Shown here: in pieces, positions 1 to 64,000 of the stretch
How the letters are laid out: each line of letters starts with the position of its first letter
Position numbering within the stretch: position 1 is the stretch's first letter
DNA from: Neodothiora populina
Lineage: Eukaryota
Reading direction: 5' to 3'
DNA length: 64,000 nt
Assembly (NCBI RefSeq): GCF_041146345.1
Contig: NW_027191419.1
Coordinates: 682,001 to 746,000, forward strand
The notes under the pieces: model-generated
What the model was told of the DNA's origin: nothing
Seen by the model: the letters and a program-made list of their open reading frames with translations, nothing else
Databases searched by the model: none
Made by a program: the position numbers and the translations under genes

Positions 1-226
1 CTTCTTGGATTCTCCGAGGACTGCTTCATTTCGCGACCGAGATCGAATATATAATTCCACCATATCCGGCGCATTCGTATACTGCAAACGAGTCGCGCGT
101 TTACCGCACGCGCGTTTCTCACGCCAATACTGCGGTCACTCGCGTCTAGCCGACATAGTATTGTCATCTACTGCTCGCGCGCAGCAGCTGCAGCGGCGGC
201 AATAACGACGACGACAATAATCGACA

Positions 227-1863
227 ATGCATCACGTACTTCCCAAATTGCACCTTACCTCGAGTCACGGTAATCACGACAAAGGTGGTGTCAAGCCCAG
301 ACGTAAGGAATCAAAGGATCAGATTCGAGCGCGAGACGAGGAGAAGAACAGACTTGCCGCGTGGGAGGCAGAGAAGACGACGCTGGAGTGGGATCAAATA
401 TGCGTTGATCCCAGCAAGAAGCCAGTCGGACATAGCTCCAAGATCTTGCGCAGGGACGATTTTGACCTGCTCAAGACACTAGGCACAGGTGCGTCTGCAA
501 TGATATGGCGCATGATGGATGACGGAATGCGTTACCCCACAAGATGCATCAAGCAGAAGAAGAAAACCATGAACCAGACCGAGCTGACTTTGCCGGCGTT
601 CAGGTACATTTGCCCGCGTCTGGTTGACCAAACTAGCGAGCCCGAAGCAAGGGGATGAAGACAAAGTCTTTGCTCTGAAAATATTACGAAAGACCGATGG
701 TACGGTAGAGATCTGTTTGCAAAATATATTACGAGTTATGAGAGCAAGCAGGCTGACGTGCTTGTGCAGTGATCCGGCTGAAGCAGGTCGAACATGTGCG
801 TAACGAGCGCAACGTCCTTGCAGCTGTCGCAGGCCACCCTTTCATCACGACATTGATAGCGAGTTTCCAAGATCAGGATTGCCTGTACATGCTGGTGAGG
901 CCGAACATCTTGACTTCTCCCAGTCTCCCATTACGCCCATGCTGACAGTTCATGGGCAAAGCTGGATTACTGCCCCGGCGGCGAAGTGTTCAGCTATCTT
1001 CGACGAGCCCGGCGCTTCAATGAGCCAACCTCGCAGTTTTATGCTGCCGAGATTGTTCTGATACTCGAGTTTCTGCACGAACAGGAGGGTGTTGCTTATC
1101 GCGATATGAAGCCTGAGAACATCTTGATCGATGCAGATGGACACCTGAAACTAGTCGACTTTGGTTTTGCAAAGAAGGTCGGAAACAGTAGGCTTCGCCC
1201 ATCTCCCTTGCTACTAAGCATTTATGACTGATATCTGTTCCAGGAGAAACATACACTCTATGCGGTACACCGGAATATCTCGCGCCTGAGGTCATCAGGA
1301 ACACTGGTACGTCACAGAAATCAACAGATGCAAGTAACTTGTTGTATCATTATCATCCTGCTGACTTCTTACATAGGTCACGGTGTTGCCGTCGATTGGT
1401 GGGCATTTGGAATTCTCATTTACGAATTTCTTGTTGGGCAACCTCCGTTCTGGGATCAAAACCCCATGAAGATATATGAGCAGTAAGCAAGCCCTCGCGG
1501 CCCGAACGTTGACTATCGACGTCCACTGACTCGGTCGATAGAATTGTCGAAGGCAAGATTCGATACCCTTCTGCCATGTCTCCCGATGCTCGCGATATTA
1601 TCGCCGGCCTCTGCACAGTCGACGTTTCAAAAAGACTTGGAAATGTTAGAGGAGGCGCAGGTACAGTCAAGGCACATCCCTGGTTCAAGAACATCAACTG
1701 GGATGACCTCTACCACCGCAAGACGCAAGGGCCCATCGTGCCGCATCTGCGTGGCCCTGCAGATGCACGAAACTTCGACGACTACGACCCGGAACCCTTG
1801 AAAAAGGACGACTACACAAAGGAAATGCAAGAGAAATACGATTGGCAATTCAAGGACTTTTAA
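227..1863 (+). CDS. cAMP-dependent protein kinase catalytic subunit (probably the secondary PkaB/PkaC2 type), 7 exons
   Basis: The spliced product contains LGTGTFARV, AYRDMKPEN, VDFGFAK, TLCGTPEYLAPE, VDWWAFG and the AGC C-terminal FKDF. Predicted GT-AG introns: 489-603, 700-769, 895-961, 1188-1243, 1307-1376, 1483-1541. Confidence 0.93.
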
Positions 1864-2421
1864 TGACGACACTTGTTCAAAGACTTACGATCTCCCATGA
1901 GGGCGAGTTGTTTTGCATTAATTTACGACGCCGAGCAACACGACACAGCTTCCCCCCATCCGCGGCAGGATACATAAACGGATCAGCAATTGCGCAGATT
2001 GAGAAATATGGCGGCGTACATCTGGTCCAGTGCCACAACATAGAGAACTGGACCAACACGCTGCCGGAGCTGTTTTTTCTGTCGTTGTTTATTGTTTAGC
2101 CTTACGATAACTCTTCACAGAATCACATGAAAAAAATGTTGAAAAGCTGCCGACCGACCCTACTTGTTTACTACAAGTTGAACATGCTCATCCTTATCCG
2201 AAGCCCTGCATCATTCCGGTGTGTGGGTAGAGACATGTCTGTGGTGATCCATGAAGCCCCACGAACCACCTCATGACCTTCATCATGCAGCATACCCCGC
2301 ACCCCCGCTTCTAACCGACCGTCCATTACCTGAATGCTCAAGGTCCCCTCATGTCTTGTCGTGAGCCATATCAAGTACGGATGTTGTCTTGTGGAGTTTT
2401 GTTGGATGAATCGATGGAAAG

Positions 2422-5370
2422 ATGCTTCGCGGAAGAGCTTTGTTGGATCGTCACTTTCTATGTAGACCAATACCAACTGTTGGTATCCAGAGAAGGCACT
2501 TGCTTACGCACGCCCATCTCAAGGGTCCTGATCAGGTACTACTAGGGATACCGTACCTTGTTGTTTTCTAAGTTTGATATACTGAGAGTTCATCAGCCAC
2601 CACTTCTCGAACAGACCATTTCCCAGCATTTTGCATCTATAGTCTCTCAATATGGAGACCGCCCAGCGTTAGTCGGGTTCTTTCGAATGCTTCAAGATTA
2701 TAGAAACTAAGGATCACAGGGTCATCTCTCGTCACCAGCAGACGACGTTGACATATGACTTGCTAGACGTTTCAAGCAATGCTCTCGCAAGAGGTCTGGT
2801 CGATCTAGGTGTTAAGAAAGGCAACAGAGTCGCAGTGTCCTTGGGAAACAGTGTTGAATCCGCAACAGTAATTGAAACAATGGAATCCATTGATAGATAT
2901 GCGGAAGCATGCTAAGACACTTGAGCAGGCAACATATGCCCTGTTCAAACTGGGCGCAGTCCTGGTAAGTCCCTCGAAAATTGCTATGGTCCCTCCGAGT
3001 CACACAAACGAGCATCGGCCTGACCCGATCCGATCAATAAAGGTCCCATTGAACCCAGCATTCAACGCTCAACAGGTCACAGCAGCACTCACACACCTCT
3101 CGGCTTCTCATCTGTTCATCAGTACAGAGACGAATCTACCCTGGAAGGATCCGCGAAGCAATTTGCCTCTGTTGGCAAGTCTGATCCCCGACTATCACAG
3201 TGCTACATCTACCAGCAGACTCGAGTCTGAAGCCGTACCATCTCTTGAACGGATCATCCTCGTAGACAACTCCGCAGGTCGCAACACCACGGCCACGTTC
3301 GAAGCATTGACGTCTTATGCTTCTGTTCTGTGGAACGGTGGTGACGGACGTAGAGCGCTGCCGGAACAGAATCTAGACAAGGATGATGTTGTCAACATTC
3401 AGTTCACGAGCGGGACTACGAGTATGCCCAAGGCTGCATGTTTGACGCACAGGAGTATTCTTAACAACGGACGGAGTATCGGCGATAGGATGGAACTGAC
3501 TGAGAAGGATGTTGTATGTTGCCCTCCTCCGCTCTTCCAGTAAGCTTTCTTTTTCTTGCGCATATGAAGTTCTTTCTGGTAATTGCTCTTGTCTGCTTGC
3601 GGTGTCGTTGTAATCTGCATGGCCATGCCGTTACACGAGGGCTTCGGTCTGCGAGATGTGCCATAAAGCCTTGGGACATGGGCTGACTGAAATCCCAGTT
3701 GCTTTGGAAGTATTCTAGGTTACATGGCTGCAGCCACCCACGGCAGTGCTATCGTCTTTCCTACCGAAGCTTTTGATCCGCGTGCCACCCTTCATGCTGT
3801 GGAGGAGTACAAGTGTACGGGTAAGAACTTGCCTTAGTCTGATACTTCGACCGGCGACGTATTCGAAGAGTGACCTACTGACAATACTTTGTGTTGTATA
3901 GCTCTATACGGGGTACCTACAATGTTCGTTTCCGAACTCGAGCTTTTGTCACACTCGTCTACCTCACCTCCTGCTCCAAAAGTCCAGAAACCAAATGGAA
4001 GCCTGCCAGGGGCTGGCAGTACGACCACCAAGAACAACACCGTACCTCCATTAGGTTGCGAATCTACTCCTGCAGCTTTATCGAGTTTTGAACCCCTACC
4101 ATCCCCAGCCTCCTTGCGTAAACATCTTCGCACCGGAATAGCCGCAGGTTCCTCCATTCCTCCCCCTCTCATGAATAGCTTGCATTCTGTCCTGGGCTTG
4201 ACAGACCTGACCATCTGCTACGGCATGACGGAGACATCACCCGTCTCACTCATGACGACCCCTCACGATCCATTGCAGAAACGCCTCGAAAGCGTAGGTC
4301 GTCTTCTGCCTCACGTAGAGGCCAAAATCGTCGATCCGGTCAACAAAGACAGGATATGCGAAATTGGCGAACATGGCGAGCTAGCCGTCAGTGGCTATCT
4401 AGTCATGAAAGGCTACTGGGGCGATACGGCCAAAACGAACGAAGTGCTTATTCCAGAACCCAACAACCACGACGACAAATCCCCTAAAATGTGGATGCAC
4501 ACAGGCGACGAAGCAGTCATGGACGCAGACGGCTACGTCTCCATCACAGGCCGCATTAAAGACCTGATCATCCGCGGCGGCGAGAATATTCATCCCCTGG
4601 AAATCGAAAACGCACTCTACAGCCACCCGCGCGTGCAGGAGGTCAGTGTAGTAGGCTTGCCAGACGAGAAGTACGGGGAGATTGTGGCGGCATTTATAGT
4701 GCCTAGATCTTTCTCGGGGTGGAGAGATCGGGCTGTTATTTGTGCTGCATCAGTAGCGACGACGACGGCGACGACGACTGGCTTACAAGAAGATGTGGTT
4801 ACTCTGGAGACTCCACGAGTAGACGACGTACCATCAGAAACGGAGATCAAGAATTGGGTACGAGAGAGATTGAGTTCGCACCTCGGTGAGTTATTGCAGG
4901 TTCCTACATCTCTCCAGGAAACCCCCCTCCTATCAACTCCCATCTCCGTCCTGTCCCAAAGCAACAGGAAAGCAAACCAAAAGAAAGAAAGAAAGAGACT
5001 AACTCAAAGAAAAGTCCCGAAACACATCTTCTACACCCCGCACTACCCAAAGACAGCAAGCGGCAAAGTCCAGAAGTTCATGCTCAAGGAACTGGGTAAA
5101 GGGTTGCTGAAGGAGCTAGAAGAGAAGAAAACGCAGGCTGAGACGGCTACTGTTGTTGTTTCGTCCTCATCTGGTGTCAGCGCAGATGCAAGTGCAAAGC
5201 CTGATACAGGTGACGTCGAATCTATCATTGCCGGTACAACTGGAGCAGCAGCAGCAGCGGCGGCGGCGGCAGCGACGGCAGCGACGGCAACAGCAACGAT
5301 AAGCGGAACGAGCATGGCAGACGCTTCTGCGGCAGCGCCAGTGAGTCAACAGCGACCTCAGAAATGCTGA
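2422..5370 (+). CDS. AMP-binding acyl-CoA synthetase/ligase (ACSF2-like), multi-exon, possible mitochondrial presequence
   Basis: Motifs QFTSGTTSMPK, YGMTETSP, HTGD, GRIKDLIIRGGENI and PKTASGKVQK. The ATG at 2422 gives an Arg-rich N-terminus (MLRGRALLDRHFLCRP...). Several GT-AG introns, e.g. 2965-3042 and 4886-5014. Confidence 0.88.
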
Positions 5371-5741
5371 ATGCATACCTAGGGACAGAGACAGAGACAG
5401 AGACGAAGGAATGACACCAAGCAGAACGTCAGTCAGTGTATCTGAATCCATAGAAAGAGAAGAGCAAAAGACCCCTTTCGTTTGCTACACCTTTCGTCTC
5501 TCGTACTTCTCTGCCTCTTGTTCTTGGGTAAATCACTATTCTGTGCCACCATCTAGCGTGAACGACCAGGGCCTACCATCAAATAAACTACTGAGACACA
5601 AAATTCAGATCGAAGTGCCAGAAATACATGAAATGGCTACATGAGAAGGAAGTAAGACATCACATCATCGGACTAAAGATATATCACTGAAGGAAAGAGC
5701 AGTGAAATGATGTACTGGTGTAGATAGAAGCGTGCTTTTTC

Positions 5742-5796
5742 CTTCTTCTTCTTCTTCTTCTTCTTCATCTTCTTCTTCTTCTTCTTCTTCTTCTTC
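5742..5796. repeat. (TTC)n microsatellite, intergenic
   Basis: About 18 TTC units with one interruption, read directly from the sequence. Confidence 0.95.
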
Positions 5797-6779
5797 AAGA
5801 AGCAGCAGAGAGAGGAGGAAGAGGTCTCGATCCGAGGTCAATGTAATGCGAGTCATTTTTAATTCGTCTAGATCAAGATTTGATAAGCTACAGTACCTAA
5901 GGTACTGTAGACAGGCGGAGTGGGAACAAGTGACAAGACCTGGTCCTGCTCTACCTTACTTCTCATGTCTAGGCGTTAGGTACATGAGCCAAGTGTCATA
6001 TACCGTGGAAAGGGTTTATTTGCAAGTGATTTGTTCATGGGACTCTCTACTCGAACGATCTAGTCATCAATGGGTTCACTGAATGGTTCTTATATGCCGT
6101 CCTCGTGATGTGATATTCTTTCAATTGCGAGATTAGGAGAAGATCTCTTTTCCTTTCCCTAGGGTATATGAGGCCTTTCCTGCTCTCTTCGACTTCTGTT
6201 CGAGCGCGGAGACTTGATCAACAAAGCTGTGACTATGCAAAACCCACAGCAATCCAGAAATACTGGATGTAAAGAGGTTAAGGTCTCCGACCTCGTTTCT
6301 TCTGGGGTTTCGTCGACCATTTGTCTGATGCACAAATATACTTTTCTTCGTGCGGAGTTTCGATGTTTTCCTTTGCCCAGTTAAAGTGGACAAGGCGCTA
6401 GAGGGTCTTGGATGGGCTTTTCCCTGTCGTACCGATACATATTCTTCCCTGTTCTTCTCGAGTCCGCTAAAGCTAATGGCTTAGACCGAGATAGAGGGGG
6501 TTGAGGGCGATGAAGCGCAGTCGAGTGCTTGGACAAGCATCCATGACCTGCATCGGGGTTTCGTTGCATGGCTCGTAGTTGTCCACATTCCGACTCGTCG
6601 TTGCTCGTCAGGATAATAAGAGAGAAGTAGTAATAGAAGTCGACGGCTGGTGGGTCGGATCGCCCCACTCTGGGTGAATTGATTATCCTTCTGCAGTGTG
6701 ATTGCTGTCGGCGGCCATCATGATAAGCAAAAGGCGACTTTCTGGTGCACAGATGATGTTTTCGAGAAAGTCATCCGTC

Positions 6780-7676
6780 TCAGTATGGACGTCCACCTCC
6801 GCCACCGCCGGATCGTCCCCTTGATGATCTCCCACCGAATCCGCCGGCACTGGGTCCCTCGGGGATTCTTTCGCCTCTTCTCCATTCTCCGTTGGGCACG
6901 TTAGCACCGAATCCTCGGTCTCGGTCACCTCGGTCGCCCCGGTCGCCATTGTAGCCTACGCCGCCACCACCACCGCCTCGTCGGCCGCCGCCTCTGTATC
7001 CATTCTCTAGTCTGCCTCCTCCTCCACCGCCGCCACCGCGTCCGTAGTTGTCTCGGCCCCCACCTCCTCTGCCACCTGGACCACCGTAGCCCCTATCCGC
7101 AGGCGGCAAAGGCGCCACAGAACAATCCGACAGCGGCGGCAGGATCGCGCAAGAAATATAGTCGCCAATAACGAATCGCGCTTCCGCAAGAGTCTTCGCC
7201 GCGTCTCCACCTAGCTTCCCCAGGCCGGCAGGGTCTGAGACGTCGTCGTGGCCATTGGTCATATCGTCGTCGTCGTCGTCGTCGTCGTATCCGTTTCCTC
7301 CTCTCCCGACGACATCGGCGCCGATGACTACACTTCCCAGATCTTTACTCAGCCATCGCCCCGGTCCATCGCCCCCTCCTGACGCAGGTACACTGCGCGT
7401 GTCTGGAAACACCAGTCGGTACCCTATTCTTGTGCCCACGGCTGGCGAGGGCAAGAGATGCGGCAGAGCGCTAGAGAGCAGTCCTGTGAGCTCTGCTAAG
7501 GTGCATGTCGGCCACGTGTAGATCTGGAGACTTTGTTGTTGTAGAGACGAAGGCGGCGGTACGGTTGTGAACTCCGAGGGCGAGTGGAAGGCGTTGGAGC
7601 GGTAGTAGAGGCGCAGGAGGAAGGGAGTCGTCGTTTGTCGGTCGATCTTTTGGTCTGGGGTCGGTTGGAGAGCCAT
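6780..7676 (-). CDS. SAP18: Sin3-associated polypeptide SAP18 with C-terminal RGG-rich tail
   Basis: DRQTTTPFLLRLYY...LQIYTWPTCTLAEL...KTLAEARFVIGDYISCAI matches the SAP18 family. Single-exon ORF of 298 aa. Confidence 0.88.
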   Translation of the reverse strand: MALQPTPDQKIDRQTTTPFLLRLYYRSNAFHSPSEFTTVPPPSSLQQQSLQIYTWPTCTLAELTGLLSSALPHLLPSPAVGTRIGYRLVFPDTRSVPASGGGDGPGRWLSKDLGSVVIGADVVGRGGNGYDDDDDDDDMTNGHDDVSDPAGLGKLGGDAAKTLAEARFVIGDYISCAILPPLSDCSVAPLPPADRGYGGPGGRGGGGRDNYGRGGGGGGGGRLENGYRGGGRRGGGGGGVGYNGDRGDRGDRDRGFGANVPNGEWRRGERIPEGPSAGGFGGRSSRGRSGGGGGGRPY

Positions 7677-8859
7677 TCTCCGTTGGGCCTTCTGGAAACG
7701 TGTATAGAAGTGGTATAGATGGGTGATTAATGCCCAGGCGCGAGCACTTTTTGCTGCAAGAATGACGTGTACGTTTGATCACAGTTGGTATGGTCGTCGA
7801 TTGCACTACAGGAAATACCGAGTAGATTATGGAAGGCTGTAGATAGACTCCCGATGTGCGCGTATCTGATCTGACTCTTGACAAACAAATGAGTGGATTG
7901 ACCCTTGGATTGTGACGAGTGATTGAATCGAGGTGTAACTAATCAAGTTTCCTGCCTCATTCGAAGCTGAGAAAGCGCGACTGCCAAAAGACCAAAGAAT
8001 CTCGCCTTGGCATTACGCTGTTATGCTGTTGTGCATCCGTGCACTCGAGGTATGCACCCGTGCGGCTCTACCTCAGTTGACATTCGACTTCCGCCTCGGC
8101 AATAATGCCCTGACTGTGAGGCCCGCTAGCCCTCGTCACATACTGTGTAGTTACTTACCTTACTATACCCGCTATATTTGATTCTGTATACTTGCAATAC
8201 ATACCATCAGAAGTCAAACGGAGACTTGGATTGTGCGTATTGAGCTTGCTGGCGGCCACTCGCCAGGGCACTAGAGTTCTCTCCTGTTGTAGAGTTCCCC
8301 CACAGGAGAAAGGCAAGCTCAATCACCAGGCACACGCTACATTTCACCTATATCTCCATGAGATAACGTCAACATCATAACCTACTATGCCTTGCTCCGG
8401 GGCGCTGTACATCAGATTGTGGTGCCTGGTGCCTGGTGCCTGTGTCGTGCTCGAGGCTCTTGTGCCTCGCAGCATCGAATAGTTTTTGAGCGCACGACAT
8501 TGAAGAGTCAAAACTTTGACTCCCTGCCGTCTTTGGTGCTTGTATCAATAGATTATTCTGAAAGGCGTGTTGCATACCCTCATTAGATACCCATGCTTTC
8601 AGCGCGGAGGATCGCTGCGGTAGAGAGTGATGTACCTGTGTATGCATGATTCACTCACAGATCTCCAGGTATCTCTATCTTGACAATCACCATGGATTAG
8701 GGTGTTTCACAGCTTCAACACTTGATATTGAGTCAATTACGGACGCTATTCGTGCCATTTGCTTTTCGTTTCCATCGTAAATGCAGATCCCTAGCAAGGA
8801 ACTGGTCGCGTTCCATCGTCACCCGGCTTGAATCGCCTCATATGCGGTTCTCGAGTCAT

Positions 8860-9405
8860 TTAGACAGAGTCTCCTGTGGGTGCCTGACCACCACGACCCT
8901 CGGCACCACCAGCGCCGGGATTCTTGCGCGTAGACTGGCCGTCGTGGTGCAGCTCACTGCTCGACTGGCCCTGGATAGGCTGGCCGAGACCGCTGTGGAC
9001 ATCACCAGAGGTTGCACCAGTTATGGTGTCTGCAGCTGAAGGGCCCTTGGCGTCGCCACTTGCGTTGCTTGGAGGGACTTCGGGGTCGTTCTGGGGCTTG
9101 AAAGTCCTGATAGATACGGGATTAGTTGTGCGAAATGGTGAGTGACCTTAAGAAAGCTATGATTTACCTATCAGGAGGTGCTGTGCCGGCGGGAAGAGTC
9201 TGGAGGTGGAACTCGGGCGCTGCATCGTTGCCGACTATATTGACTTGTTAATACATGGTTGAGGTGATTGTGCTTGTCAAAGACATAGCTCACCCATGAC
9301 ACCAGGCTTGTGGCCACCAGTCTGCATAGGCTCGTCTCTAGGTCTGGAAGGCATGAAGCCATCAGGGTTGCTGTTCTCAGCTGCGTCGACGTTGCGGGAT
9401 GCCAT
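8860..9405 (-). CDS. Small hydrophilic conserved fungal hypothetical protein (~140 aa, 3 exons), missed by the ORF track
   Basis: Manual splicing gives MASRNVDAAENSNPDGFMPSRPRDEPMQTGGHKPGVM / VGNDAAPEFHLQTLPAGTAPPDR / TFKPQNDPEVPP...ADTITGATSGDVHSGLGQPIQGQSSSELHHDG...GDSV*, with two canonical introns (GTGAGC and GTAAAT donors, AG acceptors). Confidence 0.8.
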
Positions 9406-10640
9406 TATGTGTATTGGTTTTAGAGAACTGCGGTTTGAGGATACACGTAAAGAGTAGCAAGATCGATGTGAAGTTGTTTTGTTATGAAAGAGGAAAAAAA
9501 TACCAAACTCTACCTAGAAGCTCTCAAGAGCTCTTTTTGTTGTGTTGCGTAGGTGAGCTCAGGTACCCTCACCCATGGACGTCACTATTTCGACATCATC
9601 ATGCATTCATCATGACTTTGCAGAGGAGAACCGCATCAAGGGGAACCCCTCTCACTCGCAACGGGGTAAGCTCTTTTTGAGTTTACCTTGTAGTTCTTAT
9701 TTACCTAGATGCAAACTCGATCGATCAATCTATGCAATTTAGATCTATTGATAGCTTGATTGGTTACACTGAATTGAGGGTGACCTGTACCTGAGGCAAG
9801 TTAAGCTCAAAAGTGCTGATGGCACAGGCGAGGAGGTGACGTGCTACAAGTGAGAAGCCAAGATTGTCACATTCATCATTATAATATTCGACATCTCCTT
9901 GTGTCCACTGCTATATCGTTCTTCATCCATACATTGGGACATAAGTCAAGGTACTAGGTGGAAAGAGGGCAGCCTGAGTTGTACCGATACGCTGAAAGGC
10001 CAGGTCTATTCGTTACCGCTGATATTTGTCGGTAATGACAAGGATCCATTAGTATGTCAATCTTGCTTGCAAACGATCAATCTAACTATGTTCGTGCACA
10101 TGTATGGACCGCTCAACACGATAGGAACAGTTATCTGTAGGAGGTCTCGCAGACTTTAAGAGTCAACAAGACTGTCAGCCTCTTCTAGATACTCTTTCAA
10201 AGGAACTGAAATAAGTTGATCGAGCCGGTAGGTGAGCTTACAAATAAGGTAGTGACCATAGGCACTCCTCTTTCTCAACGTCGCTGTCGAAGAGTGAAGC
10301 CGAGGCTCTCTGATATCTCACACTGTATTGTGACGACAGGCTAGATCTCCTACTCACGCGTTTCAGATTCCGGTCATCAACGATGGAGTAAGCCACTTCT
10401 TGGGTCCCCAGGCGGGCATGTCATACACCAGTGACCTCTGCACTGCGAACGTCGAAGCGATTAGCCGGGGAAGAGACCAGGAACCTGACACCATGCCCTG
10501 AAGCACCTCAGTCAAGGATCAAATCTCAGCCCGGTGCCAAGTATATACAAACCCCCTCACCACCCCTTCACTACTCGTGCAGAAACGCATCAGTCCTTTC
10601 CTTCGGCTGAAGGAAGCGACCACGACTCAGAGTAGTCTCA

Positions 10641-11293
10641 ATGGATCAGCGAATGAAGACCATGCCCTCGTCCTTAGTCTACTATCCCTCGCAACACGAT
10701 CATGACTTATACAACGACAACAACAAGGACGACGACAACGACGACGTCAGCAGTAACATCAGCGGCAGCAACGGCGTTGCCCCCCATCGCGGGCGAGCAA
10801 GCTTCTGGTGGCATGATCGCCGGATCGAAGACCTAGTCCTATGGCTCCTGAGAGCGGTTTGGAGAAAACCTTTCGGGCGGGCTAGAGAGGAGACAGGGCT
10901 ATGTCCTTCTCTCAATTTATTCGCGTGACCTTTTCGTCGTACATGCGTATGGGGGTGGTGCCTGCTCTTGTCGCGGGGTCTGTTGTGCCTGCCTCGGTGG
11001 TGGTCTCCTGTCTATACGGATGACAACCAACCCTACTCAGGTGAGGGAGTGTTCTGATTTGCTTTGATGGAATGGAGAACGACAACCAACACTTCTCAGG
11101 AGAGGGGCTATTTCGATTTGCTTTGGTGGAGTGGAGGTTATCGGTAGCTTTCATTATTGGAAGTGGAATCGAGATTGACACTTGGATGGTGCCGAACCAG
11201 GGCCACGCTTGGTCAAGTGAAGCGTGTGTGAAGCCTCGCCGAACAGGGCCGACTTTATTTTTCGAATTCTTTCATACTACTTTTCACTTCTGA
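10641..11293 (+). other. Possible orphan gene or pseudogene containing a 59-nt tandem duplication
   Basis: TATA-like TATATA near 10542 and ATG at 10641. The frame is interrupted by TGA at 10926 and then by the duplicated unit 11022-11080/11081-11136. No recognisable domain. Confidence 0.3.
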
Positions 11294-11427
11294 AACGCGC
11301 CGTGAATGCGTGGGTATATCGTCCTTTGCAGGGAAGGGTAAAATTTGATTGGTTTAGAGGCGTGGTATTGCTCGTCTCGCTTTTGGAAGTGACTTTAACC
11401 GGAGATGTTGAGCAGGTCGAGTCGATC

Positions 11428-13219
11428 CTAATCACTCAGACCAGCCCACTCGTCGTCGTCATCATCAACCTCATCCTCTGCATCATCTGTTTCTTCCTCC
11501 TTCCCATTACCATCGCCGCCGTCCTCTGCACTTCTCACAAACCCGGCAACAAAGAACCCCATAGTACCCTCATCGGTACCTTGTTCGCACCTGATACAAG
11601 CCTCATTCAACGTCTTCGCATCAAGCTTCGTCTCCTTCAGCAACCCTTCCATTCCCTCTAATGCAGCAGGATCGCCTCTCCTAGCCCACCTCTTCATTCC
11701 GTCAACTTGGTCCTCTCGCTTCATGATCTTCCATCCCTGCTGCTTGGCAACCCCAGACGCCAGAGCTCTGAGGACCACCTGCTCGTTCTCCTCCGCGTGG
11801 ATCGAGCATGTCGAATACGTGATTCTGGTCGCGGACGGGAAACTGAATGCGTGTAGGATGATCTTTAGTTGGAAACCAGCTAGGTTCGCGAGACGAGTCT
11901 TGAGCTTCTCGGCGTCGGTTTCTTGCTCTGGAGTCTCTTCGCTGAGTTCGTTGGTCGCGTTTTCGGTATCCTCTGGGGTACTGGCGGCACTATCTAGTGC
12001 GGTGACCGCCGCTGCTGGCTGTCTCAATCGTTTGCGTTTCTTGCCAGTGAGTATCACGGGCATCTCTGATGCTGCAAGCGGTAGGTGCAGCACAGCTGTG
12101 TCGTCCCTGCCGATGATTCCGCTGCCTGAACAACTCGGGTCTAGGAGAAGTGCGCCCACATGTACGTATTCTGCCGAGTGAGGCTTGATCCTGGTAAAGT
12201 CTTGAGATGCCTTTACGGTGACAATCCCATCAGCCCCGGCTAGCTTGGTCATTTTCTGGAGGATCTGTGCTCGGCCGGGATCGCGCTCGCATGCTGTGAC
12301 TTTGGCATCCGGTGCTGGAGAAGTATGAGGAGACATAATGGCCGCGAGATGAGTGGTCTTGTTTCCAGGGGCGGCGCATGCATCAATGACGTGGCCGTCA
12401 GTAGGTTGCGGATCGAGGAGATATGCTGGAAAACATGAGGCTTTGTCCTGGAAGATAATCTGACCGGCTCGATATGCTGCGTGTCTCGAGAAGTCCGCAC
12501 TAGGATGTATGGCAACCAAGTCCGGAATGTGTTCATCTACATAGATTCCTTTGGGAGTGGTGGCAAGATCAGTCAGTGATTCGACCCTTGCATAGCCAGC
12601 GAAAGTCGTAGAAAGTGCCTTGTCAAGCGTAGTCTTGATAGCATTGACGCGTACCCAACGAGGATGAAAGGCCGACTTCTTGCCATCACCCTTCCCATCT
12701 GCCTCGTCATCTGCTGGAATGGCAGTGTTGATATGAGTCCGAAAAGCCTCGACGGAGGCGAACCCGCGCCGAATCCGACATTTGGTGAACTCGGCGTTGA
12801 GTCTGTTCTTGTGTCGAGTGATTGCGAGATACAAGATGTGCTGTTTGGGAGCAGCCACGCCCCGTTTCGACAGAAGCAGGTCGTGTGTGAGCAACAGCGC
12901 AAGCGTGGGCGTAAGCTGGGGGCTGAGTCAGTCATTGGTAAAGGTAGCACGCCCGCAGCTCACTAGAAAATCAAAAGACTATGGTAGTGATATCGATACG
13001 GAAATATAATATATCTACCTTTTTCTCGTGTTTCAGGATCTCGCTCCTCTCTACGACTTCCTTCAGGACAGAACTCCATTTGGTAGCTTCGGCGATCACA
13101 GCATACACAGCTCCGGGCGGGCTTTTCAGGTCCTTCTTACCGAAGATGCGATTCTTGAGCGAGCCCCCTTTTGCCTCTGTGTTGCTGAGGATGGCGGCAG
13201 CCTCAAAGTACAGCGACAT
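11428..13219 (-). CDS. RCM1: 25S rRNA cytosine-C5 methyltransferase (NSUN5/Rcm1 family)
   Basis: PRWVRVN, IFQDKASCFPA, IDACAAPGNKT, LLDPSCSGSG and TYSTCSIHAEENE. Exon 1 (MSLYFEAA...) is joined via intron 12916-13018. Confidence 0.92.
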
Positions 13220-14147
13220 CGAGGCGGCAGTTAATATTCAGGCTTCCTTAGATATGACCCTTCTGATAGGTGATATGATCCGCAAGGGCAAGAAAGAGGG
13301 TTCTGATCTATGATGAATTCACCACCTGCATATACCAACCAGAAGTGTCGCCTAGGGCCTGCCTATCCTCAACCAGAGTGCTGGAAACGATTATTGTGCA
13401 GTAAATGTACATTCTATATCATATTTTACCTTCTAATATTGATTCCCACGCTACTGCGACAGAACAAAAAAACTACAGCGGACATAGTCGGCGATAATAG
13501 ATTATCACAAGTCAAAAGATCTTTAGGGCTGCTCGGTTCTCAGCGGATGAGCGGCAGCGATCTGACAGCACAGCCACCGAAGATCAAAAGCTTGGCTCTT
13601 CTCCTTCTCCGACGCAGCGGTAAAGAATGACGTTCGGAAGGACTGTTAAGGCAGGATCCGGAATTGGGGGATATTAGAGAAAGCGCGGACTTCCGCTGTT
13701 TTGGGCTCTTTTGGCAGTGGAAAGGGAGCATTTGAAAGCATCCATTTTCGATATGTCAGACTATATATACTCTACTAGATCGGTCGTCGGCGGTTTTATA
13801 CAGTGGTAGAAACGATGGGTCCCGCCAAGTTGTCTTGCCGCTCCATCCGCTCTGGAGATTCTGAGTAATTACCTACCTAGAAACATAAGCTGTGTTGTTC
13901 TATCTTAGCTGTAGTTTGGATTCCCCTTCATTGTCATCACCTCGCAATCCTTTGTTTCATGTGATCGGGGCTTAGATGTTTCGACGGAGCATGATAGGAT
14001 TCCGTTGACCACCTTAGATCGCGGGTGAGACAGAAGGCAGATCATATAGATGAATGTCGTATGATCAATCTGCAAGAACAAGGGAAAAGATAGAAGAGTA
14101 GAGGATAGCCACGGGCGATTGTTTCGATTAGACAGAAGACAGATGCT

Positions 14148-16931
14148 ATGATGAATATGGCACAAGAAACAGAAGTAGCAGGCGGCGTGACTGCACCCCA
14201 GACAACACGACGGGCTCTGGCCGATATACGCTACAACTCCATCCTGAATGCGGATCTGGCAGGAACATCGTCTGAAGAGGATTCGTCAGACAACCGCACA
14301 CTAGCACCACGAGATGCACAAAACCTGGTTGGAGTCAGTCTCGGAAGAGCGCAGACACGCATAAAGTCGGCACACACGCCGGCAGACGAGAAGGCCGCCG
14401 TCATCGACGATGCCGGTGGCTTCTTCGAGGGACCCCCGATCCCAGTCAACGCAGAGCTAGACGAAGACGAGAGCGACAAGGACGACCTCGGAAAGAGCAG
14501 AGATGGCGCCAACGAGACAAAGGAAGAGCAGAGACACGGGAGGCCCTTTACCCGATCCCAGACCGACGACACTAACACCACCACCCACCGTCTGCCTTCG
14601 CCCTGGAGAGCCAGCAGCTCGAGGCCACTCAAGACCGACGACGACCGCGTGGGATCGAGAGAAGGAGTGCGTCGTAGAGCCACGCTGGTTCCGACAAACA
14701 ACAAGACGGAGGGATGGAGAGAATCAATCATGGCCAGTCTTCCAAGTCTGCCCAAGCACTTCACCTTCAACTCGCCCTTCTCCTTCAGCCACGACGACCA
14801 GAAACGCAACCACCGCCAGCTCAGACGCTCTGGCTCGCTCTTCGCTTCTTTCACTTCCTCGAGCGACTCTCCCACACCGTCTTCACCACGCACCGACAGC
14901 CCTTCGAGGTGGGCAAAGCCGCCAATCACTCCGGAGCCTCGAGCAACTACCAGCTATGCCGCAGTATCACGCCCACCGGCACCAGAAAGGCCACCTGCTG
15001 TTCAGTTGACCAGGTCACACAGCGCCCATGGACTCCTGCGTCGGTCCACGTCCGATACCTCGTTGCAAACCTTCCGCAGCGGAGCAACTGCGCTTTCTCG
15101 TGCGCCCTCCTTTGGCGACGATTCTCGCTTCGAGCACGTTCAAGAGCAGGTCAACAGCCGCATGAAGGCCATCAGAGACAGCTTCCAGGACACCAACATC
15201 AAACTGCTACCCTCTTTACCGAGTCTGCCCAACCTGTCGTCTCTGTCTCACCTGAGTCTCAACACGTCGCACGACAGACGCCCCGGCACCGGCGACAGCA
15301 GAGCCCCGGGCACCGTCCCTCCTCGTTCTAGCACATCGGGCGACATTCCGAACAGATTACCCAGGAAATCCACGGGCGACACGTCCCAACATTTCCAGTA
15401 TGGCAGAGCCTCTACCAACGGCAGTTCTACCGGAAAAGCCACTCCTTCACATCCTCACTTCGCCAAAGCTCTGGCAAACCTGACTGGCGATGTTGTCATC
15501 ATGGGTGGATACAGAGGTTCCATCTTGCGGTCTGCCGAACCGCCACATCGCCAGCTTTGGGTGCCCATCAAGGTCGGTCTCAACATACGCAAAGTCGACT
15601 TGGAAGTCGGCTTGAATCCAGAAGACGACGAACGAGCCGAAGAGAAGATTTTTCCCAGCGGTATGCTCTCACATGTGGGGCCGGTAGACATTTCACGGCG
15701 CCTGTTCAAGAGACTGCGCGCTTGTGACAATGCAAAAGCGGGAGAGCTGCGCGTTCACGACTATGGTTATGATTGGCGTCTGGAGCCTGCATATCTCAGC
15801 AAGAGGCTGATCGCCTTCCTCGAGAGTTTGCCATGCAACCAGACCGACGTTCCCAAGGAGAAGCGCGGCGCTATCGTGATAGCGCATTCTCTGGGCGGCT
15901 TGATCACCCGCCATGCTGTCAATCAGCGACCTGAACTCTTCGCAGGCGTCATCTACGCTGGCACACCCACGACCTGTGTCAACATCCTTGGGCCTTTCCG
16001 CAATGGAGATGATGTGCTGCTGAGCAGTAGGGTACTGACTGCTCAGGTCAATTTCACCATCAGAACAAGTTTCGCGTTGCTACCACTAAACGGACGATGC
16101 TTCTTCAACAAAGACACAAAAGAAGAATTTCCGGTCGACTTCTTCAATCCTGACGATTGGATCGAGTACCGTTGGTCGCCATGCATCGCTCGTCCGCTCC
16201 CTGCTCTTGGCCACTCTAACTCCTCCACCGGTCTCGCAGGCTTGATGAACTCGGTGGCAAACGTATTACCAACCAGGAAGGGCAGTCTGTCGATGCGCAA
16301 TAAGAACGGAGGACCACACCCCAATGAACAAATGGCCAGCGGGATGATCAAGCCCGGCGGCATGGGCATGGACATGTCCGAGGGGGATTCGAGTTCGGCT
16401 GCTGCACGCAACAACGTCGACAGACACGGAACCGACAACTTGCCATCGTCCAGGAGAATCAGTGCCCCACCATCCAACCCGGACGCTGCCGCACAGGAGC
16501 AATCGACATCGATAGCCACGGCAGTCACTATACCTCGAGACGCAGCCTTGAAGTATCTCGTTCGCATGCTTGCTTCCGTCAAGAAATTCAAGCAAGAGCT
16601 TGCTTTCAGACCAGAACACGAGGACGCCAACGTATACCCGCCTGCTGCTGTCATCTACGGCAAGTCCACGCCGACGGTGTATGGCGCACATGTACTAGAC
16701 CGCGAGGGCATCAAGCGTGCTTCTGCATACGACAACCTGGCCTTTGCTAGTGGTGATGGCGTCGTGCTCGCACGAGCAGCCATGTTGCCCGAAGGTTACA
16801 CACCGGCTAAAGGCGGCATAGTCTGCTCTGACCGCGGACACGTTACCTTGCTGGGTGATCTAGAAGCTGTGGGCCGATGTCTGAGGGCTATACAGATAGC
16901 AAGAAAGAAGGGCGTCGGAGAAGGTGTGTGA
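14148..16931 (+). CDS. LCAT/phospholipase-like alpha/beta hydrolase with long disordered N-terminus (resembles yeast YJR098C family)
   Basis: Intronless 927-aa ORF with VIMGGYRGSIL, YDWRL, the nucleophile elbow AHSLGG, GDGVV and a C-terminal H (RGHVTLL). Confidence 0.8.
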   Translation: MMNMAQETEVAGGVTAPQTTRRALADIRYNSILNADLAGTSSEEDSSDNRTLAPRDAQNLVGVSLGRAQTRIKSAHTPADEKAAVIDDAGGFFEGPPIPVNAELDEDESDKDDLGKSRDGANETKEEQRHGRPFTRSQTDDTNTTTHRLPSPWRASSSRPLKTDDDRVGSREGVRRRATLVPTNNKTEGWRESIMASLPSLPKHFTFNSPFSFSHDDQKRNHRQLRRSGSLFASFTSSSDSPTPSSPRTDSPSRWAKPPITPEPRATTSYAAVSRPPAPERPPAVQLTRSHSAHGLLRRSTSDTSLQTFRSGATALSRAPSFGDDSRFEHVQEQVNSRMKAIRDSFQDTNIKLLPSLPSLPNLSSLSHLSLNTSHDRRPGTGDSRAPGTVPPRSSTSGDIPNRLPRKSTGDTSQHFQYGRASTNGSSTGKATPSHPHFAKALANLTGDVVIMGGYRGSILRSAEPPHRQLWVPIKVGLNIRKVDLEVGLNPEDDERAEEKIFPSGMLSHVGPVDISRRLFKRLRACDNAKAGELRVHDYGYDWRLEPAYLSKRLIAFLESLPCNQTDVPKEKRGAIVIAHSLGGLITRHAVNQRPELFAGVIYAGTPTTCVNILGPFRNGDDVLLSSRVLTAQVNFTIRTSFALLPLNGRCFFNKDTKEEFPVDFFNPDDWIEYRWSPCIARPLPALGHSNSSTGLAGLMNSVANVLPTRKGSLSMRNKNGGPHPNEQMASGMIKPGGMGMDMSEGDSSSAAARNNVDRHGTDNLPSSRRISAPPSNPDAAAQEQSTSIATAVTIPRDAALKYLVRMLASVKKFKQELAFRPEHEDANVYPPAAVIYGKSTPTVYGAHVLDREGIKRASAYDNLAFASGDGVVLARAAMLPEGYTPAKGGIVCSDRGHVTLLGDLEAVGRCLRAIQIARKKGVGEGV

Positions 16932-17311
16932 GCGTCTTGTGAAGCTGCGTAGTTTGGAGTTGAGGTGGTGGAAGTCGACGGACAACGCATAAGGTAGTCA
17001 TGAGTAGAACTTCAATCACGATACATTCACGAAACCACTTGCTAAAGTCGTCATTGACTCTCCTGGCGTTACTTGACAACAGTCCCTACAGGCTACTGCT
17101 CCTACGTACATTATGGGATACCTAACCAAGTGCTGTCCAAGGCTTATGTGAGCCACCACCCTGATGTTCAGATGTCCTCCGCCAAGACTTGTGCATGCAT
17201 GACGTACGGGCCTTCCCCAAACTTCACCTTCCCGATTCATGCTCAAGAAAGATATATATATTATGTCCACTTTCCAAAATGAAAGACCGTCAATGTACAA
17301 ACCAAGCTACA

Positions 17312-18433
17312 ATGACCCGAAAGGGAGACTCAAAAAATGGATCGCTGGTCCTAAAGCAAAATGAGGACGAAACAGAGGATCTCAAATCTCATCGTGATGA
17401 TGATTCCGTGATAGCGCCACCAGACTCCAGCGTCTTCAAGGCAGCACTGCAAAAGTTCCAGTATGCAGATAAACGCGGTTCTTCTACCAGCCGGGTCCTG
17501 CGTTCGTCTAGTCGGGTGCCTCTGAAGGGGGATGATGATGCCGTTCCTGCTTCCGAGCCGGTATTGAATGGGAAAACTCTACGAAATAATAGAAGCAGTG
17601 GCAATAAGACAAGATCCCCACACGAGACCACTTCTTCTGAGAACAAACCCATCGAATCCCCCACGACGACGACAACGAGCACGAAGAAGCGCAAACGCCA
17701 ACCGAGCAAATACGCGCCGCCCTCCAAATACGCCCACCTGGCCCCTCTAACCGACATCCTGGCTCCAAACCTGATCTGCGTCTTCGTAGGCACAAACCCG
17801 GGAATCCGCACGTCGACGTCCGGACACGCCTACGCGCACCCCTCCAACCTCTTCTGGAAACTGTTGCATTCGTCAGGCTGCACGGACCGGCGATGCGCGC
17901 CTGAAGAAGACGTCGATTTGCCGCGGCTGTATGCTATGGGCAACACGAATATCGTGGAACGACCGACGAGGGATGCCGGCGAGCTTAGTAAGGCGGAGAT
18001 GAGCGCTGGTGGGCCGGTGCTGGAGAGGAAGATTGCAGAGTGTAGGCCTGAGGCCGTGTGTATTGTTGGCAAGGGCATTTGGGAGGCGGTTTGGAGAGCG
18101 AGGTATGGGAGGGGGCTGAGGAAGGAGGAGTTCAAGTGGGGGTGGCAGGACGAGGGGGAGAACATGGGGGTTGTTGCGCTTGGTCATGGTGGTGAAGGTG
18201 TAGTAGAAAACGCATGGCCTGGTGCAATGGTCTATGTGACTAGTTCCACGAGTGGATTGAGCGCTAGTCTGAAACCTGCCGAAAAGGAAGCCATCTGGAG
18301 ACCATTTGGTGAGTGGGTGAAGCAGAGGCGAGCGGAAAGAGCTGCTGCTGCTGACTCTGCGTCTGTTGCCGCTGACACTAAAGATAATGTCAATGGTGAC
18401 ATTGTTGCCCCAAAGAACAGGAAAAAGTGGTAA
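17312..18433 (+). CDS. G/T-G/U mismatch-specific DNA glycosylase (TDG/MUG family, thp1-like)
   Basis: VFVGTNPG, GHAYAHPSNLFWKLL, GNTNIVERPT and SSTSG motifs. The start codon is uncertain; ATG 17312 was chosen. Confidence 0.88.
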   Translation: MTRKGDSKNGSLVLKQNEDETEDLKSHRDDDSVIAPPDSSVFKAALQKFQYADKRGSSTSRVLRSSSRVPLKGDDDAVPASEPVLNGKTLRNNRSSGNKTRSPHETTSSENKPIESPTTTTTSTKKRKRQPSKYAPPSKYAHLAPLTDILAPNLICVFVGTNPGIRTSTSGHAYAHPSNLFWKLLHSSGCTDRRCAPEEDVDLPRLYAMGNTNIVERPTRDAGELSKAEMSAGGPVLERKIAECRPEAVCIVGKGIWEAVWRARYGRGLRKEEFKWGWQDEGENMGVVALGHGGEGVVENAWPGAMVYVTSSTSGLSASLKPAEKEAIWRPFGEWVKQRRAERAAAADSASVAADTKDNVNGDIVAPKNRKKW

Positions 18434-18765
18434 ATCATGATTCTGAGCACAATCGGGCTAAGATTGAGGAGGAGCCATGGGACGAGATGGTGAATAACTC
18501 ATGCATGATCCGAAGAAACAAATCTCATCCACAAGACGAGAAACAGTCCAGAAAAATCTAGGATACGGTGTCAATCCCTTCTAGGCACTTGCTGAAAAGC
18601 TCAACACTTTCATATCAGTTTAACATGATGTGCAATAATACGATAAGTAGTGTTTACTGTATAACCTCTGTACAAAACCATCTCGGTATAAACTGTCCCT
18701 GTAGAGATTATCCCGATATGGTTTTTCTCTGCAAACAGGAAAGAAAGAAAGAAGGGGGAAAGGAA

Positions 18766-20706
18766 TCATAGACCATCTGACTCCGGAGGACCGACGTATA
18801 CTGCAATGATCAATTAGCCATTTCGTCCCGTCAAAGGGAACGGGGGGAAGGAGGGAAAGAGAAGAACTTACTTTTCCTCGCATAGAGAATATAAAAACAA
18901 GCCGAGAGGAACATGAAGCCCACGAACACGACAGACCTGTTTGCGTTCACAAATCAGCAAATCATCCCTCTCCACATCCTCATCTTACGTCTCCTTTCGC
19001 CGAGTGGCAAAAGTAGCAAGATCAAAAAAAAAGAACTTACGCATAATTCATACTGATGCTCGTAACGGGCAACGCGGTAGGCATACTGAACAGCACCAAC
19101 TCGAACGCGATCCACGCGACCGCAATCACATTAACCGTATACCCTACCGCGTTCGGCAACTTCCACCGCGCAGTCTTGACTTCCCTGCGCCCGTGCATCA
19201 AGCTCAGCGTGATAGGCATCGCATAGCTCGTGGCGAGGGCGATGACGCCTACGCTGACGAACGCCGTGAAGGCGCTCGACGACCCGAGGTTGATGAGCCC
19301 CAGCAGCATCTGGATGATGGTGATTGCGACCAGAGACCACAGCGGCACGCCGAGGGATTGGTTGACTTTGGACAGCGTGGACGAGAAGGGCACGGCGTGG
19401 TCTCGCGCGAACGCCCATGTGCAGCGCGACGCGGCGACGGTGATGCTGATGCTGCAGAAGAGGGTGATGACTAGGACGAGCGCCATGAGGCCGAGCCCGC
19501 CGCCGGGGGATCCCATGACGGTGTTGAAGATGAAGGGCAGGGCTTGCGCTGCGGGCGCGGCGAGGATGTCTTCCAGAGGAGGCAGGGTCACGCAGATCGG
19601 GATGATGAAGAATAGGCCTGCGATGCCGCCGACGGGGACGCAGAGGGATAGAGCCCAGGGGACGCGGACCGCGGGCTCGGCGCATTCTTCGGACATGGAG
19701 GTTATCATGCCTAGTGCGGAGAAGGTGTATGCGGCTGGTAGGAGGCCGATGAAGAAGGTGAAGCCGCCCCAGCCTGCGAAAGCGGTGTTGTATGCGCCTA
19801 GTGCGTCGGCTGCGCTGTGTCGCCCGACGTCGGCGGAGACGGATAATGTGATCATGACGATGATGATGGTCAGCAGAGTCCAACCGGCGCAGAACGTGTC
19901 GACCATGGGCAGGAAGCGGTTCCCGAAGGCGCAGATGAAGAACGTGCCGATGCAGATTGCGTAGAAGATCAGGAGCAGAGTCCAGGCGTCCATTACGTAG
20001 TCCGGGTGGTACATTCCTACCGAGCCGGCGATGAGGGATGCGAATCCGAAGTTGACGGAGAGAGTGATGGTCCAGTTGCCGACTAGCCATGTCCAGCCGT
20101 TGATGAAAGACAGAATCGTCCGGCCTCGTTTCGCGATCTGGAAAGTCCAGTAGTATGGGCCAGCTTTGTATCACGTCAGCTTCATCTCCCCCCAATTGAT
20201 GTTCTGAAAGGAAAAACAAACCAGAAGTAGGGAACTTGGATGCAAGCTCAGCCAGCGAGAGCGCGATGCACCTAGGTGATCCATGTCAACACCGCCATCA
20301 TATCACCGTTCGAATCATCTGTGAAGCCATACTCATCCAGGATCAGCACAATCACCCAACCCAGAAAGATAGACAGCTGTCCACCACCATAAATGGCACT
20401 AATCAACGGACCGCCCTCGCCATACGCTGTTTCATTCCAACTAAGTCAGCCACGGACACTTTGCTTGCAGATACTAGATTAAAGAAAAAAAGACATACGG
20501 ATCGCAGCAATCGCCAACGACTGAAACAACAACGTCAACATGGATCTATTCCGCGCCATCTCGGGTTGATATCCCAATTGAGTCAGGTCGTTCATCTCTG
20601 CCACCGAGCCCACGCGCTCCGACTTCGTCGAGCCCGACCGCAGCCGGCCCGCGAGGCCTGCATCGGGTGCTTTTTCATTAACTTCTGCTGCTTTGGTGGT
20701 CGACAT
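18766..20706 (-). CDS. APC-superfamily amino acid/GABA/choline permease, 6 exons
   Basis: LGYQPEMARN, SLAELASKFPTSAGPYYW, SMSEEC and ASRCTWAFARD, with many hydrophobic helices. The last spliced exons end ...YARKIYVGPPESDGL*. Confidence 0.9.
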
Positions 20707-21042
20707 TGTTGCTTGTTCCTTTTCGACGTGAGGGGGGTTTCTTTTGTGATACTTTGCAGAAATGGAGGGTCTTCTAGGCCTGTCACACCCACGAAGACTG
20801 CTTCACAGGAGGAGCTCAGGCGAGCCGAGATGTGTCGGAGATGTATGAGTTACATATACATACGTCAGAGACAAGAAAGAGTAATCCACACTCCACGCGG
20901 ATTTTTACCAAGCGATCAGCGTAGTAAGAAAAAGAGAAGACCAAGTAAACCAAAAGAGCAAAAGACAGACCAAGAAGTCAAGGCAATGATGGACCTACAT
21001 ATATCCAAATGATGAACCTACAGTACCAAGCGTCACCCGAAC

Positions 21043-21044
<2 letters not shown>

Positions 21045-21073
<29 letters not shown>
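21045..21073. repeat. (CGA)n microsatellite upstream of the permease
   Basis: About 9 CGA units, read directly. Confidence 0.85.
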
Positions 21074-21080
<7 letters not shown>

Positions 21081-21933
21081 GGGCGGCGCGAGAGAGCGAT
21101 AACAAAACCACAACAAGCCCCAGTTCCTTTATCGGAGGGTAGACTAGAACCGACAGGCAAGCAAGCTCACTTCTCTCTTCGAGTAGCCCTTTCGATCTGC
21201 CAGGAACCAATACTATACATGCAAGCGCGTGAGCGCGCCCAGAGAAAAACGCCTATCTTTTGCGCCAGAAGGACCAGAAAGTCATCTTGTTTTATCCTTA
21301 TCCTAGCCAGGTACCGAGACAGCAGCAGTGAGCGGCGCGCGGCTCATTAAAAAGCATTGCTTATCGCGACACACCACTCGCCAGACACGCATTTCCACGC
21401 CCTGCCGGTTCGGTGACCTGTGGATGAGGCAAAGGAGGGGGTGGTAAGATACAGCTGTACTGTAGGTCGGTTGTACAAGGAAAGACTGTTGGATGGGGAC
21501 TATTTGACCTGATGCGGCTTAGCGCGCTGTGTCTTAGTCGGCCAGGTTGTAATCTGTAGCGGTGCCACGGGAGCTTATCAAATCATGTGTGTCAATCAAC
21601 AATCAAAGTGCTGTGCTAAACCAGGGGGATCGTCGTATAGGTTCGTCTATCAGATTATATTCCATTGAGCCTCCGTTTCGTTGCTGCTTGCACTGTTTTT
21701 GTAGACGACGGCATGTTGATAGAAGCTCAGCTGAAACTCTAAAACTTGTCACCTGAGACTTTGTGCCCCTGAGTTCCAAAACATGGATCCTCCAAAGACG
21801 AAGAAACGCCACCGCTAGACCATTGGTATATAACAAACCCCGGGAAGAAACAAAAGGCGAAGGAAGAGCAGAATTCAAAGCCGGACAGAAATTTCGAGAT
21901 GATAAGACTCGCGGTAACAAATGGTTTGCGGTC

Positions 21934-23947
21934 CTAGTCAGTAGGGGCGTAATTGCTCATCTTTCGCAGCTTAGGACCGTAGATGTAGAACAAATAAGGA
22001 ACAGGAGTGCAAGCAGCAGCTATACAGCCCAAAATCGTGCAAGTGTAATGCACGCCCAGATTTTGGTAAAAAGGAATGCCAGCAATCGTCATACCTCCAG
22101 CAGCAACGTAGCGAATGAGTGTGATGCTCGCCAATGCACTTGCCGCGAAGATCTCGTAGCTGTCGATAACGTATTGGTAGCAGGAGATGAAGACACAGAG
22201 GATGCCAAAGCCAAAGAGCACAGATGCAGCTATAGGCGACCAGATTGATATGTTGCTGTCCGAAGTCCAACCCATCCAGAACATTGAGATGGGGATCGCG
22301 GGGGCGCCTATCATGGAGAACCAAAGTCTAAACTCCGGTGGTAGTTGGTCCTTACCCTGTTCTTTGAGCTTGGCGAGTTCTTTTGTCGCCATCTTTCTGA
22401 TGACCAGGACCACTGCGGAGGCGAGGAAAAGTCCTGCTGCTATGCCCAAGAAGCAAAGTCCTTGCACACCTTGTGAGACTCCGTGGATCTCGCCGAAGAT
22501 GAAATCGTAGCCATCAAGAAAAGTAAACAGGATGATGTAGATGACAGTCATATAGACCGCGACTACCATGATGATTGGCTCAGTTGCTGTCAGCAGAAAA
22601 GGTCTGTACAGAGCACGGCCGAGCCGGGTCATGAAAGGGTCCATCCTTATCTCGACCTCAGCACGATAACGGTCGTCACCCGTGAGCTCACGAAGGTGCT
22701 GCGCCTTCCATTTCAGCAGTATTGGGGGAAAGGTTTCTGGTAGGAACAGCACCACGATACCAAACACGAGGCCGCTCATGATAAGTGTGGTCTGATTCGC
22801 ATTGTTAGATCAGCAATAAACGGAACGCTAAGGGACAAACATACCCATTCAGTCCAGCGCCAAGATACCTGGTGTGACTGAGCAATGAATCCTCCCATGA
22901 CTGGACCCAGGATAGGGCCAAGAAATGCTGCATTGGCAAATATGGGAAAAGTTGTCGTACGTTCGATAGGATTCCAGATATCAGAAAGAGAGCCACCGGC
23001 GCATGTAAGTGGTGTAGAGCCGAAGAATCCAGCGAGGAAACGGAATGCGAGCTGTGCGCCGAGGTTTGGTGCCAGTCCTGAAGCCATGATGAAGATCATG
23101 TAGATGAGCATGGTAACGATATAGACAGGATTCCTGCCCAGCGTTTCCGAAAATGGGCCAGCGAAGAGTGCACCGGCGCCGAAACCGATCAAGTATAGAC
23201 CTGTTTTCAATCAACTTGAGCACCATTTACGATCTTTCGAAATAATGACTCACCAGTGGCACAACTCTCGGCAACCTCACTGACGCCAAATTCAGCAGCA
23301 GCCTGCTTGGTGGCCGAGCTATCGATAGAACTCGCAACACCAACCACGAAGCCAATGCTGGCAACAGCAAAAGTAATAAGAATCCTAGTCCACATGGTCC
23401 AATTGTGTGGGTTCTGAGGATCGTCGTGTCCTTCGTAGCCGACAATGAAGACGTCTCCTTCTCCTCCCTCGTGAGTTTTCCGTCTGCGCACTTGCACGCC
23501 TGTCATGGCCCGACCTAGCGATGTACCCATTGAGTGAAGACTCGGACGCTCGCTCTGCTGTGTCGGCAGGCGCGACAGGTCATTGTGTCTCCTGTGTTCA
23601 AGAGACTCTGGCACACGGTAGTTGTCTTGTGATCCATCATCGTCTACTGGCTCCTCGATCGCTTCGGTAGGACGTTGCGCTGCGTCCAGGATACGCTCCC
23701 GAGCGCATTCTGGATCATGTACAGTCTGTGTGGCTTCGCGCGCCTGGATTGCTGTGGTATCTGTGTCTACGCTCGAATGCGACTCGTATCTGTCGCCTTT
23801 TTCAAGATCGCAGGATTGATCAAGATGTGTTTGGGATGACTGCGGCGGTTGGTCGCTTTTCCCTTCTGTATCTGTTTTCGTCTTGGTGCGTTCGATCTGG
23901 CCTTCCAACGCCTCACGGAACTTTTTATACTGGCGAAGTGACTGCAT
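21934..23947 (-). CDS. MFS drug:H+ antiporter (DHA1 family), 3 coding exons
   Basis: DPQNPHNW, GPFSETLGRNP, FRFLAGFFGS, WRWTEW, LPETFPP and PEFRLW. ATG at 23947. Introns at about 22792-22843 and 23200-23252. Confidence 0.9.
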
Positions 23948-25042
23948 GACTGATGGCAAAAATGGCGCTGTGAGGATCGAGGTGTGCCAGATTTCCGACG
24001 CTGGTCACAGCACTTTTGGTAAGAAGAAAAGAGGTGAAAGAATATGCAAACGTAGGAAATGGCAGTATGGATTGTCTGGGGCAAGGGGAGATTCACCAAA
24101 AGGTCTGACTTACCTTACTATAGAAAACACAGATGACAATATCGTCATGATTGTCTTGTCTAACTTCACACTTACTAATGTAAGGAACGCGCCTGGTGTG
24201 GGATCATATCGACTAGCAGCTATACAAAGCTACCGTACTTACTCAACAAATGCCGCTTGCTCCTGATCTTGTCCCGCGGAAAATTGAGTTCCTGGACTGG
24301 ACAAGGTGAGGTGTGTAAAACAAAAACCATGTGCGTGTTGTCGAGATGACGTAGTGACGTATCTTTTCAGAGGGAGCGCATCACTGCTTTGGCGCTCTGA
24401 AGGTAGATAATCGGGTAAGGCGGCCGGGCATAATGTGGGGATTGGCAAAGCTTGTCTCAACGCATGGGTGTCGCATCTGCCGGGCGGCCGGGTTTAAGAA
24501 TATGAAGTAGATCTCGCTAGTCACAGTACATTGTGAGATGTAGGCCGAGATGATGTTGAGGAGGGTAGAATGAATGGCTTAATGATACCAATACTGCTGA
24601 CATTCGGCCATGAGCTTAGCATATTGAAGGACGAAGATCCAAGACTTTAGGTTCTCGATTCCTTGTCGGCTACTGGGTATTTGGTTCGACGTGAGTTGGC
24701 TTGGATGTCCAGGGTAAAGACAAACGATGTGATTCATACAAGATACAGTAGTCCGTGAGGATTATCCGCCAGGAGGATCATAGTCAGATGATGGAGGGAA
24801 GCATATGAAGGGAAAAGCATGTTCGCTCGGAGAATTAGACGATCTGACGCTCTGCTTGCACCGGGACAATGAAGAATTACGGTCTGGTTCTGTCAAAACT
24901 GAATGAGGCTTGCTTTCTTGTACCGAGCATTTTGATAGAGGTAGGCGAACAGGGAGTATAGACAGCAAGAATGAAATCTCCTCGGTTCCCTGAGATAGAA
25001 AAGGTAGGATGGAAACAAGAAGAAATGGAAAAAATGTTACAT

Positions 25043-25935
25043 CTATGCTTGCCAGACTCTCTTGATGGCCTCGGTGAGACCGACGTCGTTGGTCTCAAAC
25101 TCGTAGAGACCCACGAGGACAAGGACGGTGGCAGCCTTGAGGAGGTAGTCGAAGAACTTCCTGACCATGGGCACACGCCATTTGGGGAAGTAATCGGTTA
25201 TGCAAGCCCTGTAGGAGGGATCATGTCAGCCAAGTGGAAAGAGATGTGACAGTGAGAGGTGTGGTATCCTTACTCGAAGCCGATGTGTGAGTGGATGACC
25301 AAGGTGGCGCAGAGGATGGCGTCCAAGGTAGGGTTCAGAGATCCGGAGGCGAAGGGAGCGACGGTCAGAGGGATGAGGGCGACAGAGATGGCTCTGGTGA
25401 GGGGGCTTGTGTTAGTGTTTGGTGTCCTATGACTTTGTTCTTTGTGCTCGTATATGTACCTCTCGAAAGACCAGTGGTAGCTGCCATGGGTGGGCGAAGG
25501 GGTCTTGACGGGGACAGGGTCGTTGACTGGATCATGTTGTTAGTCGGATGCAAAGGCGAGCGTCGGCATAGGATGTTGTCGTACCGGATCCGTGAACCTC
25601 CTCTGTAGAACAGCAGTTAGCAATGAAAGCAAAAGCAGCAGCAGCGGGCGACGTCGGATGCTGCAGGGTGGAGGCCGCAGCAGCAGGAAGCACAAGGATT
25701 GCGACGTACGAGGAAGAGGAGGAAGAATGGCGCGAGCGGGAGAAGCGTGGAAGGCAGCGACTCTGGTGACCTTGGGGAGAGCGCTTCGCACAAGAGGTCG
25801 TTGTCTGCTTGCCAACTGGGCGCTTCTGAAGGTGAAGGCGGGGACGGACGAGGAGATGGTCGAGGAGAAGGCGCGCTTTGCCGGGGCGGCGGCGAAGGCC
25901 TGACGGAGGATCTGAGGACGGATGACGGAGGCCAT
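25043..25935 (-). CDS. SDH4: Succinate dehydrogenase cytochrome b small subunit (CybS), 5 exons including an 18-nt micro-exon
   Basis: Mitochondrial presequence followed by spliced PLPQ-EVHGS-VNDP...HGSYHWSFER...HSHIGF...ITDYFP...GLYEFETNDVGLTEAIKRVWQA*. Confidence 0.92.
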
Positions 25936-25944
25936 TGTGGTTGC

Positions 25945-25977
<33 letters not shown>
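25945..25977. repeat. (TGT/ACA)n microsatellite in the SDH4 5' UTR
   Basis: About 11 units ending roughly 10 nt before the SDH4 ATG. Confidence 0.9.
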
Positions 25978-26148
25978 CGTGGAGTATGTTATTGTAGCAG
26001 TCGATCACAAGATGCTCCCGTTTCCCCTGGACAGAACAAGGTAAAGGCAAGGCAAGTAGATATTGTGTCTTGGACAAGCTCGACCCCAGATGGACGGAAG
26101 TGCAATACCTACCTCTAAGGTGCCTTAGCTCTGTACAGAAAGTAGAGT

Positions 26149-26168
26149 AATTGCAGGCTTCCCATTGG
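26149..26168 (-). promoter_or_regulatory. Putative CBC:HapX bipartite site (CSAAT-N12-RWT) upstream of SDH4
   Basis: The minus strand reads CCAAT GGGAAGCCTGCA ATT(AC), about 215 nt upstream of the SDH4 ATG. Confidence 0.5.
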
Positions 26169-26551
26169 TCGAGAGGGCAATCGGGACAAATCGCGGCAGT
26201 GACCCGAGGCTTTGCGGGAATCGGGAGTCGGGACTCCTGAGACTGCCGTGACTCAGGCTACCGCAAAACAGTGCTGGCGGTCAAGTCTTGGCGTTGCTGA
26301 CCTTTGCTGGCCTGTCGCTGGTGGAGGTGGAAAGTGGAAGGAGCGATGGACGGGCGACGGCAAGCTCCATCCCGTGCTTTTCTCTCAGTTGCACTTGGTA
26401 GAGGAAGGAACGTCGACGACATATCGCCAGCAACTCCATCTCCGGCGTCTGCAGCCTCTATACCGTCTTCTCTTCCCACACACCTTTCCATCCTCGACAC
26501 TCCGCCCTCCTCTTCTTCTTTCCCTCTTTTTCCTTTCGCAATCAGGCAACC

Positions 26552-28345
26552 ATGTCCGTGGCTTCTCGCAGGCTCGCGCTGAACCTGCAGCAAAGTCTGC
26601 GCAGCCGCGCCGCCATCAACTCGGTCAAGAGCCGCCAATCTCCTCTTCTTCGTGGTCTGGCCACTCCCGTCAGCCATGGAGCCACCACCGAGAGCACCAC
26701 TCTGAGCAATGGATTCACCGTATGTCAAACGATTGGCCCTGCACTCGCAGTCGGCCCCGTACGGATTGCGGCGGAGCTGATGTTTTTTGTTCTTGTGAAC
26801 CACAGATTGCCACCGAGCACTCCCCCTACGCCCAGACCTCGACCGTCGGTGTCTGGATAGACGCCGGTTCTCGCGCAGAGACCGACAAGACCAACGGAAC
26901 CGCACACTTCCTCGAGCACCTTGCCTTCAAGGTATGATTTGCCCGCTCCGAGACCGCGCCACAGAGCAAGAGATGCATGTCCAAGACGGAGACAACAAGA
27001 CACGATGAAGAGCAGAATGCTGAAATACACATTTGATCACAGGGAACCCAGAAGCGCAGTCAGAGCCAGTTGGAGCTCGAGATTGAGAACATGGGCGGTC
27101 ACCTCAACGCCTACACCTCCGTACGTCCATCTCCTTTTTCTTGCATACAACCCAACAACAGGGACCCTGACAAGCAACCCAGCGCGAAAACACCGTCTAC
27201 TACGCCAAGTCGTTCAACTCGGACGTGCCCAACACCGTCGACATCCTCTCCGACATTCTCCAAAACTCCAAGCTCGAGCCTTCAGCCATTGAGCGCGAGC
27301 GTGATGTCATCCTCCGAGAGCAGGAGGAGGTCGACAAGCAGCTCGAGGAGGTTGTCTTCGACCACCTTCACGCCACCGCCTTCATGGACCAGCCTCTCGG
27401 TCGCACCATCCTCGGCCCCAAGGAGAACATCCAGAGCATCCAGCGCGACGACCTGACCAACTACATCAAGACCAACTACACCGCCGACCGCATGGTGCTC
27501 GTTGGTTCCGGTGGTGTCCCCCACTCGCAGCTCGTCGACCTCGCCGAGAAGTACTTTGGCAACGTGCCCATGCAGCCTCCCACCTCGACCGCTCAGGCTC
27601 TCGCCGCCGCCCAGAAGGCCAAGCCCGACTTTGTCGGCTCCGAGGTCAGGATCCGTGACGACACCATCCCCACCGCCAACATCGCCATTGCCGTCGAGGG
27701 TGTCTCGTGGAAGGACGACGACTACTTCACCGCTCTCGTCGCCCAGGCCATCGTCGGCAACTGGGACCGCGCCATGGGCAACGCTCCTTACCTCGGCAGC
27801 AAGCTCAGCACTTTCGTCCACGAGCACAAGCTGGCCAACAGCTTCATGAGCTTCTCGACCTCTTACTCCGACACCGGGTACGTTTCCTTGTTTCTGATAT
27901 CACAACAGCGCAGGAGACGAGAAAGAAACAAGCTAATATGATGAAAATCAACAGTCTCTGGGGTATCTACCTCGTCACCGACAACGTCACCCGCATCGAC
28001 GATCTCGTCCACTTCACCCTGCGCGAGTGGTCGCGTCTGTCGCTCAGCGTCTCGGCCGCCGAGGTCGAGCGTGCCAAGGCCCAGCTCAAGGCCAGCATTC
28101 TCCTGTCGCTCGACGGCACCACCGCCGTCGCCGAGGACATTGGTCGCCAGATCATCACCACCGGCAGAAGATTGGCCCCCGAGGAGGTCGAGCGCGTCGT
28201 CGGCGCCATCACCGACAAGGATGTCATGGACTTTGCCCAGCGAAAACTCTGGGACCGCGACGTTGCCATCTCCGCCGTCGGACAGATCGAGGGTCTCCTC
28301 GACTACGCCAGAATCAGGGGAGACATGAGCAGAAACGTCTCATAG
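26552..28345 (+). CDS. MAS1: Mitochondrial processing peptidase beta subunit (M16 family)
   Basis: [13 protein letters not shown] (inverted zinc motif HxxEH), [19 protein letters not shown] and [13 protein letters not shown]. Four introns and strong codon bias. Confidence 0.95.
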
Positions 28346-28918
28346 ATGATGTCCTGATAACGATATTGATTGTAACGGGGACGAGGGGAATTTGGTGGTA
28401 GTGACAGCAAGAAATGGAAAGAAGGAGCTTTTTTGTTAATTTCCTGCGACTGTACTCGAATAGAGCTCTGCCTTTGGTGGGGAATTCATCACATTACTGG
28501 GATGTAGTCCTTAAAATTGTACATTTAGCATGCACACATGCGACGAGTTTTCCATTTTTTTTTTTGGATGGTGATTGTGAAGCAGCTCAGTCGCTCTAAT
28601 TGATTCCATGCAGCGCAAGATGAATGTGTGGTGTGGTGAAGATGCAAGGTGCGGAATGCGAGCTTCGGCTTCTAGACATGTACACCCCAGACTGACTGCA
28701 CGTCACTCGTCCATATAAAATGACCAAAAACATTGGTATAACGTGGTACCATGAATGACGAAGGGATGTCATAGTATATTTTACCTGGTCCAGATGCAGC
28801 AACAACATGCTCAGCACTGTCGCAATACACTGCGACAAACGTGATAATCCGATGCTGCCTGACCGCGTGATGCCTTAGAAGTGAAGACGCCCGCCCACCT
28901 GATGCTTCAACCGGCGCA

Positions 28919-31200
28919 ATGCTGAAATCAATCTTCTATGCGCGCTTCCATCCAGAGAAGGGTACACAATCTGCATGAAAAAAAAGAGAAGAAATGATTG
29001 ATTCGCGTGTCTGACTCACGCATCGCAGGCTCGACAGTCCTGCATCAGGTCCCAGAAGGGTCGATAATACCCTGTCCGCCTTCCCCGACGGCGCAGACCC
29101 CCCTCTTCGACTACAAATCAGTCGCCGACTACATAATCCCGCGCCGCGAGTTCTGCGATCGTCTGGTGACCATCGTCGCCTCCAAACACCGAGTCATCGG
29201 GTTTCCGGTATGCATCCACGACGACGAGAAGTACTCGCGCAACGACTTCATCTTCAATTTCTGTCTCGTCGTCGACGAGGAGGCTCCCTATGCTGCCTAT
29301 GCCAGCGTCACGAGGAAGCTGGCCAGGCTGTTGAGGAATCTAGAGGAGCAGGGCAGGTTTCTGAGCGACGAAGAGGAGATGGGCGGGTTGGTTCTCGCGG
29401 GTGAAGTGGGTTATGGTGGTGGAAGCAAGGTCTATGCGCTCTGTGAGATGGTTCTTGAGGATCTGAATAATTACTGCGAGTGTATGATTCCTATTGGTGA
29501 GTCTCGTCCATCTCTTGATTGCTATCGCTTTCCATGTAGCTATGCCAGGGACTCCATCTGACCAGTACGGCAAAGACGACTCGAATACCGTCAACCTCAA
29601 GCTGTTTCCCACTCGCGCAGCACCACCTCCAATCCACGGCTGGCACGTTCCCCTGTCTCTCGTGCGCTTCCCTTCGCTCCAGACGACGGCTTGGGATCTC
29701 ACTGTCCAGCGGATAATCCCTCACATCGACGGGATAAACAGTGTCGCGCGTATAGCGACACTGGCAGACACAGACTCGACTTTGACTCGCCGCGCCATTG
29801 CTCATCTGCTGTACTATGGCTGCATCTGTCTGCTCGACATCTTCCAGTTTTCTGCTGTCTATGCGCCTACCGCCGAGATTGCCGTGTTTTTTGCAGATGA
29901 GAACATGCAAGATGAATGTAGACGTTACGTCTTTGCCCCCTTCTCGCCTTTCGGAAAGTCTTCTGCCGCTACGTCGACACCTGCTGCGGCTGCTGCTGAT
30001 GCTCCACCTCTTCAACCGCAAAACGATGGTGTCTACCAACCGGGTCAATCCATGGCTACTGTGAGAGGCGGTTCTCGACTGAACCCTGCTCACATCTTCA
30101 ACACGGGCACTCCTATTGCAACCACGACAACACAACCGCCTACAGAGGAAAAGCAGGACGCCGTGGACCAGACTCCGTCGCTTCCCTGTCGATCACAAAT
30201 CATCTCTCTCTACGCCTCTCTTCGCCCCGGGTTGCCACTACGAGAATGGTGCATCGCCCACTCATCATCTCTTTCCAACATTGACATTCGTCGCTTCATC
30301 ACTTTCGGCAAGATCAAAGGATTCCTCTACCGCAGCCACAAATACCCCATCGCACTGCGACCCAACGTTTCTTCTTCACCACTGTCCTCCTCATCTCTAG
30401 ACCTCAACAACCGACTGCCCAAACATTCCGGCGTCAACTCAACAACCATAGCAGCAACGGCGCAACAGCAGGGCATCAGCGAGCAAGAAGCAGCAGCAGC
30501 GCAAATGACACTACTGAACCAACCGCCCGGAGGCGAGACGGTAGGCCAAGCCCGCCGCCGCAACGAAAAGGCCTGGCGCAAAGCAGCCATGAGCTCAGGC
30601 TGGCAGACGCCGAAAGGCGAAGAAGACGAGAAAGAGAATCCGTTCCCCAACATCGACCAACCGTCTTTCTCCACAGGCGGCACCAATACTCCTAACAACA
30701 ATAACAACAACAACAACAACAACAGAGGCTCCTCGAAGCCCCCCTCGGTAGCCCTCGCATCCGCCGCGACTTCAGTAACCGCCGACCAACCCGTCTTCAC
30801 ATCCCAAAGAGGCATGACCAGACCCAGCGGAGAAGAAGACAGCCCCGGCGACCCCAGCCCCATGAACAACAACAACAACAACGGAACCAACGGCCTCGGC
30901 GGCATGAACGCAGCCCTCGACCCCGCCATCGTGCGCTACCTCGACGGCCTGCACTGCATGGACGAGATCTGCACCGATCTGCATCTCAGCGAGCGAGACG
31001 TCATCCGGAAGCTCAAGCCTGATCCTTCTTCTATTTCTGGTGCAGCTTCTGGTGCGCCGTCGTTGTCCGGGAGTAGATTACTTGACGCCGCCGCCGCCGC
31101 CGCCGCCGCTGCCGGGGGAGGGGCTGGACGTGCAGCTGCGGTCAATGGAGGTAACGCTAGTACTACGACGCCGCGAGACGTCGTGTTCATCTACCGATAG
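28919..31200 (+). CDS. NPR2: Nitrogen permease regulator 2 (GATOR1/SEACIT subunit)
   Basis: MLKSIFYARFHPEKG, HQVPEG, KYSRNDFIFNF, LEDLNNYCECMIPI, WDLTVQRIIPHIDG, DIRRFITFG and LDGLHCMDEICT. Two introns. Confidence 0.93.
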
Positions 31201-31560
31201 TCAGTTGCTCATAGAGAGAGAAAACAATCGTGTGAACCTCATGTCTCTCTGTCTGTCTGTCCTGCTGAACAAGGCTTTGGTCACGAATCGGTGATCCGCT
31301 CTACTATCACCTTTTGCCACTCCACTCCCCCGTGGCCCTGTGACATTGTAGGCCCCTGTGACATTGAATGTATATCAAGACTCAGCCAAAATGCAGTCAG
31401 TCAGTCATGGGCTTTGCAGAGGTTTCAGGCGCGCTGGTTTGGTGAAGAACTATCTTCTTGATATTACCTTTTTTTTATCTGAGTGGAGTTGCATCGTAAA
31501 ATCAAGCGCGAGCATACATACTGTACCGCAAAAACATGCAGGGGAGGAATTCTTACAGTC

Positions 31561-31833
31561 CAAAGAGAGAGGGGGAAAAAAAGGGGGGTAGAAGAAGAAG
31601 AAGAAGCAGAAGTAGAAGAAGAAGCAGAAGTAGAAGAAGCAGGAAAAGCAGAAGAAGCAAAAGAAGTAGAGTAAAAAGCAGAAGAACAAGCAGAAACACA
31701 AGCAGAAGAAACACAAGCAAAAGAAGAAGCAGAAGATGCAAAAGAAGAGCAAAGCAAAGCAAAGACAAAAGCAGAAGCAGAAAAAGGAAAATGCAAGCAA
31801 AAAGCAAGCAAGAAGAGAAGAAAAGAAAGAAAG
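31561..31833. repeat. Purine-rich (GAA/GCA/AAA) low-complexity tract between convergent genes
   Basis: About 270 nt that are nearly free of T on the + strand, built from degenerate GAAGAAGCAGAA units. Confidence 0.85.
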
Positions 31834-31878
31834 CCATCCTCCATCCTCCATCCCCCTCATCCACGCAACCCAAACCCC

Positions 31879-34306
31879 CTACTTTCCCCCAGCAGCCCTC
31901 CCACGACCCCGACCATGCTTGTCGGTGACCAGGACCTGCGCACGAACAATCGTGTGGCCCGTCATGACATGCACAAAATTCTTCTGCAGGACCCAGGGGG
32001 TCACGGCCAGTCTGACCATGTGAGTCAGGGAGGAGACTGCGCCTTCTTCTTCGCCCTCGTCGTTGTGAGTGGAGGAGGAAGAGGAGGAGGCGGTGGCCTG
32101 CTCTTCCTCGTCTTCGTCTTCGCCTAGCTCTTTCTCTTTCTCTGCCTCTTGGGCGACGGCCCAGGCTGCAGGGGAGGCGGGGCCGGCGGCGGCAGCGACA
32201 GGGGAAGTCGCGGCGGTAGAGGGGGCATTGGCGGCAGTAGCAGCAGTAGCAGCGCCAGCGCCAGCGAGAACATCCTCGACATTGCCCACGACCATTCTCT
32301 CGACGTCGTAGCGGTCGCCATGGAGATAGAACGACATATGGTATTCGTGCAGGTCAGTAGCCATACGAACGGCGATGCGAAAGGCCGCGTCGACGATGTC
32401 AGATAGCGCCATTGACGCCGTGTCTTTCTGCTCCTTGGGCATGAGAAGACTGATCCTAGAGACGATCTTGTGAGTCAGACGAGCTACTTCACTGGCCTCA
32501 AAACGCCAGAACGACGACTGCGGCTCCGTCATCTTCTCGGCGAGCGCTACGCGCTGCTTCACGATTTCGAAACGGCCGTGGGAGTCGCGCGGCACCTCGT
32601 GCCGGTAGTCCCAGTATTCGGCGCACTTGTCCTTGTACTGCGCACTGAGCTTGCTCTTGAAGCCGTCGAAGATGTTGGACTCAAGGATTTCACTAACTAG
32701 AGTTCGATTGATCATGCTCATCACAAGAAAGTCACGCAGCGGCGTTTCTATGTATTCGCGAGCGCTCCAGCCGCGGCCGGCGAACTCCTGACATGCCCGT
32801 GTGTACTGGACTATGTTCACCCCGCCGTGTGTCACACCCGATGCAGGCACTGTAGTGTATGCCTTTGCCCATTCTTCCACCCTGCCAAAGAGGTCGTCCA
32901 ACACTTGCCCCATCATGTTGTTGTCGTCAACGGAACGTTCAGACCTGTGAGTAGCAGGCATTAGCGGACGTTCAGGGTCTTTGGCAGCAGAAGAGGGACG
33001 AACCGGGGTGTGTGGAGACTTTGGCTGAGGGCCTTCTGGGCTAGCAATGGCACTGTTTAAGGGAGTGCGTGACTGCATGTGGCCAGAGTGAACTTCAGAA
33101 GTATTGGCATATGGTGGAGGACCACCGAAGCCAACAGCAGGTGCCTGCATAGATGGGGTGTCACCAGGGCCATAAGAAGCAGGAGGAGCCTGCATGGGGT
33201 AGGCGACAGCAATGCTAGCTTTTTTGAGGGCTGCCTGCATAGCGGGCATGGGAGTAACGAGCTCGAGGAGCTGAGCGATACGCTGCTGAATGTCCCAAGT
33301 GATGTTGTGCAACTTCAGCTGTTCGAGCTCAAGCAGGCGCTGCTTCTCCAACATGGCGTGGACTTCGGCCTCGGTGACGCCTTTGTTCATGTTGCTCACA
33401 AATCCCTGGACGCTCTGCAGCTGCTCGGCCTGGCTCTGGATGAGACCGCGGAGTTCGTGGAGCTGTTTCTCCTCATTGTGGAAACGGCTCTGGAGAACAT
33501 CAAGGTGGGCATCATGACCCTCAGCGGTTTTGCTGAGCTCGTCAAGACGGCTGGTATGACCATTGACATTGGCGTCCTGACCCTGAGCATGTTTGCTGAG
33601 ATCATCAACATTGTTGGCAAGACCGTTGACGGTGTGGTTCATGTTCTGGATGAAGTTTCCCTGAATATAGGTTTGAGCCTGAGTGGTAGCTTGAGTAGTG
33701 CAGACATTTTCATCGTATTCACGAAGGTAGTTGTCGAGAGTGGCGACCCTGTTACCCATCAACTGGAGGCGCTGATCGTGCTCGTGGAGCTGAGCATCAT
33801 GACGTTCTGTCCAAGTCTTGGTGACTTTGGCATCGTTGCTCTGTGCAGAGATCTGGCTGTTGATCTTTTCGATCTCAGCAGCGAGTCCAGCTGAGACGCC
33901 ATTCAGAGCGTTATCGTGAGTCTTCAGGTGAGTACTCTGGTACTTCAACTTCGCCTCCAGGTTCCAGATACCCTGCTGGATGTGGTCAAGCTGAGTCTTG
34001 AGGTCGCTTATGCTGTAATGAGCGGTATCGTAGGAAGTGGTGCTAGAATCTTTGATGAGAAGAGGCTTAGTCAAGGTGCGAGGGGTGTTCATCCAGCCAC
34101 TCGCCTGCTGTCCGTGAGAAGCCTTGACACTATCAGTGAGGGTGAAGAATGGACTGTCAGTAAAGGCATTTCCCAGGCTCTCGGAATTCATGGCAGGTTT
34201 GCCAAATGCAGAAACATAAGATGTGGTGGAATCTGGAGTTTCTTTGTATGGCACGAGCTGGTTGCCGGTGCTGGGAGCAGAAGGCGCAGTCATTGGAGTG
34301 GACTGG

Positions 34307-34359
<53 letters not shown>

Positions 34360-34947
34360 GTTTGCTTCACCAGCCGGCTCAGCGCGGCTGCTACCCATGA
34401 TTGTAGCGGGCATCATCTGATGCACAAATTAGTAAGATGCTTGAGTGCAACGTTTGAGCGGAGTACTTACGCGGTTACCAGACCAATTGAACGGCATAGG
34501 CTGGCGGTGGTTACCACCATGACCAGGGCGAGGTGGTGGGAAGGCGTGGTTTAGGAGCTGAGCAGAATGGCCGCCATTGCCAGACAGAGGAGCTTGCGAG
34601 TCACCAGTAGTGGCTGGAGCGCTGACAGCGGCGGATGACTGGTACAAGTTGTGGCCAGCCATCTGGTTCTTGAAAGTTGGAGGAGGCATCTGAGGATAGA
34701 TTTTAGGGTAGAGGGTGTAACGGCCGAAACGTATCTCCGATGGCTGTTTGACGGTTGGTTCTTCGACTGTTGGGTCGTTGATGGTGGCGGAGTTGTTGAA
34801 GTCTGGAAGTTTGAGTGGAAACCTGAAAAAAATTGGCTCTTCGTCAACTGGCTCCTCGTCGACTGGCTCTTCGACGGCGACTGGCTCTTCGACGACGGCT
34901 GGCTGCTCGACGACGACTGGCTCTTCCGCGACCGGCCAACCTTCCAA
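31879..34947 (-). CDS. Large hypothetical protein with polyQ tract and central coiled-coil; 5' end uncertain
   Basis: The 848-aa ORF 31879-34425 joins in phase, via a GTAAGT...CAG intron (~34417-34470), to upstream ORF 34429-34947. It has a heptad-rich region and no domain I recognise. Confidence 0.72.
34308..34357. repeat. (CAG)n coding microsatellite (polyQ)
   Basis: About 16 CTG units on the + strand, encoding a Q run on the - strand. Confidence 0.95.
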
Positions 34948-37900
34948 GGAAGGAGGAGTGTTGATGTCAAGCGATGTAGAGCTTTCGGACGAGCTGTCTC
35001 TGTAGCAGGTATGGTCAGTAATCGTACACAGTGATTACTTATGAAAGCTACGAACGAAAGCATGTAAGCAGGCACCGGCTCTTGCTTCCTAGTCACGAAA
35101 ATCAGGCGTGGAACCCTCATGTTGACGGGAGGATGGAAGCACAGGCTTCGAACGGTGGAGGGGGAAAAAGGGAGAAGGATGGAATCACAAGTCTTCGACG
35201 ATGGATGGAGGTGGGAAAGGTAGAAGGATGGAAGCACAAGTCTTCCGAGGGTGGAGAAGAAGGAAGAAGAACGAGAGAAAAGCCGAATGAAAAGTGCCTT
35301 ACTTATAGGCTGCCTTCAAGTGAAGCTACACGTTAGGCAGATGGCAAATTCGCGAGGGGCGTGTTACCCTGCGGCAGACGCAAGTCAGTCTCGGCGCCGA
35401 GGACAATCTGAGGTGTTTTGTGCATGCTAGTAGACCCGGGTAGGGGTATGTAGGAAAAGATCAAAAGTGACGGGACAGGAGGTGAAAATGAGAGTGACAT
35501 GTCACTTCCAACACCCAACGCTTGCGTCCGATGCAGAACAGATGCGAAAGGCGGTATGGTGAAGTGCAATAGTCTCAAAGGACAGCAAGAAACAACAAAG
35601 TTGATGACTTACCTTTGTGGTGGTCTTGAAATCCAAAGCCAGACACTGCAAGCTTTGGTACGATTCTGGGAGAAAAGATGTCAGCATGAGCGGAACGCCA
35701 TGGATTCAGAGGTGTCCACTGTGAAAGATGACATCGCAATAGTGAGAGGGTAAAAATGTCAGAAGGCACACGAGTAGTAGACGGAAGAATCAGCGAGACA
35801 AAAAGCATCTGTCGCATGCCGGTCATGATACACCAGGGAAGAGGAAAATCAACACCCAGTGTCAGCCATGACGATGACAAGCAGGCCTGCCAGGAGCTGG
35901 TATACAATCCACGAGCATGCTGTAAGATGATGGATCATCTCACAACAGACAAGTTGAAAGGTCACCCAAAACAACAAGATCAAATGGAGAATGACTTACC
36001 AAGGACGCCAAAGGCAAAGAGGGTCTCCAACAGGAAAAGATATTGAGGAGTGTAGAGAAAAGCAAAAGCAGACCAAGGTTTGCAAAGAAACGCTGATCGA
36101 CTTGTTGTTTTGAAAAGGAGAAAGAGAAAGGTCTGAGATGTGTAAGGTGAATCAAAACAAGTTCACCTCTTCCTGGACGGGGCTCTTCTACCAGCCTCCT
36201 GCTACACCCTACCCTATACCCTAATTCGGATAGCTGACCGAATCCTCACTCCCGAGTGCAGCTTGGTGGCAGATGACAAGGCGCTTTGGCCACTCAGGTG
36301 TCTATGGAAAGGGAGCTCGGGCAGTGAAGTGGTTGCCTCGCGAGTTCGAGCTGTTTGCTGCAGGTATGGTGTCGAGAGTAACGTCTCAGAACACTTGAAA
36401 AGGGTCTTGATAATGGCAGTGATGACGTCAAGGAAATCAGAGACCTACTTTTGGTGTCTACAGGCGCTAAGTGTTTGAGAGGATATGTCGAACCAAAAGA
36501 TCTTCCATGATCAGGGATACATGTGCTCAGGGCTGGCGAGATTGGTTATACGAAATGTATACCGAAATATCTTTCAAGCGCATTACTGAAGCATCTGGTC
36601 CTTTTACGCCTTTTGAGGGTATGTCGTGCCGGATGATCCTAGTTGCCAATGGACATAGGCACTTGGAATTGACAAGGCCGTGTATATGCGGCGTATGACA
36701 GGAGCTGCGAGTGGGCGTATACTGGAATACAGTATCATCTCTGGAATTGTAGTCCAGAGGCAGATGAACTAGCTGGGTAAGGTGCTGTTGACTTTCATGG
36801 GAGTTGATAGTGATAGAACCTGCAGCTTTTCTTGACCATTGGAGATCTTCCTCCGAGGCATCGCGTTCGAGGACTCCATCAGACTCTGGAGCCTAGGACC
36901 GTCTACAAGCATAGTACAATGTACCGTCCTCTTTTTCGCCTTCATGCCAAACCACTCTCGTCTCCATTCAACATGAAGAATGTGTGGTTCTCTTCCAGGC
37001 ATGTGCCACATGGGCATTCCGGAACCTGGCAAATAGTCCTGACCCAAGTGGTCTCGGTCTCGCCGCATGCTTGGCCGACGTTAGCTCAGTCGAAGACATG
37101 AATCCACGCAAAGGATGCAGGAAGGGACGCTGCAATCCGAACGGCTGATGCAAATGAGGTGTTGTTCCAGAAGCCACAAAGGCATGCTTGATGAAGAGGA
37201 GGTGAATACAAGAACGCTCAGGCACTACCGTTCGGCTATCGAACACGGTGTTTCCTTGCTGCCATACTCGGTAGTCATCCTCGAGGATCCCATATGTCCG
37301 CAGTCAGGGGAATCTTTGTGGATTGGCCAGGGTCAAGATACGAGTGAGTATGGACATCCAGCAGTCATGGCAGCTGCTGTTTTGTCCTGATCCAGATTTC
37401 GAGTCGGTAGGATAGCGCTGTCACCTGACATGAATAGAACAATACTATGATATATTCTTGATGCCAATACAAAATATGATCATGACTCCAGATCGTGAAC
37501 AGATGCCTACAGAAGGAAAGGAACGGGACAAATAAGAGACACAGGCATATGAAATACTAATCAAGATATGATGTTTAACCCATCTAATAAAATCATCGTT
37601 GTCTTTCAAGCACGTTCATCATGCCTTCACATGGTTGGGTAGAAGTGAGTAGGAAATGGACGATATCCTGTCAGAAATTCAGGACTTGACGTTCAGCTCA
37701 GCACGGGAGCCGGCTTGAAGAAGCGAAGCTTGGCTGACATCAACCAGTAGGAATCTCAGATACTGCAGGCACGAGCCGTAGCATTGTCCGCAAAATAATG
37801 CTGCATACCGGAGGAATGTGATTTGATGAAGATCAAGGATGGTAAGCAATATGAGCGAGCAGATGAATGATGCGAGAGTATATTACCAAGGAGAAGAATG

Positions 37901-38502
37901 AATGTTCGAGTCCGGAGTAAAGCAAGAGCACGCCATGCACGGACCGTCATAGAGACAGGGTTGCCCTCTAAACTACCGCAATGTTGCACCATAAAGCTTG
38001 TACCATACTAGTATGGCATACAAGCAACTGAACAAGATATGCACGTGGTACAAGGCCAAGTTGGATATCAATAGAATCATGTCATGGCCGATCCAACGGG
38101 AGGGAACGGATCGTCGCACGATTGGGATTTGTCGGACGAATAAAATCAATCGCGGCTTATATATAAGCAACGCGGCTTGATAATAAAGGTCGTACGATCT
38201 ACTCCTTCCAATATACCCAAGAAGATTTCACAAGAGATTCGATGCCAATTCAATGCAAGAGCAAAACACCTTCGTCAATTGTGACGAGTTCTAGGTTCGA
38301 GTATCAGTCATCACCTGAGTGCACTACGGCGGAAGCTTTACGGCGAGCAATATATAGAGATGTGAAAGTCGAGTTTCAAATGCATTGATGTATGAAGTCT
38401 GGCATAAGTAGCCTAGTATGATAGCCAAGTTGACAAAAGGTCAAAAGTGAAGACTTTGACCGTGCACTAGTCTTCCCCTTTCCATGCTATAAGCGAGACA
38501 GC

Positions 38503-39355
38503 TTATTTGATCTGGACGCTGAACTGGGTGGTGGTCATGACAGCGTTGGAACCGCTACGAAATTTGTCAGTAACATGTTTTGGAAGATCTGGGATACGCA
38601 GTGGTTCACATACCTGAAGGGCTCGGTACCGGCACCAAGGGAAGTAAGGTACTGGCTGCTGGCAATGTACTTGTGGTTGATGAGGTAGGTGAAGAACTCC
38701 TTCAGGTCACCAGAGAAGTTGGTAACCTCCTTGGAAGCGACGAAAGAGTAAACGGTAGTGGCACCGTTAGGGCCGGAGTAAAGCTTCCAGGCAACGTTGT
38801 CAATCTTGAGAGTGGCAATGGCACTGCCGGTGGAGGAGATAGGACCAGCGCCACCGAGGGCGGCGAGCCAGATCATGATCTCGTACTCGTTGGAGCCAGA
38901 GGCGGTGGAGGAGGTGAAGAGGTCGTAGGAGACATCGGCAACAAGGTCGGAGCCGCTGTAGCTGTACTTCCAGGTGGTGGGGATGGAAGAGATGGAAGAG
39001 AGCTTCTCGGAGTTGGCGGTCAGCTTGATGTTTGCGTAAGACTTGACCTGGCCTTGGCCGCCAGACCAGTTCCACCTAAGAACATGTGCGTTAGCGATAC
39101 ATAAAGCATAGAAATGCCAATCTAGTCGTACTTGGTGTGCCAGGCGACATTGGTGCCGCTGTGGCTGTCGACACCTGAGCACTGGGAGCCAGAGCCGGCG
39201 TTCATGTTCCAGAGGTCCTGGTAAAGGGTGTAGTCACCAGTCACGGTGCTGTCCCATTGTCCGCAGATGTCGGAGCGTTCTGAGAGCATGGTAGCAGGAG
39301 CGGCCGAGACGGCGGCTCCAAGGGCAAGAACGGCTGCAGCGGTGAAAGACTTCAT
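38503..39355 (-). CDS. Secreted glycoside hydrolase family 12 (xyloglucanase/endo-beta-1,4-glucanase), 3 exons
   Basis: Signal peptide [18 protein letters not shown] followed by [31 protein letters not shown] and GTEPF (two catalytic Glu). Confidence 0.95.
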
Positions 39356-40203
39356 TTTGATATCGATGTAGGAAGTGAAGATATTGAATGGAAAGATATA
39401 GAAATGAGTGTATGAGAACGCAGTACCAGACTGTGCCTTGAATGGTTTTTTTGGAATGGGTTGAATAAAGAGACCTCGAGGGAGCAACCTACCGATTATA
39501 TACTTCCTTCTTAGCAAGCATTACATACGAAAAGACTTAAAGCGGATAGTTCGCATCTAACTCTGGCCCCCTGTTTAGCAAGTCTCCTTCCATGTCTGCT
39601 GTCAAAAGATAGTTCGTGTTTCAGGCCACATCCAGGCCGCATCGATGTGGTAGCAGCTAAGCATATTAATTAAGAGAGCAGGAGGTCATTTGTTTCATGC
39701 AGCCACTAGGCAAGGTTTCCCCACAGCGTTCCGCTGCATGAGGAATCCGACGTGACGTGCACGGCTCCATAATTGGATCGGTTCTAAGCGACGTCTCATC
39801 TGAAGACGGACGACGGCAGCGGACGACTGACTAACCGACGAAAGTTCATGGCAAATTCGACCGTCCGGCAGGCACCGAGGTCGAAGATCATTGAGATGCC
39901 TTTGGTGAAATTTATGGTTAACGCTGCAGCACGCTATGATCGACCGAATGCACTTCAATTCTTCTTTGCATAATCCACCAATGGTACGATCTATCTTGTA
40001 CAACGGCTTGCATCTTGCTGTATAATGGTCTTACTTGGTAGCGCACGGATGGTCTGGTGATGAGGTTGTTGTCAAGGGGGTCACATCGTTTATTTCTAGT
40101 AGTTTTAGCTACTGTACAAAGACATCTTAAAAGATGTATCTATTATACGTGCCGCCATATGTTATGATATTGACTAAGTTATTGGTGTCTTTGTGCCAGC
40201 AAA

Positions 40204-42601
40204 TCATTGAGTGTCATGGAAATCCTGCTTGACCCAATTCGAGCCGCCTTGAGAGCCTGCTCCATCGCCTGGTGCAGCTGCGGCAGCTGCGCCAGCGGCG
40301 GCGGCGGCGGCGACCTGATGCACACCTCCATCGCCCACACCTGGCCCCATGGAGAAGAGCATTACAAAAACGAGAATATGCAGTGCAACGCAATATCCGG
40401 CAAATAAGTTTCTACTAGTCCGTGTCGCCAAGACCATACGTGTGACCTGAAATATCGCACGCTCTGGTAGTGACATGCGTTTGAAGGCTCTGGCTGATTC
40501 GCGACCTCGGAATGCTGCAAATGGCGATATATTGGCCTCGTAGGCGGAGCGATACCGGTCTGTTGAATCTCCTATCTGAATCGCTGATGGATTGGGATTG
40601 GTGGCGTAGGCGGAGGATGAGGAAGAAGTGGCAGGCCCGCGATTGTAGGAATTCACATAGCGAGTCTTCTCATAAAGGCTGAGATTGTCCTTCTGTAGAG
40701 AGGAGATCTCGGAGCGCAGTTCCGAGATTACAGTATGCTGCTTCTGCTGCTCACTTTCGAGCTCGGCGATCTTTTTCTTGAATCGGTCTCGCTGAGCCGT
40801 GACCATGGGCAATATACCAGCTCCAGGACTGGCCTCTGCACCACGCAGATTGTCTAGTGCACGAGGGGAGTGCGAAGCGTCAAAGCCTGAAATGATAGAC
40901 GAGGTGGGTGAGCTGGCACCGCCTCGTCGGGTGCTCGCGGCATAAGACGACTTGGGATACCTACTCGTATAGGTCCCAGCCACAGACATTGCTGACGAGT
41001 CGAAAGCATTCAGCGCCTCTTGTTGTGTTGCATGCAGGTCGTTCTCCAACTGGGCGTTGAGATTGCGCGACCTCTCAAGCTCCATGTTGGTGTTGGAGAG
41101 CTCTTCTTGGAGGCTTTCCAATCGAGCTTGAAGATCATTGTGAGAGACACGCAACACTGTCATCTCGTTGCTTAGTTTCTTATTGCGCGAGAGCAATAAC
41201 TTCTCTAGCGACTCTGCTTTGTCGCCATCTGCTGCGCCATTGGATGCAGCAGTGTCCTCGGCATCTGAACCATCAGCATCGCCTGTGGCGAATTCGATAG
41301 ACTGGGGCAGTCAGCGTCACATCATCTCTCGACTTGCTTTTGTCTCAACATTACCTTCAGCATCTCGAGCTCCTGCTTGACCTCGTCGTAATCTGCCATC
41401 TTGTCCACTTTCCTTTTCAGTGTCTCTCTATCCTCCTTCAAAGCAGCGATTTCTCGCTCAAATGTACGAAGATTGCCTTCTTGCTTGCCTTTGTCTGAGT
41501 CTTTTTCGTATCGCAAAGCCTCTAGCTTCCTCATCAATGCTGAATTCTCAGAGCGAAGTCGCAGGAAAGCTGGCTCGTCCTCGACGGGCCCAGACTTAAT
41601 CGACTCGCCGGCACGAGCTGTGGATTGTGCAAGATCCAGCCTCAGCTGTTCGTTGCGAGCCTCGAGATCCGCAAGTCGCTGTTGGGTTCTGTCGAGCTCC
41701 GAGTTGAGAATCTCTAGCTCAGCGGCAGAAGCAGCTGGCACGACTCGGTCTTGGCCGTCTTCTTCTGCCTTGTCCATGCGCTGTGAAACCTCGTAGCTTG
41801 CTTTGAGTTCCTTCAATAGACGGTCCTGGTTCTCAACCTTTTCCTCGAGACTCTTTTCTCTTGCTTCCCAGTTGTCTTGTTTCTCTTTGAGCACTGCGCC
41901 CCATGACTCTTCGATCTCCTTGATCTTCTGGTCCTGAGAGGTGGCTGAGAACTGCCTTGTTGTCCTCTCCTGTTCCAATTGCTTCTCCTGATCCTCAAGC
42001 TGTTGTGAAAGCTTGGCCACGGTATTTTGCAAGTGTTTGTTCTCTGATTCGAGTTTAGGAATCACCTCTTCAGACTTGATGATGGAGTCGACCGAGGCTT
42101 CTAGCAGGGGGTATGGATCCGGAGCTTCTGAGAGAGGAGAGTAGACCTGGAGGAATGCTGCCTGTGTAGCTTTAGACTGGTTGGTGATGAGATCAATGAA
42201 GGACTGATATGATTTCAGAATAGCTTTGATCTCGCCGAGTTTGCCTGAATCATCAAGTTTGCGGAAGTCCTTTGTCTTTTGAGCCAGCTCCTTGCGCTGT
42301 ACCAGCGCGTCTCTCTGATGCGAGACCAGATCTGATGCCGCCGTATCCAGGGCAGATACCAAATTCGTGAGATCGAGGCCTGCACTTGATGAGCACTTTG
42401 TTCCTCGTACTCCTGGTTTTTACTGAGCAAATGTATATACATACTTCGCCATGATGCTATGGCTTGCTGGAATTTATTCTCCTTATTCTCCTCGCCCGGC
42501 TTACTAGATGCATCTTCCTCAGAAGCGTTATTCACTTTGGGCAATTGCTCAACATCATCCGCTGCAGCACCAGCGATGGCCTCTACCGCTTCCGCAGACA
42601 T
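40204..42601 (-). CDS. COY1: Golgi coiled-coil membrane protein CASP/Coy1, 3 exons
   Basis: RKELAQKTKDFRKL, LSEAPDPYPLLE, ILPMVTAQRDRF, DNLSLYEKTRY, YEANISPFAAFR and a C-terminal TM segment YCVALHILVF. Confidence 0.93.
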
Positions 42602-43204
42602 GTTGTCTGTGCTATATCATCGGTCGAATTGTGTTGCTCGGTTCTTGTCTACCTCAATGGAGTACACGCTGCTCGGCTACAGGCCAGATGTTTGCGAGAG
42701 CCACTAACAAAAGCTTATTAGAGACCTATCACATATGAACCCGGAGTAGCCGTGGTTTGAAGGCTTAGTCTGTGGTGTATACGAGCAATAGACAATATAT
42801 TATATGGCCCCTGAAGGATGTGGAAGTTAAAGATCACATGTGAAGTTCGCATACTTTGTATACGTAACGCACACAGTGCTGCGGCTGCTGTTTCTGTGGC
42901 TGTTGCCCGCGTACCTTCCTGTGCGGTAACCGTCTTGTTGTCTATAAGAAGAGACTGGTCTGTGCATTCCGCTTCCATGATGCTGCTTAACGCCGACACT
43001 TGACGATAGATGGTGCAACCGCAGCCGGCCGCAGGCAGCACCGACACCCCCGAACTGCCTCCCGCATTGCGTTGTGTCTGCAGCGCGTGGATGATCGTCG
43101 ACAATCACCGGATTAGCTCGACGATTATACATTGAAGAAAAGGCATAACGGTAAGATGGGAGACATCATGTCATGATGTTTATAACAGTAATAGGAGGGT
43201 CAAT

Positions 43205-46200
43205 ATGGAAGCCATAGGGAGCTCTGCTGCAAGCCAATCGCGCTCAGCTCAAGATAATAACGGAGCATATGTATTGCGAGAGCTAATTCGTGACGTACCA
43301 TTGTCTGCCGACGGTGACAACCATGATGTTTATATCACCGCTGTCGAGGCCTGGGGTGCGTAGTATCCATGTGACAAGCTGGGGCTTGATACAAGCTCGA
43401 TACTAATGTCTCGCGACAGAGGGCAATCTGTATATAGGTTCATCCGATGGTCAGATACTTCATTTCGTGTCTATTCCTCCAGACCCATCTTCGGGATCAG
43501 ATCAGCCAGAGTATATCCTGGCTTCGAGGAATGAGCCTGCGTATACAACCGCGCAGACTTCGCCTCTGAGGTTGCCCGGTGTTGAGCAGATCTTGCTGCT
43601 CCCGCTTGTTGGAAAGGCCTGCATCCTTTGCAATGGCACTCTTACTTTCTATACCTTGCCGGAACTCAGCCCTGCCTTTGGCGGAAAGATCAAGCAGAGC
43701 GACTGCACTTGGATTGGTGGGATCGACAGAAACCTCATCGATGAGGAGCAAGATCCAGACCAAGGTTCAATTATCGTGATCTGTCTAAAGTCGAGATTAC
43801 GCCTGATTAGGATCGGGGAACAGGCTCGCAAGATTCGAGATATCGAGGTCGGTGGCGTACTTGACCTCCAAAGACGTGATGATCTGGCCTGCGTTGCCGA
43901 TTCACGCTCTTACGCCCTCTTGGATGTTGTCAATCAGCGCAAAATTGATCTATTTCCCATCTCTTCTGATCTACCGCGGAGTCGCTCTACAAGTCCGGCG
44001 CCAACGTCAACACCGACACCTCGCCATCTTGATCGGGTTCCTTCGCGAAGTGTCTCCACAAGCAGTACCCAGCGTCCGCCACACCTACGAGCACACAATC
44101 GACAATCTAGCTTAGGAAATTCACCTAAGCCAACGGATCGTTTGAGGCCTGAGAGCCCATGGCCACCCCGGAGTGTCTCCAGATCCAGCAGATCCCCAAG
44201 TCCGAGCAGATCACGAAGCCCTGCTGTAGACACAGATAATAAGCCCTTGCCCCAGACTCCACAAAGGGTTCCCTCACCGGCCAGACCTGCAACTTCAGCC
44301 ATCCCCCTCAGACCTCACGTTGCCTCTCCAAATCCGAATGAATTTCTTCTGACGACCGGCACTTCGAGAGATGATCCGGGCGTGGGCATGTTTGTTAACC
44401 TTGACGGGGATGTAGTCAGAGGCACTGTCGATTTCATGAGTTATCCAGATGCACTGCTACTTGACGGACAAGGCGCCGACCCCTTGAATCCTCCTCCACC
44501 CGGGCAGGCACCGGATGAAGGATACATCCTGGCAGTTGTACGGCGGGATCAAGATCGCTTGCTAGAATATCAGCGATGGGATATCGAGACGGGCGAGTCT
44601 CGTCACGTAAAAGGTTGGTTGTCGCTGCCCAAACCTGTAGGCGAAGACAGCAAAGCACTCTACACTGTCGGGTTGCGCAATGCAGCCACAGAAATCACTT
44701 TGACCGTGCCAGAGATAACGAGCGCGCTGAGTTTGCGGCGATTGCAAATCGATACATCCGAAGCCACCGACGAGGATAACGATGCTAAGCGAGAAAAAGA
44801 CGAGGATTCTCTGATCGCACAATTCGCCAAAGTACAAGCTAATGTGCTTCTATACGCTGGCGACGGTATATCTTGGGTGGTACGCAATCCTGTAGTCGTT
44901 CGTCTTGAGTCACAGTTACGAGCTAGTAGCGCCGTAACTGACGCGGGATTTACAGTCGATCGCGACAAGGTATTGGAAATCACAAACAGCATCCGTGGGC
45001 TAGAAGCCCGTAACGAATCCGAGTTCTTGGGATTCAACTATGTTCGTCAACAAGCATCGCTTTTGCTTTTGATTGATCTTATCCTCACGACTGAAGCTGG
45101 GAGGACAGCTTCGGACCGTGATAAGCGTTTGACCGTCGAGACGCTAGTCATCGGCGAGATCGATCCCCGTATCATCGTCTCCATCATCCCACTGCTTTCA
45201 GATGAGGTCATTGAAGGACCTCAAGGTATGTGGGTCCCTGGTGGCTTACGAAATACCATCGAAGCCTTCCGGAGAACGCAAATACTTGAAGTTGCGCCCC
45301 AGGATCCCGATGGTCCATATGGCGACAACCTTCTGCACGTGCTCAAGGAATATCTCCTTGTATGGAGACGTAAAAAGGGATTTGGAAGTGTGGCTGACGA
45401 AACGCAAGTCTTCCACACCGTTGACGCGAGTCTCTTGCATCTCCTTCTCATGCTTGACAAGACTAGCCCACAAGGACCTGCACGTGCTGGTTCAGTCCGT
45501 GCCGAGCTGAACGATGTGGTCGATCACGGTGTTGAGTGCTTCGACCGGGCAGTAGAACTGCTAGAGAAATACCAACGGCTCTATATCCTCAGTCGCCTTT
45601 ACCAAAGCCGTAAGCAGGTCGGCCAGGTCTTGGCGACGTGGAAGCGCATCTTAGACGGGGAGCCTGACCACGGTGGTGAGCTAGTCGATGGGGAGCAAGA
45701 TGTACGCAAATATCTAGCTCGCATTAAAGATCCACAGCTCGTCAAGGACTACGGCACCTGGCTCGCGAACCGAAATTCTAAATTGGGTGTTCAGATTTTT
45801 GCGGACGAAACAAGCAGAGTGACATTTACCTCGACCGAAGCAGTGGATCTGCTCAAAGAAAGAGCCCCAGCTGCTGTGAAAGACTACCTCGAGCATCTTG
45901 TCTTTGGCAAGAATCACATTCAATATGTCAACGACCTGATTACATTCTATCTCGACACCGTCCTAGACGCCATTTCGACATCTGAAGCAGCACGGACTTC
46001 TCTCACAGACTCATATACCACCTACCGCGCATTACAACCCCCCAAGCCCACATACCGCCAATTCATAACAGAAAACTCAACGGTGGAAACATCCGACTCG
46101 GACTGGTGGGCCAACCGCCTCCGTCTTCTACAACTAATAGGAGGCAGCCACGACGCGGCGAACCGCTACGACGTGGACAAACTCGCGTCGCGTCTACAAC

Positions 46201-46775
46201 CCTACGCGGACGTCCTAGTCCCAGAAATGATCATCCTGTCCGGCCGACGAGGCGAACACGTCGAAGCCTTGCGCCTCCTAGTGCGCGGCCTAGGCGACTA
46301 CGACACAGCAATACGCTACTGCCTGCTCGGCGGCTCGAGCATCTTCAACCCCTCATCAACCATGACCTCCTCCGCCTCGGCGGCCTCACATATCCCCACC
46401 GATCCGCCCAAATTCCCCTCAAAACAAGAACAAGAACTCCTCTTCCGCCACCTCCTCGACGAATTCCTACACTTACCTGACCTGCGCGAGCGCACCGACC
46501 GCAGCGCCGAACTCCTAGACAAATTCGCGCCCTTTTTCGACCTCGCCGACGTCCTCGCGCTGCTTCCGCCTGACTGGCCCGTCGCGACTGTCGAGACGTT
46601 CGTCACGCATGCGCTGCGCAGTCTTGTGCGCGAGAGGAATGAGAGCGTTGTCGTCAAGGCGTTGAGCTCGGCGCAGAATTTGAGGACTGCGGTGCAGTTC
46701 GTTGAGAAAATCGAGGGGTTGCAGGGGCGGGGCGCTGTCTGGGAGAGTGTTAAGAAGGACAGTGGCGTTGCTTGA
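43205..46775 (+). CDS. CNH-domain CORVET/HOPS-type subunit (Vps3/TGFBRAP1/Vam6-like)
   Basis: ITAVEAW/NLYIGSSDG beta-propeller start, EFLLTTGT...GMFVNLDGD, KDYLEHLV and LLVRGLGDYDTAIRYC. Intron at about 43356-43419. Confidence 0.82.
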
Positions 46776-47189
46776 GCTTTTACTTTACTTCGCATTGTGG
46801 GTGTAGTGCTAGAGGATGTAGGCGAGGGACGGCGAATTGGCATGACTGAAAATTAAGGGGTTTTCACATCTGAGAGAATATATTGTACAGATCTTCGATG
46901 CGAGTGAGAAGCGTTTTGAGCCTGGGGACGATGTTACGGAAGATAGAATAGAACCTCTGTGTAATACTGGATCGAAAAGACTATTTAGACCTGCCTATCA
47001 TCTTCATCATCATGTCGTTAGTCATTACATGTCGAAGGAGAAGAACAATGCCGATTCTCTTGTGCTGTTATCCAACGTCTCCACAACCATGCCAACATTT
47101 TCATTTCTCCTCGGAGCAAGTCATCTCTCTACATATCTTCCTGGTCATTGTGTTCGTAATCATCCAGCGAAACTTTCCTTCAGCACATA

Positions 47190-50100
47190 TCAATTGTCCA
47201 GCGTATCGTCACCACGGCCATTACCCCACCCATCGCTCCCGCCACTCTCGATCCTCGTCGAAGCCCTGCCCTTCCTGGGTTTCAAACTCCTATAGACCTC
47301 ATCAACAATGACTCGCCTCCTGCTCCCTCTCACCACCCCGTCCACCTCACCGCCCAAGACACCGTCATTGTTATTGAAAGCCTTGAGATAGCACAATTCC
47401 CCACCAGCGACTCTGAACACAAGTGCTGGACCGGTGGGATACTTGGACCCGCTGTACTTGGGGTTCATGTGGCGTTCGTAGTAGAATGCTGATGCGCGCA
47501 GGAGGTCCCATGTCGAGAATTCGTGTTGGAGTCGTCTTTGGGTCCAGGTGTGGATTATGGGATGGCTGTCTCGAGAAAAAGTAGGATTGATGGAGCAGTA
47601 AAGGTTGTAGCATTCGAGGTAGCATTTTTCACTTGCTACTTGGTGCTTTGGGTTGTTGCGATCACGACCACCGTTCATTGTCTTGGTCCATCTTGTTTCG
47701 ACGTGCTTGAGGTCGGCGACGAGACTTTCTAGGGTTTCGGTGATGATAGGGTCGGATGAATATCGTTGTTTGTAATCGAGATAGGGGTTTGCAAGGTCAG
47801 GATCATCGGGGGTTGCTGGTTCGAGGAGAGATTCTAGATGTTTCTTCATAATCGATATTCGGGGGTTCACGACTTCGAATAAAATGACATCGATGATGTG
47901 GTCTTTATTGTATGAGCGTACATCATCGCCCTTGACACCTTTGCTCTTTTGGTGACTAAGTTGCTTTTCGTAAGCAGGTATCTCGGGTTCCACGATATCA
48001 CGTTTCCTTTTGAATGCTTTGAATGCCTTTGAGTCGAAGGTGTACCCATTCTTGGCACTGTCGATGATAAGGTCATGAAGATCGACAATATCCGTCACTG
48101 ATTTGGACGAGATACTGTTCTCTTTGTAGGCTTGCCTTTTATGCAGGTTCGTGACCTGTCCAAGAAGATCATCTTGTAGCCGGAAGTCAAAGCTTCTTGC
48201 AATCCAGTTGTTGACATCCATAGCATCGAGCTTTGGCTGGTCGGTAGTCGTGTGCACCCCAAGTATCTCTCCTAGTCTTCTGCTATCGACCTTAACAGAG
48301 AGATTCTCAAGCTGACCATTTCCTACAACAGGTGCCGGAGCATTAAGAAAAGGAGCTGTGATACGACTGTCCCAGCAGATCCAGAATGTATCGCCATCAT
48401 AATCACCGCCCTGTAGTTTGTCTGCAAGGGGTCTATGGCCCTGAGTAGGAAAGACAACGACATCTCTCAGATGGCTTAGTTCCTCTTTGTAGACCGCTTT
48501 TACCTTTTGTATGTCTGAACGTCGAAGCGAGGGGTGACGAGCGACTAATACCTCACCGTTTAAGTGTGACCAAGATGTGTCCTCGTCCTCGAAAGGTTTT
48601 GAGAAGCCCAAGTAGATCTCACCGGGTTTGAGGACGCGTTCGGGAGTAGGATCAGCAATCCCGTACACCATAGTTGATCTTGCCAAAGGAACTTTCAGTT
48701 TCTCACGTAGCTGTTGAGTCCACATAGACACGAAGTTGGTGAGTGAAGATGCAAGTTGTGGGCACGCTTTCGGTCGAAAGCCGCTTTCTACGAGTAAGAT
48801 GATTTGTTCGACAGACTGCTCCGGGAAGCCATGTTCCCAAGCAATGCCAACGTCACGATTGGTCTCTTCCAGATGAGCACTTTGTTTATGTACCCAGCAG
48901 CGGAGTTCGGGAGGATCGTCTAAGGAATCATAGAGGTTCTCAAAGTCCATTTGCAACCGTTCGCTTACTATTCTGCATAGTATTTCGCGCGAGACATGGC
49001 GGTCCTGCAAGATGGGCATGAAACCCAGATACAGGTTTGATGGTTTTGGTGGCCCACTGGGCTTAACGACGTCGAAGGTCCAACGTTCAACATCACAGGT
49101 AGAGTCTTGGAGATCTTTTACCGATGGAACGACTTTACGCTGACTCTCCGTTACCTGTATCCAGATTGCTTGTTGCTGGGGGTCTGCTGTATCGTAAGGC
49201 GCACTCATAGACCATATCCCCTTACAGCCATTGATACGACCTTGGAAAGACACCGGCTTCATACCTGAAACGCCCAACATCTCACAGATCATTTTTGCAG
49301 CACCTACAGATATCTTCGAGCACCCGTCATTCATGACTGTAGACCCATCATAGCTGGATGAAAATGTCAGGCATGGGTCATTGAAGGAAGTATCGTCTGG
49401 AACAGCGTTTGCGGGCGTGTCTCGAACGAATTGTACCTGGCTCGGTCTAAAGCGAATGGTGGGCTTTGTTTGTTTGAGACTAAGGTCTATCCGGGCATAT
49501 GCTTTACAGAATGGTTGTTCAAGGTTCTCCCTCAGAGGCACAATCCAGTCTAGGAGTTCTCCGATGCTGACATTTGTCATACCAGGCCCCGAGGTAGCGA
49601 ATAGAACTGCCCGATAGTAGCCAGATAGTTCTTTGTCGGACCCATTGCCATCTTTGATGGGTTGGACGTGGAAAGGGTGCCAAGTGACACCCAAGAAAGA
49701 TTTTTCCACTGAAAGCCACTCGCGCAATCGTCGTGTATAGGTCCTCTTGCTCCCATGCTCTACAGGTATTTTGGAAGAGCCCGGAATATCAATATACAAG
49801 AATCGGTGTGAGCCGAAAGCTCTCTGTAACCGCGAGGTTGGGCCGCTCTGCAGAGGCATTACATGCAAGCCGAAAAGCTTCTTTCGAGACGAGTTCTGGG
49901 GACTAGGGACTAGTCTTACTTTGTAGGCAATGTTAAGGATATCCTCTTGTGCGCCATGGGATAATAGCGACGAAGGACTTCGCGCAAATGGCTGTTTATG
50001 CGTTTTGAGCGGCTTCATGGAATCATAGATACCCTGTATGGTAGTATTCTGATTGATATGGACATCGCCGAGACTCATAGAGAGGTGATTTGCAACTCTG

Positions 50101-51401
50101 CACGCCTCCCAGCGAATATTGAAGGGCAGAACATCCATCAGGCGCGAATAGTCGGAGGAGAACAAGCCATGTTGTGGCAGATCACGAATCCAGCACGGTT
50201 CTGTGACCTTGCAAATGTCCTGAGAACTGGAGATGTTGATTCGTGCCTTTGAAGTTCCCTGCCTGTTTGCGACGCGGGGCATAGGTCTCGACGGAGAGGT
50301 GTGGGTCATGCTGCAAGAATTAGTCTGAGAACCAGACCTCAGACTGTAACGCGCGGGGGAAAGCTGTATGGTGTGAGACTTGACGCCTCGCGTGCTTTTG
50401 TGGGCAACCAGATCATCTTCCGAATCTGGCTCAGTGTCAGACATGGAGTCATCATGTGTGTCTGCAATGATTGCCGTGGATGCCATCTGCTTCGACAGCC
50501 TTGTAGCAAAGCTTTCACCAAGCCTGGATTGATCAAAACTTGTCATTAGCCTCTCAGCTTGCGACACATCAAGATCTGAATGATCCCATGCATCTTCATC
50601 TTCATCTTCACCAGTGAGCGCAGTTGCGAAAGAAGTAGCATTGATGGACACACGACTTCCTACGTTCACACTAGTTGCAAAGGAGGTCTTCACCGAAGTT
50701 GCGCGACTGGATGCGAATGACGCAGAAGCATCGCTGCGTTGAGCTGCGGTCTCATTACCTTCGCAACGGACATACTTGGACGAATGGGGATGTGACTCGT
50801 TATCGCAACGACGCTTCCTAGGCTCAGGATTTGCTGGTGTTGCCAATCCCTCGCGACTCTTCGTCTGACTCAAATCGAGCTTACTAGACGGCCAGGAAAG
50901 AGTCGTTTGACGCAGCGCACTTTTCTTTCTTGCCGAATGTCTATTAGATGGAGACCTTGACGATGGTTGACCAGCGCCTTCACTTTTACTTAGAGATCTG
51001 AGCTGATGTTCATGGACGGACCGCGGTGTCACTGCAAGTACAGGAATCCTGTCGCTTCCTTTTCGTGCCTTTTCTAGCTTGATAAAGTCATCCAGAATGG
51101 CAAGGAAATGATGCAGTAGTCTGCCATGAACGACTTTCTCACGGCGGTCAGTCCGCAATTGCCTCACAGCGAGTTCCAAAACCGGTCGGTTGTTGAAGAA
51201 GAGGAAGCGTATCGAGCTGATACATCTTTCTGTGTCATGACAAGACGCTCTGTGTCTTTCGCTTGGAGAGACCAATTCCACACCAGCCTTCAGAGGCAAA
51301 TGGAACTCGTCGGCGATTGCTTGAATCACGACGTCGATGTTGCTGCTGGCTCGTTTAGGAGTAGCGGGCGAATGGCCGTGGAGCGGGGCCGGGCCGTTCA
51401 T
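47190..51401 (-). CDS. Cellular RNA-dependent RNA polymerase (RNAi), QDE-1-like
   Basis: Intronless ORF of about 1400 aa with MNDGCSKIS, FQGRINGCKGIW, VLVARHP...DIQKV, DVVVFP and LADKLQGGDYDGD (catalytic DxDGD). The first ATG is at 51401. Confidence 0.93.
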   Translation of the reverse strand: MNGPAPLHGHSPATPKRASSNIDVVIQAIADEFHLPLKAGVELVSPSERHRASCHDTERCISSIRFLFFNNRPVLELAVRQLRTDRREKVVHGRLLHHFLAILDDFIKLEKARKGSDRIPVLAVTPRSVHEHQLRSLSKSEGAGQPSSRSPSNRHSARKKSALRQTTLSWPSSKLDLSQTKSREGLATPANPEPRKRRCDNESHPHSSKYVRCEGNETAAQRSDASASFASSRATSVKTSFATSVNVGSRVSINATSFATALTGEDEDEDAWDHSDLDVSQAERLMTSFDQSRLGESFATRLSKQMASTAIIADTHDDSMSDTEPDSEDDLVAHKSTRGVKSHTIQLSPARYSLRSGSQTNSCSMTHTSPSRPMPRVANRQGTSKARINISSSQDICKVTEPCWIRDLPQHGLFSSDYSRLMDVLPFNIRWEACRVANHLSMSLGDVHINQNTTIQGIYDSMKPLKTHKQPFARSPSSLLSHGAQEDILNIAYKVRLVPSPQNSSRKKLFGLHVMPLQSGPTSRLQRAFGSHRFLYIDIPGSSKIPVEHGSKRTYTRRLREWLSVEKSFLGVTWHPFHVQPIKDGNGSDKELSGYYRAVLFATSGPGMTNVSIGELLDWIVPLRENLEQPFCKAYARIDLSLKQTKPTIRFRPSQVQFVRDTPANAVPDDTSFNDPCLTFSSSYDGSTVMNDGCSKISVGAAKMICEMLGVSGMKPVSFQGRINGCKGIWSMSAPYDTADPQQQAIWIQVTESQRKVVPSVKDLQDSTCDVERWTFDVVKPSGPPKPSNLYLGFMPILQDRHVSREILCRIVSERLQMDFENLYDSLDDPPELRCWVHKQSAHLEETNRDVGIAWEHGFPEQSVEQIILLVESGFRPKACPQLASSLTNFVSMWTQQLREKLKVPLARSTMVYGIADPTPERVLKPGEIYLGFSKPFEDEDTSWSHLNGEVLVARHPSLRRSDIQKVKAVYKEELSHLRDVVVFPTQGHRPLADKLQGGDYDGDTFWICWDSRITAPFLNAPAPVVGNGQLENLSVKVDSRRLGEILGVHTTTDQPKLDAMDVNNWIARSFDFRLQDDLLGQVTNLHKRQAYKENSISSKSVTDIVDLHDLIIDSAKNGYTFDSKAFKAFKRKRDIVEPEIPAYEKQLSHQKSKGVKGDDVRSYNKDHIIDVILFEVVNPRISIMKKHLESLLEPATPDDPDLANPYLDYKQRYSSDPIITETLESLVADLKHVETRWTKTMNGGRDRNNPKHQVASEKCYLECYNLYCSINPTFSRDSHPIIHTWTQRRLQHEFSTWDLLRASAFYYERHMNPKYSGSKYPTGPALVFRVAGGELCYLKAFNNNDGVLGGEVDGVVRGSRRRVIVDEVYRSLKPRKGRASTRIESGGSDGWGNGRGDDTLDN

Positions 51402-52303
51402 TGATGCCAAGACGTAACACCAGACAAGTCAGAGTATACAAAATCTGTAGGTAATGACAATCGAGAATACGTGTTAAGAGATTCAAACGAGAGGATGCGA
51501 AGTCAGTGAGAAACCGAGTGTTTACTAGACGCTTGAAAGCAGGTGAATAAGAAGGAATGGCTGTCGGGCGAGTTTTGGAGAAAACGAATGCTCTCCAGCG
51601 AGGCAGGATAAAGTACCTTGAGATGAATTGGCGCCACCCCACAAACATCAGGCATGGGGTAATCCACCAATCAAGGGTGGGCGTCTGATAAACATTGCAA
51701 GTTGGGTATGACCTGCATTCTAAGGTATGTAGCATTACTCAGAACATATAGCGCATTCCACGCTTGCCTAGGCGAGGAACAATAATTTCATTTCTCCGAA
51801 ACAAAGTGCTGAATCCAGCGACATAACAGATCAAGGCAGCACTTTCATGCAGCTTAACTCTGTTACATGTATAAAGGGCATATCAGATTCGATTCCGATC
51901 AGTCCAGTTGTATCTGTCATCACAAGCCGAGCACTAGAAGAGATCATTTACAAAGTGATACCACTCTTTGACTTTAAAAAAAGTTGGGCCTGATGACTAT
52001 ATGCAGAACAGTCCACCTGCAACCAAAGTTGTACGCAGTAGCAGTAACGGGTTCTACAATAACCACAGTGTTCACAGCACGAACCCAAGGAATATAAATC
52101 GATGCCACAATGACTTCTTTTCCGGATCTACGAGGACAATTCGCGGAAGGGACTTCACCGTGGATCTAAAAATGGGAGGTTGAGAAGAAGAATTGGGAGA
52201 GGACGCTTTTTGTCGAGCACGTGGATATCGTAAGAAGGCAAGACTAGAAAATAAGATGAAAAGAAGCCCGTGGTAAGCCAGTCCTTTTATATTGACTGCT
52301 CCT

Positions 52304-53087
52304 CTAAACCTTCATCTCGGAGAGACCGTGCTGCAGGGACAGTTAGTCATTGATTACACGGTATTTCAAAACAAGTCAGACTTGCCTTCCAGATGGTCAC
52401 GAAAGGAGTGACACCGTCCTCACGGTAGTTGAGGAGGATGACCATTCCATCGGGGTCCATGGACTCGCCAATGAAGAACTCGTAATCCTTGAAGTTACCG
52501 ACAATCTTCTTGGCGTAAGCAGCGGCGCCCTTCTCGAAAGCGGTGACATCCTCGTCGGAGGCCTTGTTGGCCTTCATGGTCTCCTTGACCTTCTTCATGT
52601 AGCCCTTGAGGTAGGTGAGGTAGGACTTCTTGTCGAAAGAGGTCTCGTTAAGACGGAAAGAGTGGACGACATCGATGACGGTCTCGGCGGTGTCGTCGGT
52701 CTGCTCCTCGCCGTCCTCAGCAGAAGGGTTGGCACCAATGTCTGTGGACAAATGTCAGACCACTTGTCTCATGTAATCTTTTCCTCCGTAGTGTGGTTGA
52801 GTGGTGATGCGACGCTACATACCGAATGACTCGGCACCGATGGTGATCTTCTTGCAGTCGGCCTCGTAGACAGCGCCGTCGATCAGCTTAAGATCGTACG
52901 AGTCAGAGATGAGCTCGTCTCCGGTGATGATGTCCTGCGCAAGAGAGGTGGTCAGCATTGGGCTCAAGAGAAAAAGGTGAAGAGGGGTAAGGCAGAATCG
53001 TGAAGGTCTGTCAAGGCGGGAACTCCTCAGACACCCTGCTACGATAGCGCCACCTGGGAGAATATAGCGCACCTTGTAAATGATCAT
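52304..53087 (-). CDS. TMA19: Translationally controlled tumour protein (TCTP), 4 exons, last intron GC-AG
   Basis: [18 protein letters not shown]...IGANPSAE...[12 protein letters not shown]...[19 protein letters not shown]. Confidence 0.96.
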
Positions 53088-53600
53088 TTTGGCGGTATGA
53101 AGATGGATAGAGAGGTGGTGAGAGGAAGAGAAGTGGTGAAGAGGGGGGACGAAAGAGTGGTAAAGTCAACAGGAAATGTTGGAGACGTGGGGCTTTTTTC
53201 CTTCTGCTTCCTCTTCTGGCTTCTGGGCCATAGGGAAAGAGGAAAGACCCTCGGGACCGTCCAGCCCTGACTCTCTACTCGCTTTTACTCGCTGTTACTC
53301 GCTGTCACTCGCTTTGTCTCTGCTTTCTCTGCCTTGCGCTAACCCTATCCTGACTCGCCTGATCCGCTTGAACGTCTTGGCTCTCTTTCATGCATCCAGG
53401 TTGGTCACAGCTTACAGTAATAGCAGAAGCAGCACAAACGCCAAGATTATCCCCTTCGGCTACCGCCCGCTCGGGCCACACACTGCTGAAATCTCAGCTT
53501 CCTCCCAGACCCCAAACTCCATCTCGAAAGTTGGAACTTTTTGATCTTGATCTTGATCTCCAGCGCATCCATCACGACCAGCCCCGCCGCCAAAACGTAG

Positions 53601-53825
53601 GTATGTTCTCGCTTCGTACAACAAGCAAAGTAGTGCCCTTCAGGTAGCCAAGGAGATCACTCACCACGCACGCGCCGTGAGATATATATACATATCTCGC
53701 AATGTGCCTGGTGACACTGGTTTACCTATCACGGACGAGCTGAAGAACCCTTCAAAATGTCTGTAGCGGACTGAAGGGCACTCTTTGCGCTCATGGCTTC
53801 CGAGGGCTAACATGTATCTCCACAG
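53601..53825 (+). promoter_or_regulatory. Structured 5'-UTR intron of RPS22
   Basis: GTATGT donor, GCTAAC branch point and CAG acceptor 50 nt before the ATG. It contains a long inverted repeat (53625-53643 / 53771-53788). Confidence 0.75.
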
Positions 53826-53875
53826 ATACCTCATACCGCAACTCGCCGTTTGAGAATCTCAGTCAATACTTCAAA

Positions 53876-54509
53876 ATGGTCAAGACTTCCGTCCTTAACG
53901 ATGCGCTCAACGCCATCAACAACGCCGAGAAGAGCGGCAAGCGCCAGGTCCTCATCCGCCCCAGCTCCAAGGTCATTGTCAAGTTCTTGAGCGTCATGCA
54001 GAAGCACGGTATGTAATGTCATGTCCAGCTACCATCAATCCCCCCTCTATCCCTTCACCATCACCAATCCTACCCGGGTTGATAACTAGGCGGACGGTCT
54101 CAAAAATCCCACGGCCTCTGCCCTTTAAGTATCCGGAACATCAGAGATTCTTTCTCAGCGAAGATCTTACACGTTCACCGATCTTTCCCATGAAGTACAG
54201 CTTTTAAATTTTCGCGACATATCCCACTGACATGCTCTTTGCATTTCAGGCTACATTGGCGAGTTCGAGGAGGTTGACGACCACCGCAACGGCAAGATTG
54301 TCATCCAGCTCAACGGACGTCTCAACAAGACTGGTGTCATTTCTCCCCGCTACAACGTCCAGCTCCGTGACATGGAGAAGTGGGTTGTCAAGCTCCTTCC
54401 TTCCCGTCAATTCGGTTACATCGTCCTTACCACCTCTGCCGGTATCATGGACCACGAGGAGGCCCGCAGAAAGCATGTCGCTGGCAAAATCCTCGGGTTC
54501 TTCTACTAG
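53876..54509 (+). CDS. RPS22: 40S ribosomal protein S22 (uS8)
   Basis: [38 protein letters not shown]...[20 protein letters not shown]...GKILGFFY*. Intron 54009-54250. Confidence 0.97.
54073..54222 (+). ncRNA. snR44: Intronic box H/ACA snoRNA, snR44 homolog
   Basis: The 5' hairpin CCGGGTTGATAACTAG...TTTAAGTATCCGG resembles yeast snR44 (recalled from memory). Box H ACATCA lies at 54138-54143, the second hairpin is closed by GCGAAGAT/ATTTTCGC, and ACA is at 54217-54219. Yeast snR44 also lies in RPS22B intron 2. Confidence 0.82.
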
Positions 54510-55088
54510 ATGTCGAAAGACGACTAGACGGTTGTGATCCAGGGATGGTCAAATAAAAGTTTTATATGCGTGTCTGAATAGATACCCAATCAAGGCCTGC
54601 ATTTGGCGCGCACCTATCTTTTTGCTATTCTTCTCTTCGTGATTATGTATGTGTGAAATGTTTCGGAGGATTTGAATTTTCTACTGAATCCTGGAGTGCT
54701 ATTGTGAATGTGGTAAGGTGAGCACTGGCATGACCAAGGTAGAAAACTGCCGTTGCCTCCTCGCAAGATTAAGATGTGCATATGTGACGAGCAGCACACC
54801 GCCGCGGTGGTTTGGCTTTGCTTTCACCCGTGTGTTGCACGTTATTGTCCGTGTGAAGATATCAGAATCAAAAATATCAGAGTCCCCGCGTCTAAAGCAG
54901 TGGCCCAACGAAGATTCTGTGCTGCGATCTGACACGCCGCTGACGGCATTGCTTAATTGCACGGCGTCAATAGTCCATCAAGGTTTCCTGACTGTGGCAC
55001 GCATCCTTTGTGACTCCCGTCCTTACACCACCTATAGTAACATCTACAGCTACCGGATTACCCCATATACGCCATCTGTATATATATA

Positions 55089-56961
55089 ATGGTCCTCGAA
55101 ACGATATACGTTACCCGACATGGGGTGAGTTTTGATTCCATTGCATCAGTCCCCAAGCGCGTCAAGCACCCCCATCGATCTCTATTAGTCGACGTGGGGC
55201 AATTGCGATTTTCAGTAGCGCACGTCGCATCCAGTCGTATGATCGATACATATTCAAACTAGCAACGTGGATTATCAAGACGCTGCACTGTATCCTGTTG
55301 TTCTCGTCGCTGCGGTTTAGTCACTCAATGGCTTCCATGTCGTGCTCTGACATCACATTCCCGCTTCACCACAGCGTGGTTATGGACTCTAACAGTGGTC
55401 TACAAGAACAATAGAACTAATGTCTGTCCTATTAGTTCCGCTCGAACTGGGTTGTCGATCCGAGCACTGGCACATACTATAGCAATCTGCCGACGCCTAC
55501 AGGCATCCCGTCGGATCCTGCTCTGGCGGCGAAGGGTGTGGACCAGTCAAAAGAACTTGCTACACACCTCTTGAGCGCAGATCCTCCGATCGATGTGGTG
55601 TACTCGTCTCCGTTCTATCGATGTCTCCAGACTCTTGAGCCTACCATAGAAGCACTGAATGCCGATCGATCTGGAGATGACAAGATCTTGATTCATCCCG
55701 AGAACGGGTTGGGCGAGTTTTATGGTCTCGCGCGATTCGATCATCCATCTCCTGCAACGCTACAAGTGTTATCGTCCCACTTTCCCCGGCATCTGAAGAC
55801 GGATTATGATACTCCACTGATTCGCCCCTCGACCAATGGCGAATCACTAGAGGCTTTGCACGATCGCATCGCCTACTGCTTACACCACATCATCAAAAGA
55901 CTCGATGAAGACCCCAAAGGACCAAAGACTTTGTTAATCTGCACTCACGCCGCCAGCATGATCTGTATCGGCCGAGCATTGACTGGCCGATTACCAGAAG
56001 ACATGGGCGAGGACGACTTCAGATGCTTCACTTGCGCCTTGTCCCGATTCGATCGCCGACAAAAGCCAACGACAGACAGAACCGCCGACAGCAAAACCGA
56101 GGAACATTCCTGGGATCCCGAGAACCCGGAGAAGATCCCGGATGTGAACTGGAAGAACGGGTCAGGGGTTATGGGAGGTTGGGACTGCGTCATGAACGGA
56201 GACTGCTCATTCTTAAGTCAGGGAGAAGAACGTGGATGGTATGATTGCTATTTCCTCTTCTGTTGTCACTTCTGCTCTTTGACTCATCGTCACCCTTTAC
56301 CCTCTTGCGTCCTACACCCCTTTTGCGTCCTACATCGTGACATGTTTCTGCCATGCCAAAAGACTTGCACGAACACGAAAAGCGCAAGCTTGCGCAAGTA
56401 TCTTCTATTTCAACAATAGGAAGTTGTATACTAGACCTTACTTACTAGGCATTGGTGGTTCGAACCCGGACACGAGAACATGAAGCACTTTATGACAGAC
56501 GAAACAAGTGGGACCTCGCCTTCAGCAGCTTCTCCGGAATGTCTCAATTGATCGAAGTGACTCGACTGCAGTCGTGCTCAACATCCCAGCACCCACAGTC
56601 GCCGCAGCGGCAGAACGAAACACGCTGTCTGGGTGCCGTTTCGACTGCAAGCAACGACCTCAACAATGCATATAAGCACCAGGATCCAGACTTATATGGT
56701 CTTCAACGACCACTGCACCGAGCCTCGCAAATCCACATCACAGCACAGACACCAATTACCAAACTTCCCCGATACCTCGCGAACACTCAAGACACATGGA
56801 AAAAAACAATTTGCTTACAAGAACTCTTTTGCAACAAAAACAGGCGCTTCAGTGGCGACGAATCATTCCTCCGCGACCCCAACGCATTCAACGACGCGGC
56901 CAACGAAAAGGCTATAGATGGAGAAGGGCACTTTATCAAGGGTTCGGGGCCGAAGATATGA
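55089..56961 (+). CDS. Histidine phosphatase/phosphoglycerate-mutase-family protein (TFIIIC tau55/YNL108C-like), 3 exons
   Basis: MVLETIYVTRHG/FRSNW (RHG motif), VYSSPFYRCLQT, ENGLGE, LICTHAA and GEERGW/RFSGDE. Introns 55125-55435 and 56239-56844. Confidence 0.85.
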
Positions 56962-58305
56962 GAGCTTTTTTCGGTTCTTGCTGTGATTTTTGGAGTACAC
57001 ATGCACGCAGCACGGGTCTGATAGAATGGGCACGGAAACGAGGTTCATTGGCATAGAGAAAAGAGGATGTTGGCTTGATATGGTCTTCAACTGCGGTTTA
57101 ACGATAAAATGCAGAGATTGACTGCGTCCAATACGTAGTACCTTTTGAGAAGGGTCTTCGTCGATCTTTTCCCGCCCTTTTCCCTTTTCTTCATTCACGG
57201 AACTATGTTATGCCTCTGGCGTAGACGAAATAATGACATCCGCTCGATAGCGACCCAAGAAGGAGAGTGTAGAAACCACCTCTCCCCCGTCTCTATCGAT
57301 CCGATTGACCAGTGGGTTGCGAAGAGTGACACACCCAAGTGCACGAGGTGATAGTCTCTCAAATGCGAGAACATTAGACTGAATCTTTGCCATCACCTCT
57401 GTGTATCCGCCGTACTATCTGACAAGTACCTTACGTCAGGGGTAAAAGCGAGACAAGGTAGGCAAGGGAAGAGAAGTGGGAGCAATGGGTGTATAACGTC
57501 GAGCTCTCCTCCTCGCTCGCTCTGCGTGGACAGAGTATATCTGAAAGCAAAGTCTTGTGTATCACTTTGTCTTTCACTCACTACGCGTATCCTCATGCCT
57601 TGCTTTGTACGGCTTAGAGACCTGGATGGCCCTGTTCTTACATTTCTCTCCTGACCCCTTCTTGATTTTTCAATCTCGTCTTTAACTGCATCTGCAGTTC
57701 CAACATCATCTTTGTCTTTTGTCTTTGTCTTCGCTCTTGTCAAAGGAGGAAACAAAGGCGTGAGAGGATCAACGAAAGGCGTCAAGGTAGGACGAAGGAA
57801 CGAGGAAAGAGAACGACAGGGTCACTCTACTGTATCCGACCTGTCGGCTTAGGGCACATTACACCATAAAGTCTGCCTTCCCATATGCCGGTCTTGGTAC
57901 AGGTCGGATAGAACGCTGACTGCTACACTACCTTGTAAGACAATTTAGATCTCTATTTTTCCGCGGTTCCAAATCATGGGATACATGCACACATATCAAA
58001 GGCACTTGAGGTTTGGTATATTGCGAATAGAGAGAAGAAAAAGACACCTAGAGGCAAGAGAATTGCTTTGGAAACACCGCTTTTTTGTCATTTGCCTTTG
58101 ATCCGTAGTACGAGCCCAGTGGGAATAAAAACTTGAGCACGCCCTTTTAGTCTTCCATTGACAAAGTTACATAACACAAGCGATCCGTCTGGAATCGCAG
58201 TGTGCAGACATTTGCCGACGCCATTTTGGATTTCCATTCCCTCCCCAGCAACCGGAAATCGTTTCATCCGGTTGTCAAGCAGTAAAAAGAAAAAGAAAAG
58301 AGCAT

Positions 58306-59242
58306 TTAAGCGGAGGTGATGGCCTTGCGGGCGCGGGCACCACGCTGGCGAGAGCTCAGGTGGAGAGCCTTGTCCTCGGGGGCCTTGGCGACGGTCTCCT
58401 CGGCCTCGACGAGGATCATCTCGATGTGGCAGGGGTTGGACATGTAAGGGTTGATCTGGCGGATTCATTAGATTTGTTGTTGGTTTTGGATGAGAAGAGA
58501 ACATACGCGACCGTGAGCGCGGTAAGTACGGCGGCGCTGCTTGGGGGCCTGGTTGACCTGGATGTGCTTGATGATGAGGTTGGAGGTGTCAAGACCCTTG
58601 GTGTCGGCGTTGGCCTCGGCGTTCTTGAGGAGCGAGAGAAGGAACTCTGCGCTCTTGACGGGCCAGCGGGCCTTGGAGACACCGAACTGCTTGCCTTTTG
58701 GGATGTTTTAGTATTTGTGTATTCGCCCGTGATTTTGAGCTTCTCGAGTACACTCAATGCTCCAGAGGCAGGGAAGAGAGGTAGTCGCAAGACGCGGAAA
58801 ATTGCAAGAAGGGAACTTTCGTTCAAGATGACTCCGGATCGACAAGAGCTTTCGGTCTTTTCGTCCATTGTTCATTCATTCTCGATCTCCTTTTCTCCAC
58901 TCTTTTTCTCCCCTGTCCCTCCAGAGACACTTCATGTCTCGTATGCATCCTCGCATCTGGCAGACTTACCCTGGGCGGTGCGGCCAGTGCTCCCGGCATA
59001 TCTCCTCATGGGGACGGCCTCGACGTGACCCTTGACGTTCTCAAGGTACTGGACGGCGCGCTGGAGCTTCCATCCGTTGATGGCCTGGGCGGTCTCGCGG
59101 GTGTTCTTGAAAGACACACGGAGGTAAGAGCCACGGGCGCGGGCAGACTTGGCGGGCTCGAGCTGTTGGGCGGCGTAACGGACCTGGAGAGAACATGTCA
59201 GTGGATGCGTAGGTTGTCGCATGTAGGGGAGAACAATACCAT
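58306..59242 (-). CDS. RPL17: 60S ribosomal protein L17 (uL22), 4 exons; the first coding exon is ATG only
   Basis: VRYAAQ...[22 protein letters not shown]...[21 protein letters not shown]...[22 protein letters not shown]. Confidence 0.97.
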
Positions 59243-59797
59243 CTTGTCGGTGTTGAAATTGTCTCGTTGGGCGACTGAGAGGGGGAAGGACGAGAAGCAA
59301 AATGAAGCGCAAAATCAAAAGTCGAATCGAGAGTCTGCGAGTGTGAGGAAGGAGCGTCTGTGCGCAGAGAGACAGTCTTGGCGACAGAGCAGATTCACAA
59401 CGAAATTCAAGTGCTTCGGTGGACAGAGGGAGAGAGGGTCCGGCGACAAGCGAGACCAACCGGGGGAACTCCGGTGTCTTCCTCGAAAACTCCAACGCAC
59501 GGACTCTGACAAAGGCCCTTCCCTGGATAAGCTTACGCTCGAGTCTTGGCAGAAGCGAAGAAGTTTGGAGCAAGTCAAGAACTTTTTCCATCTCTGCTTT
59601 TGGCTGAAGCACGAGAGCTTGTCATTCCATCATTTTTCATTCATCCCGAAAGATTCTTTTTCTTACGTTCAGATCGCCAGGAACCAGGCGTCTAATCCAC
59701 TACAGTCGCCTTCACTCAGACAGGGAATCCTCCCCTAGCGACGACTACAGTCTTCCTTTCGACAAGCTTTTCCAAGAAACAACCCTCACATTCAGCA

Positions 59798-60903
59798 ATG
59801 GCTTTCACTCCCCGTGGTGGTCGTGGTGGTGCTCCTAGAGGAGGCGGTGGTATGCGCGGCGGTGGTGGTGGTCGCGGCGGCTTCGGCGGCGGCAGAGGTT
59901 AGCTTGTTCCTCGACCTATCTCGAAACCCACAAGTTGCTGACTTTCTCTCTGCAGGTGGCTTCGGCGGCGGTGACCGTGGTGGACGTGGAGGCGCAAGAG
60001 GCGGTCGTGGTGCTCCTCGTGGAGGCCGTGGTGCCCCTCGTGGTGGTGCTCGCGGTGGTCGTGGTGGCGCAGCTGGCGCAAGAGGTGGTGCTAAGACCAT
60101 TGTCGTACGTCTTCCCTTTCTCTCTCTCTCAATCATCCAGACATGGTAGCTGACAAGACACCAAACAGGAGCCTCACCGTCACGCCGGTGTCTTCATCGC
60201 CCGCGGAAAGGAGGACATGCTCTGCACCCGAAACGTCGCCCCCGGTGTTGCCGTCTACGGCGAGAAGCGCATCACTGTCGATGTCCCTGCTTCCACGACT
60301 GGCGACGCCACTGCTGGCGCTGACCCCGCTGCAACCACCAAGGTCGAGTACCGTGTGTGGAACCCTTTCCGTTCCAAGTTGGCCGCTGGCATCCTCGGTG
60401 GTATGGAGGACATCTACATGAAGCCCGGCAGCAAGGTTCTCTACCTCGGTGCCGCCTCCGGTACCTCCGTCTCTCACGTTGCTGATATCGTCGGCCCCAC
60501 CGGTACCGTCTACGCCGTCGAGTTCTCTCACCGTTCCGGCCGCGATCTCATCAACATGGCCACTCACCGCACCAACGTCATCCCCATCGTCGAGGATGCC
60601 CGTCACCCTCTCAAGTACCGCATGCTCGTCGGCATGGTCGACTGCATCTTCGCCGATGTTGCCCAACCCGATCAGGCTCGTATCGTCGGTCTCAATGCAC
60701 ATCTCTTCCTCAAGGTCGGAGGTGGTGTTCTTGTCTCCATCAAGGCCAACTGTATCGACTCGACCGCCGCCCCCGAGGCCGTCTTCGCCAGAGAGGTCGT
60801 CAAGCTCAGAGAGGAGCGCATCAAGCCCAAGGAGCAGCTCACCCTCGAGCCCTTCGAGAGAGACCACGCCATGGTTGCCGGTATCTACCAAAGATCTGCT
60901 TAG
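59798..60903 (+). CDS. NOP1: Fibrillarin, rRNA 2'-O-methyltransferase
   Basis: N-terminal GAR domain, then [39 protein letters not shown] and FADVAQPDQ. Two introns. Confidence 0.97.
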
Positions 60904-61694
60904 ATTCTGTTCCTTTTTTGCATCTAGACATGATGATATTAGGGATGGGTGATTTTCTGAGTTATGATATGCGATGATATCTGAACAGCATACGTGTGTT
61001 TTGTACGCTTTTACTGTATTTCCTTTTCTCCCGAAACAGGGTGCGTCAGTACCCAGGACGGTTGAGAAAGAACAAAAATAGCTGGAAAAGGGAGGGGTTC
61101 GGTCTTTGTTGATTGGAGACCTAAAGCTGCTGTACATTGGGCTGGCGTTTTTTTCTTCTTTATTGCTGCGCAGAGTCTCTGAAAGTTCCCGGGGCATTAT
61201 TTTCGATGGGAGTTCTAAAGGCGTTACCTTTTTAACCCAGCTTCTATTTTCTTCTTTCCTCTGACCCAAAGTTCCATCCGTCCTCCCTTGTTTTCGTCCT
61301 TCTCATGGTTTCCGGGACTTCGCAATGACAAAAATAAAAATAGATTTCCACTGTTCAGTCTGTTTGTCTCGTGCCTGGTGCTTTGTCTGATGGCATTTCG
61401 CAGTCGAAGGTACCTTAGATAGTAGGTGGTTACCTTATTGTTCCTTCCTTCTCTTAAACGACCTTCTTCTCGGAGACAAGGTCGAAGTAATAAAGGAAGT
61501 CACGACGCTCCCGGCCCATGTCAAGATAAGATATCCATCCCATACACCCCATTGGACCAAGGAACAGCTCGATACCTCATCCTAAGGTATATACACTACC
61601 AAGATCTTGACAGTGATATACCGTACCGCATCACCTCAGATGTCCACATCTCGACAAAAAAACCATCGACAGATCCAGCTCGACGGATTCATGT

Positions 61695-61744
61695 CATCAT
61701 CATCATCATCATCATCATGATCATCATCATCATCATCATCATCA
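61695..61744. repeat. (CAT)n microsatellite, intergenic
   Basis: About 16 units with one interruption. Confidence 0.92.
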
Positions 61745-62577
61745 CCAAGCCTCTGACCTGCCTTTCAAACTTCTTCCCCGCCTCCACTACTAACAAAAGG
61801 TTGATAGAAACTTCACGAGAACAACGATGGGGGTAGCTTGATCTACATGCTATACTGAAATTAGTAGAAATAAGGAACGTCCGTCACGTTTCTACTAGAA
61901 ATCCAATGTTTTCTCTCCAACACCGACCTCTTTGGTTTGTATGAACGATGGGAATATTCGAATGATGTTACTACCTCAGTGGTTGGCTTTCTAGGAGTAG
62001 CCGTCAATTCCATCACCTACCTGACACAAGTCCCGTCCTCTTAATAAGACCAAGCAGATAAATCGAGAAGTGCTGATATGGCAGCTTGGGTCGGAGCCTG
62101 TAAGTCTGGCCTGGAGATGCCGAGGACAGGGGAACTCGTCATTTATATCGGACGCGCCCGGGATGCTTCTTGGTGTATTAACTAAATCTCGATACTAGAG
62201 AGGAAGGAGAAGTGGAATTAAGATAGAGGTGTATTCTATATTCGTATCATCGGAGTCTGGCTTGGGTACGATCAGCTCGCTAATCGTTCACATGATTTTG
62301 GACAGTGTATAACACTGCCACGATGTCTGTTTTGCAGCTTGTACCGCCACGGCTCACTGTCTGGCTTTGCTGCGGCATATGTAGTCGTTCTTGTCTCGTC
62401 GGGTTTCCTGGATGACAGATTGAATGCATCGCGTCAAGTAGAAGGCTGCGGGTTTGGTGGATTGGATTCGGCTCTATGTACCTAGTCTTGACTGGGACCT
62501 TTGCTGGAAACTCTAACGGAGTCGTACAATGTGAACGACTACAAAGCATGAACACGACCATCCTTTTTCAAACAACC

Positions 62578-64000
62578 TCAGTAATCAACCGTCTTGATTT
62601 CCTTTCTGATGGACTCGGGCAGCTCCTCTTCCTTGACGAAGCCGAGTTTGATAGCGTCGCCCCAGAAGAACATGGCTCGGTCGCGGGCATAGCGAAGATA
62701 GTCAAACTCTTCTTCAGCCTCCTCGTCGTTCTCCTCGACGGCATCCGGACGCTTCGCCTCGATGTCTTGACGCATCTCCTCGATCTCCGTCTTGTCGGAG
62801 TCGGAAGCGACTTCGGTGTTGCCATTCTCGGTCAATTGCAGTTTCTTCATGCTCTCTTCAGCAGATATCTCGTCTGGCGAGGCAGATAAGCCAGCCAAGG
62901 TGTTTGGCGTTTGAGCTGCCGACGCAGATGGTGAGAACAGAGGCAGGCCCGGTACTTTTGCCTGCACGATTCCCCATGCGACCCATTGTGCAGTGTTGGC
63001 CAGTCTCCACAGGCGGGTCTCTTGTAAGAGTGACTTGACTTCCGCATCTTCGACGGCCGAAGTCTCTTCCTCCGCTTTGTGTAGGGAGTCGCTGGAGCCA
63101 GCGGGGTTGCGAGCGTCCAGCATGAAATTCGAGATGCTCGAATTGGGTCCCTGCGGTCTCTTTGGTGCATCGCTAGACGTGTCGACGTGCTGGGTGGGAC
63201 CCAACTTGGGCGTGGAAACATTGAACTGTGGTCTGTGACGCACGTATGCCCTAACGAATCTGTCCTGCTCGTCTGGTGTAGGATACACCTTGGTGTTGCA
63301 TTTCCAGGCAAACTGGGGGTCGTGGTAATTGTAACACCATTCAGTGAAATGATTGGCGAATTCGAGCCCAGGGGTATTGGCACTGGCATACTCGAAATCG
63401 ATGACGATCAGCTGCTTGTGAGTATTGGCGGGAAGCAAGAGCGGTGACGTTCCGGCGGGCAACAAACGCAGGATGTTGCCATATTGAGTCTAAACAACGT
63501 CAGTCTCGGCATTGAGCACAGGAATCATGAAAATATACGTACGTCGTTGTGTGCAAAGACCAGCCTCTGACGGAGTTGATCGGGCTTCGCGTACTGATCC
63601 TCAAGCCATCGGCGGTATTTCTCCAAGGTGGACTTGAAGAAACCCCATTCTGTACCACAGACAAAGCCGCGAGTCTTCCAGGCATCAGCACCATCATGAC
63701 TCTCCTCAGCGACTCCAGACGAGACTTCTTTGTCGAGCCATGATGCTACATCACCTACGCGCTGGACCCATTTGTCCCAGTTCCTCCACACGAATGGACC
63801 ATCATCACGTTCACGTTCCAGCAGGTCCACGCCTTCGTGTAGCTCGCGCATACGCTTCGCGATGTGCTTACTGGTATCAGGGTTGCGAAGATCACTCGGT
63901 GTCAGCGTACGAGCGTGGAAGAATTCCTCGAAACGGCCATTGCTGAAGGTGCCGAGCATACGAGGTCCAATGCGTTTACGAGCCAGGCGTCTCAAAATCT
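62578..64000 (-). CDS. Choline/ethanolamine kinase, 5' end outside the window
   Basis: [17 protein letters not shown], Brenner motif LVFAHND/TQYGNIL, and IDFEYAS...EFANHFTEW. Intron at about 63490-63542. Confidence 0.92.

Follow-up and report, generated by a model that had tools for sequence, protein, structure and literature searches.

The uS8 gene, its introns and their splicing

The window, i.e. the whole stretch of 64,000 nucleotides analysed here, carries the gene for the ribosomal protein uS8 (RPS22) on its forward strand. Both coding exons match the Pfam family Ribosomal_S8. One intron lies in the 5' UTR and a second one in the coding region:

53601-53825, + strand: 5'-UTR intron of uS8/RPS22, 225 nt, starting with GUAUGU and ending with AG at 53824-25 (read from the sequence)
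53806-53811, + strand: branch site GCUAAC within the 5'-UTR intron, branch A at 53810
53876-54509, + strand: uS8 coding region, made of exon 53876-54008, intron 54009-54249 and exon 54250-54509; start codon 53876-78, stop codon 54507-09
54072-54222, + strand: snR44-like H/ACA snoRNA in the coding intron (Rfam RF01262)

An earlier reading of this DNA, hereafter the first-pass annotation, had assigned the first intron to the 5' UTR of RPS22. The assignment is borne out by the Pfam matches in both exons and by an intron-free transcript contig in a relative (X1 record 1). This contig lacks both introns and starts at 53824, preceded by 12 loose letters that match the end of exon 1. The contigs L041 and L049 also have a junction without the 5'-UTR intron (CACGAG joined to AUACCUCAG), and in RNA contigs from relatives 54010 is followed directly by 54252, with the coding intron removed. 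The evidence for splicing is drawn from relatives, the best run having a share of 0.16 of the window's sampled words. The four RNA runs that we compared have no contig over the 5'-UTR intron and are uninformative on its retention.

The snR44-like sequence of the coding intron scores 31.6 bits in the window (gathering score of RF01262: 33; E = 5e-4), and in 15 of 18 related loci the family exceeds the gathering score at the corresponding place. An earlier survey lists snR44 in the uS8 coding intron for both Saccharomycotina and Pezizomycotina (Hooks 2016, PMC4937481). The first-pass annotation did not mention this snoRNA, nor the near-invariant blocks and the hairpin of the downstream 5'-UTR exon described below. 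It had raised the question of whether the 5'-UTR intron is itself a known snoRNA. No intron-encoded snoRNA or other known RNA family was found there: between 53300 and 54700, Rfam (E up to 10) matches only snR44, which lies in the other intron. At E up to 10 for the window and at the gathering score for 18 loci, the 5'-UTR intron matched no Rfam family, including any for an RPS22B-type element.

Conserved blocks and mutually exclusive pairings

The 5'-UTR intron folds beyond chance, with a minimum free energy (MFE) of -87.4 kcal/mol compared with -59.5 +/- 4.0 in 200 dinucleotide shuffles (z = -7.0, none of the 200 as good). Fold strength counts for less as evidence than conservation, which we analysed among 80 related metagenomic loci, the individual counts using subsets of them (62 distinct loci, 47-49 introns or 18 loci). 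The intron and the next 5'-UTR exon contain near-invariant blocks, which are more conserved than the synonymous sites of the adjacent coding exon. The majority share is 0.94 in block D, 0.98 and 0.99 in the two strands of site 2, and 0.13 in the variable 5' part of the intron. The four-fold sites of coding exon 1 have a mean pairwise identity of 0.62, and none of the eight universally four-fold sites is invariant. The core running from D to E is present in 50 of the 62 distinct loci. One alignment (A1) was chosen for loci with GGCACTCT, and the invariance of that block in A1 is by construction. The elements of the leader are the following:

53625-53643, + strand: block A, 5' arm of a long-range 'zipper' stem, with the conserved core GCCCUU at 53635-53640
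53651-53727, + strand: site 1 hairpin, AGAUCA-C-UCACCA ... UGGUGA-CAC-UGGUUU, with an internal loop of C53660 opposite C53715-A53716-C53717
53737-53754, + strand: block D, 5' half of the D:E hairpin, GAGCUG-A-AGA-(A53747)-CCCUUCA, from RNAalifold
53755-53770, + strand: apical loop of D:E, variable, free in length and sequence among loci, containing an upstream AUG at 53757-59
53771-53792, + strand: block E, CUGAAGGG-(C53779 A53780 C53781)-UCU-U-UG-C-GCUC, which has A (long range) or D (local) as partner
53793-53811, + strand: block F, AUGGCUUCCGAGG, which adjoins and includes the branch site GCUAAC and is a third partner for block A
53824-53859, + strand: site 2 hairpin, formed by the intron-terminal AG followed by AU-AC-CUCA (53824-33) and by UGAG-A-AUCU (53851-59)

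The first-pass annotation had described a large outer stem with nested stems inside it, and a local strand able to compete for one of its arms. All three are present. The outer stem pairs GCAAAG-u-AGUGCCCUUCAG (53625-53643) with CUGAAGGGCACU-CUUUGC (53771-53788), giving 12 perfect base pairs and six more past one bulged U. The nested stems occupy 53661-53714, and the local CCCUUCA (53748-53754) can pair with the UGAAGGG used by the outer stem. The six-pair GCAAAG/CUUUGC extension did not generalize, being restricted to the window and four relatives. What the relatives share is the six-pair core of A:E, where 36-46 of the 41-46 rows lettered in both columns have a standard pair (GC/CG/UA or G-U wobble) and where the outermost pair is split between UA and UG (20 each). 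The distance from the stem to the 5' splice site is 24 nt, that to the branch point 22 nt.

In the local alternative, D:E, 95-96% of the alignment cells are paired, compared with 24-63% when the 3' partners are slid, and one pair is compensatory (UA:19/CG:18). A covariance model of D:E (R1) has a single match in the window, at 53733-53792, with 55.4 bits. When run with filters off on eleven divergent loci, including the yeast-like L079, it gave no significant match at the homologous place (best: L029, E = 4). Next to one divergent group, that of L027, lies a generic WD40 protein, which is uninformative on the taxonomy of the group; for the window itself, the placement supported by the analysis is Ascomycota. 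Double changes affect only 3 of the 14 D:E pairs, and most pairs of D:E and site 2 never vary, so that the structure rests partly on the complementarity of invariant sequence.

The two mutually exclusive folds proposed at first pass are thus both kept and co-varying in relatives, and A:E and D:E compete for the same AAGGG. Cognate duplexes of A:E, D:E and A:F each surpass the non-cognate ones in stability, a result equalled in 0 of 5000 permutations, while the control duplexes A:D and D:F carry no such signal (754 and 3669 of 5000 permutations). For A:F we relied on these duplex energies, the pairing register shifting between sub-families. When all pairings are taken together, 86.3% of cells are paired, compared with 81.4 +/- 0.5 for 500 shuffles, none of which reaches this value, and with 33-56% for slid partners. 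The sequences are kin, and these permutation and shuffle controls overstate their independence. Forcing either fold in 31 sequences favoured A:E in 16 and D:E in 15, with a median difference of -0.3 kcal/mol, i.e. the two folds are near-isoenergetic. Block F, the other partner of A, is conserved past the branch consensus.

The same patterns bear on whether the conservation acts at the level of DNA, as transcription-factor sites downstream of the transcription start. First introns of ribosomal protein genes can contain enhancers, and the sequence UGAGA-A-UCUCA is nearly palindromic, both of which speak for this idea. Yet pairing is kept by compensatory changes, cognate strands co-evolve across more than 100 nt, and G-U pairs, which function on the transcribed strand only, are frequent (AU:34/GU:16, GU:27/GC:16, UA:20/UG:20), many of them being mismatches on the opposite strand. 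We therefore regard a DNA-level element as very improbable.

A further proposal of the first-pass annotation concerned the apical loop of D:E. The 10-nt context of the true start codon, CTTCAAAATG, is indeed present twice (53750-59 and 53869-78), and the intronic copy opens the short reading frame ATG TCT GTA GCG GAC TGA at 53757-53774. This was proposed as a decoy, a working part that would divert ribosomes on RNA retaining the intron. The identity over 10 nt is real, and upstream AUGs, of which the window's intron has five, would be met on such RNA. However, the comparison with relatives does not support the decoy: the 10-mer copy occurs in 1 of 47 distinct introns, that of the window, and even L001, whose match to exon 1 of the window is 100%, lacks it. 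Shorter copies are also rare (an 8-mer in two introns, a 7-mer in three). The CCCUUCA half of the 10-mer is fixed by block D, the remaining letters resemble the A-rich stretch that precedes the AUG in most related loci, and each of the 49 related introns contains 1-10 AUGs in any case, with no such copy. The copy probably arose by chance, and a designed decoy is hardly credible.

Three modules with a common internal loop

Site 1, D:E and site 2 are three modules with a common internal-loop motif, in which YAC faces a single A or C, or AA. A scan found 125 instances of the motif in 50 sequences, compared with 7.2 +/- 2.6 in shuffles. Site 1 has a variable apical part (53667-53708) and a lower stem in which both sides change at all nine pairs. 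One pair of its upper stem (columns 101/240) is AU in 20 cases and GC in 20. At this position relatives have AGC-AA-UCG / CGA-UAC-GCU.

Site 2 starts with the AG of the 3' splice site and lies within the 5'-UTR exon, 16 nt upstream of the AUG. Both of its strands are found in 56 of 62 distinct loci, compared with 0 of 12,400 shuffles, and 97% of its cells are paired; a single change is compensatory, that of L013 (GGUAC/AACCU). When the exon segment is folded in isolation, the MFE structure has 4 or more of the 8 pairs in every one of 44 distinct segments and the complete set in 32 of them. The last letters of exon 1 are AG, so that site 2 is re-formed in the spliced mRNA.

These modules help to assess whether the stems (A:E or A:F as zipper, and site 2) merely join the splice sites and the branch point of a highly expressed gene, as a constitutive aid to splicing, with no sensing of a protein. 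Two studies describe zipper stems as a common feature of ribosomal-protein introns in yeast (PMC13232506, PMC12311795). The distances of A:E from the 5' splice site and the branch point, 24 and 22 nt, suit this role, and AUACCUC at the start of the exon can itself pair with the 5' splice site, over 6 bp in the window. But a pure spacer helix should covary freely, and here the loops and unpaired positions (A / CAC, AC / A) as well as whole strands are near-invariant while synonymous sites are scrambled. Moreover, a second and mutually exclusive fold is also conserved, and site 2 remains in the spliced mRNA. A mere splicing aid is on these grounds improbable.

Relation to known regulatory sites and a predicted uS8 switch

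In S. cerevisiae, the uS8 gene RPS22B is regulated through inhibition of splicing by an autoregulatory element of its 5'-UTR intron, the 'Hooks structure' (Roy 2020, PMC7732827; Granas 2026, PMC13232506). The latter study gives the central stem as ..AAGAAUCAAAG.. / ..CUUUGAU-ACCA-UU and reports that repression by Rps22 is lost when ACCA is deleted or scrambled or when the stem is broken, and is back when the stem is restored. The two leaders belong to the same gene (uS8), and both have a 5'-UTR intron and a coding intron bearing snR44. Both have a stem with a 3'-strand bulge that starts with AC after GAU, opposite AAUC, which in yeast contains the essential nucleotides. The yeast core G-A-AUC / GAU-AC-C is identical to site 2 of the window (UGAG-A-AUCU / AGAU-AC-CUCA), at positions that are required in yeast (central stem and bulge B2). 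Site 1 has AA-UC / GA-UAC in relatives; the window's own site 1 has C / CAC, unlike the yeast-matching AA / UAC form. In the yeast-like locus L079, whose snR44 scores 87 bits, the stem GG-AA-UCAGUA / UACUGA-UAC-CC precedes a local C / CAC hairpin. RPS22B also has a long intron stem and a further required region 3' of it (deletion D2). The proposed homology is based on short motifs and position, read by eye over the first two thirds of the yeast intron.

There are also differences. The intron has 225 nt here and 557 nt in yeast, and the loop modules of the window number three, the last of which belongs to the downstream exon and overlaps the 3' splice site. The window further has a near-invariant D:E domain, a block F and an explicit alternative between A:E and D:E. 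According to excerpts of Hooks 2016 (PMC4937481), the yeast structure is conserved only within Saccharomycetaceae.

Invariance of sequence shows that a reader exists, not which one. The leader could thus be a platform for a factor other than uS8, for example a splicing factor, a nuclease of the RNase III/Rnt1 type or some other RNA-binding protein, or the source of a stable intron-derived ncRNA. Hairpins recognized by Rnt1p (RNase III) follow an AGNN tetraloop rule, and no such tetraloop was seen among the loops of the hairpins predicted for the window, nor were snoRNA boxes. Rfam has no match in the 5'-UTR intron at the thresholds given above, the exonic site 2 lies outside any excised intron RNA, and the motif coincides with the yeast nucleotides required for the response to Rps22. 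In favour of another factor, the S. cerevisiae intron is a substrate of Rnt1p and is 'maintained' after splicing, as stated in portions of PMC4937481 and PMC13232506. We give such a reader a small chance.

Two other systems offer points of comparison. The first, a precedent for the logic of the switch, is the RPL7B intron, whose zipper stem is in competition with a conserved alternative structure to which Rpl7 binds (Granas 2025, PMC12311795). The likeness consists of a stem joining the 5' splice site and the branch point together with a conserved, mutually exclusive alternative, which in the RPL7B passages cited is the binding site of the protein. The competition of A:E with D:E would, by analogy, fit a splicing switch of this type, zipper versus protein-bound alternative. 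The protein and the sequences are different, the uS8 leader adds a third pairing (A:F) and an exon module, and the branch site is GCUAAC here, in contrast with the nonconsensus UGCUAAC that, in the same passages, makes the RPL7B zipper necessary.

The second system is the bacterial S8 site. In E. coli 16S helix 21, G597 pairs with C643. The motif here, G-R-Y-A-C-U on the 3' strand and A-N-Y-C on the 5' strand, has the topology of A596-G597-U598-C599 / G639-A640-U641-A642-C643-U644. Some relatives, L014 among them, have the exact GAUACU, and the start region of E. coli rplE, the operator of the spc operon, has GAUUACU. Feedback by the same protein family, predicted here, would be a further likeness. 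The full bacterial core (GAUACU opposite AAGUC, with G597-C643) was looked for and is not what the leader has: G-R-Y-A-C-(U) is kept, and A or C replaces G597, so that the G597-C643 pair is missing. The AA / UAC form has one extra nucleotide, and in bacteria the translation of an operon is repressed instead of splicing. In the parts of PMC13232506 cited here, the yeast site could not be aligned with bacterial S8 sites and no binding model is given. We take the resemblance as a lead.

We estimate at about 60% the probability that this is the autoregulatory leader of the uS8 (Rps22) gene, a filamentous-ascomycete counterpart of the RPS22B element that is more elaborate and whose three modules are predicted to bind uS8. 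Such binding is plausible because the conserved loop core matches the nucleotides needed for Rps22 repression in yeast. The conservation, the covariation, the alternative pairings, the removal of the intron in relatives and the identity of the motif with the mapped yeast nucleotides are results of the analysis; uS8 binding, the direction of the switch and any effect on translation are inferred. In the proposed mechanism, uS8 in excess of its use in ribosome assembly would bind the internal-loop modules and favour the local D:E over the long-range zipper A:E, in which the 5' splice site comes to lie about 46 nt from the branch point. Block A, once released, would pair beside the branch site (A:F), and the 3' splice site would be clamped in site 2, resulting in less splicing. 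The unspliced RNA, with its five intron AUGs, would not be translated productively. Site 2 may add a translational layer in the spliced mRNA. The spliced 5' UTR of the S. cerevisiae gene escapes repression (PMC7732827), and a translational role for site 2 is therefore without precedent.

A broader version of this reading would have an ancient modular uS8 sensor across Ascomycota that keeps the bacterial S8 core (G-R-Y-A-C-U / A-N-Y-C), its recognition reused from the spc operon to fungal introns. The three modules would then make a bistable splicing switch (A:E versus D:E plus A:F), with site 2 as a second operator repressing translation of the mature mRNA. We consider this combination rather unlikely.

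Two screens for structured RNAs in fungi (PMC5640933 and PMC8216456) contain no occurrence of RPS22 or uS8, and in the full-text literature, with subscription journals outside its coverage, we found no description of the element beyond Saccharomycetaceae. The blocks define a new RNA family that is missing from Rfam and from genome annotation. Feedback by uS8 is textbook knowledge in bacteria, and it was demonstrated in budding yeast only in 2020-2026. With roughly fifty divergent natural variants, the candidate core for recognition can be narrowed down to one small internal loop. The variants also predict which yeast nucleotides are important, including a CAC-loop hairpin in the unexplained 'D2' region, which would have an A or C opposite CAC and start at an AAGAAC seen near nucleotides 352-357 of the yeast intron. 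If the main reading is true, the leader would be a clear natural case of a protein-responsive, two-state RNA switch controlling splicing, and the yeast mechanism would be a conserved feature of ribosome homeostasis in ascomycetes, not a peculiarity of Saccharomycetaceae.

The uS8 gene and its leader in related loci

The stretch under study contains a uS8 (Rps22/S15a) gene with an intron in its leader. Positions are counted within the window.

52347-53165, minus strand: TCTP (translationally controlled tumour protein) gene; Pfam TCTP, E 4e-54
53601-53825, plus strand: 5'-UTR intron, 225 nt, wholly inside the 5' UTR; GUAUGU from 53601, GCUAAC at 53806-53811, AG at 53824-53825
53876-54008 and 54250-54509, plus strand: uS8 coding region in two exons, start codon 53876-53878; Pfam Ribosomal_S8 on both
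54072-54222, plus strand: snR44-like H/ACA snoRNA within the coding intron (54009-54249); Rfam, 31.6 bits against a gathering score of 33

Of 18 related loci, 15 have an snR44 match above the gathering score in the corresponding position, so the host-gene/snoRNA arrangement known from yeast RPS22B is kept. TCTP and uS8, two highly expressed genes, lie head-to-head and divergent, separated by a few hundred bases of shared intergenic sequence. For one large protein encoded in the window, the nearest Atlas clusters belong to Ascomycota. Tandem repeats occur on the promoter side (53270-53320, about four copies of an approximately 11-nt unit, ..UUACUCGCUGU..) and in exon 1 of the 5' UTR (GAUCUU three times, 53541-53561).

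Transcript contigs of relatives were placed on the window at 80% likeness. One 234-nt record covers 53824-54010, then jumps to 54252-54285, and the 12 loose letters preceding 53824 match the end of exon 1 (53588-53598) bar one inserted letter. It is therefore a relative's transcript without both introns, with the junctions as predicted. Two metagenome contigs (L041, whole 1150-nt contig; L049, upstream of 252) have an intron-less leader junction, CACGAG joined to AUACCUCAG, and appear to stem from cDNA or from a retro-copy. In L041, a partial copy lacking the coding intron also lies upstream.

We scanned metagenome contigs with exon 1 and five upstream codons and took the best 80 of 228 confirmed relatives, which gave 68 distinct upstream regions besides the window's own. 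Among these best 80, the 340 nt before each AUG contain near-invariant blocks beyond mere intron structure. Of the distinct regions, 62 extend at least 330 nt upstream; 50 of these 62 contain the core formed by blocks D (53737-53754) and E (53771-53792), and 56 contain an exon motif with both its strands (AGRYACCUC, then GAGAAYCU 5-45 nt on), which appeared in 0 of 12,400 shuffled regions. Our alignment comprises 50 sequences, the window and 49 loci with GGCACTCT and an identifiable 5' splice site; 19 were left out (two truncated, 17 without GGCACTCT), and GGCACTCT is invariant in it because loci were selected for containing it. The majority share is 0.94 in block D, 0.98 and 0.99 in the exon motif strands, and 0.13 in the variable 5' portion of the intron. 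As a neutral yardstick, four-fold sites of exon 1 have a mean pairwise identity of 0.62, and all 8 universally four-fold sites vary.

Predicted folds and a shared internal loop

The first-pass annotation described a large intron hairpin, and every pairing and repeat it named was found in the window sequence. The fold is beyond chance: the minimum free energy is -87.4 kcal/mol versus -59.5 ± 4.0 in 200 dinucleotide-preserving shuffles (z -7.0, 0/200 as good). Related introns have a median z of -2.94, with 33 of 49 below -2. A search of Rfam over 53300-54700 at E up to 10 retrieved no snoRNA or other family in the 5'-UTR intron, the sole match being snR44 in the coding intron.

On the alignment, RNAalifold predicted a local irregular D:E hairpin and part of the exon hairpin; the long outer stem of the first-pass annotation, which pairs block A (53625-53643) with E, was absent from this output. 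Together, D:E, the intron hairpin at 53651-53727 (site 1) and the exon hairpin at 53824-53859 (site 2) have 86.3% of cells paired, a statistic inflated by sequence relatedness, as are all those on pairing and duplexes, versus 81.4 ± 0.5 in column shuffles (0/500 as high) and 33-56% with slid partners. Compensatory changes fall mostly in site 1, where one pair splits AU:20/GC:20 and all 9 pairs of the lower stem are altered on both sides; the uppermost part of D:E has them too (UA:19/CG:18). Taken by itself, D:E has 95.3% of its cells paired, but double changes are confined to 3 of the 14 pairs, the other 11 being invariant. In site 2 the paired share is 97%, and L013 supplies its one compensatory change. 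As an isolated segment it forms at least 4 of 8 pairs in the minimum-energy fold in 44/44 distinct exon segments, and 8/8 in 32, with modest stability (median z -1.5).

A D:E covariance model (50 positions, 14 pairs) gave 63 matches at E <=2.3e-6 in 81 sources, one per locus. In the 64-kb window it has a single match, 53733-53792; the next has E 8.6.

All three hairpins follow a common plan: a helix, a strand of 1-2 A/C nucleotides opposite Y-A-C, and a second helix.

Site 1, window: AGAUCA-C-UCACCA / UGGUGA-CAC-UGGUUU
Site 1, many relatives: AGC-AA-UCG / CGA-UAC-GCU
D:E: AGA-A-CCC / GGG-CAC-UCU
Site 2: UGAG-A-AUCU / AGAU-AC-CUCA

A scan for this loop motif found 125 instances in the 50 sequences, some of them alternative registers of one site and with site 2 mostly under the helix threshold, versus 7.2 ± 2.6 in shuffles. 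Read by eye, the loop is preserved in divergent loci whose stems differ (L027, L034 and L073, UUGA-A-UCCC / GGGA-CAC-UCAA; L079, AUGA-C-UCC / GGA-CAC-UCAU); the D:E model gives these four hairpins no support.

Exon 1 ends in AG (53599-53600), as does the intron, so the lower stem of site 2 (AGAU:AUCU) is rebuilt after splicing. The mature mRNA is thus predicted to retain the hairpin, 16 nt upstream of the AUG. The start of the downstream exon, AUACCUC (53826-53832), is complementary to the 5' splice site (53598-53604); in the window the match spans 6 bp (AGGUAU), and it reaches 7 bp where exon 1 ends in GAG before GUAU. This strand therefore has two possible partners, the 5' splice site and its opposite strand in site 2.

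Mutually exclusive pairings and the intronic start codon

The proposal of two mutually exclusive folds holds up well. A:E and D:E compete for the same AAGGG of block E, and both are maintained. Standard pairing of the 6-bp A:E core (GC, CG, UA or a G-U wobble) holds in 36-46 of the 41-46 rows with letters; where block E changed from A to G, block D changed from U to C (compensatory) and block A stayed U (wobble). The outer stem is kept in this core, but its GCAAAG/CUUUGC extension occurs only in the window and four relatives.

We compared cognate and non-cognate duplex energies in the 35 distinct sequences with block A (5000 permutations; likewise inflated by relatedness). Cognate partners were favoured for A:E (-16.8 versus -14.9 kcal/mol), D:E with its tail (-17.8 versus -15.9) and a third pairing, A:F (-11.9 versus -10.6), each with 0/5000 permutations as good. 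The control duplexes showed no cognate advantage (A:D, 754/5000 as good; D:F, 3669/5000), which speaks against the three signals being pure artefact. In the 31 sequences able to form both column-wise, the median difference between forced A:E and D:E folds is -0.3 kcal/mol, and in 14 it stays within 3 kcal/mol; 16 favour A:E and 15 D:E.

Block F (53793-53811) abuts the branch site. Four loci (L031, L044, L047, L062) have about 25 to 110 extra nucleotides between the conserved branch-like box GGCUGAC and the 3' splice-site AG, so block F is kept even where it is perhaps not at the branch site used.

The suggested decoy, an intronic copy of the start context, fared poorly. It occurs in 1 of 47 introns, the window's alone, and sits where D:E has its apical loop, a stretch that varies freely; the end of block D, which is fixed, supplies half of the copy. 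Each related intron carries between 1 and 10 AUGs, and the yeast RPS22B intron is reported to contain seven (PMC7732827). Retention would block translation without a special decoy.

Resemblance to known S8 sites

In S. cerevisiae, excess Rps22 is reported to cause more than 10-fold repression, for which the 5'-UTR intron of RPS22B suffices (PMC7732827, PMC13232506). The central stem of this intron (..AAUCAAAG.. / ..CUUUGAU..) has a bulge, ACCA, immediately after GAU (PMC13232506 Supplementary Table 2). Regulation is described as abolished by stem breakage, bulge deletion or bulge scrambling, and regained on restoring the stem (PMC13232506). The yeast core, G-A-AUC / GAU-AC-C, equals that of the window's site 2 letter for letter and, in the form AA-UC / GA-UAC, the site 1 core of relatives. 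The same table shows a second GAUACCA, as at the essential intron bulge, in 5'-UTR exon 1 (AAGAUACCACA), and AAGAAC, like block D here, at intron nt ~352-357.

L079, the strongest snR44 match (87 bits), has by eye a long-range intron stem, GG-AA-UCAGUA / UACUGA-UAC-CC, then a local C / CAC hairpin, with modules in the same order as the window. Hooks 2016 (PMC4937481) reports conservation of the yeast 5'-UTR structure within Saccharomycetaceae alone, but has snR44 in the RPS22 gene as common to Saccharomycotina and Pezizomycotina. Two fungal structured-RNA screens (PMC5640933, PMC8216456) leave RPS22 unmentioned. For the switch logic, RPL7B is a reported precedent (PMC12311795).

In E. coli, 16S helix 21 (595-599 / 639-644) has the sequence AAGUC / GAUACU, and GAUUACU occurs around the rplE start. 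The fungal 3' strand G-R-Y-A-C-U maps onto helix 21, but the G597-C643 pair is missing from the fungal modules. At sequence level, this resemblance may serve as a lead only.

The earlier observation is confirmed and its interpretation is partly right. We infer uS8 binding, the switch direction and physiological regulation; a translational operator in the spliced mRNA would be speculative. Our favoured reading, somewhat better than even (roughly 0.6), is a uS8 autoregulatory leader, a homologue or close analogue of RPS22B, built of three loop modules of uS8 type and with a two-state pairing that would control splicing.
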